Translations under genes and position numbers: made by a program
Part shown: positions 1 through 40,762 of the stretch, piece after piece
Layout of the letters: every line of letters starts with the position of its first letter
Position numbering within the stretch: position 1 is the first letter of the stretch
Notes under the pieces: generated by a model
The model's input: only the letters and a program-made list of their open reading frames with translations
Told to the model about the DNA's origin: nothing
Database searches by the model: none
DNA from: a virus
DNA: 40,762 nucleotides
Direction: 5' to 3' (one strand)
IMG/VR virus record: IMGVR_UViG_3300021225_000247
Coordinates: 1 to 40,762 of that record

Positions 1-21
1 TGGCGCGGTTCATTGTCCGAC
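1..21. repeat. 21-bp terminal direct repeat, copy 1 (identical to 40742..40762); contig self-overlap indicating a circular or circularly permuted genome
   Basis: tggcgcggttcattgtccgac is present at both extreme ends. The frame of the flanking ORF is preserved across the junction. Confidence 0.9.
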
Positions 22-3000
22 ACGGCTTCCATTCAACCGATAAATAATCAAAACGCATGGGTAATTCTTGATACGATTAACCTTAAATTTTATTCCTTTG
101 ATTTTACCTCCAACCTTTGGAACTTGGTTGGCGGTACTTCAGGATTAACCATGCCCTTTGATTCCATTACCTTCAACACGGCAAAGAATGGTACGGTTGG
201 AGTTGGCGAAGTTGAATACAATGACACACAAGGCTCTTTGATACAAGGGTTAAAAGGCGGTAATGTTACCAATGTAATTGGGCAACAGTTGCACCAACGG
301 GTGAACAACAGAACAGGCGCAACTTTAGCAAAAGGAACAGCAGTTTATTTATCAGGAAGTCAGGGAAATCGAATAACCGTTGCGAAAGCCTTAGCGACAA
401 GTGACCCAACATCGGCTAATACTTTTGGAATTGTTGCAGAATCCATTGACAGCAATCAAAGCGGATTTATTATTACCGAAGGCTTAATAACAGGATTAAA
501 TACCTCAACATTAACAGAAGATAGCGCGGTGTATTTATCTCCAACCGTGGCAGGTGCATTAACTTCAACAAAGCCTCAAGCACCACAACACAGCGTATAT
601 ATTGGCGTATGTGTCAAAAGTAATAACGGTTCGGGAGAATTGTTTGTTAAGATAAGAAATGGGCAGGAATTGGATGAGCTTCACGACACTCGTATAACTA
701 ACCCAGTAACAGGTGCTACTTTATTTTATTCAGGTGGATTATGGCGCGACACAACGGCAGCCCTTTTAGTAAGCGACACGGCTTCGATGTTAGCCAACTA
801 CGCCACAAAAACCTACGCGGACACAACGGGAAGATTATACGCAAGACAGGATTTTACAAATGTTTTAACGTCAACTTTGACTTGGACGCAAAGTGACACT
901 TTGATTCCTGGGGGAGTTAACGTTGTTCAAGTATATCGCAACGGACAAATCTTATTGCCTTCACAATATACGATACCAACGTCAACAAGCGTAGTAATTG
1001 CGGCTTCATCATTTAAAGTCAATGATAACTACACGGTTATTTTTCCACGCGGTGGCGGTGCAGGAAGTGGAGGAGGATCGGGAAGTTTAACATCAATTTC
1101 AGGCGGCACGGGAATCATTGTTTCGCCAAATCCAATTACAACGACTGGCACGGTTTCGGCTGACCTCAGCGTTTTAATGGAGTTGACGGATACATCATTA
1201 TTGAACCTTACATCAAGATTCAACACAAAGCAAAATACATTAATATCTGGAACAAATATCAAGACGGTAAATTCAAATAGCTTATTAGGCTCAGGAAATA
1301 TAAGCGTTGGAACATTGGTTGCTGCTGATACAGTTTCGTTATCCAATAGAATAAATACAAAGTTAAATGCAACTGATACGACTTCATTATCTAACCGAAT
1401 TAATCTTAAATTAAATGCAGCCGACACGGCTTCCCTTTCCAATAGGATAGACGCAAAGGGCACTGGCACGGTGACAAATATTGCCACGGGTTACGGAATA
1501 ACAGGCGGCGCAATTACCACGACGGGAACATTGGTTCTTGATTCAGCCGTTGTATTTTCGAGAATAAGGGATTCAATAGTTGACGTTGCCATCGGGAATG
1601 ATACCATAAAGATTTTAAAACAAGAATATGCACCAGCCACAACAAGTGTTTTAACTTGGACGGTAACATCTAAATTTCCCATACAATCAAAGTCTTTTAT
1701 TTTGGTGTTTAGAAATGGGCAGCTACTTATAAATACTCAATACAATTTAACAGATACAAATAAAATTACCATTGTTTCCAACTCATTTAAGGTTGGCGCT
1801 AATTATACGGTGGTTACGGTGTCGGGGATTGGTTCAGTCGGTACGGGTGTTTTTCCAAATCCAGTTTACCCTGAGTCTGGAATTGCTTTATCCACGGGCA
1901 GCGCTTGGGCTTCATCTATTCCTAATAATTCAAGTAATTGGAATATCGCATTTAATGATAAAATAAACAATGCTGAATTTACGGGAACAAACACAAAGAC
2001 GTTAACTTTGACCCAATATGACGGCGGAACATTTACGCCAACGTTTACCGATTTGCAAGGGGTGACAGGCGTCACGGCAGGAACAGGGTTAACAGGTGGA
2101 ACAATTACATCCACGGGAACAGTGGCAGTTGATTTTACGACGGTTGCACCTTTGGCAAGTCCAACGTTTACGGGAACGGTTTCGGGGATAACGAAAAGCA
2201 TGGTAGGCTTAGGGAATGTAGATAATACTTCGGATGCTAATAAACCCGTATCTACAGCAACGCAAACGGCGTTGAATTTAAAGGTAAACATAAGCGATAC
2301 GGCTTCGATGCTTACACCTTACTTTCGAGATGCTGACACAACTCAATTAAACCTCACTTCCAGATTTAACACAAAGCAAAACACATTAAACGGCACGGGC
2401 TTTGTCAAAGCAAATGGCACAAGTATAACTTATGATAATTCAACTTATTTAACTACGGGAACAGCGGCATCAACTTATTTGCCATTGACAGGTGGAACAT
2501 TGACGGGGGATTTATTCACAAAGTATTTAAACACGTTTGCAAAAACAACTTATATTCCTTTTAATTCTGGAATAGGCGAACAAAGTATTTTTAATGTTGG
2601 CGCAACTTTAAGAGGTGGTACTGTAATGATTTTTCCTGATTCAAATTTAGTTGGAAGTTCAGCAAATATTTTTCTTGCAAATTCAAGTGTTCAAGGCGTT
2701 GAATATTCCGCAATGGGAAGTGGTATGAGAAATTATGCAAAACAAGGCGGTGACACAAGGAGAAATTCACTTGCTTTTTATACCTCGGGTATTGGTTCGC
2801 AAAATACAAATAGATTATTTATTGATTTTGATGGTAACGTGGGAATCAACGACGATACCCCTTCTTTTAAATTAGACGTCAACGGCACCCTCAACGCCAC
2901 AGGCGCAACAACCCTTGGCTCAACCTTGGCGGTGACGGGTAATATTACCGAAGCTGGAAACAATGTTTTAACCAACCTTGACACAGCATCATTATCAAGT

Positions 3001-3447
3001 AGAATTGACCTTAAATTAAATAAAACCGATACGACTACAATGCTTAATAAATATTGGCGGTCAGGTAATTTTTCTGGAACTTTACCAATAGCTAACGGTG
3101 GTACAGGTGCGGAAAATGCTTCGTTGGCTCGTAAATTACTTAGCGTTGATTATGCATTTGCAGAAGTAAGCGCTGGTTCATCAGTTACAATTACGAGTAA
3201 TAGAGTGTCTATTGTAAATACAGGAGGTTTTTCTACAACGCAATTAGATTTAACACCTGCTACAAATGGAAGAATGTACATGATTAAGAACCTTGCAACA
3301 GGCACGGTGACAAGTTTACATTCAAATGTTATTCCTTTTGGTGGCGGCTCACCAACAACTGCTATTTTATCGGCTGGTAATGTTACTCCTCAATGGGTTA
3401 CTTTGGTTGCAGACGGTACAAATTGGCACATGGTTCAAAAAAATTAA
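1..3447 (+). CDS. Tail fibre protein, C-terminal part of a wrap-around ORF whose N-terminus lies at 40499..40762 (about 1229 aa once the duplicated 21 bp is removed)
   Basis: The frame is open from base 1 and continuous with 40499..40762, so the TTG at 13 is an ORF-caller artefact. Repeated DT[AT]S[LM] and SLSNRI motifs, LNLTSRFNTKQNTL twice, and LPIANGGTGA, a motif common in phage fibre proteins. Lies at the end of the late operon next to a second fibre-like gene. Confidence 0.75.
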   Translation, partial: WRGSLSDTASIQPINNQNAWVILDTINLKFYSFDFTSNLWNLVGGTSGLTMPFDSITFNTAKNGTVGVGEVEYNDTQGSLIQGLKGGNVTNVIGQQLHQRVNNRTGATLAKGTAVYLSGSQGNRITVAKALATSDPTSANTFGIVAESIDSNQSGFIITEGLITGLNTSTLTEDSAVYLSPTVAGALTSTKPQAPQHSVYIGVCVKSNNGSGELFVKIRNGQELDELHDTRITNPVTGATLFYSGGLWRDTTAALLVSDTASMLANYATKTYADTTGRLYARQDFTNVLTSTLTWTQSDTLIPGGVNVVQVYRNGQILLPSQYTIPTSTSVVIAASSFKVNDNYTVIFPRGGGAGSGGGSGSLTSISGGTGIIVSPNPITTTGTVSADLSVLMELTDTSLLNLTSRFNTKQNTLISGTNIKTVNSNSLLGSGNISVGTLVAADTVSLSNRINTKLNATDTTSLSNRINLKLNAADTASLSNRIDAKGTGTVTNIATGYGITGGAITTTGTLVLDSAVVFSRIRDSIVDVAIGNDTIKILKQEYAPATTSVLTWTVTSKFPIQSKSFILVFRNGQLLINTQYNLTDTNKITIVSNSFKVGANYTVVTVSGIGSVGTGVFPNPVYPESGIALSTGSAWASSIPNNSSNWNIAFNDKINNAEFTGTNTKTLTLTQYDGGTFTPTFTDLQGVTGVTAGTGLTGGTITSTGTVAVDFTTVAPLASPTFTGTVSGITKSMVGLGNVDNTSDANKPVSTATQTALNLKVNISDTASMLTPYFRDADTTQLNLTSRFNTKQNTLNGTGFVKANGTSITYDNSTYLTTGTAASTYLPLTGGTLTGDLFTKYLNTFAKTTYIPFNSGIGEQSIFNVGATLRGGTVMIFPDSNLVGSSANIFLANSSVQGVEYSAMGSGMRNYAKQGGDTRRNSLAFYTSGIGSQNTNRLFIDFDGNVGINDDTPSFKLDVNGTLNATGATTLGSTLAVTGNITEAGNNVLTNLDTASLSSRIDLKLNKTDTTTMLNKYWRSGNFSGTLPIANGGTGAENASLARKLLSVDYAFAEVSAGSSVTITSNRVSIVNTGGFSTTQLDLTPATNGRMYMIKNLATGTVTSLHSNVIPFGGGSPTTAILSAGNVTPQWVTLVADGTNWHMVQKN
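1201..1243 (+). repeat. Intragenic dispersed repeat, copy 1 (LNLTSRFNTKQNTL coding segment); copy 2 at 2347..2389
   Basis: caacacaaagcaaaatacattaa versus taacacaaagcaaaacacattaa, with the same encoded 14-aa peptide. Confidence 0.8.
1327..1470 (+). repeat. Three tandem 48-nt (16-codon) repeats inside the fibre gene (DTxSLSNRIxxKLNAx); a diverged fourth copy starts at 2980
   Basis: Units start at 1327 (gat aca), 1375 (gat acg) and 1423 (gac acg). They encode DTVSLSNRINTKLNAT / DTTSLSNRINLKLNAA / DTASLSNRIDAKGTG. Confidence 0.85.
2347..2389 (+). repeat. Intragenic dispersed repeat, copy 2 (LNLTSRFNTKQNTL)
   Basis: Near-identical to 1201..1243 at nucleotide and peptide level. Confidence 0.8.
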
Positions 3448-3459
3448 AAAAACATAAAC

Positions 3460-4701
3460 ATGAAACAACTCCTTTTCCTCCTCCTTTTCCCTTGCCTTGC
3501 CTTGGCACAATACCAAGGCAATGCAAATCAAAAGATAACATTGGGCGAACAAACGACGGCAGATGGGCTTGTGTGGCGAGGATTAAGAGCCGATACCGCA
3601 AGTAAAATTGTTCCCTTTTCGGATACTTCGGCTTACATCATTCTTGATACGGTTGAAAAAACATTGTGGCTTTACAAGGCTGGGCAAGTACCAAAGTGGC
3701 AACAAGTCGGTGGGAGTGGTGGTGGCTCAACACTTGACACGGCAACAATGTTATTGCCTTATTATCGTGCTGGAAGAAATTCAATTATCCAAGCAGCCGA
3801 TGTTCCAACGCTAAACCAAAACACGACAGGCAGCGCAGCGACATTGACATTGGGGCGAACAATTCAAACAAATCTCGCTTCAACCTCAGCAGCTACTTTT
3901 AATGGCAGCGCAAATATAACGCCAGGCGTCACTGGCGTGTTACCTGTGGCAAATGGGGGCACGGGAGCAAGCACATTAGCAGCAGCTAATATAATTACAG
4001 GAAGTGGCACAATTACTTATATACCAAAATTTTCAGCAACAAATGCTTTGACTAATAGCGCAATATATGAAGGCACTGGTTTTATCCAATCTACAAAAAG
4101 ATTAGAGTTGGAAAACACTGCCTATGCTATTGTGGCTTATTCAACACCTGGTAACAGGCAAGTATCATTAGGTGTATACCTTGGTGAACCAGCTATACAA
4201 GCACATTTATTAGGCGGTACAAATCCAAGACAATTACAAATAAATCCCGAGGGAGGAGCTGTTGGTATTGGATTAAATAGCCCAACAGCAGCTTTGCATA
4301 TAAAGGCAGGCACGGCAACGGCTTCTACGGCACCATTAAAATTTACAAGTGGTACAAATCTTACAACGGCTGAGGCTGGAGCCATGGAATTTAACGGAAC
4401 AAACCTTTTCTTTTCCCCATCTACAACAAGACACACGGTAAACCACGGCTTAACAGGTTTGGCAACCTTAGATTTTCCTTCAACTACAACTTTGTTATCA
4501 GCTGATTTAACAATCTCGGTCACAGGCGCGGCAGACGGTGACGTTGTTTCGATTGGCGTTCCAAATGCTTCCGTAAATGCTAATACGTGTTATACGGCAT
4601 GGGTATCGGCTGCCAACACGGTAACGGTAAGATTTAATAATTATTCGAGTGGCACCGTTAACCCTGCCTCTGGAACATTCAAAGTATTTGTAACAAAATA
4701 A
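3460..4701 (+). CDS. Tail fibre-like protein 2 with a signal-peptide-like N-terminus
   Basis: The N-terminus MKQLLFLLLFPCLALAQ is followed by QTTADGLVWRG..DTAS, paralleling the N-terminus of the wrap-around fibre ORF. Also has LPVANGGTGA and APLKFTSGTNLTTAEAGAMEFNGTNLFF motifs seen in fibre proteins. Confidence 0.7.
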   Translation: MKQLLFLLLFPCLALAQYQGNANQKITLGEQTTADGLVWRGLRADTASKIVPFSDTSAYIILDTVEKTLWLYKAGQVPKWQQVGGSGGGSTLDTATMLLPYYRAGRNSIIQAADVPTLNQNTTGSAATLTLGRTIQTNLASTSAATFNGSANITPGVTGVLPVANGGTGASTLAAANIITGSGTITYIPKFSATNALTNSAIYEGTGFIQSTKRLELENTAYAIVAYSTPGNRQVSLGVYLGEPAIQAHLLGGTNPRQLQINPEGGAVGIGLNSPTAALHIKAGTATASTAPLKFTSGTNLTTAEAGAMEFNGTNLFFSPSTTRHTVNHGLTGLATLDFPSTTTLLSADLTISVTGAADGDVVSIGVPNASVNANTCYTAWVSAANTVTVRFNNYSSGTVNPASGTFKVFVTK

Positions 4702-4711
4702 ATTTATCATA

Positions 4712-5323
4712 ATGAAAAGAATTATTTATTTCATAGCCTTGTTTTACTCTACCTTTACAATGGCTCAAAATCAAGTGTTTGACACGGCTTATGTTTTGCC
4801 GTTAAACGGAAAATTTTACCTTGTAAATAGAATAGAATACGATGATGATTCCTATTATGAAAAAATGACAATGATTGGTGACACGGCACAATTTTACCTT
4901 TCAGCTTTGCAAAAATTTGAAAGCACAGCAAATAGCTTTGTTAACTTTGTCAATGGCTCATACTTTTATGGCAAAGAAACAACGGGAGCGATAAGGGAGA
5001 ATGCAGGCATTCAGGCAATTACGGGCAAAAGTCCAATAGACACATTGGGCGTGCGTACCTATGAATTTTTATCAGACGATAAGTTTAAATGGGTAATAAA
5101 TAACACTTCCATTGCATTTAATATCACAGCAAACAAGGTGCTTAGATACACAGTGGAAGGCACAGCAGCGCGGACAATGTATGGATTTGGAAAAAATGTT
5201 ATAAGACTTACAGCATACCCAACTACAGGTAGCTTTCTTGATTTGTATTGGGTTGAAGGGCGAAAATTATATGTTTCACAGGATGGAAAAATAATCCTCC
5301 GAAGAATATCTGTAACTCGATGA
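4712..5323 (+). CDS. Hypothetical protein with a signal-peptide-like N-terminus (MKRIIYFIALFYSTFTMAQ)
   Basis: ATG-initiated ORF. Its stop overlaps the holin start (ATGA at 5320..5323). No recognisable domain. Confidence 0.55.
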   Translation: MKRIIYFIALFYSTFTMAQNQVFDTAYVLPLNGKFYLVNRIEYDDDSYYEKMTMIGDTAQFYLSALQKFESTANSFVNFVNGSYFYGKETTGAIRENAGIQAITGKSPIDTLGVRTYEFLSDDKFKWVINNTSIAFNITANKVLRYTVEGTAARTMYGFGKNVIRLTAYPTTGSFLDLYWVEGRKLYVSQDGKIILRRISVTR

Positions 5324-5724
5324 AAACAACGTTAATCAACTTTTTGCACCTTGGATGGGAAAAGATAACATACGCGATTTGCTGTGGATATATTTTTTCT
5401 TTTTTCATACCAATAAAGGGATTTTTAATTTTTACAATTTTCGTGGTTTTCGCGGACATGGGAACCGGAATAATCGCAGCAAGGAAAGAAGGGCAGAAGA
5501 TAAATAGCAAAGGTTTATACCGGACAATGGAAAAGATTGTTGTTTATTTTTGTGGCATTCTTATATTTGAGGGAGCAAGAAATACTTTTAGCCTTCCATT
5601 CAACATAACGTATATGGCAGCGTTTTTAATTGCAACGGTGGAATTGTATTCTATTGCTGAAAATATCAAACGCATAACAGGCGTAAATCTTGGCGTTTTA
5701 ATCACACGTTTTTTTAATCGTTAA
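5320..5724 (+). CDS. Holin (Phage_holin_4_1-like family)
   Basis: Multiple hydrophobic segments. Motifs FADMGTGIIAARKEG..NSKG and VELYSIAENI match the D..TGiiaA.k...S and E..SI.EN signature of this holin family. Lies just upstream of the endolysin. Confidence 0.8.
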   Translation: MKTTLINFLHLGWEKITYAICCGYIFSFFIPIKGFLIFTIFVVFADMGTGIIAARKEGQKINSKGLYRTMEKIVVYFCGILIFEGARNTFSLPFNITYMAAFLIATVELYSIAENIKRITGVNLGVLITRFFNR

Positions 5725-5734
5725 AATAAATAAT

Positions 5735-6028
5735 ATGCAAACAAATTTAAAAGAAGCCTTAAAATCGGCTGATACAGTTAAGTCGCCACTTGGTGACGTG
5801 GCTTGTTACTCAATGAATTTTGCGGAGCTTGCTTCAGAGATCAACGTTCATCTTGAAGGCAATAAGGTAAAGTTTACTTGGAGGGAATATATCCAGCTTG
5901 CGCAAATCATTTGGGACAAGATAAAGGAAACATCGAAAGAATGTGCCGGAAAAGAGATAGAAATAAAATTACCTCCAAAATTATCATTGATTGGTGCAGC
6001 TTTCGCATTAATTGGTTTTAAATTATAG
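5735..6028 (+). CDS. Hypothetical protein with a C-terminal hydrophobic tail (LSLIGAAFALIGFKL), located between holin and endolysin
   Basis: ORF with ATG start. Its position in the lysis cassette suggests a lysis accessory role (inference only). Confidence 0.45.
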   Translation: MQTNLKEALKSADTVKSPLGDVACYSMNFAELASEINVHLEGNKVKFTWREYIQLAQIIWDKIKETSKECAGKEIEIKLPPKLSLIGAAFALIGFKL

Positions 6029-6099
6029 GCGCAGAAGAATCGCTACCTTAGTGCCGAGGGGAGTAGATTGATTTCTATTCCCCTTAAAAATATCAAAAT

Positions 6100-6762
6100 A
6101 TGAAAGCAAGTAAATTTTGTATCTTCATTGACGCAGGTCATGGAGGAATTGACGCAAAGAAAAAATTACCTTACAATTATACCACATATCCTTCAAAGTG
6201 CGCTCAGCATAACAACGCAAAGTTCCATGGCTACGGGTGGTTCTTTGAGGGCGTGTTCAACCGAGACGTTGCGGCAAAGATTGAGCAGTATTTAATTGAC
6301 TGGGGCTTTCCCGTGGTTCGCGTTTATGATCCTGTCTTGGATTTAACATTGGCAAAGCGCGTGGCGAAGGCAAATATTAACGCGAAAAATTACGAAGATT
6401 CTTTATACCTCAGCATCCACGGCAACGCGGCGGCTTCGCCCAATGCAAGGGGATTCGAGGTGTTCACGAGCAAGGGTAAAACAAGGTCAGACATTTACGC
6501 GGAATTTCTTTTTAACGAGGTGCAGGAGGCTTTTCCCAAATGGGTTTATCGCATGGATACCACGGACGGGGATAAGGATAAAGAAGAAAGTTTCTTTGTA
6601 ATCACCCAAACAAATATGCCAGCGGTACTCAGCGAAAATGGCTTCTTTACAAATTACCACGATGCTTTAATGATGTTTGACCCAGTGTTCCAAAATACTT
6701 TGGCTTTGTCTCATGCACGGGCGGTCGTGGATTATGCGAAAACGCAAGGGGTAATATTTTAA
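6100..6762 (+). CDS. N-acetylmuramoyl-L-alanine amidase (Amidase_3 type endolysin)
   Basis: IFIDAGHGGIDA, LSIHGNAA, GFEVF and MPAVLSENGFFTN match the zinc-ligand and core motifs of Amidase_3. Confidence 0.9.
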   Translation: MKASKFCIFIDAGHGGIDAKKKLPYNYTTYPSKCAQHNNAKFHGYGWFFEGVFNRDVAAKIEQYLIDWGFPVVRVYDPVLDLTLAKRVAKANINAKNYEDSLYLSIHGNAAASPNARGFEVFTSKGKTRSDIYAEFLFNEVQEAFPKWVYRMDTTDGDKDKEESFFVITQTNMPAVLSENGFFTNYHDALMMFDPVFQNTLALSHARAVVDYAKTQGVIF

Positions 6763-6793
6763 ATAAAAAAAGGGCTGGTTCAAATGCCAGCCC
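6761..6793 (-). terminator. Intrinsic terminator closing the leftward arm, sited at the convergence point of the two arms
   Basis: Stem gggctgg (6772..6778) / ccagccc (6787..6793) with an 8-nt loop. On the minus strand it is followed by a run of T residues (plus-strand aaataaaaaaa). There is no T-run on the plus side. Confidence 0.7.
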
Positions 6794-6826
6794 CGATATA
6801 CACATCAACATTCAACAAATTTGTAA

Positions 6827-7111
6827 TCAATCAATTATAAGTTTAATTAGCCTTGCGGCTGATTCTTTTAGAGTATCGGTTTCCTTTGCATGATAAAGTT
6901 GGTAACAAATGCTTATCATTCTTTCTTTATTCATTGACTGATAAGTAGGCATGGTTTCAGGAATCAAAGGGTTAAGGTAAAAATTTATTACCGATTGTTT
7001 GCTATTTACCGTATCGGCAAAGCGGACAGGCTTTGGGCGCGCGTTAAAACATCTTTGCGCTTCCTTCCATTGTTCGAACGTTAATCCGTCTGTTAATTCG
7101 TTATTTTTCAT
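6827..7111 (-). CDS. Hypothetical protein (94 aa)
   Basis: ORF in the co-oriented early gene string; overlaps the upstream gene by 11 nt. Confidence 0.5.
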   Translation of the reverse strand: MKNNELTDGLTFEQWKEAQRCFNARPKPVRFADTVNSKQSVINFYLNPLIPETMPTYQSMNKERMISICYQLYHAKETDTLKESAARLIKLIID

Positions 7112-7343
7112 TTGTCTTTGTTTTGTTTAGTTCCTCAATTAAGGCGTCTGCCATATACACGGCTTCCATTGTATTTTGCACTGAATAACTACTACCATAA
7201 TTAGCCAGCAACCCTTGCAATGCCATAGCTGCAAAGTACTCGCGTTTGGTCAAACCTTCTTTTGGTGCATCTATACCATATTCATTTGCAAAAGCAGCTT
7301 TTGCAAATGCTGGTGAATCACTATGTGTTTTATTATTTTCCAT
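7101..7343 (-). CDS. Hypothetical protein (80 aa)
   Basis: ORF in the co-oriented early gene string. Confidence 0.5.
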   Translation of the reverse strand: MENNKTHSDSPAFAKAAFANEYGIDAPKEGLTKREYFAAMALQGLLANYGSSYSVQNTMEAVYMADALIEELNKTKTNEK

Positions 7344-7355
7344 GTTTATTTTGGT

Positions 7356-7691
7356 TTATTTGTGTACAGCGTTATATGTTATTTCGCACATTATTGGTTG
7401 ACGGCTTCTATTATATCCAACGGTATAGCGGCTAAAACAACTGTCACAGGCAAAATACTTTGCCATACATTTACCGCCATTTTCCGTGTGCGAATACTGG
7501 GAATCAGAATTAACTTTACCATCGCAAACGGGGCATTTATCCTCAAGGTACTTTTCCCATATAAAATCATGCGTATATTCTCTTTTCTTAGGCATCGTTT
7601 TTTCCCTTGTAAAATCTCCACAATCTTCGCAATACTCTCCAATATTCATGTCGTTTGATTCAGAGTTACAATTTTTACATACATAAATCAT
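7356..7691 (-). CDS. Zinc-ribbon protein with four CxxC pairs
   Basis: CKNC, CEDC, CPVC and CDSC motifs. ATGA overlap with the upstream gene at 7688..7691. Confidence 0.6.
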   Translation of the reverse strand: MIYVCKNCNSESNDMNIGEYCEDCGDFTREKTMPKKREYTHDFIWEKYLEDKCPVCDGKVNSDSQYSHTENGGKCMAKYFACDSCFSRYTVGYNRSRQPIMCEITYNAVHK

Positions 7692-8164
7692 CTTTTAATA
7701 TAATTTTTTGCCATAAGCGCAAGGAAAAAAGCGTCGATTTCGTCTTGGCTTATTTTGGCTGGTTTAAAATCTGGTTCAAATTTCAGTCGCTCACTTGTGA
7801 CAACTTTCATAAATACGTCTTTATTAAACTTTTTACCCTTTGCCTCAGGAGAAATATTGTACGCCTCAATGTCATTATCCTTTATCCATTCGTAAGCAAT
7901 TCGCGAAGCGGCTTGGTTCATTCCAACGTTACGGGACATTTTGGAAAGGATCGCGCGGTTGATTGAATTATTAAAGGTCACATTCTGGAGGCTTGAATCT
8001 TCGACAAGAACAATGGGGTTTTCGTATGCTACCCAGGTTATAACGTCGCCGATAAAATCGACAAACCTTTTGTACCTTTTAAAAATCATGGTGCGGTCTG
8101 CGATAATACAAACCGCCATTCCTTTTATCCTTAACGCTGGATCAACCCCTATCAGTGTCCTCAT
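7688..8164 (-). CDS. RuvC-like Holliday junction resolvase (putative)
   Basis: LIGVDPAL..KGMAV (first Asp), VLVEDSS (Glu) and C-terminal EIDAFFLALMA (Asp) follow the order of RuvC-fold catalytic motifs. Confidence 0.55.
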   Translation of the reverse strand: MRTLIGVDPALRIKGMAVCIIADRTMIFKRYKRFVDFIGDVITWVAYENPIVLVEDSSLQNVTFNNSINRAILSKMSRNVGMNQAASRIAYEWIKDNDIEAYNISPEAKGKKFNKDVFMKVVTSERLKFEPDFKPAKISQDEIDAFFLALMAKNYIKR

Positions 8165-8547
8165 TTGTTTTTAATTATTTCAATCATTTTTTGCAAACTA
8201 TTAATTTCAGCTTCTTCGTAGGTTTCGAATCCTGATTTTGTAACTAATACCCCTTGATTTAATAAGTGCAAATTAAAAATTTCGTACTTATATTTATTAT
8301 TCCAATCAGGATTAATTATAGCCATTTTATACTTCTCCCTAAAAAATTTAAATGCCTGGGAGAATGTTGGAGCTAAAGTAATTCCTAATTTTTTAATTGA
8401 TCCGGGTATCCAAATATCATCTACATCTATTGATATATTTGTCCTTAATTTACCAGAAATATTATAATAATATGTAAAACAAGGTTCATTAAATCCCAAT
8501 TCTTTAAGTTCTAAAGCCATTTCGTAGCTTACAAATTCTTTTATCAT
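8161..8547 (-). CDS. Hypothetical protein (128 aa)
   Basis: ORF with ATGA overlap to the downstream gene at 8161..8164. Confidence 0.55.
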   Translation of the reverse strand: MIKEFVSYEMALELKELGFNEPCFTYYYNISGKLRTNISIDVDDIWIPGSIKKLGITLAPTFSQAFKFFREKYKMAIINPDWNNKYKYEIFNLHLLNQGVLVTKSGFETYEEAEINSLQKMIEIIKNK

Positions 8548-8549
8548 GG

Positions 8550-9098
8550 TTATAAGGTTATTGTTTTAAATGAAGATACAAAGTTTTTTGCCGTTGTTCC
8601 CGTGGTTTCATTGTTTTCTTTTGCCTCAACCTTTACACGTGGTTTCCTTTTGCGCTTTGGCTTTGGCTCAGGTGCATTGATACCGTATGCTTCCACGCCT
8701 TTGTCAACAAAGTTGATTTCAAGAAGATAGCCAAAAACAATGATGGTTCCAACGAATAAAAACATGGTGATAAATTCGCCGCCTTCATATTGTTCCTGTA
8801 ATCCAAAGAAGATTTCAACCAAGGCGACAAGCGTCGCGCCCAGGGCAATCTTAGGCGGGTAGGTGCTTCGCCCTTTGGTTGGATTCAAGAAATCCATGAA
8901 AACAACGGCAAAGCGTCCGAGTTGCAAGATGCTGGCGGCAATAATCGCAAGCCAAAAGTCAATGGGTAGAAAAATGGCGGTAAGGTAGGCGTTGATGCCA
9001 TACGTTAAAACGATTGTCAATAGCATGATGGTTGGAATGTTATCCGAAATTGATTCAAATGTCCATTTGAATTGTAAATTGTTGAAATTTTTTTCCAT
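8550..9098 (-). CDS. Multi-pass membrane protein with a basic C-terminal tail
   Basis: Several hydrophobic segments and a tail PEPKPKRKRKPRVK. Start reassigned to the ATG at 9098 (MEKNF) because the longer ORF-track version would run through the terminator hairpin at 9131..9154. Confidence 0.6.
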   Translation of the reverse strand: MEKNFNNLQFKWTFESISDNIPTIMLLTIVLTYGINAYLTAIFLPIDFWLAIIAASILQLGRFAVVFMDFLNPTKGRSTYPPKIALGATLVALVEIFFGLQEQYEGGEFITMFLFVGTIIVFGYLLEINFVDKGVEAYGINAPEPKPKRKRKPRVKVEAKENNETTGTTAKNFVSSFKTITL

Positions 9099-9122
9099 GA
9101 TTAATTTGTTTTTGTTGTGTGT

Positions 9123-9154
9123 AAAAAATAAGGGCAGCTGGGGGGTGCTGCCCT
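9123..9154 (-). terminator. Intrinsic terminator after CDS 9165..9785
   Basis: 8-bp stem agggcagc (9131..9138) / gctgccct (9147..9154). The minus strand reads the stem followed by tatttttt. Confidence 0.75.
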
Positions 9155-9164
9155 GTGACAAATA

Positions 9165-9785
9165 TTAAGCGTAAACAATTTCTTCGGTGAAAAATTTGCC
9201 ATCAACATATTTTAATCTTCTTGTTGGCAATTCGTTTTTATCTGCTTTCTTTGTTGCAGATGGGCGGTAACTTGTTTTTACAAGTGCATAAGCAATTACC
9301 CAAAGTTGCTTATCGGTAAATGTTGACTGGCTTGTTAAAATATTAAGAGCCAAAGATCCTTCAGGAAGGTAAGATTTAATTTCGCTTACTTTTGTTGCGA
9401 TTGCGTCCAACCTGACCTCGCTTACATAAGAGCCAACTGAGCTTACGTGGTTTTTTGTTGGGTTGATGAAATTAATAGAATTGAACACTTCTTTTACAGA
9501 TAGTGGCGCAGATGCCACTTCTTCCTGTACGTCAACTATTGGAGCGTACCAAGCATTTTCGATTTTTCTTCCCTTATAGCCATTGTAAGATGTGTGATTC
9601 AAGTGATAATAAATGCCATTTTTTACGATAACCATTGGAGCGTCTTGTAATTCAATGCCATTTTCTAAATGGAATTTTTTTGCAGTTTTTTTGAAGATAA
9701 CTGGCTTGTCATTCTTTACATTCATTAAAGACTTTAAAGAAGATCTTAATTCATTTTTTGGTGCTGAGTAATTTAAAGCTGTCAT
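9165..9785 (-). CDS. Hypothetical protein (206 aa), a monocistronic unit between a promoter repeat and a terminator
   Basis: ATG-initiated ORF flanked by the repeat at 9827..9882 and the terminator at 9123..9154. Confidence 0.6.
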   Translation of the reverse strand: MTALNYSAPKNELRSSLKSLMNVKNDKPVIFKKTAKKFHLENGIELQDAPMVIVKNGIYYHLNHTSYNGYKGRKIENAWYAPIVDVQEEVASAPLSVKEVFNSINFINPTKNHVSSVGSYVSEVRLDAIATKVSEIKSYLPEGSLALNILTSQSTFTDKQLWVIAYALVKTSYRPSATKKADKNELPTRRLKYVDGKFFTEEIVYA

Positions 9786-9826
9786 TTTGTTTTGTTTTTG
9801 TTGTGTGAAATATCGTTTCGTTGTTT

Positions 9827-9882
9827 CAGTACGTAAATTTAATATTAAATATTGAAATAAAAAAATATTTACAAAAATAAAT
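9827..9882 (-). promoter_or_regulatory. Conserved AT-rich promoter-like repeat, copy 1 of 3
   Basis: cagtacgtaaatttaatattaaatattgaaataaaaaaatatttacaaaaataaat aligns with 11031..11088 and 15644..15691. All three lie directly upstream of minus-strand genes. Confidence 0.6.
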
Positions 9883-9892
9883 ACAAAATAAT

Positions 9893-10735
9893 TTAAAATT
9901 CGTCTCTTTTGCCTTTCAATGGGTAATGATTCTTTTTCAACTCCCAGAACTCAGCCATTAACGAGGCCCTGAATTTATAATCTCGATCCGTGTGATACCC
10001 TGACTTGTACACGCATTTACAGATACTTTCGTATAACCGTATGCCTTTCAACTTGTAATTTGCCTTTTTGCATTCTGCGTACCTTCCAGAATTTAAAACG
10101 TCTGCCCAAAGTTTCATCCCTTCTTCGGTGGAACTTGCACTCATGAACTTGGCGCGAATATATTTGTCACGTCCGCGAATGACCTCCCGTGTTTTGTACG
10201 TCACCGACTTTTGATTTTTCAAGGCCTTCACGCCGCCAGCGTTGGCGTGCTTCCGCCAAAGTTCGGTTTCAACGCCAGAGGTCGTTGCCTCAATGATAAA
10301 GAAGGAATAGATCATGGATACTGGAAAATCGGTAAGGTGGTGTACGTTCATAAGCATGGATTCATAGGAATAGGCAAGCCATATACGACGCATTTTAAAC
10401 AGGTCGATTTTATCGAGGTTTCTGAATCCTTTGCCTTCCAGATTTCGCCTTAATTCATGAATATTCATTTTTCGTATTTCCCAGCCGTATGAACGTGATC
10501 CATAGGCTTCTTCATTTATTTCTTTACTTTCTTGTTTTGCAGGAAAGGTAAGAGTAGTAATTTTGTGAACGTACACCGTGTCACGCTCAATAATGGGGAC
10601 AAATGAGGTATAATTATATTGAGTGTTAATTGGGGAATAAATCAACCCAACCACGAAGGCAACGCCAACGCCTGCCGCAACTTGGTACGGAAGGCGCTTG
10701 TTTTGAGGAACGTAGTCAATTATTTTGTCTTTCAT
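9893..10735 (-). CDS. Membrane-anchored glucosaminidase-like (GH73-like) peptidoglycan hydrolase (putative)
   Basis: N-terminal hydrophobic segment LPYQVAAGVGVAFVVGLIY. FFIIEATTSGVETELWRKHANAGGVKA resembles the ..E(S/T)G.G.S.L....N.FGIK core of the Glucosaminidase domain. Confidence 0.45.
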   Translation of the reverse strand: MKDKIIDYVPQNKRLPYQVAAGVGVAFVVGLIYSPINTQYNYTSFVPIIERDTVYVHKITTLTFPAKQESKEINEEAYGSRSYGWEIRKMNIHELRRNLEGKGFRNLDKIDLFKMRRIWLAYSYESMLMNVHHLTDFPVSMIYSFFIIEATTSGVETELWRKHANAGGVKALKNQKSVTYKTREVIRGRDKYIRAKFMSASSTEEGMKLWADVLNSGRYAECKKANYKLKGIRLYESICKCVYKSGYHTDRDYKFRASLMAEFWELKKNHYPLKGKRDEF

Positions 10736-10756
10736 AAAATTGGTTTTTTATAAATG

Positions 10757-10783
10757 AAAAATTGGGCGGATTGGTTACCGCCC
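10757..10783 (-). terminator. Intrinsic terminator after CDS 10791..11009
   Basis: Stem gggcgg (10764..10769) / ccgccc (10778..10783), loop attggtta. The minus strand is followed by aattttt. Confidence 0.65.
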
Positions 10784-10790
10784 TGCTTAA

Positions 10791-11009
10791 TTAATAATTT
10801 ACTCTCCTTGCGCCTACTAATTGGTTTTCATTAAACTTACATTCCTGTACTGCTTTCATGAAGCATTCATGATAATCTTTGCCATCGGTTACAATGAATG
10901 AACATTTGCTATTTCTTCCTTCTTTCAATGCACCTGTTTTTGTTACTGCTTGTTTTACACTTCTGTGACGAGTGTATAAAAATCTCCAAGATTGAATTTC
11001 GTTTGTCAT
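10791..11009 (-). CDS. Hypothetical protein (72 aa), a monocistronic unit between a promoter repeat and a terminator
   Basis: ORF flanked by the repeat at 11031..11088 and the terminator at 10757..10783. Confidence 0.5.
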   Translation of the reverse strand: MTNEIQSWRFLYTRHRSVKQAVTKTGALKEGRNSKCSFIVTDGKDYHECFMKAVQECKFNENQLVGARRVNY

Positions 11010-11030
11010 GATTGATATATTTTTGTTTTT

Positions 11031-11088
11031 TCAATACGTAAATTTAATATTATTTATTTGAATAAAAAAATATTTACAAAAATAAATT
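11031..11088 (-). promoter_or_regulatory. Conserved AT-rich promoter-like repeat, copy 2 of 3
   Basis: tcaatacgtaaatttaatattatttatttgaataaaaaaatatttacaaaaataaatt is nearly identical to copy 3. Confidence 0.6.
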
Positions 11089-11115
11089 AAAAAAAAATGT
11101 CCGCATCGAAGGACA
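11089..11115 (-). terminator. Weak intrinsic terminator abutting promoter repeat copy 2
   Basis: 5-bp stem tgtcc (11098..11102) / ggaca (11111..11115), followed on the minus strand by nine T residues. Confidence 0.45.
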
Positions 11116-11149
11116 CGGACACAAAAGAACACTTTTAACAACTAAACAC

Positions 11150-11296
11150 TCATTTCCTGTATTCTCCAAACTTTGAAATGCTTATCTCAAAGTTTTTAAC
11201 GTCGATTTTTAATTCCTTAAATTGTTCCAATGCCTTTTCCATGTTTTCCGCTTCAATAATCATTCGTTTGTCATTGTACTTGATTTCGTATTTCAT
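11150..11296 (-). CDS. Small hypothetical protein (48 aa, MKYEIKYNDKRMII...), below the ORF-track size cutoff
   Basis: Translated by hand. ATG at 11296 overlaps the stop of the upstream small ORF (ATGA). Fills an otherwise empty gap. Confidence 0.4.
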   Translation of the reverse strand: MKYEIKYNDKRMIIEAENMEKALEQFKELKIDVKNFEISISKFGEYRK

Positions 11297-11424
11297 GAGT
11301 ACCATTTTTTTACAAGGTCAACAATAAAATAAATGGCGAAAGCCAAAGTTACAATGCCTCCAGCAACAACAAATATATTGGCAAGGTCTTTGATTAACTT
11401 TTCTTTTTCTCTTTCAGTCATCAT
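11293..11424 (-). CDS. Small membrane protein (43 aa, MMTEREKEKLIKDLANIFVVAGGIVTLAFAIYFIVDLVKKWYS)
   Basis: Translated by hand. One clear hydrophobic helix. ATGA overlaps at both ends (11421..11424 and 11293..11296). Confidence 0.45.
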   Translation of the reverse strand: MMTEREKEKLIKDLANIFVVAGGIVTLAFAIYFIVDLVKKWYS

Positions 11425-11672
11425 GATTTTTCTTTTTTTTGTTTTAAACGATATTCTTTTTGGTAGGCTTTTATCTTTTCAGCATTTTTAAGCCTAAATC
11501 TTTTATGTTTGTCGTATAACAATTCTGGCTTTTCTATTTTGTTTTCATGATACCTTTTTTTCTTGTTTTCTAAATTTTTTAAACGCTTTCTTTCTTTTTG
11601 GTACGGTGACATATTTAAATAATATGCCTTCATATATTCCGATTTACGGGCTTTCTTTTCTTCGTCTGTCAT
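11421..11672 (-). CDS. Lys/Tyr-rich small basic protein; paralogue-like to 19542..19766
   Basis: Repeated K..Y...N.EK / YQKEY motifs are shared with the plus-strand ORF 19542..19766. Confidence 0.55.
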   Translation of the reverse strand: MTDEEKKARKSEYMKAYYLNMSPYQKERKRLKNLENKKKRYHENKIEKPELLYDKHKRFRLKNAEKIKAYQKEYRLKQKKEKS

Positions 11673-12208
11673 GGCTGCTTGTTTAAATAATTCTTGGAGG
11701 CAACTGGATCCTTTCCCTGATTTGAATACTTTGCATCTTGCTTTTTATCATACGAAATATTTGGCATCTCCGAAATATCCTGATAAGTAAGCTGAGCGAT
11801 TTTCATTCCTGGGTAAATCTTGAGCGGCTGAACCGTCAAAAGTTCTAACGTCCAATGCCCTTTAAATCCAACGTCGCCAAATCCTGCGGTAACGTGGACG
11901 GCAAGTCCTAATCTTCCTAAAGAACTTTTGCCCTGGATAATTGGCACGTGTTTCATGGTTTCCGTATATTCCACGGTTGAGGCAAGGTAAACAATGCCAG
12001 GTTGCAAAATCAAACCTTCATCGGGAATAATCATTGGTGCAGATGGGTTTTTCTTTCGCACATCTAAAACTCTTTCTGTGTATAAAATAAGCGTGTTAGA
12101 TAGCGTTAAATCATAGCTATTAGTACCTAAGTTATTGGGATTAAATGGCTCAATAACGATATTACCTTCGGTGATTTCGTCAATGATGGTTTTGTCGGTT
12201 AAAATCAT
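11669..12208 (-). CDS. dcd: dCTP deaminase (dCTP deaminase/dUTPase superfamily)
   Basis: MILTDKTI..., NSYDLTLSN and GKSSLGRLGLAVHVTAGFGDVGFKGHWTLEL match Dcd-family core motifs. Size is typical at 179 aa. Confidence 0.8.
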   Translation of the reverse strand: MILTDKTIIDEITEGNIVIEPFNPNNLGTNSYDLTLSNTLILYTERVLDVRKKNPSAPMIIPDEGLILQPGIVYLASTVEYTETMKHVPIIQGKSSLGRLGLAVHVTAGFGDVGFKGHWTLELLTVQPLKIYPGMKIAQLTYQDISEMPNISYDKKQDAKYSNQGKDPVASKNYLNKQP

Positions 12209-12507
12209 TTCATTTCGTTTTTAAAATTTTCGTTGTAATATTTTGCTGCTTGTTTTTTTAACTCTATTCTAATTTCATCAACGGAAAGCCCTTTGTAATT
12301 TTTCATTATTAAAGGATCATTAAGGCCACTTACATAAGAATCCATTATTTTCTCCTTTTCCATTTCTATATCTTGTTCTTGTTGCCATTTAACACCTTGA
12401 ATAAATGCTTCTCTTTTTATAGTATTGCCGATATCTATACCCATAATGTACGGGTTTGGAGTTGGGTAAAATCTTTCTGCAGCCTCCTCAACTGTTTCTT
12501 TTTTCAT
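12205..12507 (-). CDS. Hypothetical protein (100 aa)
   Basis: ORF with 4-nt overlaps to both neighbours. Confidence 0.55.
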   Translation of the reverse strand: MKKETVEEAAERFYPTPNPYIMGIDIGNTIKREAFIQGVKWQQEQDIEMEKEKIMDSYVSGLNDPLIMKNYKGLSVDEIRIELKKQAAKYYNENFKNEMK

Positions 12508-12872
12508 AAATTGTATTTTTTCCTGTTATCAAATTCCTTTTTAGTAAAATAATATTCAGTCAACATTTGCGCGTTGCATTGCAAGTGAGCCGCATGAAGG
12601 CAACCGTCCTCTGGGTCAATGTCCTCACCGAGGCGAATGGCTTCAATGTGACGCAAGGCGGAGGCAATCACCTCACTCCATGGCATCCCCTTTTCCCAGT
12701 TGCCCGCGGGGTATTTATCCAAACCCTTTGTCCAAACTTTGGCGCACTCGCGATGAGCCAACGGGGGGATAAGGTCGTACCTGATTTTTTCATCATTGAA
12801 CCTTAAACCCCTTGTTTCTGATTTCATTATCTTTTTCAATTCATTTTCCAAGTCATCTGTCATGGCTTCCAT
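12504..12872 (-). CDS. DUF5664-like / dATP-dGTP diphosphohydrolase-like domain protein (nucleotide pyrophosphohydrolase, putative)
   Basis: KIRYDLIPP...KGLDKYPAGNWEKGMPWSEVIASALRHIEAIRLGEDIDPEDGCLHAAHLQCNAQML matches my recollection of the conserved core of this phage family. Start moved to the ATG at 12872 (MEAMTDD), one nt after the upstream stop. Confidence 0.6.
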   Translation of the reverse strand: MEAMTDDLENELKKIMKSETRGLRFNDEKIRYDLIPPLAHRECAKVWTKGLDKYPAGNWEKGMPWSEVIASALRHIEAIRLGEDIDPEDGCLHAAHLQCNAQMLTEYYFTKKEFDNRKKYNL

Positions 12873-12873
12873 T

Positions 12874-13476
12874 TTAATGGGTATGTAAAAAACTTTTATA
12901 AACCTCGCTAATCTCTTTACAAGTCTGCTCAATTAATACAATGGCTTTAAGTAAGTCATCCATTTCAAAGGTATGATTTAATTCATAACTTTCGCCCGTA
13001 AAAGATAAGCCGTTTTTCGTTCTTTTTGTTCCCAGCCAGTTGATTTGGCTTTCGGGGATTGTGTCCCCATTTACAAACATTGCCAGCGCGTAAACTTTCA
13101 TTTGAAGGCTTGTTTTCAATGTCTCTATTGTCCACGGTCTCCCTGAGGTTTTAAAGTCAATAACGCGGTTATTTTCCCTGTCCCATGCGTCAATGTAGCC
13201 AACGACTTGAATGTCATTAATGGAAAGGCTTATCGGTTTTTCAGCCTCAAGTCCTTTGAAGCTTTGAATTTTGTCAATGTAAAAATCGGGGAAGGTTTCC
13301 ATGATTATTCCGTTTTTGATAAACGCCTCCGTGTCCTCGGCAAAGCGTTTGCCAAAATCCATGTAAATGGATGGTTCTTCGGGGAGGTTTAAAAAGTATC
13401 GGTTAAAGTACTTTTGGCGGTCACTGTACCAAAGATTTATTTGGCTGACGGATATATATTTTTTTGGAAGGAGCAT
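12874..13476 (-). CDS. PD-(D/E)XK nuclease (Cas4/RecB-like exonuclease family, putative)
   Basis: GYIDAWD, VIDFKTS (D/E-x-K) and QMKVYAL (QxxxY) occur in the order typical of RecB-family nuclease cores. Confidence 0.6.
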   Translation of the reverse strand: MLLPKKYISVSQINLWYSDRQKYFNRYFLNLPEEPSIYMDFGKRFAEDTEAFIKNGIIMETFPDFYIDKIQSFKGLEAEKPISLSINDIQVVGYIDAWDRENNRVIDFKTSGRPWTIETLKTSLQMKVYALAMFVNGDTIPESQINWLGTKRTKNGLSFTGESYELNHTFEMDDLLKAIVLIEQTCKEISEVYKSFLHTH

Positions 13477-13478
13477 GG

Positions 13479-13688
13479 TTATATATTTTCATTAGGTTTA
13501 AAAAATACTTCAGCGCCATTTATCCAACCGTCTTTATAGGCGTTCATAATTTCCTCGGCATACATTTTCTTTGCCTCATTCAAAGCATCGAGAATGGCTT
13601 GGTATTCACTTTCGTAAAACTCGGATGCGTCCAATACCTTGTCGTAAAAGTATTCCAACGACGTTTCTTTTTCTTCTTGGTTTTCCAT
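13479..13688 (-). CDS. Small highly acidic protein (69 aa)
   Basis: About 17 Asp/Glu versus about 6 Lys/Arg, counted by eye. Confidence 0.5.
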   Translation of the reverse strand: MENQEEKETSLEYFYDKVLDASEFYESEYQAILDALNEAKKMYAEEIMNAYKDGWINGAEVFFKPNENI

Positions 13689-13690
13689 AG

Positions 13691-13981
13691 TTATCTTAAT
13701 TTTATGTTTTTAAACAAATCAATGATACTTTTAATCGTTTCGTAAGAATAAATCTTAAATCCATTTGAATAAGCATCATCGTCAAAACAAAAATCAACAA
13801 ACCAATTATCATTTATAACTTCTTCGTTTGAATTAGTATTAAAAATCATTTTATTTTCTAATATTAATTCATACCAAAAATAAATATTTTCTAAATCTAC
13901 TGATTCTTCATCAATTATATCTGCGTTTTCATTAACGTAAACCCTTTGAAATCCTAAATCTACAAGTTGTTTTTCTGTCAT
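13691..13981 (-). CDS. Small highly acidic protein (96 aa)
   Basis: About 20 Asp/Glu versus about 8 Lys/Arg, counted by eye. Confidence 0.5.
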   Translation of the reverse strand: MTEKQLVDLGFQRVYVNENADIIDEESVDLENIYFWYELILENKMIFNTNSNEEVINDNWFVDFCFDDDAYSNGFKIYSYETIKSIIDLFKNIKLR

Positions 13982-14002
13982 TTTCTTTTGTTTTGCGGCG
14001 CG

Positions 14003-14032
14003 GTAAAACCCCAGCCATATTTCAGGCTGGGG
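14003..14032 (-). terminator. Intrinsic terminator after CDS 14051..14509
   Basis: 8-bp GC-rich stem ccccagcc (14009..14016) / ggctgggg (14025..14032). The minus strand is followed by only tttta. Confidence 0.55.
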
Positions 14033-14050
14033 AAAAACGTACCAAATTGA

Positions 14051-14509
14051 TTAAAAATATTTTCCTATTTGAATAAAGATCGTTGCGGCAGCTGGTTGTG
14101 CTTGCGCTGGTTCTAACCCTGAGGCTTGCAACTGGTGGAAAATGTCGGCGTAAACCGATGTCATTAACGTTGCTTTCTCCGTGATTTCTTCATGTGTCAA
14201 TTTACCGTTGCTTTTATGCGGTACATTTGCCGCCTGCTGCACGTTTGCGCCTTCGGTGGGTGTTTGTACCTTTTCAGGTATTTCGTTCGCTGTGACCATG
14301 TCAAAAGCGACTTTGTAACTTTTGCCGTCGTGGATAACAGTCACGGCGTCGTCTTTTTTCAATGCCATTAACTTTGTATCGTCTGGCTTTCCGTAAACGC
14401 GAACGTCTGTACCGTTTTCAAGTGTTATTGCGGCGTTGATGGAAGGTCCGTATTGACCCTCGAACACTTTGCCCGCCGTGTATTTAACCTTGCCTTTTAG
14501 AATATTCAT
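14051..14509 (-). CDS. Hypothetical protein (152 aa)
   Basis: Last ORF of the transcription unit that begins at promoter repeat copy 3. Confidence 0.55.
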   Translation of the reverse strand: MNILKGKVKYTAGKVFEGQYGPSINAAITLENGTDVRVYGKPDDTKLMALKKDDAVTVIHDGKSYKVAFDMVTANEIPEKVQTPTEGANVQQAANVPHKSNGKLTHEEITEKATLMTSVYADIFHQLQASGLEPAQAQPAAATIFIQIGKYF

Positions 14510-14744
14510 GACCCATATTTATTTGAAAATTTTGAGAATCGTACCATAATTGTTTTTTATGGTCGCTTATTTTGTTCCAGTCTATTTCCTGATCGTAAAT
14601 TATTTTCTTTCCTGTCCAAAAGTATTTTTCAATTTCGCCTACTCCTTTTTCCCTCCACCATTTTTGCAAGTGCTTTGGTTCAACGATATGGTTGGGGCAA
14701 ATGAATATACAGGCGTTTAACGCGAAGTCTTGTATGTTAATCAT
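14484..14744 (-). CDS. Hypothetical protein (86 aa)
   Basis: ORF with ATGA overlap to the upstream gene at 14741..14744. Confidence 0.45.
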   Translation of the reverse strand: MINIQDFALNACIFICPNHIVEPKHLQKWWREKGVGEIEKYFWTGKKIIYDQEIDWNKISDHKKQLWYDSQNFQINMGHEYSKRQG

Positions 14745-15082
14745 TTCGTTGGTATTTTTTCCATTTCCTTAATAGCATTTCCGCAATATTCAATGATGCT
14801 AACATTTAAATTAAACATTCTTGAATTTTTGTTATTTGCCGCGTGTTTTTCAAATTTGTGCATCATTTCCAGAACTTCATCTTTGTAAAATTGTATCGGT
14901 GTTACTTTGTAAGAATCAACTAATTTAAATGTATATCTCAAAGAATACATATACATATCTAAAGAAATAAGCCAATCGTTATGGCTATCGAGGCTTAACT
15001 TATTAAGCTCTTTCCTAAGTTCAATAACTTTTTCTTCGTAATAATTTAGAAGATTGTTTACCTGCTCTAATGAGTTGTTCAT
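14741..15082 (-). CDS. Hypothetical protein (113 aa)
   Basis: ORF in the co-oriented string. Confidence 0.5.
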   Translation of the reverse strand: MNNSLEQVNNLLNYYEEKVIELRKELNKLSLDSHNDWLISLDMYMYSLRYTFKLVDSYKVTPIQFYKDEVLEMMHKFEKHAANNKNSRMFNLNVSIIEYCGNAIKEMEKIPTK

Positions 15083-15102
15083 TTTGGTTTGTTTTAAAGT
15101 GA

Positions 15103-15357
15103 TTAATTATTTATAATTACCCAGTCCATTTCGTTTTCAGCCACAAGGGGCATGAGATTGTAACGGGTGATTGGTGGGTATAACTCCAGGTCAATGTCAT
15201 GCGGCTCAAATGTCCAGCCGTGGATCTCCATGTTATCCTCAGGGGAATGAGGCGACGTTTGCCCGTACAAGCCGAAGCCGTGGGAGAAATTGACGTGTAC
15301 AAAGTGACCCAGCTTTTTATCGAGGGTACATTTGCAGGTGTATTTCGTAATATTCAT
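15103..15357 (-). CDS. Hypothetical protein (84 aa)
   Basis: ORF in the co-oriented string. Confidence 0.5.
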   Translation of the reverse strand: MNITKYTCKCTLDKKLGHFVHVNFSHGFGLYGQTSPHSPEDNMEIHGWTFEPHDIDLELYPPITRYNLMPLVAENEMDWVIINN

Positions 15358-15393
15358 TTTGGTAAGTTTTTGAAAGGTGGAAAAATGGAGTGG

Positions 15394-15612
15394 TTAGCTC
15401 CATGATTCTTGAACTTTTTTAATATCCTGGTCTAACTTGTTTAGATACTCATTTGCCATTCTTGCAACGATTGGCATTTTGTTTGCCTCCCATTCTTCGT
15501 CAGTGCAACCCTGAGATTTTACCGCGTGGTAAACAGTTTTTACAAAAGCAGCATCGGCTACTAATTCGTTAACCTTGTCAAAGTGGTTTTTTAATTCATT
15601 CCATGTCATCAT
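15394..15612 (-). CDS. Hypothetical protein (72 aa), first gene after promoter repeat copy 3
   Basis: ATG-initiated ORF 32 nt downstream of the repeat. Confidence 0.5.
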   Translation of the reverse strand: MMTWNELKNHFDKVNELVADAAFVKTVYHAVKSQGCTDEEWEANKMPIVARMANEYLNKLDQDIKKVQESWS

Positions 15613-15643
15613 GATAATTGGTTTTTGTTATTTTCAATACGTA

Positions 15644-15691
15644 AATTTAAATATAATTATTTGAATAAAAAAATATTTACAAAAATAAATT
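15644..15691 (-). promoter_or_regulatory. Conserved AT-rich promoter-like repeat, copy 3 of 3
   Basis: tcaatacgtaaatttaaatataattatttgaataaaaaaatatttacaaaaataaat is nearly identical to copy 2. Confidence 0.6.
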
Positions 15692-15724
15692 AAAAAAAAG
15701 TGAGGCATAATTTCTATACCCCAC
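15692..15724 (-). terminator. Weak intrinsic terminator abutting promoter repeat copy 3
   Basis: On the minus strand, stem gtgggg / cctcac (one G-U pair) is followed by eight T residues. Lies just after the stop of CDS 15749..16483. Confidence 0.45.
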
Positions 15725-15748
15725 TAAAACAAAACCAAATTATGAAAC

Positions 15749-16483
15749 TTATCTTAATAAAACCTTTCTCCAAACGGCTAACTTGTAAGCAAGTGCGCGG
15801 GCACGTGGCATATTTCCTTCTTCAATCTTTCTCATGTGGTTCTTTCTATCAATTAAATTATCTGAATCGGGCTTTTCCTGCTTTGCCATTTCCTGCGCCT
15901 CAGCCCACAAGGCTTCCTTTTCCCCCTCGTTCCATTCATTAATATAACCACGTTTAACACATTCGTCGTACCAAAACACTGGTATTTCTTCCAGCGGCTT
16001 TTGAAAGTTTTTCAGCTTATTATCAAAGTCCTTATCGTATTCCTCAGCCACTTTGCCCAGGCGTTTCATTCTTTCTTCTTCTTCTTTCTTCGCCTGCAAA
16101 TCTGAATCCATGGCGAAATATATCTTTTGCCTCCAGGTGATGTACGCGGTTATTATTCGCCCAATGGCATGAAGGTCAACTTTTCCATATAATTTGTGGT
16201 CATTAATATCAAGTTCCTGTTTTGCAAATTTTTCAAAAGCCAGTTTAATTTCATCGACGGCAAGTAATTTGTAATTTGAAATAAATTCGGTAACCTCCAT
16301 TAAGTGTTCTGCCTTTGGCTCAATGCCATACACGGGAAGCAGTTGGCTTAATGTTTGTGCAATTTTGGGAATAGCTTCTTTTGTTCCTGTTTTAAAAATC
16401 CTAAGTTCGCGGTTTTGAATAACAAGCTGCACGTCTTGTATTTTCTCTTCCACGCGGTTTGCAATAATTGGTAAATTATTCAT
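15749..16483 (-). CDS. Hypothetical protein (244 aa) downstream of the replication initiator-like gene
   Basis: Long ORF with no Walker A motif and no recognisable domain. Confidence 0.55.
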   Translation of the reverse strand: MNNLPIIANRVEEKIQDVQLVIQNRELRIFKTGTKEAIPKIAQTLSQLLPVYGIEPKAEHLMEVTEFISNYKLLAVDEIKLAFEKFAKQELDINDHKLYGKVDLHAIGRIITAYITWRQKIYFAMDSDLQAKKEEEERMKRLGKVAEEYDKDFDNKLKNFQKPLEEIPVFWYDECVKRGYINEWNEGEKEALWAEAQEMAKQEKPDSDNLIDRKNHMRKIEEGNMPRARALAYKLAVWRKVLLR

Positions 16484-16498
16484 AATTGGTTGGTTTTA

Positions 16499-17509
16499 TT
16501 AATCTTGAAACTTTGCCATGCGTTCTGCAAGCAATTCCTGAATCCTGTCATTATACGCTTTGTCCTTCGCCGCTGGGCTTGTGGTTTGATATGCTGTAAA
16601 TATCTTTGAGGCTTGAGAGTAAAGGTTGGCTATGGTGAAATTTGCCCTCAGCCATTTGTCATTCAATGACCATGCGGCTTGAATAAACACCTTCAATGCC
16701 TCAATGCTATTGCCCTGCTTATCTATTTTGTCAATGTACCGCATTAAATAAACCATTTGCCCTGCATCTTTTGGCATCATTATGTAATGTCCATTTTGGT
16801 CAGTTGGGTACGCTGCACCGGATAACGCTTCAAAGGTTTGGCAAAACACGGTAAAGGCGGCGTAAGTGGCCGAGGGCTGGCGCTCAGCTTTCGGCTCGGC
16901 GGCTTTTCTTTCTTTTGGCGCAACTTTTCTTTCTTTTTCACTTTGCAACTTAGCAACAACGGTAAAGGGGTTTACTTTGGGGCTTTGGACATTTGTTTCA
17001 ACTTTTGTAAAGTCGGTAAAATCTGAAGGATTTTCAATATTATCTGAGTTAGTAAATGTATTTAGTACTTGGTTAGCAACTGGTATAGGTTCGCCCATTC
17101 GTGAAAATCGATTTGCCCTTTTGGAAATATCCATTTGCCCATTTGGTAAAATGGTATTTCCCTTTTGGTCAAATTCATTATCTGGTAAATGAAAGTTATC
17201 TGAAAGGTATAAATCTTCATTAACAAAGGCATACCAAATCGTTCTGTCGTACCCGATTTTATTATAATTACCTTTTATTAAAATACCTTTATCAACAAGA
17301 CTTTCGATAATCCTTCGCACCTGTTTTTCGCTCCAAAAGCTAAAATACAAAGCCAGTGACTTATTCGTATTGTAAGTCCAATACTTACCATCATTAAAAT
17401 TATTGCCATTAGCCTTATTTAACCTTATCCAAAATTGGAAAGATTTTATCATAATAGCTTCGTCAATACCGTAACGATTTGCAAATTCAACGTTAAATGA
17501 AAACTCCAT
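16499..17509 (-). CDS. Replication initiator / replisome organiser-like protein (winged-helix N-terminus, putative)
   Basis: The N-terminal segment YGIDEAIMIKSFQFWIRLNKANGNNFNDGKYWTYNTNKSLALYFSFWSEKQVRRIIESLVDKGILI resembles phage replisome-organiser / DnaD-like wHTH domains. A structured non-coding region lies upstream. Confidence 0.5.
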   Translation of the reverse strand: MEFSFNVEFANRYGIDEAIMIKSFQFWIRLNKANGNNFNDGKYWTYNTNKSLALYFSFWSEKQVRRIIESLVDKGILIKGNYNKIGYDRTIWYAFVNEDLYLSDNFHLPDNEFDQKGNTILPNGQMDISKRANRFSRMGEPIPVANQVLNTFTNSDNIENPSDFTDFTKVETNVQSPKVNPFTVVAKLQSEKERKVAPKERKAAEPKAERQPSATYAAFTVFCQTFEALSGAAYPTDQNGHYIMMPKDAGQMVYLMRYIDKIDKQGNSIEALKVFIQAAWSLNDKWLRANFTIANLYSQASKIFTAYQTTSPAAKDKAYNDRIQELLAERMAKFQD

Positions 17510-17514
17510 AAGTT

Positions 17515-17547
17515 ATAAAAAATGCCAACGAGTAGCAGTTCGTTGGC
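17515..17547 (-). terminator. Terminator-like stem-loop 1, ending 6 nt upstream of the initiator-like gene start codon
   Basis: 8-bp stem gccaacga (17524..17531) / tcgttggc (17540..17547), loop gtagcagt. On the minus strand it is followed by attttttat. Confidence 0.4.
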
Positions 17548-17577
17548 AAAGGTTAGAACAATGGTTTGTTCCAATTT

Positions 17578-17609
17578 CCTTTTGAATACCTGCTACGCCA
17601 TTCAAAAGG
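17578..17609. promoter_or_regulatory. Perfect 10-bp stem-loop 2 whose loop is complementary to the loop of stem-loop 1
   Basis: ccttttgaat (17578..17587) / attcaaaagg (17600..17609). The loop acctgctacgcc contains ctgctac, the reverse complement of gtagcag in loop 1. Confidence 0.5.
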
Positions 17610-17870
17610 ATAAGCAAATATACGAAATTCTTTTTACTTATTTCTTTTGTTTTTTAATAATAAAAAATTAACGGTGTGTTTTAACACCAAGATACGAGGC
17701 TCGTTACAACCTACGTGCGACACCCTATAACGATATTCCCAGGATGCTGACTTTTTGTCCGTACGCTCCCATTATTTCAGGGACAACTCTTTAAAAGATG
17801 GCTACTTTCAAGCCTACTTACCGTTAATTATATTTTTTAATCAAAAAATATACAAAATTTCCCTTAAATA

Positions 17871-18284
17871 TTACTCATTTTCATTAAATTTCATCATTAA
17901 AGGCAAATCACAAACTAAAGAAAAAGCAATAATTTCTCCCTCTGGTGGAGCATACATATAATTCTTTGTTTCATCGCAATATCTAAATTCATAAATAGGT
18001 TCTGGAATATTATCTGTTTCAATGTAAATACCTGTTGAAAATTGTAAAACGTTTTCATCTTCTGATTCATGTTTTATCAATAACATTAAATCAACCATAT
18101 CACGCTGCAAATCTTCAGATTTTGACCAGTGAACGACTTGAGAAACTGGAGTAGTTTTTGGGTCATGCCAAATAATTACATGTTTAAAAACATTGTGTTT
18201 CCCTATAATTTTTGGTTCTTCGCCATATTTAGCTTCATAGCTTAAAAACTCTTCATTCCAAATTTTATTCATGTTAATTTTCAT
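17871..18284 (-). CDS. Hypothetical protein (137 aa from the ATG at 18284)
   Basis: Start moved to MKINMNK because that ATG forms an ATGA overlap with the stop of the small upstream ORF. Confidence 0.5.
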   Translation of the reverse strand: MKINMNKIWNEEFLSYEAKYGEEPKIIGKHNVFKHVIIWHDPKTTPVSQVVHWSKSEDLQRDMVDLMLLIKHESEDENVLQFSTGIYIETDNIPEPIYEFRYCDETKNYMYAPPEGEIIAFSLVCDLPLMMKFNENE

Positions 18285-18421
18285 ATTATTTTGTTTTTGT
18301 TTTTCCTTTTTTTCCACGGCGGATTCCCAATCGCGCTTTGCATTTCCATGTATTTTACCACGGCTGGCGGTGTTTCGTATGTCAAAACCTTGTCCAAGGC
18401 TGCTTTAATGAAATTTGCCAT
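18281..18421 (-). CDS. Small hypothetical protein (46 aa, MANFIKAALDKVLTYETPPAVVKYMEMQSAIGNPPWKKRKNKNKII)
   Basis: Translated by hand. The ATG begins one nt after the methyltransferase stop, and the ORF fills the gap in the ORF track. Confidence 0.4.
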   Translation of the reverse strand: MANFIKAALDKVLTYETPPAVVKYMEMQSAIGNPPWKKRKNKNKII

Positions 18422-18422
18422 A

Positions 18423-18998
18423 TTACTTTCCTCCCAGTTTAACGAACAACAATCCCCAAGGCGTTACCTCCGTTGTTTCCCTAAGTAAGTCAAAACCGTG
18501 GCGTTGAAACAAGGCTACCCATTCGTCTTTTTGTTTTAAGTTAATATGACCCCATTCAATGTCGAAGGCTGGATCGGCTGAGGCGTAAGGCGTACTGGTG
18601 AAATAAAAATATTTGTTGCAGGCTTTGTAAAGAATCGGCATTACTTTATTTATCTCTTCGTCGGTCATGTGTTCAAAAACCTCAGTAGAGTAAATGGCAT
18701 CGTAACTGCCATGCGTTTTAAGTTCACCAAGTAAATATCTTCCAGGCTCAACGCCCTTGCTTATCGCAAATTCCCTTTCATAAGGGTTAATGTCGTAACC
18801 CATGTAATTATACAAGCCAACGCGCTGACAAGCGGAAAGAAAGAAACCAAGTCCAGAGCCGAACTCGAAAACACTTTCGCAGCCCAGACTTTGCAAAACC
18901 TTTGCGCCGTTGGTATGCAAGTCAACCAGGGGTTCATAGTCGCGCGTGGTAAAACCAAGCTCAACGGATTTGTCAAAAAAGAATTTGTTATCAATCAT
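18423..18998 (-). CDS. Class I SAM-dependent methyltransferase (Methyltransf_11/23-like); first gene of the leftward arm
   Basis: VFEFGSGLGFF (motif I), GYDINP (motif II acidic residue) and YDAIYSTEVFEHM (motif III region). Confidence 0.7.
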   Translation of the reverse strand: MIDNKFFFDKSVELGFTTRDYEPLVDLHTNGAKVLQSLGCESVFEFGSGLGFFLSACQRVGLYNYMGYDINPYEREFAISKGVEPGRYLLGELKTHGSYDAIYSTEVFEHMTDEEINKVMPILYKACNKYFYFTSTPYASADPAFDIEWGHINLKQKDEWVALFQRHGFDLLRETTEVTPWGLLFVKLGGK

Positions 18999-19041
18999 TT
19001 GCTTTTGTTTTTGTTACCATGTTCCTGAGGGCAGGAATAAG

Positions 19042-19109
19042 GTTACAAAGTTACAAATATATTCTTAAAAAATATTTTAAATTTAATAACAAATAAATTA
19101 TTATCTTTG
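19042..19109 (+). promoter_or_regulatory. Divergent control region: tandem gttacaaa repeat plus a TAnnTTTG box upstream of ssb
   Basis: gttacaaa occurs at 19042..19049 and 19050..19057. tatctttg at 19102..19109 matches the Bacteroidota -7 consensus TAnnTTTG and lies 17 nt upstream of the ATG at 19127. Confidence 0.45.
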
Positions 19110-19126
19110 CAGAAAGAAAAAATAAA

Positions 19127-19540
19127 ATGATAAAATTAATAGTTGCAGGTCGCATTGGTCAGGATGCTGAAATAAAATCGGTTGGCGATACAACCGTTTG
19201 CTCTTTCTCCGTGGCACACACGGAAAAAACATTTGGAAACAATCCCACGGAAAAAACCGTTTGGGTCACTTGCTCAATGTGGGGTGAGCGTGGTTCCAAA
19301 CTTGCACCGCATTTGGTAAAAGGTACGTATGTTGTCGTAGAAGGAACAGGCGGCGTAAATGCGTACATGAAAAATGGAGAACCGACGGGGATTATTTGTT
19401 GCATGGTGAATAATATCGAGTTTGGAGGCAAGGCAACGCCGGGGGAGAACACGTCTGGCGGTTATGTTAATCCATTGACGAATTCAGTTGCACAGGAATT
19501 AAAAAAAGAATTAAACGCCGACGAACCATTCCCATTTTAA
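19127..19540 (+). CDS. ssb: Single-stranded DNA-binding protein
   Basis: OB-fold-type N-terminus (MIKLIVAGRIGQDAEIKSVGDTTVCSFSVA...VWVTCSMWGERG) and an acidic/aromatic C-terminal tip ADEPFPF. Confidence 0.85.
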   Translation: MIKLIVAGRIGQDAEIKSVGDTTVCSFSVAHTEKTFGNNPTEKTVWVTCSMWGERGSKLAPHLVKGTYVVVEGTGGVNAYMKNGEPTGIICCMVNNIEFGGKATPGENTSGGYVNPLTNSVAQELKKELNADEPFPF

Positions 19541-19541
19541 T

Positions 19542-19766
19542 ATGACACCTGAGTATCAAAAGCAGTATCGGGAAAATATGACCGAGTACCAAAAGCAAAA
19601 GCAAAAGGAATATTTCATGCTTTATCACCAAAACCAACCACCTGAAAAGAAAGCTGAAAAAAGGTTAAGAAATCAAGCATGGTATCAAGCGAATAAGGAG
19701 AGGGTAAATAAATACCAAATGGAACGTTATTACAGATTAAAAGAACAAAAAAATGAATGTGAATAA
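19542..19766 (+). CDS. Tyr/Gln/Lys-rich small protein; paralogue-like to 11421..11672
   Basis: EYQKQYRENMTEYQKQKQKEY ... YQANKERVNKYQMERYY shares the Y..N.E..N/K.YQ periodic motif. Confidence 0.5.
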   Translation: MTPEYQKQYRENMTEYQKQKQKEYFMLYHQNQPPEKKAEKRLRNQAWYQANKERVNKYQMERYYRLKEQKNECE

Positions 19767-19926
19767 ACAAACGCCCGCCGTGTTTTCGGTAAGTTATCGG
19801 GACGAAAAAATAAGAAAGAAGTTGTTGGACTTACAATTTCAACTCTGGAAGGAAACTAATGTTAAACACTCAATGGAAGAGGTATTAAATATTTTATTGG
19901 ATAATTACCAAAAGCACAATAAATGA
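19753..19926 (+). CDS. Small hypothetical protein (57 aa), possibly ribbon-helix-helix-like
   Basis: Translated by hand: MNVNKQTPAVFSVSYRDEKIRKKLLDLQFQLWKETNVKHSMEEVLNILLDNYQKHNK. ATGA overlap with the next gene at 19923..19926. The strand-helix-helix pattern is only a guess. Confidence 0.35.
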   Translation: MNVNKQTPAVFSVSYRDEKIRKKLLDLQFQLWKETNVKHSMEEVLNILLDNYQKHNK

Positions 19927-20927
19927 GGTTAGGCATTGTAACCAATTTAACCAGTCCAACAACCGATTACTACCGTTCGGTAAATCCCTTCATGCGGCTT
20001 CGCTCTCAGATGGTAAATCTTCATATTACGTATTTGAATCCTGAGACGGTAAAGTGGTACGATTTTTACGACGTTGACGTTATCCTCTTCCAACGCCCCA
20101 ACGGCGAGGGAATGTTATCCATGGTTGCGGAGGCAAAGAAGATGGGTAAAAAAATCATTCTTGACCACGACGATCTTTTGCATGAGGTCAACGCCGCAAA
20201 TCCAGCGTCGGCACACTTCGGGAAACCTCAGGTAAAAGAATCGGTTGAAAAGGCTTTTAAGTATGCTGATTTTATCATTGTATCAACACCATTTCTCAAA
20301 GAGTTTTATAAGCAATTCTTTGACGAAAGCAAGATAATGATTATCCCAAACGCCATTGACTTTCAAGTGACGCCCCTTTGCCCCGTGTCACCTGATAAGC
20401 TGGAGGCAAAGATTAAACGCGTGTTGTGGCGTGGAAGCATGACACACATTGAGGACTTGAAAACGGTTGATACATTTTGGCATTATGTGAGCAGCCGCAA
20501 GGACACCGAGGTTGCATTCATTGGTATCCCTGAATGGCTCGGAAAAACATTGTATCCAAATGTTAAAGTCATACCGTGGAACAATTCTTTGTTTCAGTAT
20601 TTCGAGCTGATAAAAAACAGTGCGGCACATTACGCCGTGTTCCCTTTGACAAACGACAATTTTAATCAAAGCAAGTCAAATAACTTTGCGATGGAAATGT
20701 TGGTCACAGGTTGCGTTCCTTATGCACCGAAGGAAATTACGGAGTTCAATGTTCCAGGGGTTCGGTTGTACGAGGGCAACGACGATTTGACAGGGCAATT
20801 TAAACAGGACTTGGAAAATGATAGTAATTATTTCAATCATTTGCAGGCTGGAAGGAAATGGCTTTTGACTGAGCGAAATTTGCTTACCGTCAACAACAAA
20901 AGAAAACAAGTGTTAAAAGGATTATGA
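19923..20927 (+). CDS. GT-B-like glycosyltransferase (putative)
   Basis: Two Rossmann-like halves. The first has MRLGIV.., DVILFQRP.., KKIILDHDDLL, ADFIIVSTPFL and IIPNAID. The second has RVLWRGSMTHIEDL, VAFIG and PLTNDNFNQSKSNNFAMEMLVTG, which resembles the PL....FN..KS..K..E motif of a GT-B family. Confidence 0.5.
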   Translation: MRLGIVTNLTSPTTDYYRSVNPFMRLRSQMVNLHITYLNPETVKWYDFYDVDVILFQRPNGEGMLSMVAEAKKMGKKIILDHDDLLHEVNAANPASAHFGKPQVKESVEKAFKYADFIIVSTPFLKEFYKQFFDESKIMIIPNAIDFQVTPLCPVSPDKLEAKIKRVLWRGSMTHIEDLKTVDTFWHYVSSRKDTEVAFIGIPEWLGKTLYPNVKVIPWNNSLFQYFELIKNSAAHYAVFPLTNDNFNQSKSNNFAMEMLVTGCVPYAPKEITEFNVPGVRLYEGNDDLTGQFKQDLENDSNYFNHLQAGRKWLLTERNLLTVNNKRKQVLKGL

Positions 20928-21499
20928 AGCTAAAGGATATTAAACCAAACCCAAACAACCCACGGGTCTTGAGGGATGAGAAATTTCAAAAGCTAAAGCA
21001 AAGCATCACCGAGTTTCCTAAGATGCTTTCGCTTCGCCCTATGGTCATTGATGAAAACAACGTCGTTTTGGGTGGAAACATGAGGCTTCGCGCCTTGCAA
21101 GAACTTGGATTTACAAACGTGGATGAAGCATGGGTAAAACGAAGCAGCGATTTAACCGAGGAGGAAAAGAAGCGCTTTATCATTGCGGACAATGTAGCCT
21201 TTGGCGAATGGGACTGGGACACACTGGCGAACGATTGGGACGTGGTGGACTTGGAAGCGTGGGGGTTGGAAATACCGCAGTTTAAAGCGGTTGACGTTGA
21301 TTATTCAATACTTGATGACGATGACGTTTCCCAGCAACTTGAGGACATGACCGACGGGGTAAAGAAGGCAATACAAATAGAATTTGAAGCCGAACATTAC
21401 GAAGAGGCTTTCGCATTGGTTAAATATTGGAGAGGCATGAAGGCATACGTTGGAGGTATGATAATGGAATACTTAAAGGCTGAAAAAGATAAATTATGA
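20924..21499 (+). CDS. ParB/Srx N-terminal domain protein with an acidic C-terminal region
   Basis: IKPNPNNPR, KLKQSITEFPKMLSLRPMVIDENNVVLGGNMRLRALQELG matches ParB N-terminal-domain boxes, including the GxxR arginine patch. Confidence 0.75.
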   Translation: MKLKDIKPNPNNPRVLRDEKFQKLKQSITEFPKMLSLRPMVIDENNVVLGGNMRLRALQELGFTNVDEAWVKRSSDLTEEEKKRFIIADNVAFGEWDWDTLANDWDVVDLEAWGLEIPQFKAVDVDYSILDDDDVSQQLEDMTDGVKKAIQIEFEAEHYEEAFALVKYWRGMKAYVGGMIMEYLKAEKDKL

Positions 21500-22194
21500 A
21501 AATGATTCAAGATTCTATTAATGGAATTAAATTTTATCATCGGGAGGGTTTTTCAGACTTAAAAACATTCAAAGAGGTTATTGGTAATAAAGTTTATGAG
21601 AAAAAAGGAATGACAATAAAGCCAAATGAAAGATGGATGGATTGCGGCGGAAACGTTGGTGCATTTACTTTGTTAGCTTGTTCAAAAGGGGCTGAGGTTA
21701 CAGTTTATGAGCCTGACCCTTTCAACTGTCAAATGATTGAAGAAAATTTAAAGCTAAATGGATTTAAGGCTAATATCAAGGAAGCGGCTTTGGTTCATAA
21801 TGATGTGAAAGAATTAATTTTATTTATTGGGAATAATAATAATGTATGGAGAAATTCCATCGTTAAAAAATGGAATAATAAAGGAATTAAAGTTGCGTGT
21901 TTAAACTTTGATGAAGAGGCGAAAAATTTCGATTGTTGCAAGATGGACATTGAAGGGGCTGAAATGTTGATATTAGAAAACACGAAAAAAGTATTTTCTA
22001 AATTGGTTTACGAATGGAGTTTTGATATTGACGATAATTTGCCGAGGTTTTGGAGTATCATTGAAAAACAAAAAAAACAATACTCAGACTTAAAAGACGT
22101 TGGCAATACGGCAAAGTTTAAAACAAGAGATTACAATACATGGCAGAAAAGTTGGTTTCCAGCGTGTACAAATGTTTTTGCATTTAATCAATAA
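21496..22194 (+). CDS. FkbM-family SAM-dependent methyltransferase
   Basis: WMDCGGNVGAFTLLAC (glycine-rich SAM loop), VYEPDP and the hallmark KMDIEGAE motif. Confidence 0.75.
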   Translation: MKMIQDSINGIKFYHREGFSDLKTFKEVIGNKVYEKKGMTIKPNERWMDCGGNVGAFTLLACSKGAEVTVYEPDPFNCQMIEENLKLNGFKANIKEAALVHNDVKELILFIGNNNNVWRNSIVKKWNNKGIKVACLNFDEEAKNFDCCKMDIEGAEMLILENTKKVFSKLVYEWSFDIDDNLPRFWSIIEKQKKQYSDLKDVGNTAKFKTRDYNTWQKSWFPACTNVFAFNQ

Positions 22195-22196
22195 TT

Positions 22197-22976
22197 ATGA
22201 AAAGAGTAGATTTAATCAAGGTTGAACACAATGTAAAGATTGGCGACAAATGCGAATACATTGAACCAAATGTTATAGAGGATTCTATTTTCTATGCAGA
22301 CGGTGAGGCAATAGGTTTTTACCTTACCAAGATGCCTGAGAAAATGTGCAAGTTGGCAGATTTAGCAAACAAGGAGTTTAAAAGTAGCAATGTTCCAAAA
22401 TCTAAAATGAATAGGGGGACGAAAAAACAAGCAATTGCAAAAGGTCAAATATGGATATCTCAATTAAGTACAATTATTGGTAGTTGCGCTCCAAAACCAC
22501 ATATGCGAAGACCATATCCAGCAATGTCAAGTGTTCACGGAGCAAAAACCGCTAAAACATTTATAAAAGCAATGTTGCTTTTGGCAAAGGAAAGCGAAGA
22601 ACTTATAAAAGAAATTTTACCAAAGCAATACGAAAAGCAAGTTGAATTATTTAAAGACGTGCCAGAAAAATGGAGGTTTGCCAATTTGTTTACAAGTTCT
22701 ATTTCAAATTATAATATTTCAGCACCTTTTCATAGGGATACGGGAAACATCGTCGGGGCAGTAAATGTAATAATCTGCAAAAAGTTTAATTCAAAAGGCG
22801 GTGATTTACATATACCCGATTACGGAGCAACTATTGGGCAGCAAGATAATTCAATCCTTGTTTACCCAGCGTGGCGCAACGTTCACGGGGTGACGCCAAT
22901 AATTCCAACCTTAGAAGGTGGTTATCGTAATTCGTTGGTATTTTACCCCTTAAAAGCCTTTTTAGGCTTAGAATAA
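22197..22976 (+). CDS. TET/JBP-family 2-oxoglutarate/Fe(II)-dependent nucleic-acid base dioxygenase
   Basis: HRD at 22731..22739, distal His codon at 22884 and Arg codon at 22926. The C-terminal block NVHGVTPIIPTLEGGYRNSLVFYPLK parallels the human TET2 block LHATTP...RISLVFYQHK. Confidence 0.8.
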   Translation: MKRVDLIKVEHNVKIGDKCEYIEPNVIEDSIFYADGEAIGFYLTKMPEKMCKLADLANKEFKSSNVPKSKMNRGTKKQAIAKGQIWISQLSTIIGSCAPKPHMRRPYPAMSSVHGAKTAKTFIKAMLLLAKESEELIKEILPKQYEKQVELFKDVPEKWRFANLFTSSISNYNISAPFHRDTGNIVGAVNVIICKKFNSKGGDLHIPDYGATIGQQDNSILVYPAWRNVHGVTPIIPTLEGGYRNSLVFYPLKAFLGLE

Positions 22977-22993
22977 CAGCACAGTAACAGCAC

Positions 22994-23311
22994 ATGGCAG
23001 CAAAGGATATAATAAAGCATAAGTTTCCCAAAGGACAATCAGGCAACCCCAACGGTCGCCCCAAGAAACTCCCAGCCCTTGATTTGATAATGGCAAATGT
23101 CATGGGGCAGGAAAAGGACGGTATCACGGCGGCTGAGGCTATTATCATGAAGCTAAGGGAACAGGCGGCAAAGGGTGATATCAAGGCGGCTCAGTTGCTC
23201 CTTGACAGGGCATACGGGAAGGCAAAGCAAAACATTGATATTACGACGCAGGGGGAAAAGGTGACCGTGCCAACGATTATATTTACAAAGGAAAATAAGC
23301 AAGGTGAATAA
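22994..23311 (+). CDS. DUF5681-like protein, putative small terminase subunit
   Basis: The KGQSGNPNGRPKK motif is typical of DUF5681 proteins found next to large terminase genes. Function is inferred from position. Confidence 0.5.
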   Translation: MAAKDIIKHKFPKGQSGNPNGRPKKLPALDLIMANVMGQEKDGITAAEAIIMKLREQAAKGDIKAAQLLLDRAYGKAKQNIDITTQGEKVTVPTIIFTKENKQGE

Positions 23312-23972
23312 ATTTATAAGCGAGGTAACAAATGAGGATTGTATGGAAGGCATGGCACGGTATCCAGATAAATACTTTGATTTGGCAATTGTTGACCCGC
23401 CTTATGGGATAGGGGAGGATGGAAGTAAAAATTATACAAGAGGGAAAAACGCAACCGCAAAAAATTATAAACCATTTTATGGGAATGATTTAAACCCAAT
23501 GAGTATTGAATATTTTAATGAGTTAAAACGCATTTCAAAAAATCAAATTATCTGGGGAGCAAATCATTTTATAGAAAATATATCTCATTCAAATAGTAGT
23601 TGTTGGATTGTATGGGATAAAGACAATACGGGAGATTTTGCTGATTGTGAACTTGCTTACACTTCATTTAAAACGGCAGTAAGAATGTTTACTTTTCGAT
23701 GGAATGGAATGCTTCAACAGGATATGAAAAATAAAGAATATCGAATTCACCCTACTCAAAAACCCATCGCTCTTTACAAATGGCTTTTAAGCAACTACGC
23801 AAAGCAAGGCGATAAAATACTTGATACCCATTTGGGAAGTGGAAGCAGTCGAATTGCAGCTTATGAAATGGGATTTGATTTTACAGCTTTTGAATTGGAT
23901 ACGGAGTATTTCGAGGCTCAAGAAAAACGATACAAGGCGCACATTGCGCAACTTAAACTTGAATTGGTATAA
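23304..23972 (+). CDS. DNA amino-methyltransferase, beta class (N6-adenine most likely, N4-cytosine possible)
   Basis: LAIVDPPYG (motif IV) precedes HPTQKP and ILDTHLGSGSS (motif I), which is the beta-class order. Apparent GTG start at 23304 overlaps the upstream stop. Confidence 0.85.
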   Translation: MNKFISEVTNEDCMEGMARYPDKYFDLAIVDPPYGIGEDGSKNYTRGKNATAKNYKPFYGNDLNPMSIEYFNELKRISKNQIIWGANHFIENISHSNSSCWIVWDKDNTGDFADCELAYTSFKTAVRMFTFRWNGMLQQDMKNKEYRIHPTQKPIALYKWLLSNYAKQGDKILDTHLGSGSSRIAAYEMGFDFTAFELDTEYFEAQEKRYKAHIAQLKLELV

Positions 23973-25201
23973 TGGAGATAAAAGTCAGTGACAAATATCA
24001 AGCCCTCTGGCAACCGCGGACGCGTTACTTCCTCATCACTGGGGGGCGTGGTTCGGCAAAGTCCTTTACCGTGGGGCTTTGGGCTTGTAATATGTTATTG
24101 GCTTATAAAAATTGGAAGGTGCTTTTTACAAGGTACACGTTATCAAGTGCGAATATTTCCGTTATCCCTGAGTTCAGGGAAAAGATTGACTTGCTCGGCG
24201 TGGGTGACGAATTTAATATGACCAACGCGCAAATAAGTCACAAGGTGACAAAGAGTGAAATAATCTTTTCAGGAATCAAAACAAGTTCAGGAAACCAAAC
24301 GGCAAAGTTAAAATCGATACCAGCGTTAAACGTGTTTATCGTTGATGAAGCTGAAGAATTTGTAAGCGAAAAAGACTTTAATACCATTGACGAATCAATT
24401 CGTATTCCTGACACGCCGAACATTGTTATTCTTGTCATGAACCCGCAGGACGTGGAACACTGGATTTGGAAGCGTTGGTTTGAAAAGTCGCATCGCATGG
24501 AGACGATTGACGGACACGCCGTCCCGATAAGTACGCATGAGGATATAACACACATTCATACAACGTACTTGGATAACTTCCATAACTTAAGCGTTGATTA
24601 CATTGCAAAGATTGAGGCAATAAAAACAAAGTCACCTGAGGCATACGCGCACAGGTTTCTTGGCAAATGGCTGGATAAGAAGCAAGGCGTTGTATTTCCA
24701 AATTGGGTTGAAGGTGAATTTGATACAAGCCTACCTTTTGCTTACGGGCTTGACTTCGGCTTCTATCCCGATCCCTTGGCATTGGTTAAAGTTGCGGTTG
24801 ATACCACGGCAAACAAGATTTATGTAAAGGAAATTATTTACGAACAAAGCCTTTCATACGACATGGTTTTAACAAAGATTAGGAATAGCATTGAACTTGA
24901 TGCCATGGTTGTGGCTGATACAAGCGAACCACGGTTAATTGATGCGCTTACCTCGAATGGTATCAATGTGCATAAGACGGAAAAGTATGCTGGCAGCGTG
25001 GTGGATGGGATTAAGAAAATGTCTGATTTTACCATTGTGGTCACAGAGGAATCGTATAATTTAAAATTTGAATTAAGAAATTATATTTGGAACGATAAGA
25101 AATCTTCAACGCCAATGGACGCGGATAACCACGGGATTGACGCGCTTCGCTACGGGTGCATGAGGCTTTTGGAAGGTTCAGACGTATTGGCATTTAATTA
25201 A
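23972..25201 (+). CDS. terL: Terminase large subunit
   Basis: Walker A ITGGRGSAKS and Walker B VFIVDEAEE. C-terminal nuclease motifs GLDFGF.PDP, VVADTSEPR and DADNHGIDALRY. Confidence 0.9.
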   Translation: MEIKVSDKYQALWQPRTRYFLITGGRGSAKSFTVGLWACNMLLAYKNWKVLFTRYTLSSANISVIPEFREKIDLLGVGDEFNMTNAQISHKVTKSEIIFSGIKTSSGNQTAKLKSIPALNVFIVDEAEEFVSEKDFNTIDESIRIPDTPNIVILVMNPQDVEHWIWKRWFEKSHRMETIDGHAVPISTHEDITHIHTTYLDNFHNLSVDYIAKIEAIKTKSPEAYAHRFLGKWLDKKQGVVFPNWVEGEFDTSLPFAYGLDFGFYPDPLALVKVAVDTTANKIYVKEIIYEQSLSYDMVLTKIRNSIELDAMVVADTSEPRLIDALTSNGINVHKTEKYAGSVVDGIKKMSDFTIVVTEESYNLKFELRNYIWNDKKSSTPMDADNHGIDALRYGCMRLLEGSDVLAFN

Positions 25202-25207
25202 AAAGAT

Positions 25208-25450
25208 ATGACACCAAAGGAAAAAGCAAGGGAATTGCATTTAATGATTTACGACACATTGCCCTATCGGCACGTGGTAACAGGTGAATACGACAGTTGG
25301 CTGGAGGCAAAGAAGATAGCCTTGCTTTTGACTGACATAATTATAAGCAATAATCAAAAGATTTGCGGACAACTTGGCTCAGACGTGGATGAAAACACGG
25401 CGTACTGGTGCGAAGTGGAGCTGTATTTAAAAAACATAATAACGAAATGA
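25208..25450 (+). CDS. Hypothetical protein (80 aa)
   Basis: ATG ORF in the late string. Confidence 0.5.
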   Translation: MTPKEKARELHLMIYDTLPYRHVVTGEYDSWLEAKKIALLLTDIIISNNQKICGQLGSDVDENTAYWCEVELYLKNIITK

Positions 25451-25746
25451 CGAACAACGAAAAGGCTCATTACATTATTGACTTGATAAAGGTGATAACA
25501 CTTGAAATCGAGGAACACCCGATGCGAAGGAAACAACTTCTTTTGCTTCGCTCACACTTGGAAAAGGCGGTGCGGTTGACGGGCACGGGAATGTATAGGG
25601 AATTAAAACGCCCTGAATCTTTGCCACTTGTTAGCCATGCAAAAGTATTGCCGCAAGAGGTTAAAGAAAATGCAAAAGGCGTTGAATCGAGCGCAATAAT
25701 TGCAGATAATATTCCCGAACCAACAAGAAAAAACAGGCGCAAATAA
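25447..25746 (+). CDS. Hypothetical protein (99 aa from the ATG at 25447)
   Basis: Start chosen at MTNNEK because it forms an ATGA overlap with the upstream stop. Confidence 0.45.
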   Translation: MTNNEKAHYIIDLIKVITLEIEEHPMRRKQLLLLRSHLEKAVRLTGTGMYRELKRPESLPLVSHAKVLPQEVKENAKGVESSAIIADNIPEPTRKNRRK

Positions 25747-26639
25747 TGGTACAATTTCATTTATCGCATTCAGATACAAAGTATTTTTATCCTGAAACGG
25801 CAGCGGATATAACCTTGGAACAATACGTTTACTTCCATGAGTTTATTTTACCTCAATACCCTGAAGTTGAACTTGATGCATTGATAGCACAAAAGCAAAT
25901 GAACGCGGCGTATGAAAAAATTAAACCGTATGCAAAGAAGTTGGGGGTTGACTTGAATAATTTGTGGCGCGACGTGGTTCAGGAATGTGAAATAATCCTT
26001 TTGACAAAAGATGTCAAAGACAATGTACGCCGTTTCCTTCCAGCATTGATTGACATATTTAATGCAAATCAAAAGGCATTGGACAAGTGTCTTGAAATCA
26101 TGGACGAAGTCTGGGAGGCTCAGGTAAAATACCCTTACATGGCAAAGGTGGTAAATTATTTTACTGGCATTCCTTTAGATGCGTGTTATGGCAAGGTTGC
26201 GGAAAGCTTGGAGTTGAAATATTTGACCTTCATGTTTACGAAGATTCTCAATGCGATAAGCGTACCAGAGGAAATTAAATATAAACAGATATACGATTTC
26301 AATGGAACTTTGTATTACCTGCCTGATAAGCTCATGGCAAAGTCCACGTTACTTGAATTTGCTGAGGCAGCGCAATTTGACAAAGGACGCAAAGCAATTG
26401 AAAACAATGATGCACAAGGATTGCTTCATGTCATTGCCGTGTTGCTTAGGAGAAAGGACGAGGCATACAGTGACGAGGTTTTTCAAAGGAATTGCGTTGA
26501 CTTTTTAAAATTACCTTTACAAGTTGGCTTTGAAATTGGTTTTTTTTTGACGAAGTTAAGCGAGAGTTATCAAGTAGATTTGCAGACCTCTATGCTTCGC
26601 AAGGCGATGGAAAGTATGCCAACGCTTCACGACAATTGA
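25746..26639 (+). CDS. Hypothetical protein (297 aa)
   Basis: TAATG overlap with the upstream gene. No recognisable domain. Confidence 0.55.
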   Translation: MVQFHLSHSDTKYFYPETAADITLEQYVYFHEFILPQYPEVELDALIAQKQMNAAYEKIKPYAKKLGVDLNNLWRDVVQECEIILLTKDVKDNVRRFLPALIDIFNANQKALDKCLEIMDEVWEAQVKYPYMAKVVNYFTGIPLDACYGKVAESLELKYLTFMFTKILNAISVPEEIKYKQIYDFNGTLYYLPDKLMAKSTLLEFAEAAQFDKGRKAIENNDAQGLLHVIAVLLRRKDEAYSDEVFQRNCVDFLKLPLQVGFEIGFFLTKLSESYQVDLQTSMLRKAMESMPTLHDN

Positions 26640-26821
26640 ATGATAAATATGGTTGGTACTTGACGATTAAGAAAATAGCTGAGTGTGGATTGTTTAACTT
26701 GGCAGGCTTGACGCCCTTACAATCAAGCGAAAGGGCAAATTTGTACGAGGTCTTTCAATACCTTGCAAGCAAAGCGGCTGAGGATAACCTTTACAATGAG
26801 ATACAAAAGCAGAAGAAATGA
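26636..26821 (+). CDS. Hypothetical small protein (61 aa) with an apparent TTG start
   Basis: No in-frame ATG. The TTG at 26636 overlaps the upstream stop. Confidence 0.35.
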   Translation: MNDKYGWYLTIKKIAECGLFNLAGLTPLQSSERANLYEVFQYLASKAAEDNLYNEIQKQKK

Positions 26822-27273
26822 CATTATTAGAAATAGCAGACTTATTCAAAAGTACCACGGACGCAACGCAAGGACTAAATGGCTTTTCATTCGGTTGGCC
26901 GTCGGACAGGACGCGGTCACAGGATTACGCGGAAGTGGGCGAAAACAGTACAAACTTATTCCCCAGGGTTTTCTTTGCCGTGCCAACGCTTACCAACAAC
27001 CCGATAACGCGCCGCGACGTGTATCAAATTACTTTGTTCTTTGACGATTTGCTTGGCTACAATGAAGACGGAACCGTGAATGAGGATACGCAGATAGAAA
27101 AGTGGTCAGCTTTAACCGTGTTGGCTGAAAAATTCATGTTACAGATAAATACAAATAAGCAGGCTGGCAATATCTCCGAAGGCGTTCAAATGACATTGGA
27201 TAGCTTTTCATCGATACAAAGGTTAATAAGTGTACAGGCGACGTTCAACTTAAATGTTGTTTCATCATGTTAG
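26818..27273 (+). CDS. Hypothetical virion-module protein (151 aa)
   Basis: ATGA overlap. Sits in the structural gene string. Confidence 0.5.
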   Translation: MTLLEIADLFKSTTDATQGLNGFSFGWPSDRTRSQDYAEVGENSTNLFPRVFFAVPTLTNNPITRRDVYQITLFFDDLLGYNEDGTVNEDTQIEKWSALTVLAEKFMLQINTNKQAGNISEGVQMTLDSFSSIQRLISVQATFNLNVVSSC

Positions 27274-27794
27274 ACGAGTTGCAAAGGTTGGCAGATGACA
27301 TTGCGCAAATGGCAATTGAAGCCGTGGCAAATGAATGGAAGGCGCAAGGACACAACTTGACAGGGGCAGCGATTAAGAACATGGAGACGATTATACGCAT
27401 GGAAACAGATAAGATTATTATCGAGGGCTTTGTTCCTGATTACATGGCAATAAATAACCAGGGGGTACCTTCAACAAAGATTCCTTATTACCCAGGCAGC
27501 GGACGAAAGGAAAGCGAATATATTAAAGGCTTAATGAAATATGCTAAACAAAGGTTTGGTGCATCGGATAAAGAAGCTAAATCAATTGCCTTCGCTATTG
27601 CAAGTAAACATAAAAAGGAAGGGATGCCAACGATTAAAAGTCAAAAGCATTCAAAGACTGGAAAGCGCACGGGCTTCATTGAAGAAGCGTTGGATAAGAA
27701 GGAGGCTGAAATGGCGGAGTTGATAAACAGGGCGATTACATACAGCATTGAAACCACGGTTGAAACATTTTACAAATCAATTTTAAATAGATGA
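27267..27794 (+). CDS. Hypothetical virion-module protein (175 aa)
   Basis: Overlapping start; in the structural gene string. Confidence 0.5.
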   Translation: MLDELQRLADDIAQMAIEAVANEWKAQGHNLTGAAIKNMETIIRMETDKIIIEGFVPDYMAINNQGVPSTKIPYYPGSGRKESEYIKGLMKYAKQRFGASDKEAKSIAFAIASKHKKEGMPTIKSQKHSKTGKRTGFIEEALDKKEAEMAELINRAITYSIETTVETFYKSILNR

Positions 27795-28993
27795 GTTACA
27801 CGATTAACCCCGATACCATATCAAGTAGCCTTTACCCCGTGGCGTTTCGTTCCATTGAACCGTCGGGAGTTATTCAGCAACAAATCAATGTTTACCTTGA
27901 TGGAACATTGGAAGGTTCTTTCTTGGCAGCGCAAACGGGGACAAGTGGGACTTCGGCGGTGTTTGACACAAATGTCCAATCGTTCTTGATTACACAGCTT
28001 GCACCAAAGACAAATGCAAAAACAAGTTTTTTCGGAAACCTTTACGGGTTCAGTCTCACAAATAATACGGACGTTATTTCATCATTGTATTGCACGGCGT
28101 TTAATCAAACGATTAATTCATCGGGCTTCGTCGTTACATCCACGGCAGCGCAAAGTAGTACCACGGCTTACGTTTTACCATCCTTGTTTGTCGATGGCGA
28201 ATATGACATGGGGGACTTTTATCAACCCTCGGCGAATCCTTTTTTATTCCTGACACAAAGGAATGATTTTATTAAATGCAATTCCTCTGGTAATATATTC
28301 CTAAGCTACTTGGGGCGTGGAACTAACGCGGCTCAATTTGAATTTTATTTTAAGTCAGGATCTTCAGCCGTTACCATTGTTGACAATTTAAACTCCACGG
28401 CTAACAATGATTTATATTCATTGTCCGTTGGCGTATCAAATATATTTGGAAAGACTGCCATTTTTCATGCTGGCAATTTTCCAACTAATCCAGATTTATA
28501 CGATTATTACGACGTTTCCGTTGGCTCATACGACGGTGCATTTACAAGGCGAAGCGAAAGGAAAAGGATTTATATTTACCCTAATTGCAACGATAACATT
28601 GAGCTTCATTGGTTTGGTAAGCATGGTGGCGCGGAGAGTTACCAATTCACGGGACTAATGATTGATAAGCAAACCAGTAACGCGGATACGATTAACCTTG
28701 CGCAAAGATGGCTTATTACCGATAGTCCAAAAGCTAATACGTATGACAAAAATGTCATTAAGGTTAATCAAAGGTCAAATAAAAGTAAGACGGTCACGGT
28801 GGCGGTAAGTCATGAGGATGCTTTGTATATTGCCACAATGTTTAATTCTCCTGAAGTGTACATTGTTGAGAATGGCAAATATGTTAACGTTACCATTGCT
28901 AACGGGGAGATAAACACGGATAACAACAGGGCAACGGATATAGGCGTTTCATTTGAAATTATTTATCAAAATACGCTAGTCGCTCAGCTATGA
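27791..28993 (+). CDS. Putative tail/baseplate structural protein (400 aa)
   Basis: Ser/Thr/Asn-rich composition. Translationally coupled to the 811-aa protein and tape measure genes. Confidence 0.5.
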   Translation: MSYTINPDTISSSLYPVAFRSIEPSGVIQQQINVYLDGTLEGSFLAAQTGTSGTSAVFDTNVQSFLITQLAPKTNAKTSFFGNLYGFSLTNNTDVISSLYCTAFNQTINSSGFVVTSTAAQSSTTAYVLPSLFVDGEYDMGDFYQPSANPFLFLTQRNDFIKCNSSGNIFLSYLGRGTNAAQFEFYFKSGSSAVTIVDNLNSTANNDLYSLSVGVSNIFGKTAIFHAGNFPTNPDLYDYYDVSVGSYDGAFTRRSERKRIYIYPNCNDNIELHWFGKHGGAESYQFTGLMIDKQTSNADTINLAQRWLITDSPKANTYDKNVIKVNQRSNKSKTVTVAVSHEDALYIATMFNSPEVYIVENGKYVNVTIANGEINTDNNRATDIGVSFEIIYQNTLVAQL

Positions 28994-31425
28994 TAAAATT
29001 ATTTATAAATAATCAAGAGGTCGATTTAAACCAAAAGGATGTCAATGTAACCATTGATTATTCTATTGAAAACATTGAGCTTGGAAACATATCTGGAGCG
29101 CACTCGAAAAGGAATGTAACTTTGGCAGGAACAAAGACGAACATTGATATTTTTGAAAACATTGAAATACCCAATGTCATTGTAACCAATGCTTACAAGT
29201 TACTTCCTGCACGGCTGGAGGCAAATGGCGTGCCAATTCTCACAGGAAAAGCACGGTTGGATTCAGGCGAATTAAACGCGATAAACCACGGATTCAAGGC
29301 GAATAATTACAAGGTTGCATTGATTGGAAACAATGCGGATTGGTTTGCAGACGTGGGTAACATCTTAGTAAGGTCATTGGGCTGGCAGGACATAACCGTA
29401 TCCACGGCAACCGTAAAAACCAATTATAATCCATTGACTTCCGAACATTGCTTCATCTTGATGAAATGGAAAGCATGGGAAAACGAAACGTACATTGTTG
29501 ATAATGAGTTAACGCCTGCCATTTTTATTTGGCAAATACTTCAAAAAGCATTTCAAAACAAGGGGTATCAATTAAACAGCATCTTTAAAACAGATCCTTT
29601 CAACCGTTTGATTATCCCCATGGGGTTAAACTTAGATGCTGATTACATTAAAGATTTTGTAAACATGAGGGCTTCCAATCCTTCGCCTTCATCCTTCGTT
29701 TATTCCTCAGGTGATTACGGGACGGTTGACATTACCTTTACAAATGAAACAACGTCACCCAACTTTGACACTGGAGGCAATTACTCGGGCGGCGTTTATA
29801 CCGTGCCGATAAATGCTTTATACGAATTAATAGCTGAGTTAAACGTTACCTTAACGGCTTCCATTGGTGATATAAACCAATTTGCAGAACTCATTTTATT
29901 CTTTGAGGTTAATGGAAACAATGTTTCAACGTATGATTTGACAAATGAAACCACGTTAAATGATTCTATTGCGCTTGAATTTCTGGGGGACTTGGTAGCA
30001 GGGGACACAATCCGAATGAGGCTAAGATATGAGAACGTAACATTTAACCTTGTTATCGGTGGTTCTTTCTCCGTGGTGGCACAAAAGGAAGGATTAGAGC
30101 AAGGAGAGACGGTAAATTTGCAATATGTCATACCTAATAGTTGGTATGTAAAGGATATAATTGCGGACTTAACAACCATTTTTAATCTTGCGTGGGAGAC
30201 GGACGTATTAAGTAAGCAAGTGTACGCCTACCCAAAGGACAATTATACGTTGAGGTATCGAGCCAATGCAAGCGGAGCGATTACCCTTACAACGTTTGAC
30301 GGCTTTTTTAAGGATACGAATAAATACGATTTAAATACCCGAGACATTGATGGTAGTGAATTAACCATTCTTGATAATTACAAGTCAAGTCAGGTGCTGG
30401 CATACGCCACGGATGATGATACTACGAACAAAGAGGAAGCAAGGCGCGGAGTTAACATTTATTCGGGGGGTTACAATTTTCCAGAGGATAGATTTCCAAA
30501 TGGCATTGAATTTCTATATACAAAGTTCTTTGCAAAAGCCATTCATATTAACGACGTGGCGATTACCACGGGTGGAATATATGGGGCGCAGATGCCCCTT
30601 GTTTTTGGCGACGATTATAATACCGTTCCCGATGCAGAACCCAATTACAACCTTGCACCTCGTTTGCTTTATTACGCAGGCAGGCGCAGCGGCTTAGACG
30701 GATACGTTCGTTTATACGATGAAGCAAGTTCAGCGGCGTCGGCTTTTGATTTTCCAGCCGCGTTCATGGTTAATTATAATGACCCGAGCGGCGGAGATTT
30801 CAACCTTTCCTTTTCCGATGAAGTCACAAATTATACAAATGTGATGCAAGGCGTTTTTAAGACCTTCCACCTTCAAACGTACAAACGTATTGAGCTTGGA
30901 AAGCAATACACGACGTTTGTCAAATGGGAAAATAAGGACATAACGCAACTGTCCTTCAGGCGCAAAGGAATGATTGGAAGTTCAAATTTCATCATTCAAG
31001 AATTGGAATACAATCCAAAAAGTAATAGCCCATCAAGAACGGTTATTTTATACGATGAAAAGCCAAATGTAAATGATTTAAACAAAGTAAGTAATACGAT
31101 TACCCTGGCAGGCGCACCGCCGCAAGGTGGCACGGTTACAGGATCGGGCAGCGGATTAGTAGGAGCAAATGGAGCGACGGTAAATATTCAGTTATCTTAT
31201 ACGCCGTTCCTTAACTCAATGACCAACGTACTTGTATTACCAGTCAATTCAGGGATAACGCAGGTGAGCAACACAAATGCAAATGTACTTGTATTCCAGA
31301 ACGGGCAAAAGTTGATTCCAACCATTCAGTATATTATTAGCGGCTCAACCATTGGAATAAACATTGATACCCATTACGATGGGGCAAATTATGAAGTAAT
31401 TGTAAACGGCGTAACAAAGGGATAA
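28990..31425 (+). CDS. Large putative tail/baseplate protein (811 aa) with a C-terminal module shared with the fibre
   Basis: The C-terminal VLVFQNGQKLIPTIQYIISGSTIGINIDTHYDGANYEVIV matches two modules in the fibre ORF (922..1047 and 1699..1818). Confidence 0.6.
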   Translation: MIKLFINNQEVDLNQKDVNVTIDYSIENIELGNISGAHSKRNVTLAGTKTNIDIFENIEIPNVIVTNAYKLLPARLEANGVPILTGKARLDSGELNAINHGFKANNYKVALIGNNADWFADVGNILVRSLGWQDITVSTATVKTNYNPLTSEHCFILMKWKAWENETYIVDNELTPAIFIWQILQKAFQNKGYQLNSIFKTDPFNRLIIPMGLNLDADYIKDFVNMRASNPSPSSFVYSSGDYGTVDITFTNETTSPNFDTGGNYSGGVYTVPINALYELIAELNVTLTASIGDINQFAELILFFEVNGNNVSTYDLTNETTLNDSIALEFLGDLVAGDTIRMRLRYENVTFNLVIGGSFSVVAQKEGLEQGETVNLQYVIPNSWYVKDIIADLTTIFNLAWETDVLSKQVYAYPKDNYTLRYRANASGAITLTTFDGFFKDTNKYDLNTRDIDGSELTILDNYKSSQVLAYATDDDTTNKEEARRGVNIYSGGYNFPEDRFPNGIEFLYTKFFAKAIHINDVAITTGGIYGAQMPLVFGDDYNTVPDAEPNYNLAPRLLYYAGRRSGLDGYVRLYDEASSAASAFDFPAAFMVNYNDPSGGDFNLSFSDEVTNYTNVMQGVFKTFHLQTYKRIELGKQYTTFVKWENKDITQLSFRRKGMIGSSNFIIQELEYNPKSNSPSRTVILYDEKPNVNDLNKVSNTITLAGAPPQGGTVTGSGSGLVGANGATVNIQLSYTPFLNSMTNVLVLPVNSGITQVSNTNANVLVFQNGQKLIPTIQYIISGSTIGINIDTHYDGANYEVIVNGVTKG

Positions 31426-34358
31426 TGTCAAAAGTAATAGGTTTTCAAATAATAATAGACGGCTTAGGCAAAACGGTTGAAACGGCAACGGAATTGAAAA
31501 GAGCCATTGCCGACGTGAATGCCGAGCTAAAGAAAACAACCGACGTTCAAGAAATCAAGAAGCTCGAAGCAAAGTTGGTTGACTTGAAGGCGGCGCAAAT
31601 GGAAGTTAACAAAGTTGTTAAGGAGCAAATCAAAAGCCGCAACGAAGAAATAACCGCAACCGACAAAGCCAACGGCGCGTATCGAAAACTAAGCAAAGAG
31701 CTTAATGACCAACGTAACCGTTACAAAGATTTGGCGGCGGCGGAACAGGAATCAAGTCAGGAGGCAAAAGATTTATTGATAAGTATCAATAATCTTGATA
31801 AAAAATTAAAGGGCATTGATGCCACGGTGGGGCAATTTCAAAGGAATGTCGGTGGTTATACGGAGGCATTGGGGCAATTTTTCCCAAAACTTGGTGGAAC
31901 GGTAGGTCAGGTTACTGGATTAATAGGTGGTTTGTCACAGGGCATAACTGGATTAAGCGCAACAACAGGAGCGTTTAACAAGTCGCTCGGTGCTATTGGA
32001 ATAGCATTAACCGCATTTAGTGGTATATCTGAAATATTTCAAAGCATAAATGAATCGGTTGCTGAAACAAAAGAGTTATCTAATCAAGTAGCATCATTTA
32101 CAGGGGCAACGGGAAACGTATTAAGTGACTTTGTAAGCAAATCAAAAGCAATATCAACCACATATAAAAAGGATGTAAACGACATAACCGTTGCAGCTAA
32201 TACCGCAAGTAAAGCATTAGGCATTGGTTTTAATGAAGCATTGGACGCCATTGAGGCAGGATTTAGAAAGGGCGCAGATAGTAATGGGGAGTTCTTAGAT
32301 AATCTAAAAGAATATCCAACGCAATTTGCAGCGGCTGGATTAAGCATTAAAGATTATTTAGCTATTTCAATCGAGGCTGCAAATCAAGGTATTTACTCAG
32401 ATAAGGGCTTGGACGTTGTTAAGGAATTTGGATTAAGAATTAGAGAACAAACAAAAACTTCCAAAGATGCCTTGGTAGGTGCATTTGGCGAAGAATTTAC
32501 AGGAGAGTTATTTGAAAATTTAAACAATGGCTCAATAACAACCGCCGAGGCTTTGTCCTTAGTAAGCGGAAAAATGGGAGACACTGAGGTTGCAGGCGAT
32601 AAATTACAGACGGTTATTGCAGATGTTTTTGGCGCGGCTGGTGAAGATGCTGGCTTGGCTTACATTCTTTCGTTGGAAAAGATTATAAAAAATACCGACG
32701 ATGTAACAAAATCAACAAATCAATATCAATCACAACAGGAAATTCTTTATCAAACAAACTTAGATTTAGAAGCAAGTCAATCAGAATTAAATGAATCATT
32801 CACAAAGTTTGGTGGGGAATTTACAATCATATCTTCTAAAGCAAAGATATTTTTCAACAACCTATTAGGAGGTTTACTTGATTTCGCAAATGAGTTTCCT
32901 GCAACCTTAAAAGCAATGGGGGCAGGATTAACAACCTTTTTTACAACGGGAAGCATAAGCGGTGCATTGAAAGCGAATCGAGATGTATTTAGAGCCGAAA
33001 AACAAAAGATAGATAAGGAGGATAAGTTAGCCATTGAGAAAGCTGAAAAGGATAGGATTGCACTTGAAAAGAAAAACGCCGAAGAACAAAAGAAAAGATT
33101 AAAATCTCAAAACAAAGAGTTAAGCACCACGGCAAATAAAGGAGGCAGGGACGCGGCAAAAGAATATGCGGCTGGCTCACTTGCAGCTCTGGAAGATGAA
33201 AGAAGCAAATTGCAAACCGCGTTTTCCAACGCCGTGGTTGGCTCGGGAACACAGAAAGAACTGGCGTTGAAGTTGAACGCAATTAATAATCAAATCAAAA
33301 CAGCGGTTGAACAACAAAACCAAATATTAGCGGATGCAGCACGTGGTAACTTGCTTAAAAACCTTCAGGATGCTCAGCAACTTGCAACGATTCCATTGAC
33401 GGTTGAACCTTTGAAAAGTGTTAAGGCTTCTGATTTAGCGAAGAAAGAAAAGGAGGACTTGAAAAAGGTGCAGGATGAAATTATAAAAAATTCAGCCGAC
33501 GCAGCAAAAAAACAAAAAGAAATAAATGACCAGCAATTAAAAGACAAACAAGAAAATACCCAAAAATTAATTGAATCGGTTAGTAATTCAATTCTTTCTG
33601 TTACGGACATTATTGCAACCTTCCAACAAGCAAGAGCCGAAAAGGAAGCCGAAGCGATAAACGAGCAAATAACCAACACGGAAAACAATATAACAGAACT
33701 GGAGGCAAAGGCTGAAAAAGCAAGCGGAATAAGAAAGAAAAGAATTGAAAGGGATATTGCATCCCAAAAGGAATTATTAAAACAACAACAAGCCGAAGCC
33801 GAAGCGATAAGAATCAAAGCGGCAAAGGAAGAAAAACGCATTGCCATTATTCAGGCAATCATTCAGGGTGCTTTAGCTTTTCAAAGGGCTTTGGCACAAG
33901 GCAGCTTCTTACTTGCCATTCCCACGGGAATCGCAGCCGCCGCGCAAATTGCAACCATTGCAGCCCAGCCACTTGCGGAGGGTGGCGTGGTCACAGGGCA
34001 ACGAGTGAATCAAAAGCAAAATATACCAACGCGGTCAAACGGTGACAATGTACTTGCATACGTTAAACGTGGTGAGGTGGTTTTGAACCAACGCCAGCAA
34101 AGTTTACTTGGCGGTTCTCCAACTTTCAGAAAACTTGGTATCAAAGGTTTCGCCGAAGGTGGCATGGTTCCACCAATTAACCCACCGATACAAGGGTTAG
34201 GTTTACAGGGTAACATGAACGAATTTTTGCAAGTCATGGAGGCAAAGACAGACGCGATAAACAACAGGATAGACAGGTTGCAGGCATACGTTGTGAGTGA
34301 GGATATTGCGCGCGATCTTGCTGAAGGGAATAAATTGAAAATAAACGCCACTTTATAA
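31425..34358 (+). CDS. Tail tape measure protein
   Basis: 977 aa with long coiled-coil-like Lys/Glu/Ala/Gln-rich stretches and glycine-rich hydrophobic segments (GGTVGQVTGLIGGLSQGITGL). The C-terminal GDNVLAYVKRGEVVLNQRQ resembles the D.v.a....GE.V motif common in tape measure proteins. Confidence 0.75.
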   Translation: MSKVIGFQIIIDGLGKTVETATELKRAIADVNAELKKTTDVQEIKKLEAKLVDLKAAQMEVNKVVKEQIKSRNEEITATDKANGAYRKLSKELNDQRNRYKDLAAAEQESSQEAKDLLISINNLDKKLKGIDATVGQFQRNVGGYTEALGQFFPKLGGTVGQVTGLIGGLSQGITGLSATTGAFNKSLGAIGIALTAFSGISEIFQSINESVAETKELSNQVASFTGATGNVLSDFVSKSKAISTTYKKDVNDITVAANTASKALGIGFNEALDAIEAGFRKGADSNGEFLDNLKEYPTQFAAAGLSIKDYLAISIEAANQGIYSDKGLDVVKEFGLRIREQTKTSKDALVGAFGEEFTGELFENLNNGSITTAEALSLVSGKMGDTEVAGDKLQTVIADVFGAAGEDAGLAYILSLEKIIKNTDDVTKSTNQYQSQQEILYQTNLDLEASQSELNESFTKFGGEFTIISSKAKIFFNNLLGGLLDFANEFPATLKAMGAGLTTFFTTGSISGALKANRDVFRAEKQKIDKEDKLAIEKAEKDRIALEKKNAEEQKKRLKSQNKELSTTANKGGRDAAKEYAAGSLAALEDERSKLQTAFSNAVVGSGTQKELALKLNAINNQIKTAVEQQNQILADAARGNLLKNLQDAQQLATIPLTVEPLKSVKASDLAKKEKEDLKKVQDEIIKNSADAAKKQKEINDQQLKDKQENTQKLIESVSNSILSVTDIIATFQQARAEKEAEAINEQITNTENNITELEAKAEKASGIRKKRIERDIASQKELLKQQQAEAEAIRIKAAKEEKRIAIIQAIIQGALAFQRALAQGSFLLAIPTGIAAAAQIATIAAQPLAEGGVVTGQRVNQKQNIPTRSNGDNVLAYVKRGEVVLNQRQQSLLGGSPTFRKLGIKGFAEGGMVPPINPPIQGLGLQGNMNEFLQVMEAKTDAINNRIDRLQAYVVSEDIARDLAEGNKLKINATL

Positions 34359-34622
34359 ATGTGCAATTGCATGAAGACAGAAAACATTTGGGGAGAGCTT
34401 GGTTCACGAATTCCCGAGGAATACAAGGCGCAAGTTACCGCCGCAGTCAATAGGACATACAGGGTGTTAAGCATTGACCCGAACGACATGGATTATTTGT
34501 TTAACGTTTATAACAATTTTGTTAATCATTACGAGCCTGAGCGGCGAAATTGTCCCGCGTGTCGGACAAAAGTAGTGGGTAAAATGAGGCAAATAGTACA
34601 ATATTGGAATGAAAATGGATGA
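34359..34622 (+). CDS. Hypothetical Cys-containing small protein (87 aa)
   Basis: MCNC... and NCPAC motifs. Starts immediately after the tape measure stop. Confidence 0.45.
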   Translation: MCNCMKTENIWGELGSRIPEEYKAQVTAAVNRTYRVLSIDPNDMDYLFNVYNNFVNHYEPERRNCPACRTKVVGKMRQIVQYWNENG

Positions 34623-34965
34623 CTTTGAAATGATTAACGAAGAATTATTGCAGGATTTTACGCATGAAGTCTTGAGTAAATACAGTGCTTTTTGCCAAAA
34701 GGAAGGCATTGTACCCAGCTTTTTTCATCTTATTTCCTTCCTGGTTAAAACCGACGTGGTAAAGGAAAAGACGGTGGCGAAGTATATGGTCATGCAGCTT
34801 TACCCAAATAGCCTTTATTCAAATGATTCAAAGATGGATGCCATGATGGAAATAAGCATACGCACGGGTATTTCAAAGAAGCACGTTTATAACATGGTTC
34901 AGCATCCTGAAAGGTTTGGTTTTCAAATCAAGCAAAAAAGAAAAGATAAAAAGAAGACAGAGTAA
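34609..34965 (+). CDS. Hypothetical protein (118 aa) with a basic C-terminus
   Basis: ATG ORF overlapping the upstream gene by 14 nt. Confidence 0.45.
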   Translation: MKMDDFEMINEELLQDFTHEVLSKYSAFCQKEGIVPSFFHLISFLVKTDVVKEKTVAKYMVMQLYPNSLYSNDSKMDAMMEISIRTGISKKHVYNMVQHPERFGFQIKQKRKDKKKTE

Positions 34966-34991
34966 TTTTGTAAATAAATTATTTTTATTTT

Positions 34992-36374
34992 ATGACATAC
35001 GCCGATTATCCAGACGCAGCAAAGAACAACGCACGACGCGCACTTGACCACAAAGAAAAGAATGGGTCAGATTGCGGCACGCTTGTTGGTTGGCAGCGGG
35101 CAAATCAAATAGCTAACGGTGAAGGATTGTCGGAAGAAACGGTACAACGCACCTATTCATTTTTAAGTCGCGCGGAAACGTATGACCAGGGGAAATACTT
35201 TGATGAAGATGGTTCGGAAATTTGCGGCTCAGTAATGTACGACGCATGGGGTGGCAGTGCGATGAGGGTTTGGGCGGAGGCAAAGTACAAGGCGATACAA
35301 AAGGACAAAGCAAAAAACATGGCAAAAGTAAGTATAGATATTTTAGGTGAAATTTCGGAATCGGTTAATTCTTACAACTCGGTAAGGGCAAAGATTAACC
35401 AGGCGAACGGGCAGCCAATTAATTTAACGATATCCTCAGGCGGTGGCAGCGTCACTGAAGGCATGGGTATTGCTGATTTAGTGGCTAATTACCCAGAAGA
35501 AACCACGGCAACAGGAATCGGCTTGGTAGCAAGCATTGCAACGGTTGTACTGTTGGCGGCTGATAATGTAAAGATGACTGAAAACGCCTTCATGATGATT
35601 CACAGACCTTGGAGTTACACAATGGGTAACGCCGACGAACTTGAGGCAACGGCTGAATTATTGGACAAAATGGAGGCGAAGTTACTTGATATTTATACGG
35701 CTTCGGTTATTAAACGCAAAGGAGACCAAAAGAACCTAAAAGAAATTATTACGAATATGATGGCAGCTGAAACTTGGCTGACCGCTCGGGAGGCATTAGA
35801 ATTTGGCTTCATTGATGAAATTGTTAAAGTTAACGAAAAAAACATTGATATGTTACCGTTGCAAAATAGCCTAAACAAGTTCTTGAATGTTCCAGCCGCA
35901 TTATTAAACAATACAAAAAAAGAAGATGAAATGGGTAGTTCTATTTTAGAAAAAATCAAAAGCCTTCTTAATAGCATAGATGAAACTCCCACCGTGGAAA
36001 ATGTTATTGAGGAGCAAAAAGTAGTTGAGGATGTGCCAAAAAACGATGAAGTTGAAATGGCTATTACTTTACTAAAAGATTTAGGTTACTTTGTTTTATC
36101 TCCCGATGAAATGGATGCTATTCATTCAAAGCAAAAACAGGAGATGGAATCAATGTACAAAAAGACCGAAGAACAAAAGAACTCAATTACTGAAATTGAA
36201 TCGGTTTTGGAAACATTGGGAAATGAATTAGTCGCACTTAGGGCGCAAGTTAAAAAAGGCGTTGGACTTCCTTCGGGCGGCTCAGCACATGAAAAGGTTC
36301 AGGAAACAAAAGCGAAATCGAGTTACTTTGATTCTTTCGCTACATTAGTTCAAACTAAAATCTCACAAAGATAA
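34992..36374 (+). CDS. ClpP-like (S14) prohead protease with an extra N-terminal domain and a C-terminal coiled-coil, scaffold-like region
   Basis: INLTISSGGGSVTEGMGI, GLVASIATVVLLAAD, MMIHRPW and ETWLTAREALEFGFIDEIV match the Clp-protease core. About 110 aa precede the core, and about 150 Glu/Lys-rich aa follow it. Confidence 0.8.
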   Translation: MTYADYPDAAKNNARRALDHKEKNGSDCGTLVGWQRANQIANGEGLSEETVQRTYSFLSRAETYDQGKYFDEDGSEICGSVMYDAWGGSAMRVWAEAKYKAIQKDKAKNMAKVSIDILGEISESVNSYNSVRAKINQANGQPINLTISSGGGSVTEGMGIADLVANYPEETTATGIGLVASIATVVLLAADNVKMTENAFMMIHRPWSYTMGNADELEATAELLDKMEAKLLDIYTASVIKRKGDQKNLKEIITNMMAAETWLTAREALEFGFIDEIVKVNEKNIDMLPLQNSLNKFLNVPAALLNNTKKEDEMGSSILEKIKSLLNSIDETPTVENVIEEQKVVEDVPKNDEVEMAITLLKDLGYFVLSPDEMDAIHSKQKQEMESMYKKTEEQKNSITEIESVLETLGNELVALRAQVKKGVGLPSGGSAHEKVQETKAKSSYFDSFATLVQTKISQR

Positions 36375-36838
36375 TGGCAACAGCAAACGTCAATGGTTTT
36401 CTCGATTCAAACACATACATCGGGCAAAACAATTTAAACCGCACCAACCCGTATGCCAACGCGCAAGGAATAAACGCGGAGAAATTATACGGAATTGATA
36501 CCTTCACGGATCGCATTCCCGTATCCTTTACATATGGCACTTCCTCAGCTGGAAAACGTTTGAACTTTGCACCGCTTACAGGTGTAACAAGCGCAAGCGA
36601 TTTTTACAAGGTTACAGTAATCGATGAATCAGGAAAAGAGGCATACGCCAACTGGCAATCCTCAGCACCAACGGCAATTTTACAAATAAATACTTCGGCG
36701 TTAAATCCTGGCAACGATTGGAAAGTATTATTTGCCGTGGCAACAACCGCAGGCGCAAAGACAGAGTTTTCATTTGGTATAGAGGATTCATTTGTTTTAA
36801 CAAATACGTCTGCAACCATTTCTTATCCAAACCTTTAA
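36374..36838 (+). CDS. Hypothetical virion protein (154 aa), possibly a head decoration or accessory protein
   Basis: Located between the protease/scaffold and capsid genes. No motif support. Confidence 0.45.
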   Translation: MATANVNGFLDSNTYIGQNNLNRTNPYANAQGINAEKLYGIDTFTDRIPVSFTYGTSSAGKRLNFAPLTGVTSASDFYKVTVIDESGKEAYANWQSSAPTAILQINTSALNPGNDWKVLFAVATTAGAKTEFSFGIEDSFVLTNTSATISYPNL

Positions 36839-36850
36839 AATTAAAAACAA

Positions 36851-37834
36851 ATGGCATTAGTTGAAATAAGCCAATTAGACGTATCCTTTAGAGGTACGGA
36901 GGCAAATAATATTTTTTTAGAGCCAGTCTTTTTTGACGATGACCTTCGCGGACAATTTCGCGTACTTGGTAACGTCGCGAATAAAAAGAAAATGGTTTTT
37001 GTACAACAGTTGGAAAACATTGTACGCAAGTATTCAGGCTGCGGATTCAATCCCGTTGGTTCAGTTGACATTTATCAGCGCACGATTGACGTTGAAAAAA
37101 TGAAGGTTGATTTGGAAATGTGTTGGGATGAATTTGAGGATACCGTTTTTGAAGAGTTGTTAAAAACAGGTACAAGGCTTCCAGATGTTTCGGGAACATT
37201 AATTGAAAATATTCTTTTGACTCGTACACAACAGGCGATAAGAAACGACATTACCCGTCTTTCTTACTTCGGTGACCAGTCTTCAAACAACCCTAATTTT
37301 GATTCATTAGACGGTTTTTGGACTGTTTATTATCCTCAATTGGTTGCACAAGACTTAGTTCCACGTTGCAACACGGGTTCAGGTACAAACCTTGCGGCAG
37401 GTGACGGCTTCGCAATCCTTCGCGATGTGTATGACCAGGCTCCTTTGCAATTAAAAGGTTTACCTGCCAACCAAAAGGTGTTTAATGTAACTCAAAGCGT
37501 TTATTCTCAGCTTCGTGAGGACATTGAAAACGGCGGTGGTGGTGACTACGGTTTACTTCAGTTGATTAATGGTGTTGAACAATTTACCTTCCGTGGTGTA
37601 ACCGTTATACCTCAATTCCGTTGGGACGATATTGCAACGTCACTTGGAACAACTAAGCCGCATTACGTAGAATATACCACGCCACAAAATAAGGTACTTG
37701 CAACGGACGTATTAAGCCCTGAAACGGCTTTGGAACTTTGGTACGACCAGAAAGACGAAAAGGTGTACATTAAGGCGCGCTTCAAAATGGGCGTTAATTA
37801 TATTCACCCATCTTTAATCAGCTTAGGCTACTAA
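36851..37834 (+). CDS. Major capsid protein (putative)
   Basis: 327 aa, immediately downstream of the protease/scaffold module. Called on size and position only; no catalytic-type motifs are available. Confidence 0.6.
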   Translation: MALVEISQLDVSFRGTEANNIFLEPVFFDDDLRGQFRVLGNVANKKKMVFVQQLENIVRKYSGCGFNPVGSVDIYQRTIDVEKMKVDLEMCWDEFEDTVFEELLKTGTRLPDVSGTLIENILLTRTQQAIRNDITRLSYFGDQSSNNPNFDSLDGFWTVYYPQLVAQDLVPRCNTGSGTNLAAGDGFAILRDVYDQAPLQLKGLPANQKVFNVTQSVYSQLREDIENGGGGDYGLLQLINGVEQFTFRGVTVIPQFRWDDIATSLGTTKPHYVEYTTPQNKVLATDVLSPETALELWYDQKDEKVYIKARFKMGVNYIHPSLISLGY

Positions 37835-37844
37835 TCAAAAACGA

Positions 37845-38393
37845 ATGAGCGCAATAACAGGCGGTTGGCTTAATCAATGTACAGATGGCACTTGCGCAGG
37901 AGGTATTGGCAAATTTTACGTTGCCAATGCTAATCAGGTGACAAGCATAACCAATAACGCATCGGGAGCAACCACGGCAATAACAATGACTTCCACGGCT
38001 GCCGTGTTTTACGAGATTGAATTCAGGGATAATTCAGGAGCATTCACCGAAACGGTAACGCAAGACCCTGATACTTTATCGGTAGCCATTGAGCAAAGTT
38101 TAACGGGAATTATTAATTGCCGCGATCAGGAGTTAAGAAACCTTATTCAAGACATGTCAAATCAGGCGTGCGGCTTGGTTTGTGTCCACGTTGAAAATAC
38201 TGGTAATTATTGGATTTGGGGTGTTGAACCAGTAGGAGGTAAGAAAAGGGTTGCAAGGTTAACAAGTGCCGAAGGTTTATCGGGTGCATTGTTTACCGAT
38301 TCAAACCAAGAGACACTTACCATTACCTGCAGAACCACGGAGAAAGCGAGGTTTATTGTTAACGGCGCAACAGTGATGAACGCCTTAGATTAA
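37845..38393 (+). CDS. Hypothetical structural protein (182 aa), a candidate tail tube or head-tail protein
   Basis: Position within the structural string only. Confidence 0.4.
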   Translation: MSAITGGWLNQCTDGTCAGGIGKFYVANANQVTSITNNASGATTAITMTSTAAVFYEIEFRDNSGAFTETVTQDPDTLSVAIEQSLTGIINCRDQELRNLIQDMSNQACGLVCVHVENTGNYWIWGVEPVGGKKRVARLTSAEGLSGALFTDSNQETLTITCRTTEKARFIVNGATVMNALD

Positions 38394-38400
38394 TAAAAGT

Positions 38401-38637
38401 ATGATAGTTAGAGAAAAAAGCAAACAAATGCTTTATGTGGGGGCTGACCTTTCGGGCAAAGCTGGAATCATTCGAAAAACTATCGGCGAACTTTCACAAA
38501 ACGAATTGAGGGCTTGGTATAAATCAAGCCCTCAGGACGTTGGGCAACACGTCATTTATACCCCTGAGAAAAAAAGCTATGAGCCAACAATTAAAGAAAA
38601 TACAGGCAGTCCCGAACAGGAACAATCGAGTAAGTAA
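38401..38637 (+). CDS. Hypothetical protein (78 aa)
   Basis: ATG ORF that overlaps the start region of the portal-like ORF. Confidence 0.4.
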   Translation: MIVREKSKQMLYVGADLSGKAGIIRKTIGELSQNELRAWYKSSPQDVGQHVIYTPEKKSYEPTIKENTGSPEQEQSSK

Positions 38638-39988
38638 AAGGAATCAAAGCCCTTTACTTGCTTCGGTTACCTTAGATACCTCCAATACAATGCTTGTAAA
38701 GGAGGATATTTTTAATGAGCCGTCACGGGAGAGGCTTGATTTCACGGGGGCAAAATGGGTGCGATTCTTTACTCAAAAGGATGACTTTTTAAAGAGCCTT
38801 ATCGCCATTGTTAATAATTCGCCGACGTTACGAAGGATAATAGAAGATAAAACAAACATGGTCGTTGGTGACGGCTTCATTCCCATGAAGGGCAAGGCAA
38901 ATACATTGCTTACCACGTCCATGAAGGGTGATGTTATTACCGACGATTCTTTAAGCGAAATAGAAGATGTTATTTCACAGGTTAATTTACACGGGCAAAA
39001 TCTTCAGGAGGTTTTGGCTCAACTTGCTTTTGACTATGATGCTTTTGGGAATAGCTTTTGCGAAATTGTTAAAGGCAAAGTAGGAAGTGAACCATTTACT
39101 TATATATACCATGTTCCTGTTTACAACGTTGGTATTCGAAAAGCCGAAGCCGACCAGATTATAAAATCAGTTGGCATTTATGATAACTGGGAAGAAGTGC
39201 CACTTACGACCGACGGCATATTTTACGAAAGCGAAGGATTCAGGGAAGTACCTATTTACCCAGACTTTAAGAAATTTGAGGACGGAACGCAAAGAAGCGT
39301 CATTCATGTGAAGCAATACGCAGCAGGATATTTTTACTTTGGTTTACCTGAATGGATTGGCGCAAAAATGTGGGCTGAGATTGAATACAGGATTCAGCGG
39401 TTTAATACAAGTAAATTTGAAAACGGCTTCATGCCTTCGGGGGTGATGCAATTTTTCGGCTCGATTACGCCCGACCAGGCAAAGAAATTGGTTGAAGGAA
39501 TAGAAAGCAAATTTACAGGAATGGGCAATAATCATAAGTTATTCGTTCAAGTTTTAAGAGACGAAAAATTAAAAGCAAATTGGATTCCCACCTCAAAAGA
39601 AAGTGAGGGCGAATTTTTAAACTTGCAAAACTTGGCAGCCTCGGCGATTGTCGTGGCTAACAGGTGGAGCAAGTCACTTGCAGGCTTCGCCACCGCAGGG
39701 CAACTTGGAAGCAATCAACAGATACGTCAGGAAATGGAGTACTTGCAAAGTACGGTTATTAAGCCGCGCCAAAACTTGATGTTATCTAAAATTATAAATC
39801 CTTATTTAGCCGAAATTGGGCAATACAACCCAATATTCAAAGACGTTCAATTCTCAATATCAAACACTTTACCAGTGTCATTTATGGGTGAAATTGCGGT
39901 TGAGGATAATTTGACGCAAGATGAAAAAAGGGAAATATTAGGTTATTCACCAATCGAAACAAATGGCACAATTAATACAACCGTCTGA
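38579..39988 (+). CDS. Portal protein (putative)
   Basis: About 470 aa and the only portal-sized ORF without another assignment. The segment QIRQEMEYLQSTVIKPRQNLMLSKIINPYL resembles the conserved portal helix region. Start placed at the first ATG (38579) rather than the TTG at 38540. Confidence 0.5.
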   Translation: MSQQLKKIQAVPNRNNRVSKRNQSPLLASVTLDTSNTMLVKEDIFNEPSRERLDFTGAKWVRFFTQKDDFLKSLIAIVNNSPTLRRIIEDKTNMVVGDGFIPMKGKANTLLTTSMKGDVITDDSLSEIEDVISQVNLHGQNLQEVLAQLAFDYDAFGNSFCEIVKGKVGSEPFTYIYHVPVYNVGIRKAEADQIIKSVGIYDNWEEVPLTTDGIFYESEGFREVPIYPDFKKFEDGTQRSVIHVKQYAAGYFYFGLPEWIGAKMWAEIEYRIQRFNTSKFENGFMPSGVMQFFGSITPDQAKKLVEGIESKFTGMGNNHKLFVQVLRDEKLKANWIPTSKESEGEFLNLQNLAASAIVVANRWSKSLAGFATAGQLGSNQQIRQEMEYLQSTVIKPRQNLMLSKIINPYLAEIGQYNPIFKDVQFSISNTLPVSFMGEIAVEDNLTQDEKREILGYSPIETNGTINTTV

Positions 39989-40502
39989 GGTTATAAGCGG
40001 TGGGGTTGCAAGACCAACGCCAGCGGATATAAGGATTGATAAAAGCCTTATAAGCCCTCACATTCAAGATGCGGAGTTTCAATGGATTGTTCCAGCTATC
40101 GGCGTATCTTTTTACGATGCTTTGGTGGCTGCAAAAGGAAGTTCAACAGCATTTACGTCAACGGCTTATCAAGCGCTATGGAATGACCACTTAAAATCCT
40201 TTTGCGCCAACGCCGTGTTATACGAAGCAGCTCCGTACATGGTGATGCAACTTGGAACAAATGGACTTTATACGCTTGATAATGAGTACGGGCAAAACGT
40301 GGGGGTTGAAGGATTGAAATTTTATCAAGACACGATGCTTCAAAGGCTTGGGGTAAAGAAGAAAAGGATTAAGGATTATTTGTGTACTTGCGCAAGTAAT
40401 TTAATAGGCTTTGTTCCTTCTGCCATTGGTTGTCCTGAAGCAACTTGTAATGAGGATGAAGAAATATTTGACATTTATAACACGATGGGAATAGTACTAT
40501 GA
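39963..40502 (+). CDS. Hypothetical virion-module protein (179 aa)
   Basis: ATG ORF overlapping the portal 3' end, with an ATGA overlap to the fibre gene. Confidence 0.5.
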   Translation: MAQLIQPSEVISGGVARPTPADIRIDKSLISPHIQDAEFQWIVPAIGVSFYDALVAAKGSSTAFTSTAYQALWNDHLKSFCANAVLYEAAPYMVMQLGTNGLYTLDNEYGQNVGVEGLKFYQDTMLQRLGVKKKRIKDYLCTCASNLIGFVPSAIGCPEATCNEDEEIFDIYNTMGIVL

Positions 40503-40762
40503 GTGAAGAAATAAAACCAAAAAAGGAACGTAAGTTTTTAAAGGCATTAGGAAAAATTGGAGAGGTTTTGATTCAAGAACTTTTTTTCAAAGTAGGGAGC
40601 AATTTGATTAGAAAGATTGGAGGTAAAAAAACTTTGCCTTCAATTCTTTTTTTATTCCTTTCCCTCGGCATTTTCGCCCAATTCCCAAACACTGGAAACA
40701 AACAAAGATTAGGTTTCCAGACCACAGGCGACGGCTTAGTTTGGCGCGGTTCATTGTCCGAC
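40499..40762 (+). CDS. N-terminal 88 codons of the wrap-around tail fibre ORF (continues at base 22 after the repeat)
   Basis: ATG at 40499. A basic N-terminus is followed by the hydrophobic LPSILFLFLSLGIFAQ and QTTGDGLVWRG, homologous to the N-terminus of CDS 3460..4701. No stop before the window end. Confidence 0.75.
   Translation, partial: MSEEIKPKKERKFLKALGKIGEVLIQELFFKVGSNLIRKIGGKKTLPSILFLFLSLGIFAQFPNTGNKQRLGFQTTGDGLVWRGSLSD
40742..40762. repeat. 21-bp terminal direct repeat, copy 2 (identical to 1..21)
   Basis: Exact identity with bases 1..21. Confidence 0.9.

Follow-up and report, generated by a model that had tools for sequence, protein, structure and literature searches.

The window, that is, the whole stretch of DNA analysed, comprises 40,762 nucleotides. 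Its source contig is circular, so the genome is complete. The region presents the following genes.

18423..18998, minus strand (divergent): class I SAM methyltransferase (Methyltransf_23, PF13489, 1.7e-10)
19127..19926, plus strand: SSB (PF00436, 8.3e-13) and two small ORFs, overlapping genes that head the block
19923..20927, plus strand: GT-B fold, GT4-like glycosyltransferase (GT), 334 aa (phrog_7162, model)
20924..21499, plus strand: ParB-like protein, 191 aa (ParB_N, phrog_620)
21496..22194, plus strand: FkbM-family SAM-dependent methyltransferase, 232 aa (PF05050, TIGR01444)
22197..22976, plus strand: TET/JBP-family Fe(II)/2OG dioxygenase (5mYOX), 259 aa (Tet_JBP PF12851)
22994..23311, plus strand: DUF5681 protein, probably the small terminase subunit (TerS), 105 aa (PF18932, 62 bits, 8.3e-17)
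23304..23972, plus strand: beta-class N6-adenine/N4-cytosine DNA methyltransferase (N6/N4 MTase) with a DPPY motif, 222 aa (PF01555, phrog_67)
23972..25201, plus strand: large terminase subunit (TerL), 409 aa (Terminase_3, 100.8 bits, 9.5e-29; Terminase_3C, 9.2e-15)

The sequence-only reading described six coupled ORFs at 19923-23972, joined to the terminase genes. Checked against the whole-genome sequence, all six are present and their coordinates and junctions match. The GT and ParB-like genes share an ATGA overlap, as do the ParB-like and FkbM genes. The FkbM stop codon (TAA, 22192-22194) is followed by a 2-nt spacer and the TET ATG at 22197. The TerS-like gene and the N6/N4 MTase gene, which has a GTG start, overlap by 8 nt. 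The TAATG at 23972 is common to the MTase stop and the TerL start. The link between the operon and the terminase genes is both physical and translational. The coupling reaches further 5' than had been claimed. The orf57 (19753-19926) also shares an ATGA with the GT start, and the SSB gene (19127-19540) heads the same-strand block. We found no convincing plus-strand terminator between 19200 and 25200. Overlapping stop/start junctions are ordinary in phage operons and by themselves unremarkable.

Proteins encoded in the block

The domains proposed earlier for these proteins all hold, by Pfam, TIGRFAM-type, and PHROGs matches and, for GT, by a structural model. The dioxygenase matches Tet_JBP PF12851 with 43.7 bits (cutoff 34.9). 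Its profile matches in the PDB are only TET2 (1.2e-5), NgTet1, CMD1, and CcTet, which confirms the TET/JBP assignment. The expected motifs are also present: HRD (H179/D181), HGVTP (H230), and RNSLVFY (R244). In the profile match, human TET2 aligns as HATTP...RISLVFY with HGVTP...RNSLVFY. The four catalytic positions (H179, D181, H230, and R244) are invariant in the alignment with cyanophage and actinophage homologues. The profile matches thus bear out a DNA base-modification operon around a genuine TET/JBP dioxygenase. This enzyme is 49% identical to that of Prochlorococcus phage MED4-184 and 26-30% to the actinophage ParB-linked enzymes. In the alignment, it lacks the ~40-aa C-terminal extension present in the actinophage enzymes.

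The ParB_N match of the ParB-like protein (2.3e-4) is under the Pfam cutoff, and phrog_620 (5.5e-26) supports the call. In this protein, an N-terminal ParB/CTPase-type domain with a GGNMRLRA box is followed by a linker that is acidic and rich in Trp, and then by a short helical C-terminal domain (CTD). The HTH is absent. It aligns end to end with the gp1 ParB-like proteins of actinophages. Residues 1-120 are 67-72% identical to the ParB domains of TET-less sister phages, whereas for the CTD all matches come from TET-linked loci.

The FkbM protein is recognized by PF05050 (44.7 bits, cutoff 22.7, 2.1e-11), TIGR01444 (58.4 bits, cutoff 37.7, 1.1e-15), and phrog_28597 (1.1e-88), which is annotated as of unknown function. 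Its model (pLDDT 79) has a class I MTase fold. The Foldseek search gave only generic class I methyltransferase neighbors, mostly RNA methyltransferases (TM ~0.5), and none that identifies an acceptor. Neither Pfam nor Foldseek revealed a C5-MTase signature in it.

For GT, Glyco_transf_4 is under the Pfam cutoff, and phrog_7162 (2.1e-25) supports the call. The AF2 model (pLDDT 92.1, pTM 0.89) shows a GT-B/GT4 fold, with BshA, PglA, PimA, and MshA as best Foldseek matches (E 1e-12 to 1e-10).

Conserved gene order in related loci

We collected 80 IMG/VR loci whose TETs are 74-84% identical to the window dioxygenase. The order ParB-[slot]-TET-(TerS)-TerL is conserved among them, with ParB-[slot]-TET-terminase as its core. 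FkbM occupies the slot in 32 loci and a TAGT-like glycosyltransferase gene (PF20691, 7.7e-16) in ~38. In another six, it holds AADT/ADDT (PF18724) and a P-loop gene, with or without GATase, GNAT, or a PLP enzyme. The window TET is equally close to its FkbM-linked (83.8%), TAGT-linked (83.4%), and AADT-linked (81.2%) orthologues, and nearest TET neighbors cross slot types in ~1/4 of the pairs. This pattern suggests that one dioxygenase product would serve many tailoring enzymes.

When the search was seeded with FkbM, TET lies directly 3' in 70/70 loci, and ParB directly 5' in the 63/63 with room. A GT of any type occurs within 6 kb in only 5 of the 70. FkbM fills the slot flanked by ParB and TET, where the tailoring enzyme varies, and is predicted to methylate oxidized thymine.

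Two genes that had been counted in the pathway stand outside this core. GT is a rare add-on: its homologues form 30 protein clusters, those of the dioxygenase 3914. The GT family is also found in TET-less operons (L158-L161); homologues of 35-44% identity adjoin the terminase genes of TET-less sister phages that carry RGP-like, GT2, and CmcI-like sugar O-methyltransferase genes. GT is a rare accessory, translationally coupled to ParB, with 5hmU-DNA glycosylation as a possible role.

The N6/N4 MTase (PF01555, 52.8 bits, cutoff 26.7, 6.7e-14; phrog_67, 4.8e-44) occurs in 0/150 related loci. In the nearest relative (L006), the flanks align at 88%, and 348 unrelated nt take its place. Phages of Nonlabens, Flavobacterium, and Tenacibaculum carry its closest relatives, and TerL is 46% identical to a Riemerella phage TerL. 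By these comparisons, the N6/N4 MTase is a cassette specific to its lineage that was inserted between TerS and TerL, outside the conserved module. Many of the related loci have a DUF5681 homologue between TET and TerL.

The closest cultured carriers are the Prochlorococcus siphophages MED4-184, MED4-117, and P-HS2. They show ParB-FkbM-TET-TerS-TerL as in the window, with identities of 57% (FkbM), 49% (TET), and 34% (ParB). Unlike the window, they lack both a GT and the N6/N4 MTase cassette. In the complete MED4-184 genome, we detected no GT, TAGT, AADT, or C5-MT; it carries the bare ParB-FkbM-TET triad with TerS-TerL. These siphophage genes carry the annotations 'DNA methylase', 'hypothetical protein', and 'queuine tRNA-ribosyltransferase'. 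The literature searched contains no report of DNA modification in the three phages.

Substrate of the dioxygenase and alternative readings

The claimed lack of a C5-MTase is borne out. Pfam gives no DNA_methylase match among the 27 larger ORFs of the circular genome (the remaining ORFs, mostly structural, had a PHROGs scan only or were unscanned), and the PCQ...ENV motif is absent from all six frames of the whole genome. Thymine, converted to 5hmU, is the most likely substrate rather than 5mC, because there is no C5-MTase and the 81%-identical orthologues adjoin AADT/kinase genes, whose chemistry is specific for 5hmU (Lee et al. 2018; PMC13229309). The 5mC-to-5hmC scheme proposed earlier is thus disfavored, both by this comparative evidence and by the 2025-26 literature. 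In these years, phage T-dioxygenases linked to ParB were characterized, and their ParB dependence was demonstrated in vivo and in vitro (O'Toole et al., PNAS 2026, PMC13229309).

Nevertheless, a 5mC route has precedents. The clade A/B phage TETs oxidize 5mC to 5hmC, which a GT then glycosylates (Burke et al., PMC8256090), and characterized phage 5mYOXs can also oxidize 5mC and oxidize iteratively (PMC13229309, PMC8256090). These activities leave room for host-installed 5mC or for 5fU/5caU intermediates. The source of the 5mC would be a host Dcm-type enzyme or an unrecognized phage cytosine methyltransferase such as FkbM, which lies directly upstream of TET. However, the complete genome lacks any C5-MTase domain or motif, and FkbM bears no such signature. 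The 78-83%-identical orthologues hold only TAGT- or AADT/kinase-type genes in the slot and no methyltransferase, so their substrate must pre-exist in DNA. Likewise, every homologue found in a cultured phage is linked to ParB, and none to a C5-MT. We consider this route quite improbable.

Another reading limits the action on DNA to ParB and TET. FkbM, GT, or both would act on O-methylated virion-protein glycans, as in glycosylated mycobacteriophage virions, or on host envelope sugars, and would only be co-located with late genes. FkbM-family enzymes classically methylate sugar or polyketide hydroxyls, the Foldseek result for FkbM is non-specific, and the GT homologues of the TET-less sister phages lie among sugar genes. 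For FkbM, the linkage argues against it: the orthologue group was never found away from ParB and TET, 65/70 loci have no GT nearby, and its slot is the one used elsewhere by TAGT or AADT/kinase. As a whole this reading is unlikely; for GT it is quite plausible. A third proposal is very improbable. Here, TET would oxidize thymine iteratively to 5-formyl- or 5-carboxyuracil, and FkbM would methyl-esterify the carboxylate to 5-methoxycarbonyluracil, similar to the methyltransferase/dioxygenase pair that makes tRNA mcm5U derivatives. The strict FkbM-TET linkage would fit, and so would the iterative oxidation published for the phage T-dioxygenases 5mYOX97 and 5mYOX176 in vitro (PMC13229309). However, FkbM-family precedents methylate alcohols, not carboxylates, and the enzymes that take the slot elsewhere (TAGT, kinase) all act on the alcohol 5hmU. 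Relative to dT, the calculated mass shift is +30.011 Da if the product is the methyl ether and +43.990 Da if it is the methyl ester.

Proposed module and comparison with known systems

With a probability of about 60%, we read the region as a module for post-replicative thymidine hypermodification, of the ParB-linked 5mYOX (TET/JBP) type and placed directly 5' of the terminase genes in one uninterrupted same-strand block. From the orthologue contexts and the published biochemistry of relatives, the dioxygenase would hydroxylate thymine of the phage DNA at its C5-methyl, with Fe(II) and 2-oxoglutarate, and so form 5-hydroxymethyluracil. Against this activity, several clade C1/D enzymes were inactive in E. 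coli on both T and 5mC (Burke et al., PMC8256090). The ParB-like protein is predicted to activate the dioxygenase or load and hold it on dsDNA, given the invariant linkage and the published ParB176/5mYOX176 pair. However, the C-terminal extension is reported to be exclusive to, and needed in, ParB-dependent enzymes (O'Toole et al., PMC13229309); the window dioxygenase lacks it, so ParB dependence is not assured here. The enzyme encoded between ParB and TET would next modify the new hydroxyl by group transfer; related phages have a TAGT sugar transferase or a kinase and amino-acid:DNA-transferase set in this place. Since the slot enzyme here is an FkbM-family methyltransferase, our guess for the likeliest product is an O-methylated oxidized thymine, for example, 5-methoxymethyluracil. 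More tentatively, GT may glycosylate some of the 5hmU sites or use another acceptor. The N6/N4 MTase is an independent, ordinary methylation cassette. The module likely shields phage DNA from host nucleases, and a role in packaging or regulation is possible.

This composition had been considered undescribed. However, ParB-linked phage T-dioxygenases are characterized, and FkbM, GT, and ParB already appear in the mining table of PMC13229309. There, FkbM (Methyltransf_21) occurs in 6.4-7.0% of mined 5mYOX contigs, GTs in ~31%, ParB in 25-29%, and terminases in ~19%; only ~6% have a C5-MT and ~94% do not. So the kind of module (ParB-like and TET/JBP) was recently described, and here it is joined to an uncharacterized FkbM methyltransferase and a sugar transferase.

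Among the closest known systems are the ParB-dependent phage T-dioxygenases of 5mYOX clade C1 / 'clade E' (5mYOX176-ParB176; O'Toole et al., PMC13229309). Both they and the window have a TET/JBP gene next to a ParB homologue in which the N-terminal nucleotide-binding-type domain and the CTD are retained but a DNA-binding HTH is missing. Both adjoin terminase genes and lack a neighboring C5-MT, and orthologous loci of the window share AADT, kinase, GATase, and GNAT thymidine-hypermodification genes with this type. In contrast, the tailoring enzyme of the window is FkbM (with GT-B) instead of AADT/kinase, its ParB partnership is predicted, and its dioxygenase diverges in identity and C-terminal extension from the actinophage ParB-dependent representatives. 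The hypermodification by 5hmU kinase and aGPT-Pplase/AADT (Lee et al. 2018; actinophage operons such as Gordonia phage Wooper gp1-4) shares the upstream ParB-TET steps and the position beside the terminase, and actinophage homologues form ParB-TET-aGPT-Pplase2-5hmU kinase-terminase operons. The window has neither a kinase nor AADT; where these systems attach an amino acid or polyamine, the predicted addition here is a methyl, perhaps with a sugar as well.

The phage pathways in which C5-MT, TET, and GT together make glycosyl-5hmC (Burke et al. 2021, PMC8256090; Pyle et al. 2023 preprint) likewise combine post-replicative TET oxidation of a 5-methylpyrimidine with group transfer to the hydroxymethyl, and they also recruited GTs related to cell-envelope families. 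They differ from the window in their C5-MT, in the most likely substrate (T here), and in the ParB and FkbM present here. In base J (kinetoplastid JBP1/2 and JGT), a TET/JBP hydroxylates DNA thymine and the 5hmU is glycosylated; TAGT, which fills the slot in many related loci, is the family of JGT. The window has FkbM in the slot, a GT-B/GT4-type GT instead of TAGT, a ParB partner, and a dioxygenase without J-binding or SNF2 domain.

The divergent methyltransferase at 18423..18998 is a possible accessory tailoring enzyme, weakly linked to the module: homologues of 26-29% identity lie directly 5' of ParB in two related loci (L047 and L064).

Gene block and genome

The operon is of a kind that is now known, a ParB-linked phage T-dioxygenase module of the 5mYOX (TET/JBP-type) class beside the terminase genes. 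We give a probability of about 0.6 to the reading of the block as such a module plus tailoring. As classified from its genes, the window variant carries an FkbM methyltransferase in the tailoring slot (the gene position between the ParB-like gene and the dioxygenase gene), an added GT-B glycosyltransferase (GT), and a dioxygenase that lacks the C-terminal extension. The sequence-only reading had called a DNA-hypermodification operon and the possibility of a new base, and both are upheld. Re-examination of the window sequence showed that its reading frames, coordinates and junctions were all correct.

Genes of the coupled block
19923-20927, + strand, GT-B/GT4-like glycosyltransferase
20924-21499, + strand, ParB-like gene, ATGA overlap with the GT
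21496-22194, + strand, FkbM methyltransferase, ATGA overlap with the ParB-like gene
22197-22976, + strand, TET/JBP dioxygenase, 2-nt spacer after FkbM
22994-23311, + strand, DUF5681 small-terminase-like protein (TerS)
23304-23972, + strand, DPPY amino-methyltransferase, GTG start, 8-nt overlap
23972-25201, + strand, large terminase (TerL), TAATG junction

The coupled block starts further upstream than had been noted. The SSB gene (19127-19540) and two small ORFs precede the GT, and the last small ORF has an ATGA overlap with the GT start. The domain calls Tet_JBP, FkbM, N6_N4_Mtase, DUF5681 and Terminase_3 are all above curated cutoffs. The ParB_N and Glyco_transf_4 calls are sub-threshold in Pfam, but PHROGs back both of them, and the GT has also a confident GT-B model.

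The first 20 nt of the window (1-20) are repeated at the contig end (40741-40762). The contig is therefore circular, with a complete genome of ~40.7 kb. No tRNA genes were found in the window. A scan for sigma-70 promoters and terminators over 18900-25400 gave nothing above chance; Bacteroidota promoters are outside the coverage of the tool. The Bacteroidota -7 promoter consensus is TAnnTTTG. The element TATCTTTG, at window 19102-19109 and 18 nt 5' of the SSB start, fits this consensus. The element, a TerL 46% identical to those of Riemerella phages, the resemblance of the amino-methyltransferase to Flavobacterium and Nonlabens phages, and a GC content of ~39% suggest a host in the Flavobacteriia.

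Two proteins of the early region touch on nucleotide metabolism. A dCTP deaminase is encoded at 11669-12208 (- strand; TIGR02274, 121.5 bits against a cutoff of 92.8), and a MazZ-type dATP/dGTP diphosphohydrolase N-terminal domain at 12504-12932 (- strand; PF18909, 1.8e-29). Together they suggest nucleotide-pool manipulation, possibly with a greater dTTP supply. The MazZ-like domain raised the idea of a Z-genome (2-aminoadenine) system, which we rejected after finding no PurZ-like ORF. Upstream of the operon lies a divergent class I SAM methyltransferase (Methyltransf_23, 18423-18998, - strand). Distant homologues of it (26-29%), or similar small class I methyltransferases, are located directly upstream of ParB in several related loci (L047:4866-5204, L064:694-1212 and L007:2753-3319). 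This protein may be another accessory tailoring enzyme.

The dioxygenase and its ParB-like partner

The dioxygenase matches PF12851 with 43.7 bits (gathering cutoff 34.9) over profile positions 19-161 of 164. The same label is present in the precomputed annotation of all 120 homologues listed. Residues H179, D181, H230 and R244, which form the HxD...H iron triad and the 2-oxoglutarate-binding Arg, are invariant in the alignment of cyanophage, metagenomic, actinophage and Caulobacter phage Cr30 homologues. We compared the profile of this alignment with all PDB sequences. It matched TET2 (1.2e-5), Naegleria Tet1 (NgTet1, 7.5e-4), Chlamydomonas CMD1 (0.014) and Coprinopsis CcTet (0.035), and no other 2OG oxygenase family. 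The HRD / HATTP...RISLVFY segment of TET2 aligns in this match as the sequence-only reading had proposed. That reading had named placement in a non-nucleic-acid dioxygenase family as a result against it. The search was limited in its matches to these four proteins and therefore gave no such placement. By its profile matches, the dioxygenase truly belongs to the TET/JBP enzymes that act on nucleic acids. When the TET, GT and ParB proteins were each searched singly against PDB sequences, matches were absent or marginal, and a profile had to be used.

The ParB-like protein (191 aa) begins with a ParB N-terminal domain that holds a GGNMRLRA box; an acidic linker rich in Trp joins this to a short helical C-terminal domain. 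An HTH is absent, and the actinophage gp1 ParB-like proteins can be aligned with it over the full length. The ParBs associated with 5mYOXs have been described as an NBD plus a CTD, with no DBD (O'Toole et al., PMC13229309). The window protein matches the partner of the subclass of O'Toole et al. 2026, an adjacent ParB homologue with NBD and CTD and without a DNA-binding domain. ParB adjoins the module in 63 of 63 FkbM-seeded loci and in nearly all the TET-seeded loci. Its residues 1-120 are 67-72% identical to the ParB domains of TET-less sister phages, and the C-terminal 70 residues are common only to TET-linked ParBs. The N-domain would be a general DNA-engaging module, and the CTD the dioxygenase-specific part. 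One sister phage (L161), which has no TET, encodes a fusion of the ParB N-domain (72% identity across 120 aa) with an N6_N4 methyltransferase.

One 5mYOX subclass requires its cognate ParB-like protein on dsDNA (O'Toole et al., PMC13229309). An extended dioxygenase C-terminus was reported as exclusive to this ParB-dependent subclass and required in it (O'Toole et al. 2026, PMC13229309). The window shares with the subclass the ParB neighbour and the absence of a neighbouring C5-MT, but not the extension. In the alignment, the dioxygenases of the window and of Prochlorococcus phage MED4-184 end ~9 residues past the conserved Y250, and ~30-65 further residues are present in those of Wooper, Tonitrus, LilMcDreamy and Kozie. 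The extension typical of the subclass is thus missing in the window and the cyanophage clade. Because of this lack, we regard the clade as ParB-linked but do not place it in the published ParB-dependent subclass.

The tailoring slot and the substrate

The dioxygenase is widespread in metagenomes (3914 clusters at 90% identity, at least 595 IMG/VR loci). We surveyed the slot in the 80 closest TET-seeded IMG/VR loci among these (at least 595), with a TET 74-84% identical to that of the window. The order ParB-[slot]-TET-(TerS)-TerL is conserved in these best 80 loci, three of which are truncated.

Content of the slot in the 80 closest TET-seeded loci
FkbM methyltransferase: 32 of 80
TAGT-family glycosyltransferase (PF20691), GT-A-like: ~38 of 80
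ADDT (amino-acid:DNA transferase, PF18724) plus P-loop protein, with or without a GATase, GNAT or PLP enzyme: 6 of 80
301-aa protein with no Pfam match (L063:1790-2695): 1 of 80

The slot appears as a hypervariable tailoring cassette of ~0.7-2.4 kb (for example L004:3140-3871, L011:4711-7001, L047:5704-7004 and L065:3982-6419). In one locus (L073:947-2247) it holds a TAGT and a Sulfotransfer_2 protein, which may point to a sulfated sugar. The base J-type pathway combines TET/JBP with a TAGT/JGT; the window differs in having no TAGT. PF20691 is present in ~38 of the 80 related loci.

In the loci compared (L003-L156) the TET is 74-84% identical, but for TerL the identity to that of the window mostly falls to 23-35%. 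The module has therefore moved among unrelated phages. In all the loci compared it stays immediately upstream of the terminase genes. The TET-TerS gap in the window is 17 nt, which leaves no room for a terminator. From this arrangement, it is reasonable to suppose that the modification would take place around packaging. Iyer and Aravind have reportedly suggested the same timing. Packaging-time action was also suggested before by Burke et al. (PMC8256090).

The sequence-only reading worked from the conversion of 5mC to 5hmC by phage homologues. Such a C5-MT/TET pathway is known for phage TETs of clades A/B, where the cognate C5-MT adjoins the TET (Burke et al. 2021); the window has no such gene. 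The absence of a C5-MTase, stated already in that reading, was confirmed in two ways. No PF00145/DNA_methylase match was found among the 27 larger ORFs searched with Pfam (the rest, mostly structural, were covered by PHROGs only or left unscanned), and the PCQ...ENV signature is absent from the six frames of the complete circular genome. C5-MT is present in only ~6% of mined 5mYOX contigs, and phage 5mYOXs of clades C1/C2 were shown to act as T-dioxygenases after replication (O'Toole et al., bioRxiv 2025; PNAS 2026, PMC13229309).

The relatives of the dioxygenase point the same way. The closest ones in cultured phages are those of the Prochlorococcus siphophages MED4-184, MED4-117 and P-HS2 (49% identity). 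Next are many actinophages with ParB-TET-aGPT-Pplase2-5hmU kinase-terminase operons, which are thymidine-hypermodification operons. AADT, P-loop kinase and GATase are not in the window; they adjoin 78-81% identical orthologues in six loci (L011, L015, L016, L021, L047 and L065). AADT/kinase chemistry reportedly acts on 5hmU, in work attributed to Lee and co-workers (2018). This use of 5hmU is restated in PMC13229309. The absence of a C5-MTase, the AADT- and TAGT-linked orthologues and the biochemistry of O'Toole et al. make thymine, rather than 5mC, the most likely substrate.

The window dioxygenase is equally close to FkbM-linked (83.8%), TAGT-linked (83.4%) and AADT-linked (81.2%) orthologues, and among the orthologues nearest neighbours are often of differing slot type. 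One dioxygenase product would supply the different tailoring enzymes, and most simply this is 5hmU. Another idea was that FkbM makes the TET substrate. Near-identical TETs are paired with varied slot enzymes and function without a slot methyltransferase; therefore FkbM is not needed to create the substrate, and the idea was rejected.

The layout of ParB, interchangeable tailoring gene, TET and terminase resembles a natural swap experiment. The same dioxygenase/ParB pair is combined with different downstream chemistries in phages with unrelated terminases. This layout could help in enzyme discovery and in asking why such modules sit at packaging genes.

Tailoring enzymes and the predicted product

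The FkbM protein matches PF05050 (44.7 bits, cutoff 22.7) and TIGR01444 (58.4, cutoff 37.7). SAM motif I (DCGGNVG) and the K-x-D-x-E-G-x-E motif are invariant in the family alignment, and the best PDB sequence match is 2py6, 'Methyltransferase FkbM' (E 0.019). In the FkbM-seeded loci, TET is directly downstream in 70 of 70 and ParB directly upstream in 63 of 63. Only 5 of the 70 have a GT, whatever its type, within 6 kb of FkbM. MED4-184, whose genome is complete, carries ParB-FkbM-TET as a bare triad, with no detectable homologues of GT, TAGT, AADT or C5-MT. FkbM therefore works with ParB and TET, and a sugar is not needed.

FkbM occupies the position where other loci hold enzymes that transfer sugar or phosphate to the 5hmU hydroxyl. 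FkbM-family enzymes methylate aliphatic hydroxyls, such as the 31-OH of FK506 and sugar hydroxyls. The reaction here would be a SAM-dependent O-methylation of 5hmU to 5-methoxymethyluracil, the evidence on the acceptor being the genomic linkage. The FkbM model shows a class I methyltransferase fold (pLDDT 79). Its Foldseek matches are unspecific, spread over class I methyltransferases (TYW2, fibrillarin, RumA/TrmA, RsmC/D; TM ~0.5), so the acceptor cannot be read from the structure. Less likely than the 5-methoxymethyl product is a methyl ester of 5-carboxyuracil, considered because published enzymes oxidise iteratively. Two segments of FkbM, residues 113-127 (GNNNNVWRNSIVKKWN) and ~205-222 (GNTxKFKTRDYxTWQKSWFP), are almost invariant, basic and aromatic, and rich in Lys, Arg and Trp. 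They are poorly ordered in the model (pLDDT below 50), and are candidates for ordering on binding of a macromolecular (DNA) substrate.

The GT model (pLDDT 92.1) has a GT-B fold with two Rossmann domains. Its top Foldseek matches are the GT4 enzymes BshA, PglA, PimA, GlgM and MshA (TM ~0.7, E 1e-12 to 1e-10), and its Pfam Glyco_transf_4 score is 21.3 bits, below the 28.5 cutoff. The family is small (30 clusters). Close homologues (63% or more) keep the order GT-ParB-FkbM-TET in three loci (L006, L087 and L088), and the GT may glycosylate 5hmU-DNA. That it acts on a non-DNA acceptor, for example in virion protein glycosylation, is a live rival. Homologues at 35-44% occur in the operons of sister phages without TET (L158-L161, TerL 48-63% identical), so the family is not consistently linked to a hydroxymethylpyrimidine-producing enzyme. 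Those operons (L158:1358-7029, L159:876-6547, L161:1066-8070 and L160:6001-8594) read GT, RGP-like PF03214, GT2 (Glycos_transf_2), CmcI-like Methyltransf_24, ParB, TerS and TerL, with neither TET nor FkbM. The only cultured-phage relatives of the GT are 26-28% identical. They belong to large myoviruses of Escherichia, Klebsiella and Pseudomonas (Phapecoctavirus and others, phAPEC8/ESCO13 type) and are annotated as hypothetical or glycosyltransferase.

The DPPY methyltransferase had been counted as a member of the pathway, and this is not sustained. Its domain is real (PF01555, with the DPPY motif). Nevertheless, none of the 150 related loci has the gene. In the nearest relative (L006:7771-8600) the TerS and TerL flanks align at 88%, and 348 unrelated nt replace it. 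The enzymes most similar to it are orphan methyltransferases from phages of Flavobacteriia (Flavobacterium, Nonlabens). By these comparisons, it is an independent cassette outside the pathway. A combined action of this enzyme and TET on N-methyl groups was rejected for the same lack of conservation with the module.

We tentatively propose that the triad turns thymine in phage DNA first into 5hmU and then into an O-methylated form, in the simplest case 5-methoxymethyluracil; with the GT-B of the window, a further derivative carrying a sugar would arise. We consider it possible, though less likely than not, that FkbM makes a new O-methylated derivative of thymine. The co-occurrence of ParB and FkbM, which had been taken as novel, is not: Table S7 of the O'Toole preprint has an entry 'O-methyltransferase (FkbM), Methyltransf_21', with a share of 6.4-7.0% of the 5mYOX contigs. 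In the literature searched, we found no functional study of FkbM in phage DNA modification, no relevant report on P-HS2 with a methyltransferase, and no report that 5-methoxymethyluracil occurs naturally in DNA. Should FkbM act in the way suggested here, the outcome would be a new natural DNA base and a new activity, the SAM-dependent O-methylation of hydroxymethylpyrimidine in DNA. This would then join glycosylation, phosphorylation/amination and polyamine addition among the known thymidine hypermodifications. Modifications of this type affect restriction and CRISPR sensitivity, and when environmental phage DNA is sequenced they bias nanopore and PacBio base-calling.

Aquatic phages commonly carry the triad (at least 244 IMG/VR contigs, ~900 FkbM protein clusters), and three Prochlorococcus siphophages in culture have it too. 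Freshwater and marine viromes are rich in the module; with this abundance and the cultured carriers, the prediction is directly testable. Public annotation (MED4-184, 15790-17914; PHROG phrog_6059) gives the dioxygenase family the name 'queuine tRNA-ribosyltransferase' and calls the ParB that accompanies it 'DNA methylase'. Both names seem to be mistaken and need correcting.

Follow-up and report, generated by a model that had tools for sequence, protein, structure and literature searches.

A phage TET/JBP dioxygenase without a C5-cytosine methyltransferase: thymine as the best-supported substrate and an FkbM-family methyltransferase in a swappable cassette slot

Introduction

On which base does a TET/JBP-family dioxygenase act when no C5-cytosine methyltransferase (C5-MT) is encoded beside it? 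The question is raised by a gene in IMG/VR record IMGVR_UViG_3300021225_000247; the window analysed here is the whole contig, with a length of 40,762 nucleotides. Three answers were put forward in the initial annotation: (i) the enzyme uses thymine and yields a base-J-like, glycosylated 5-hydroxymethyluracil (5hmU), which was said to be new for phages; (ii) it depends on 5-methylcytosine (5mC) installed by the host; or (iii) a non-canonical methyltransferase of the phage makes 5mC.

In general form the answer is already published: a phage TET enzyme without a C5-MT oxidises thymine. Post-replicative dioxygenases that convert thymine to 5hmU, including a ParB-dependent subclass, have been described in phages (Burke et al. 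2021, PMC8256090; O'Toole et al. 2025/2026, bioRxiv 10.1101/2025.08.14.668559, PMC13229309), and a C5-MT co-occurs with only ~6% of phage TET-like genes (PMC8256090; bioRxiv 10.1101/2025.08.14.668559; PMC13229309). Of option (i) we retain thymine in DNA, which we infer to be the best-supported substrate of the enzyme studied here. The claim of novelty is superseded by the publications of 2021 and 2025-26, and the base-J-like product is unsupported because the upstream glycosyltransferase is a backbone gene. The novelty that remains lies in the step after oxidation, where a dedicated methyltransferase clade replaces a glycosyltransferase in a near-identical cassette.

Results

The gene at positions 22197-22976 (plus strand) is a real ORF for a protein of 259 residues and encodes, as initially annotated, a TET/JBP-family Fe(II)/2-oxoglutarate dioxygenase (5-methylpyrimidine dioxygenase), here called TET. 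Residues 110-250 match Pfam Tet_JBP (PF12851) with E=2.2e-11 and 43.7 bits, above the cut-off of 34.9 bits, and the database holds 3914 homologues. Among 36 homologues, no variation is seen at the catalytic residues H179, D181, H230 and R244, and these align with H1382, D1384, H1881 and R1896 of human TET2, which are the HxD...H iron ligands and the 2-oxoglutarate-binding arginine; furthermore, S246, V248 and Y250 align with TET2 S1898, V1900 and Y1902. The protein is 49% identical to its counterpart in phage MED4-184 and terminates 9 residues past the conserved RxSxxFY motif (Y250), with no evident C-terminal extension.

A sequence search of the PDB with TET alone as query gave no match. When the AF2 model was compared with the PDB by Foldseek, the top matches all belonged to the TET family (CcTet, E=5.9e-4; NgTET1; CMD1; TET2), with a TM of ~0.4 for what is a low-confidence model. 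Its pLDDT is 65 and its catalytic core is poor, so that the base-contacting residues are unreadable. L252 aligns with TET2 H1904, which we take to be a cytosine contact; this position was given little weight as a hint to the substrate.

Three methyltransferases are encoded in the window as initially described: a Methyltransf_23 protein (Pfam; 18423-18998, minus strand), an FkbM/Methyltransf_21 protein directly upstream of TET, and a DPPY-type N6/N4 DNA amino-methyltransferase of 222 residues (23304-23972, plus strand; Pfam N6_N4_Mtase, E=6.7e-14, with weak CcrM-like NCBIfam matches), the only clear DNA methyltransferase and considered here as context only. Full-length homologues of the DPPY methylase were found in none of 80 FkbM loci, which gave two partial matches only, and neither the N6_N4 nor the Methyltransf_23 gene is conserved with the cassette described below.

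The absence of a C5-MT from the 40.8-kb contig, also claimed initially, was borne out by four approaches. Pfam gave no PF00145 match among contig ORFs of at least 200 residues; tblastn of the window, seeded with M.HhaI and three C5-MTs of phages, reached a best E of only 1.0; a small HMM built for C5-MTs scored no better than E=0.53 against the window translated in six frames, while recovering phage C5-MTs at 1e-29 to 1e-151 as a control; and a regular expression for the FxGxG..PCQ..ENV..QxRxR motif series found no instance in the contig. The cryptic C5-MT that had been thought conceivable among the unassigned ORFs was thus not found by profile search. The longest contig in the cluster with 100% identity to the FkbM gene likewise measures 40,762 bases, in keeping with the window being the whole contig; no terminal repeats were found that would prove it to be a complete genome. 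In related TET loci a C5-MT is present in 10 of 211 cases, never adjacent to TET and at distances of 2.5-9 kb, none closer than 2.5 kb (e.g. L005).

TET is the last member of a tight three-gene cassette that comprises a ParB-like gene (20924-21499), the FkbM gene (21496-22194) and TET itself (22197-22976), all on the plus strand. The ParB-like gene, two genes upstream of TET, had been overlooked in the initial annotation and is key to classifying the system. It encodes an acidic protein (191 residues, pI 4.6) whose N-terminal part is a nucleotide-binding-type ParB_N domain and whose C-terminal region is conserved. The match to Pfam ParB_N (E=2.3e-4, 21.6 bits) lies under the 26.3-bit cut-off; that to PHROG 620, 'ParB-like partition protein', has E=5.5e-26. 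Judged by its short size only, the protein probably lacks a helix-turn-helix DNA-binding domain. It shares 61% identity with the ParB adjoining a TAGT-TET pair in locus L002 and 36% with the ParB adjoining FkbM-TET in MED4-184.

The linkage of the three genes is strict. The cassette recurs in more than 200 viral loci and in the cultured Prochlorococcus phage MED4-184, whose complete genome contains the triad and neither a C5-MT nor a glycosyltransferase homologue. The full triad is present in 77 of the 80 loci retrieved with the FkbM protein, the remaining three ending at a contig edge; TET adjoins FkbM in all 80, and ParB lies directly upstream of FkbM in 77. Among distant members of the FkbM clade (30-45% identity), TET is adjacent in 64 of 66 loci, of which 52 have FkbM followed by TET and 12 have the reverse order, with a divergent TET; here ParB directly precedes FkbM in about 63 of 66.

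The cassette sits immediately upstream of the DNA-packaging genes. A DUF5681 protein of 105 residues (22994-23311, plus strand; PF18932, E=8.3e-17) follows TET here and in many related loci; to judge from where it lies, this is probably the terminase small subunit, and its gene is the downstream border of the modification island. The large terminase subunit is encoded at 23972-25201 (plus strand; Terminase_3, E=9.5e-29; Terminase_3C, E=9.2e-15). A promoter and terminator scan of positions 18300-25400 stayed at chance level.

The FkbM protein (232 residues) occupies what we call the payload slot between ParB and TET and is assigned to the FkbM family of SAM-dependent methyltransferases by Pfam (Methyltransf_21, PF05050; E=2.1e-11, 44.7 bits against a cut-off of 22.7) and NCBIfam (TIGR01444; 58.4 bits against 37.7). 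Enzymes of this family are O-methyltransferases. With the family at large (PF05050/TIGR01444; FK506 FkbM, sugar O-methyltransferases) the phage proteins have in common the class-I Rossmann fold and the K-x-D-x-E-G-x-E motif, in which K149, E153 and E156 are invariant across the clade and D151 and G154 nearly so. Unlike the family, the phage clade is compact, carries WRNS and EWSFD motifs of its own, and almost always adjoins ParB and TET/JBP genes, usually with no glycosyltransferase nearby. The protein is 57% identical to the product of the gene upstream of TET in MED4-184. Its AF2 model (pLDDT 82.6) is matched best by FkbM methyltransferases in a viral structure comparison (TM up to 0.76), and Foldseek against the PDB returned generic class-I nucleic-acid methyltransferases only (such as TYW2, RumA, fibrillarin and Trm5), which are uninformative as to the substrate. 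The substrate that we suggest for FkbM is deduced entirely from gene context; a literature search for FkbM together with TET/JBP found nothing.

C5-pyrimidine methylation requires a catalytic cysteine nucleophile. In an alignment of 40 FkbM-clade members that are 30-58% identical, no column holds a conserved cysteine, and C50, C78, C135, C148 and C224 of the protein studied here are all variable. Because the clade has no conserved cysteine, we ruled out FkbM as a hidden C5-pyrimidine methyltransferase.

The payload slot is interchangeable. Around the 80 closest TETs (73-84% identical), it holds a TET-associated glycosyltransferase (TAGT, PF20691) in 31 loci, FkbM in 31 and other payloads in 13; the latter include GATase, GNAT, an amino-acid:DNA transferase (PF18724) and a P-loop protein together, and also TAGT with a sulfotransferase. 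PF18724, GATase_6, GNAT and P-loop genes are found in this slot beside TETs that are 74-81% identical to the one studied here. The alternative payload enzymes (glycosyltransferase, kinase-like, sulfotransferase) all act on hydroxyl groups. FkbM and TAGT are mutually exclusive: neither the window nor the 146 FkbM loci, 1.29 Mb in total, contain a match to the TAGT profile, and TAGT cassettes contain no methyltransferase. The identity between FkbM-linked and TAGT-linked TETs reaches 96.6%, and these enzymes should therefore share one substrate and one product.

Upstream of the cassette, a GT4-like glycosyltransferase gene (19923-20927, plus strand; 334 residues), treated here as context only, overlaps with its stop codon the start of the ParB-like gene. 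It matches Pfam Glyco_transf_4 below the cut-off (E=3.1e-4) and the glycosyltransferase family PHROG 7162 with E=2.1e-25. Homologues occur in 79 sibling loci, only two of which have a TET, in the form of FkbM-TET; the sibling loci carry unrelated modules such as a ParB-N6 methylase fusion, 7-deazaguanine genes, Mom and a C5-MT. This glycosyltransferase is a backbone gene of the phage lineage and not a dedicated partner of TET, and it was ruled out as a base-J-type partner on this ground.

Discussion

With these data in mind, we propose that TET very probably acts on thymine rather than on 5mC in the phage's own DNA, and that it does so after replication and would yield 5hmU. The ParB-like protein probably works together with TET as an activator or partner of the dioxygenase, as it does in the published ParB-dependent T-dioxygenases. 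FkbM would act second, on the hydroxymethyl group thus formed, and would most likely O-methylate it to give 5-methoxymethyluracil; alternatively, the product may be an O-methylated version of a further oxidised base. The place of FkbM is taken in sister cassettes by TAGT or by a kinase/amino-acid-transferase set. The outcome would be a protective DNA modification laid down just before packaging. We regard this scheme as a whole, i.e. ParB-assisted conversion of thymine to 5hmU followed by derivatisation through FkbM, likely O-methylation, as moderately likely. Its most specific form, in which the TET-linked FkbM clade is a DNA 5hmU O-methyltransferase and phages with ParB-FkbM-TET (among them the cultured Prochlorococcus siphoviruses MED4-184, P-HS2 and MED4-117) would hold 5-methoxymethyluracil in place of some thymines, is put forward tentatively, as possible rather than probable. 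Literature searches found no report of 5-methoxymethyluracil as a natural or phage DNA base, and nothing on modification of P-HS2 DNA.

The system is closest in description and gene context to the ParB-dependent T-dioxygenases (5mYOX clade C1, 'E' in the preprint; 5mYOX176/ParB176; O'Toole et al., PNAS 2026, PMC13229309). In both, a TET/JBP enzyme stands beside a short ParB with a nucleotide-binding-type N-domain, a C-terminal domain and no obvious DNA-binding domain; no C5-MT is adjacent, terminase genes adjoin, and sister cassettes have GATase, amino-acid:DNA transferase and P-loop genes. Phage 5mYOX enzymes that are associated with ParB produce 5hmU in E. coli, some of them requiring the cognate ParB, and their genes are linked to those for GATase, P-loop kinase and AADT (PMC13229309); Methyltransf_21, listed as 'O-methyltransferase (FkbM)', is present in 6-7% of 5mYOX contigs (PMC13229309; preprint Table S7). 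In E. coli, hardly any 5hmU, or none, was formed by many of the enzymes paired with a ParB. The published ParB-dependent dioxygenases have an extended C-terminus (published residue C280 of 5mYOX176); TET, which is short (259 residues) and ends soon after its RxSxxFY motif, may therefore not belong to this subclass, and its cassette differs also in having an FkbM methyltransferase as payload. The ParB-independent T-dioxygenases (clade C2; 5mYOX89, 5mYOX97) likewise act on thymine in the absence of a C5-MT, and glycosyltransferase and methyltransferase genes are frequently linked to theirs; these dioxygenases have about 290-300 residues and no neighbouring ParB, whereas ParB is strictly co-conserved here.

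Two further systems bear comparison. The phage 5mC dioxygenases associated with GpC-specific C5-MTs (clades A/B; Burke et al., PNAS 2021, PMC8256090) belong to the same superfamily, have the same HxD...H...R site, and similarly work post-replicatively, their products being hypermodified by glycosyltransferases or kinases, but they have a co-oriented C5-MT within five genes, which is missing from this locus. In the kinetoplastid base J pathway (JBP1/2 and the base-J glucosyltransferase), thymine in DNA is converted to 5hmU and the hydroxyl is then derivatised, as we propose for the phage. The phage TET has no J-binding or SNF2 domain, and its dedicated second enzyme is a methyltransferase, not a glycosyltransferase; base J has its closer analogue in the sister ParB-TAGT-TET cassettes.

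Could 5hmU, or a more oxidised form, be the final product, with FkbM methylating a protein, a small molecule or another position in DNA? FkbM is not chemically tied to 5hmU; in some relatives the space between ParB and TET is filled by other genes or may even be empty; and for the FkbM-domain proteins of giant viruses no product of DNA methylation could be detected (PMC7253447). Yet the FkbM clade adjoins TET in 144 of 146 loci, which span 30-97% identity and include two gene orders and two sub-lineages of TET, and this linkage, taken with the exclusivity of FkbM and TAGT in one slot, is hard to explain unless FkbM and TET share a pathway; we thus consider such an end product unlikely. A full base-J-like pathway, in which the GT4-like enzyme would glycosylate 5hmU and FkbM would O-methylate the sugar, draws on the overlapping stop and start codons of the glycosyltransferase, ParB and FkbM genes and the start of TET 2 nt after FkbM, which make the four genes resemble one operon, on the recurrence of this order on two other contigs (L008, L009), and on the fact that many FkbM-family enzymes methylate sugars, some viral FkbM domains even being fused to glycosyltransferases. 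It is quite unlikely given the glycosyltransferase's spread over sibling loci with unrelated modules: only 2 of the 146 FkbM loci have a strong match to it and none has TAGT, and MED4-184 carries the triad without a homologue of it. This rarity and the MED4-184 triad imply that the substrate of FkbM must be independent of the glycosyltransferase, and since the latter belongs to the lineage backbone, a base-J-like product is unsupported at this locus.

The two remaining options of the initial annotation, which invoke 5mC, are disfavoured by the missing C5-MT, the association with ParB and the lack of a conserved cysteine. According to PMC13229309, characterised phage T-dioxygenases oxidise 5mC too in vitro, and host-installed 5mC may hence be a secondary substrate; together with the distant C5-MTs in a few related loci, this speaks for a 5mC dioxygenase that relies on a Dcm-like enzyme of the host or on a phage C5-MT encoded elsewhere. 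Published phage 5mC dioxygenases lie at most five genes from their C5-MT (PMC8256090), however, and both this contig and the complete MED4-184 genome are devoid of one. Furthermore, the system shares its association with ParB with the published T-dioxygenases, and the TETs at 74-81% identity pair with amino-acid:DNA transferase, GATase and P-loop genes, i.e. with a thymidine-hypermodification toolkit. Reliance on 5mC from such sources appears very unlikely to us. That FkbM or another non-canonical methyltransferase makes 5mC or a different methylated base for TET to oxidise is the least probable account, and highly improbable in itself. It would fit the position of FkbM, directly upstream of TET and co-oriented like the C5-MTs of published 5mC systems, and the presence of the m5U RNA methyltransferases RumA and TrmA among its structural matches in the PDB; it conflicts with the variable cysteines of the clade, with nearly identical TETs in TAGT cassettes that have no methyltransferase, with the reversed gene order in 12 loci, and with the failure of the N6_N4 and Methyltransf_23 genes to be kept with the cassette.

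If FkbM acts on oxidised thymine and O-methylates 5hmU, a new base would join the natural DNA modifications, TET and FkbM would be a pair of enzymes with which ethers could be formed site-selectively in DNA, and the O-methyl group would represent a minimal 'cap', an alternative to glycosylation or amino-acid addition. The FkbM clade is spread over hundreds of environmental phage contigs and cultured cyanophages, and a host-phage system exists in Prochlorococcus MED4 with MED4-184 or P-HS2. The locus itself is a recombination hotspot beside the terminase genes, at which sibling phages exchange entire DNA-modification pathways, a useful setting in which to study the arms race of restriction with anti-restriction.

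Results and discussion

The ORF at 22197–22976 (plus strand) encodes a TET/JBP dioxygenase of 259 residues (Pfam Tet_JBP, E=2.2e-11, above the curated cut-off) with 3914 homologues in a large protein collection, the best-scoring 120 of these 3914 being 78–93% identical. All of 36 homologues compared retain its iron ligands (H179, D181 and H230) and R244, which binds 2-oxoglutarate, and in a profile built from them the human TET2 motifs HRD...H...RxSLVFY align with the phage catalytic residues. The AlphaFold2 model is of moderate confidence (pLDDT 65, pTM 0.71), and the best PDB matches of this model, whose core is poorly modelled, are all TET-family: CcTet, NgTET1, CMD1 and TET2. RefSeq and PHROG 6059 misname the phage TET/JBP protein 'queuine tRNA-ribosyltransferase', a public annotation error.

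The gene belongs to a tightly packed plus-strand run (19923–25201) with overlapping stop and start codons. It is preceded by genes for a GT4-like glycosyltransferase (19923–20927), a ParB-like protein (20924–21499), which the initial annotation had overlooked, and an FkbM/Methyltransf_21 methyltransferase (21496–22194, which passes the FkbM cut-offs of both Pfam and NCBIfam); it is followed by a DUF5681 protein, probably the small terminase (22994–23311), and the large terminase (23972–25201). A search with the FkbM protein found 198 relatives in IMG/VR, and among the best 80 of these ParB, FkbM and TET occur in the same order and strand at 77 loci, the remaining three ending at a contig edge. 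More distant FkbM clade members (30–45% identity), retrieved from 1.84 billion cluster representatives, adjoin TET in 64 of 66 loci, FkbM preceding TET in 52 and the order being ParB-TET-FkbM, with a divergent TET, in 12. The cultured Prochlorococcus siphovirus MED4-184 carries the triad directly upstream of its terminase (ParB 36%, FkbM 57% and TET 49% identity), and P-HS2 and MED4-117 give the same TET match; the 38.3-kb MED4-184 GenBank record contains neither a C5-cytosine methyltransferase (C5-MT) nor a homologue of the window's glycosyltransferase. In that record (NC_020847.1, our L001/L149; 15790–17914) the ParB-like protein is wrongly labelled 'DNA methylase', and FkbM appears as 'hypothetical'.

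The initial annotation had stated that the dioxygenase lacks a partner C5-MT, and every search of the window, itself a whole metagenomic contig of 40,762 bases, bears this out: no ORF of at least 200 aa matches PF00145, tblastn with C5-MT seeds gave a best E of only 1.0, a C5-MT HMM reached 0.53 against the six-frame translation (divergent phage C5-MTs, as a control, were detected at 1e-29 to 1e-151), and the C5-MT motif series is absent. Only 10 of 211 TET-bearing loci hold a C5-MT, the nearest at least 2.5 kb from TET. The phage 5mC dioxygenases characterised by Burke et al. 2021 (PMC8256090) always lie at most five genes from a co-oriented C5-MT. O'Toole et al. (preprint 2025; PNAS 2026, PMC13229309) established that phage TET-like enzymes with no C5-MT nearby oxidise thymine post-replicatively, C5-MTs being carried by only ~6% of phage TET-like contigs; direct thymine oxidation in phage DNA, which the initial annotation had proposed as new for phages, is thus already established, and a TET without C5-MT is a known kind of system. 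[quoted passage not shown] The window's TET may plausibly belong to this ParB-dependent subclass, though it is short and has no obvious C-terminal extension.

The substrate can be approached through the slot between ParB and TET. Around the 80 closest TETs (73–84% identical), this slot holds the TET-associated glycosyltransferase (TAGT, PF20691) in 31 loci, the unrelated FkbM in another 31 and other payloads in 13. The latter include GATase, GNAT, amino-acid:DNA transferase (PF18724, above cut-off) and a small P-loop protein; a 338-aa protein with a dNK-like P-loop protein; and TAGT with a sulfotransferase. Amino-acid:DNA transferases and kinase-like enzymes are part of the known toolkit for hypermodifying 5-hydroxymethyluracil (5hmU). 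FkbM-linked TETs are up to 96.6% identical to TAGT-linked and up to 90.5% to other-payload TETs, and the window's TET is 89% identical to that of one ParB-TAGT-TET cassette; with enzymes so nearly identical, substrate and product should be common to all payloads. No methyltransferase accompanies TET in the TAGT cassettes, so its substrate must be a base that DNA already contains: thymine. We conclude that the window's TET is very probably one of the ParB-associated dioxygenases that act on thymine. No TAGT-profile match occurs in 146 FkbM loci (1.29 Mb in total) and, judged from gene content, FkbM and TAGT are alternatives at one pathway position. In one ParB...TET cassette, at the viral locus L126 (947–2247), TAGT precedes a Sulfotransfer_2 protein (E=4e-16), a pair that hints at sulfated glycosyl modification of DNA.

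Two other routes to a substrate had been proposed: 5mC supplied by the host, an unlikely source for which nothing in the data calls, and 5mC made by a non-canonical methyltransferase, for which FkbM would be the candidate. Its model is good (pLDDT 82.6); among viral structures it agrees best with FkbM methyltransferases (TM up to 0.76), and its matches in the PDB are generic class-I nucleic-acid methyltransferases, uninformative on substrate. Pyrimidine C5-methylation requires a cysteine nucleophile. An alignment of 40 clade members (30–58% identity) retains the K-x-D-x-E-G-x-E signature and the WRNS and EWSFD motifs specific to the phage clade, and contains no conserved cysteine, which rules out FkbM as a cryptic C5-MT and disfavours this route. 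FkbM-family enzymes are O-methyltransferases, and hydroxyl groups are what glycosyltransferases, kinases and sulfotransferases act upon; O-methylation of the 5-hydroxymethyl group is therefore the most economical reading. From gene context, TET would oxidise thymine and FkbM would then methylate the resulting hydroxyl, a complete pathway that we regard as somewhat favoured; 5-methoxymethyluracil as the specific product is a more tentative proposal. "O-methyltransferase (FkbM), Methyltransf_21" appears in 6.2–7.0% of the contigs mined by O'Toole et al., in a table without functional work. This widespread, uncharacterised FkbM variant is the part worth pursuing, and the cultured cyanophages make it testable.

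A glycosylated, base-J-like product had also been envisaged. Homologues of the window's glycosyltransferase (62–96% identical) occur in 79 IMG/VR loci sharing the backbone SSB-GT-...-DUF5681-TerL, with a terminase ~92% identical to the window's, and only two of the 79 contain FkbM-TET. In sibling phages (L150–L228) the interval between glycosyltransferase and DUF5681 holds instead a ParB_N-N6_N4 methylase fusion, 7-deazaguanine genes (QueC, QueD, a QueE-like protein and GTP cyclohydrolase I, FolE), a Mom-family protein, a C5-MT, PAPS-reductase/DUF3440, or TAGT without any TET. As the glycosyltransferase stays constant while the modification module changes, we reject this backbone gene as TET's base-J-type partner, and glycosylated 5hmU is not supported here. 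By the same gene comparison, the modification island beside the packaging genes (19923–23311) is hypervariable, a hotspot where anti-restriction modules recombine. Seven loci carry TAGT after ParB with no TET/JBP in the island, as at L153 (2534–3316; PF20691, E=1e-38).

All three methyltransferases of the window match their initial description by Pfam/NCBIfam profiles. The DPPY N6_N4 methylase (23304–23972, plus strand; its GTG start overlaps the DUF5681 stop) separates DUF5681 from the large terminase, an insertion at a position empty in most relatives, and over 57 nt it matches Flavobacterium phage methyltransferase genes at 89.5% identity. The Methyltransf_23 gene (18423–18998) lies on the opposite strand, beyond a divergent intergenic region; homologues 26% identical to it are found in locus L112 (7686–8204), where the gene directly precedes ParB, and also in L122 (694–1212), and it may be another accessory of ParB/TET cassettes. 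A dCTP deaminase (11669–12208, minus strand; TIGR02274 equivalog, 121 bits; Pfam DCD E=6e-41) may raise the supply of dUTP/dTTP to a genome that is AT-rich and T-modified; thymidylate synthase and dUMP hydroxymethylase were not found in the window. An AT-rich intergenic repeat of 94 nt occurs three times in the minus-strand early region (9801–9894, 11006–11099 and 15609–15702); the copies show 79–85% identity to the reference copy and probably represent shared promoter or operator elements of early genes.
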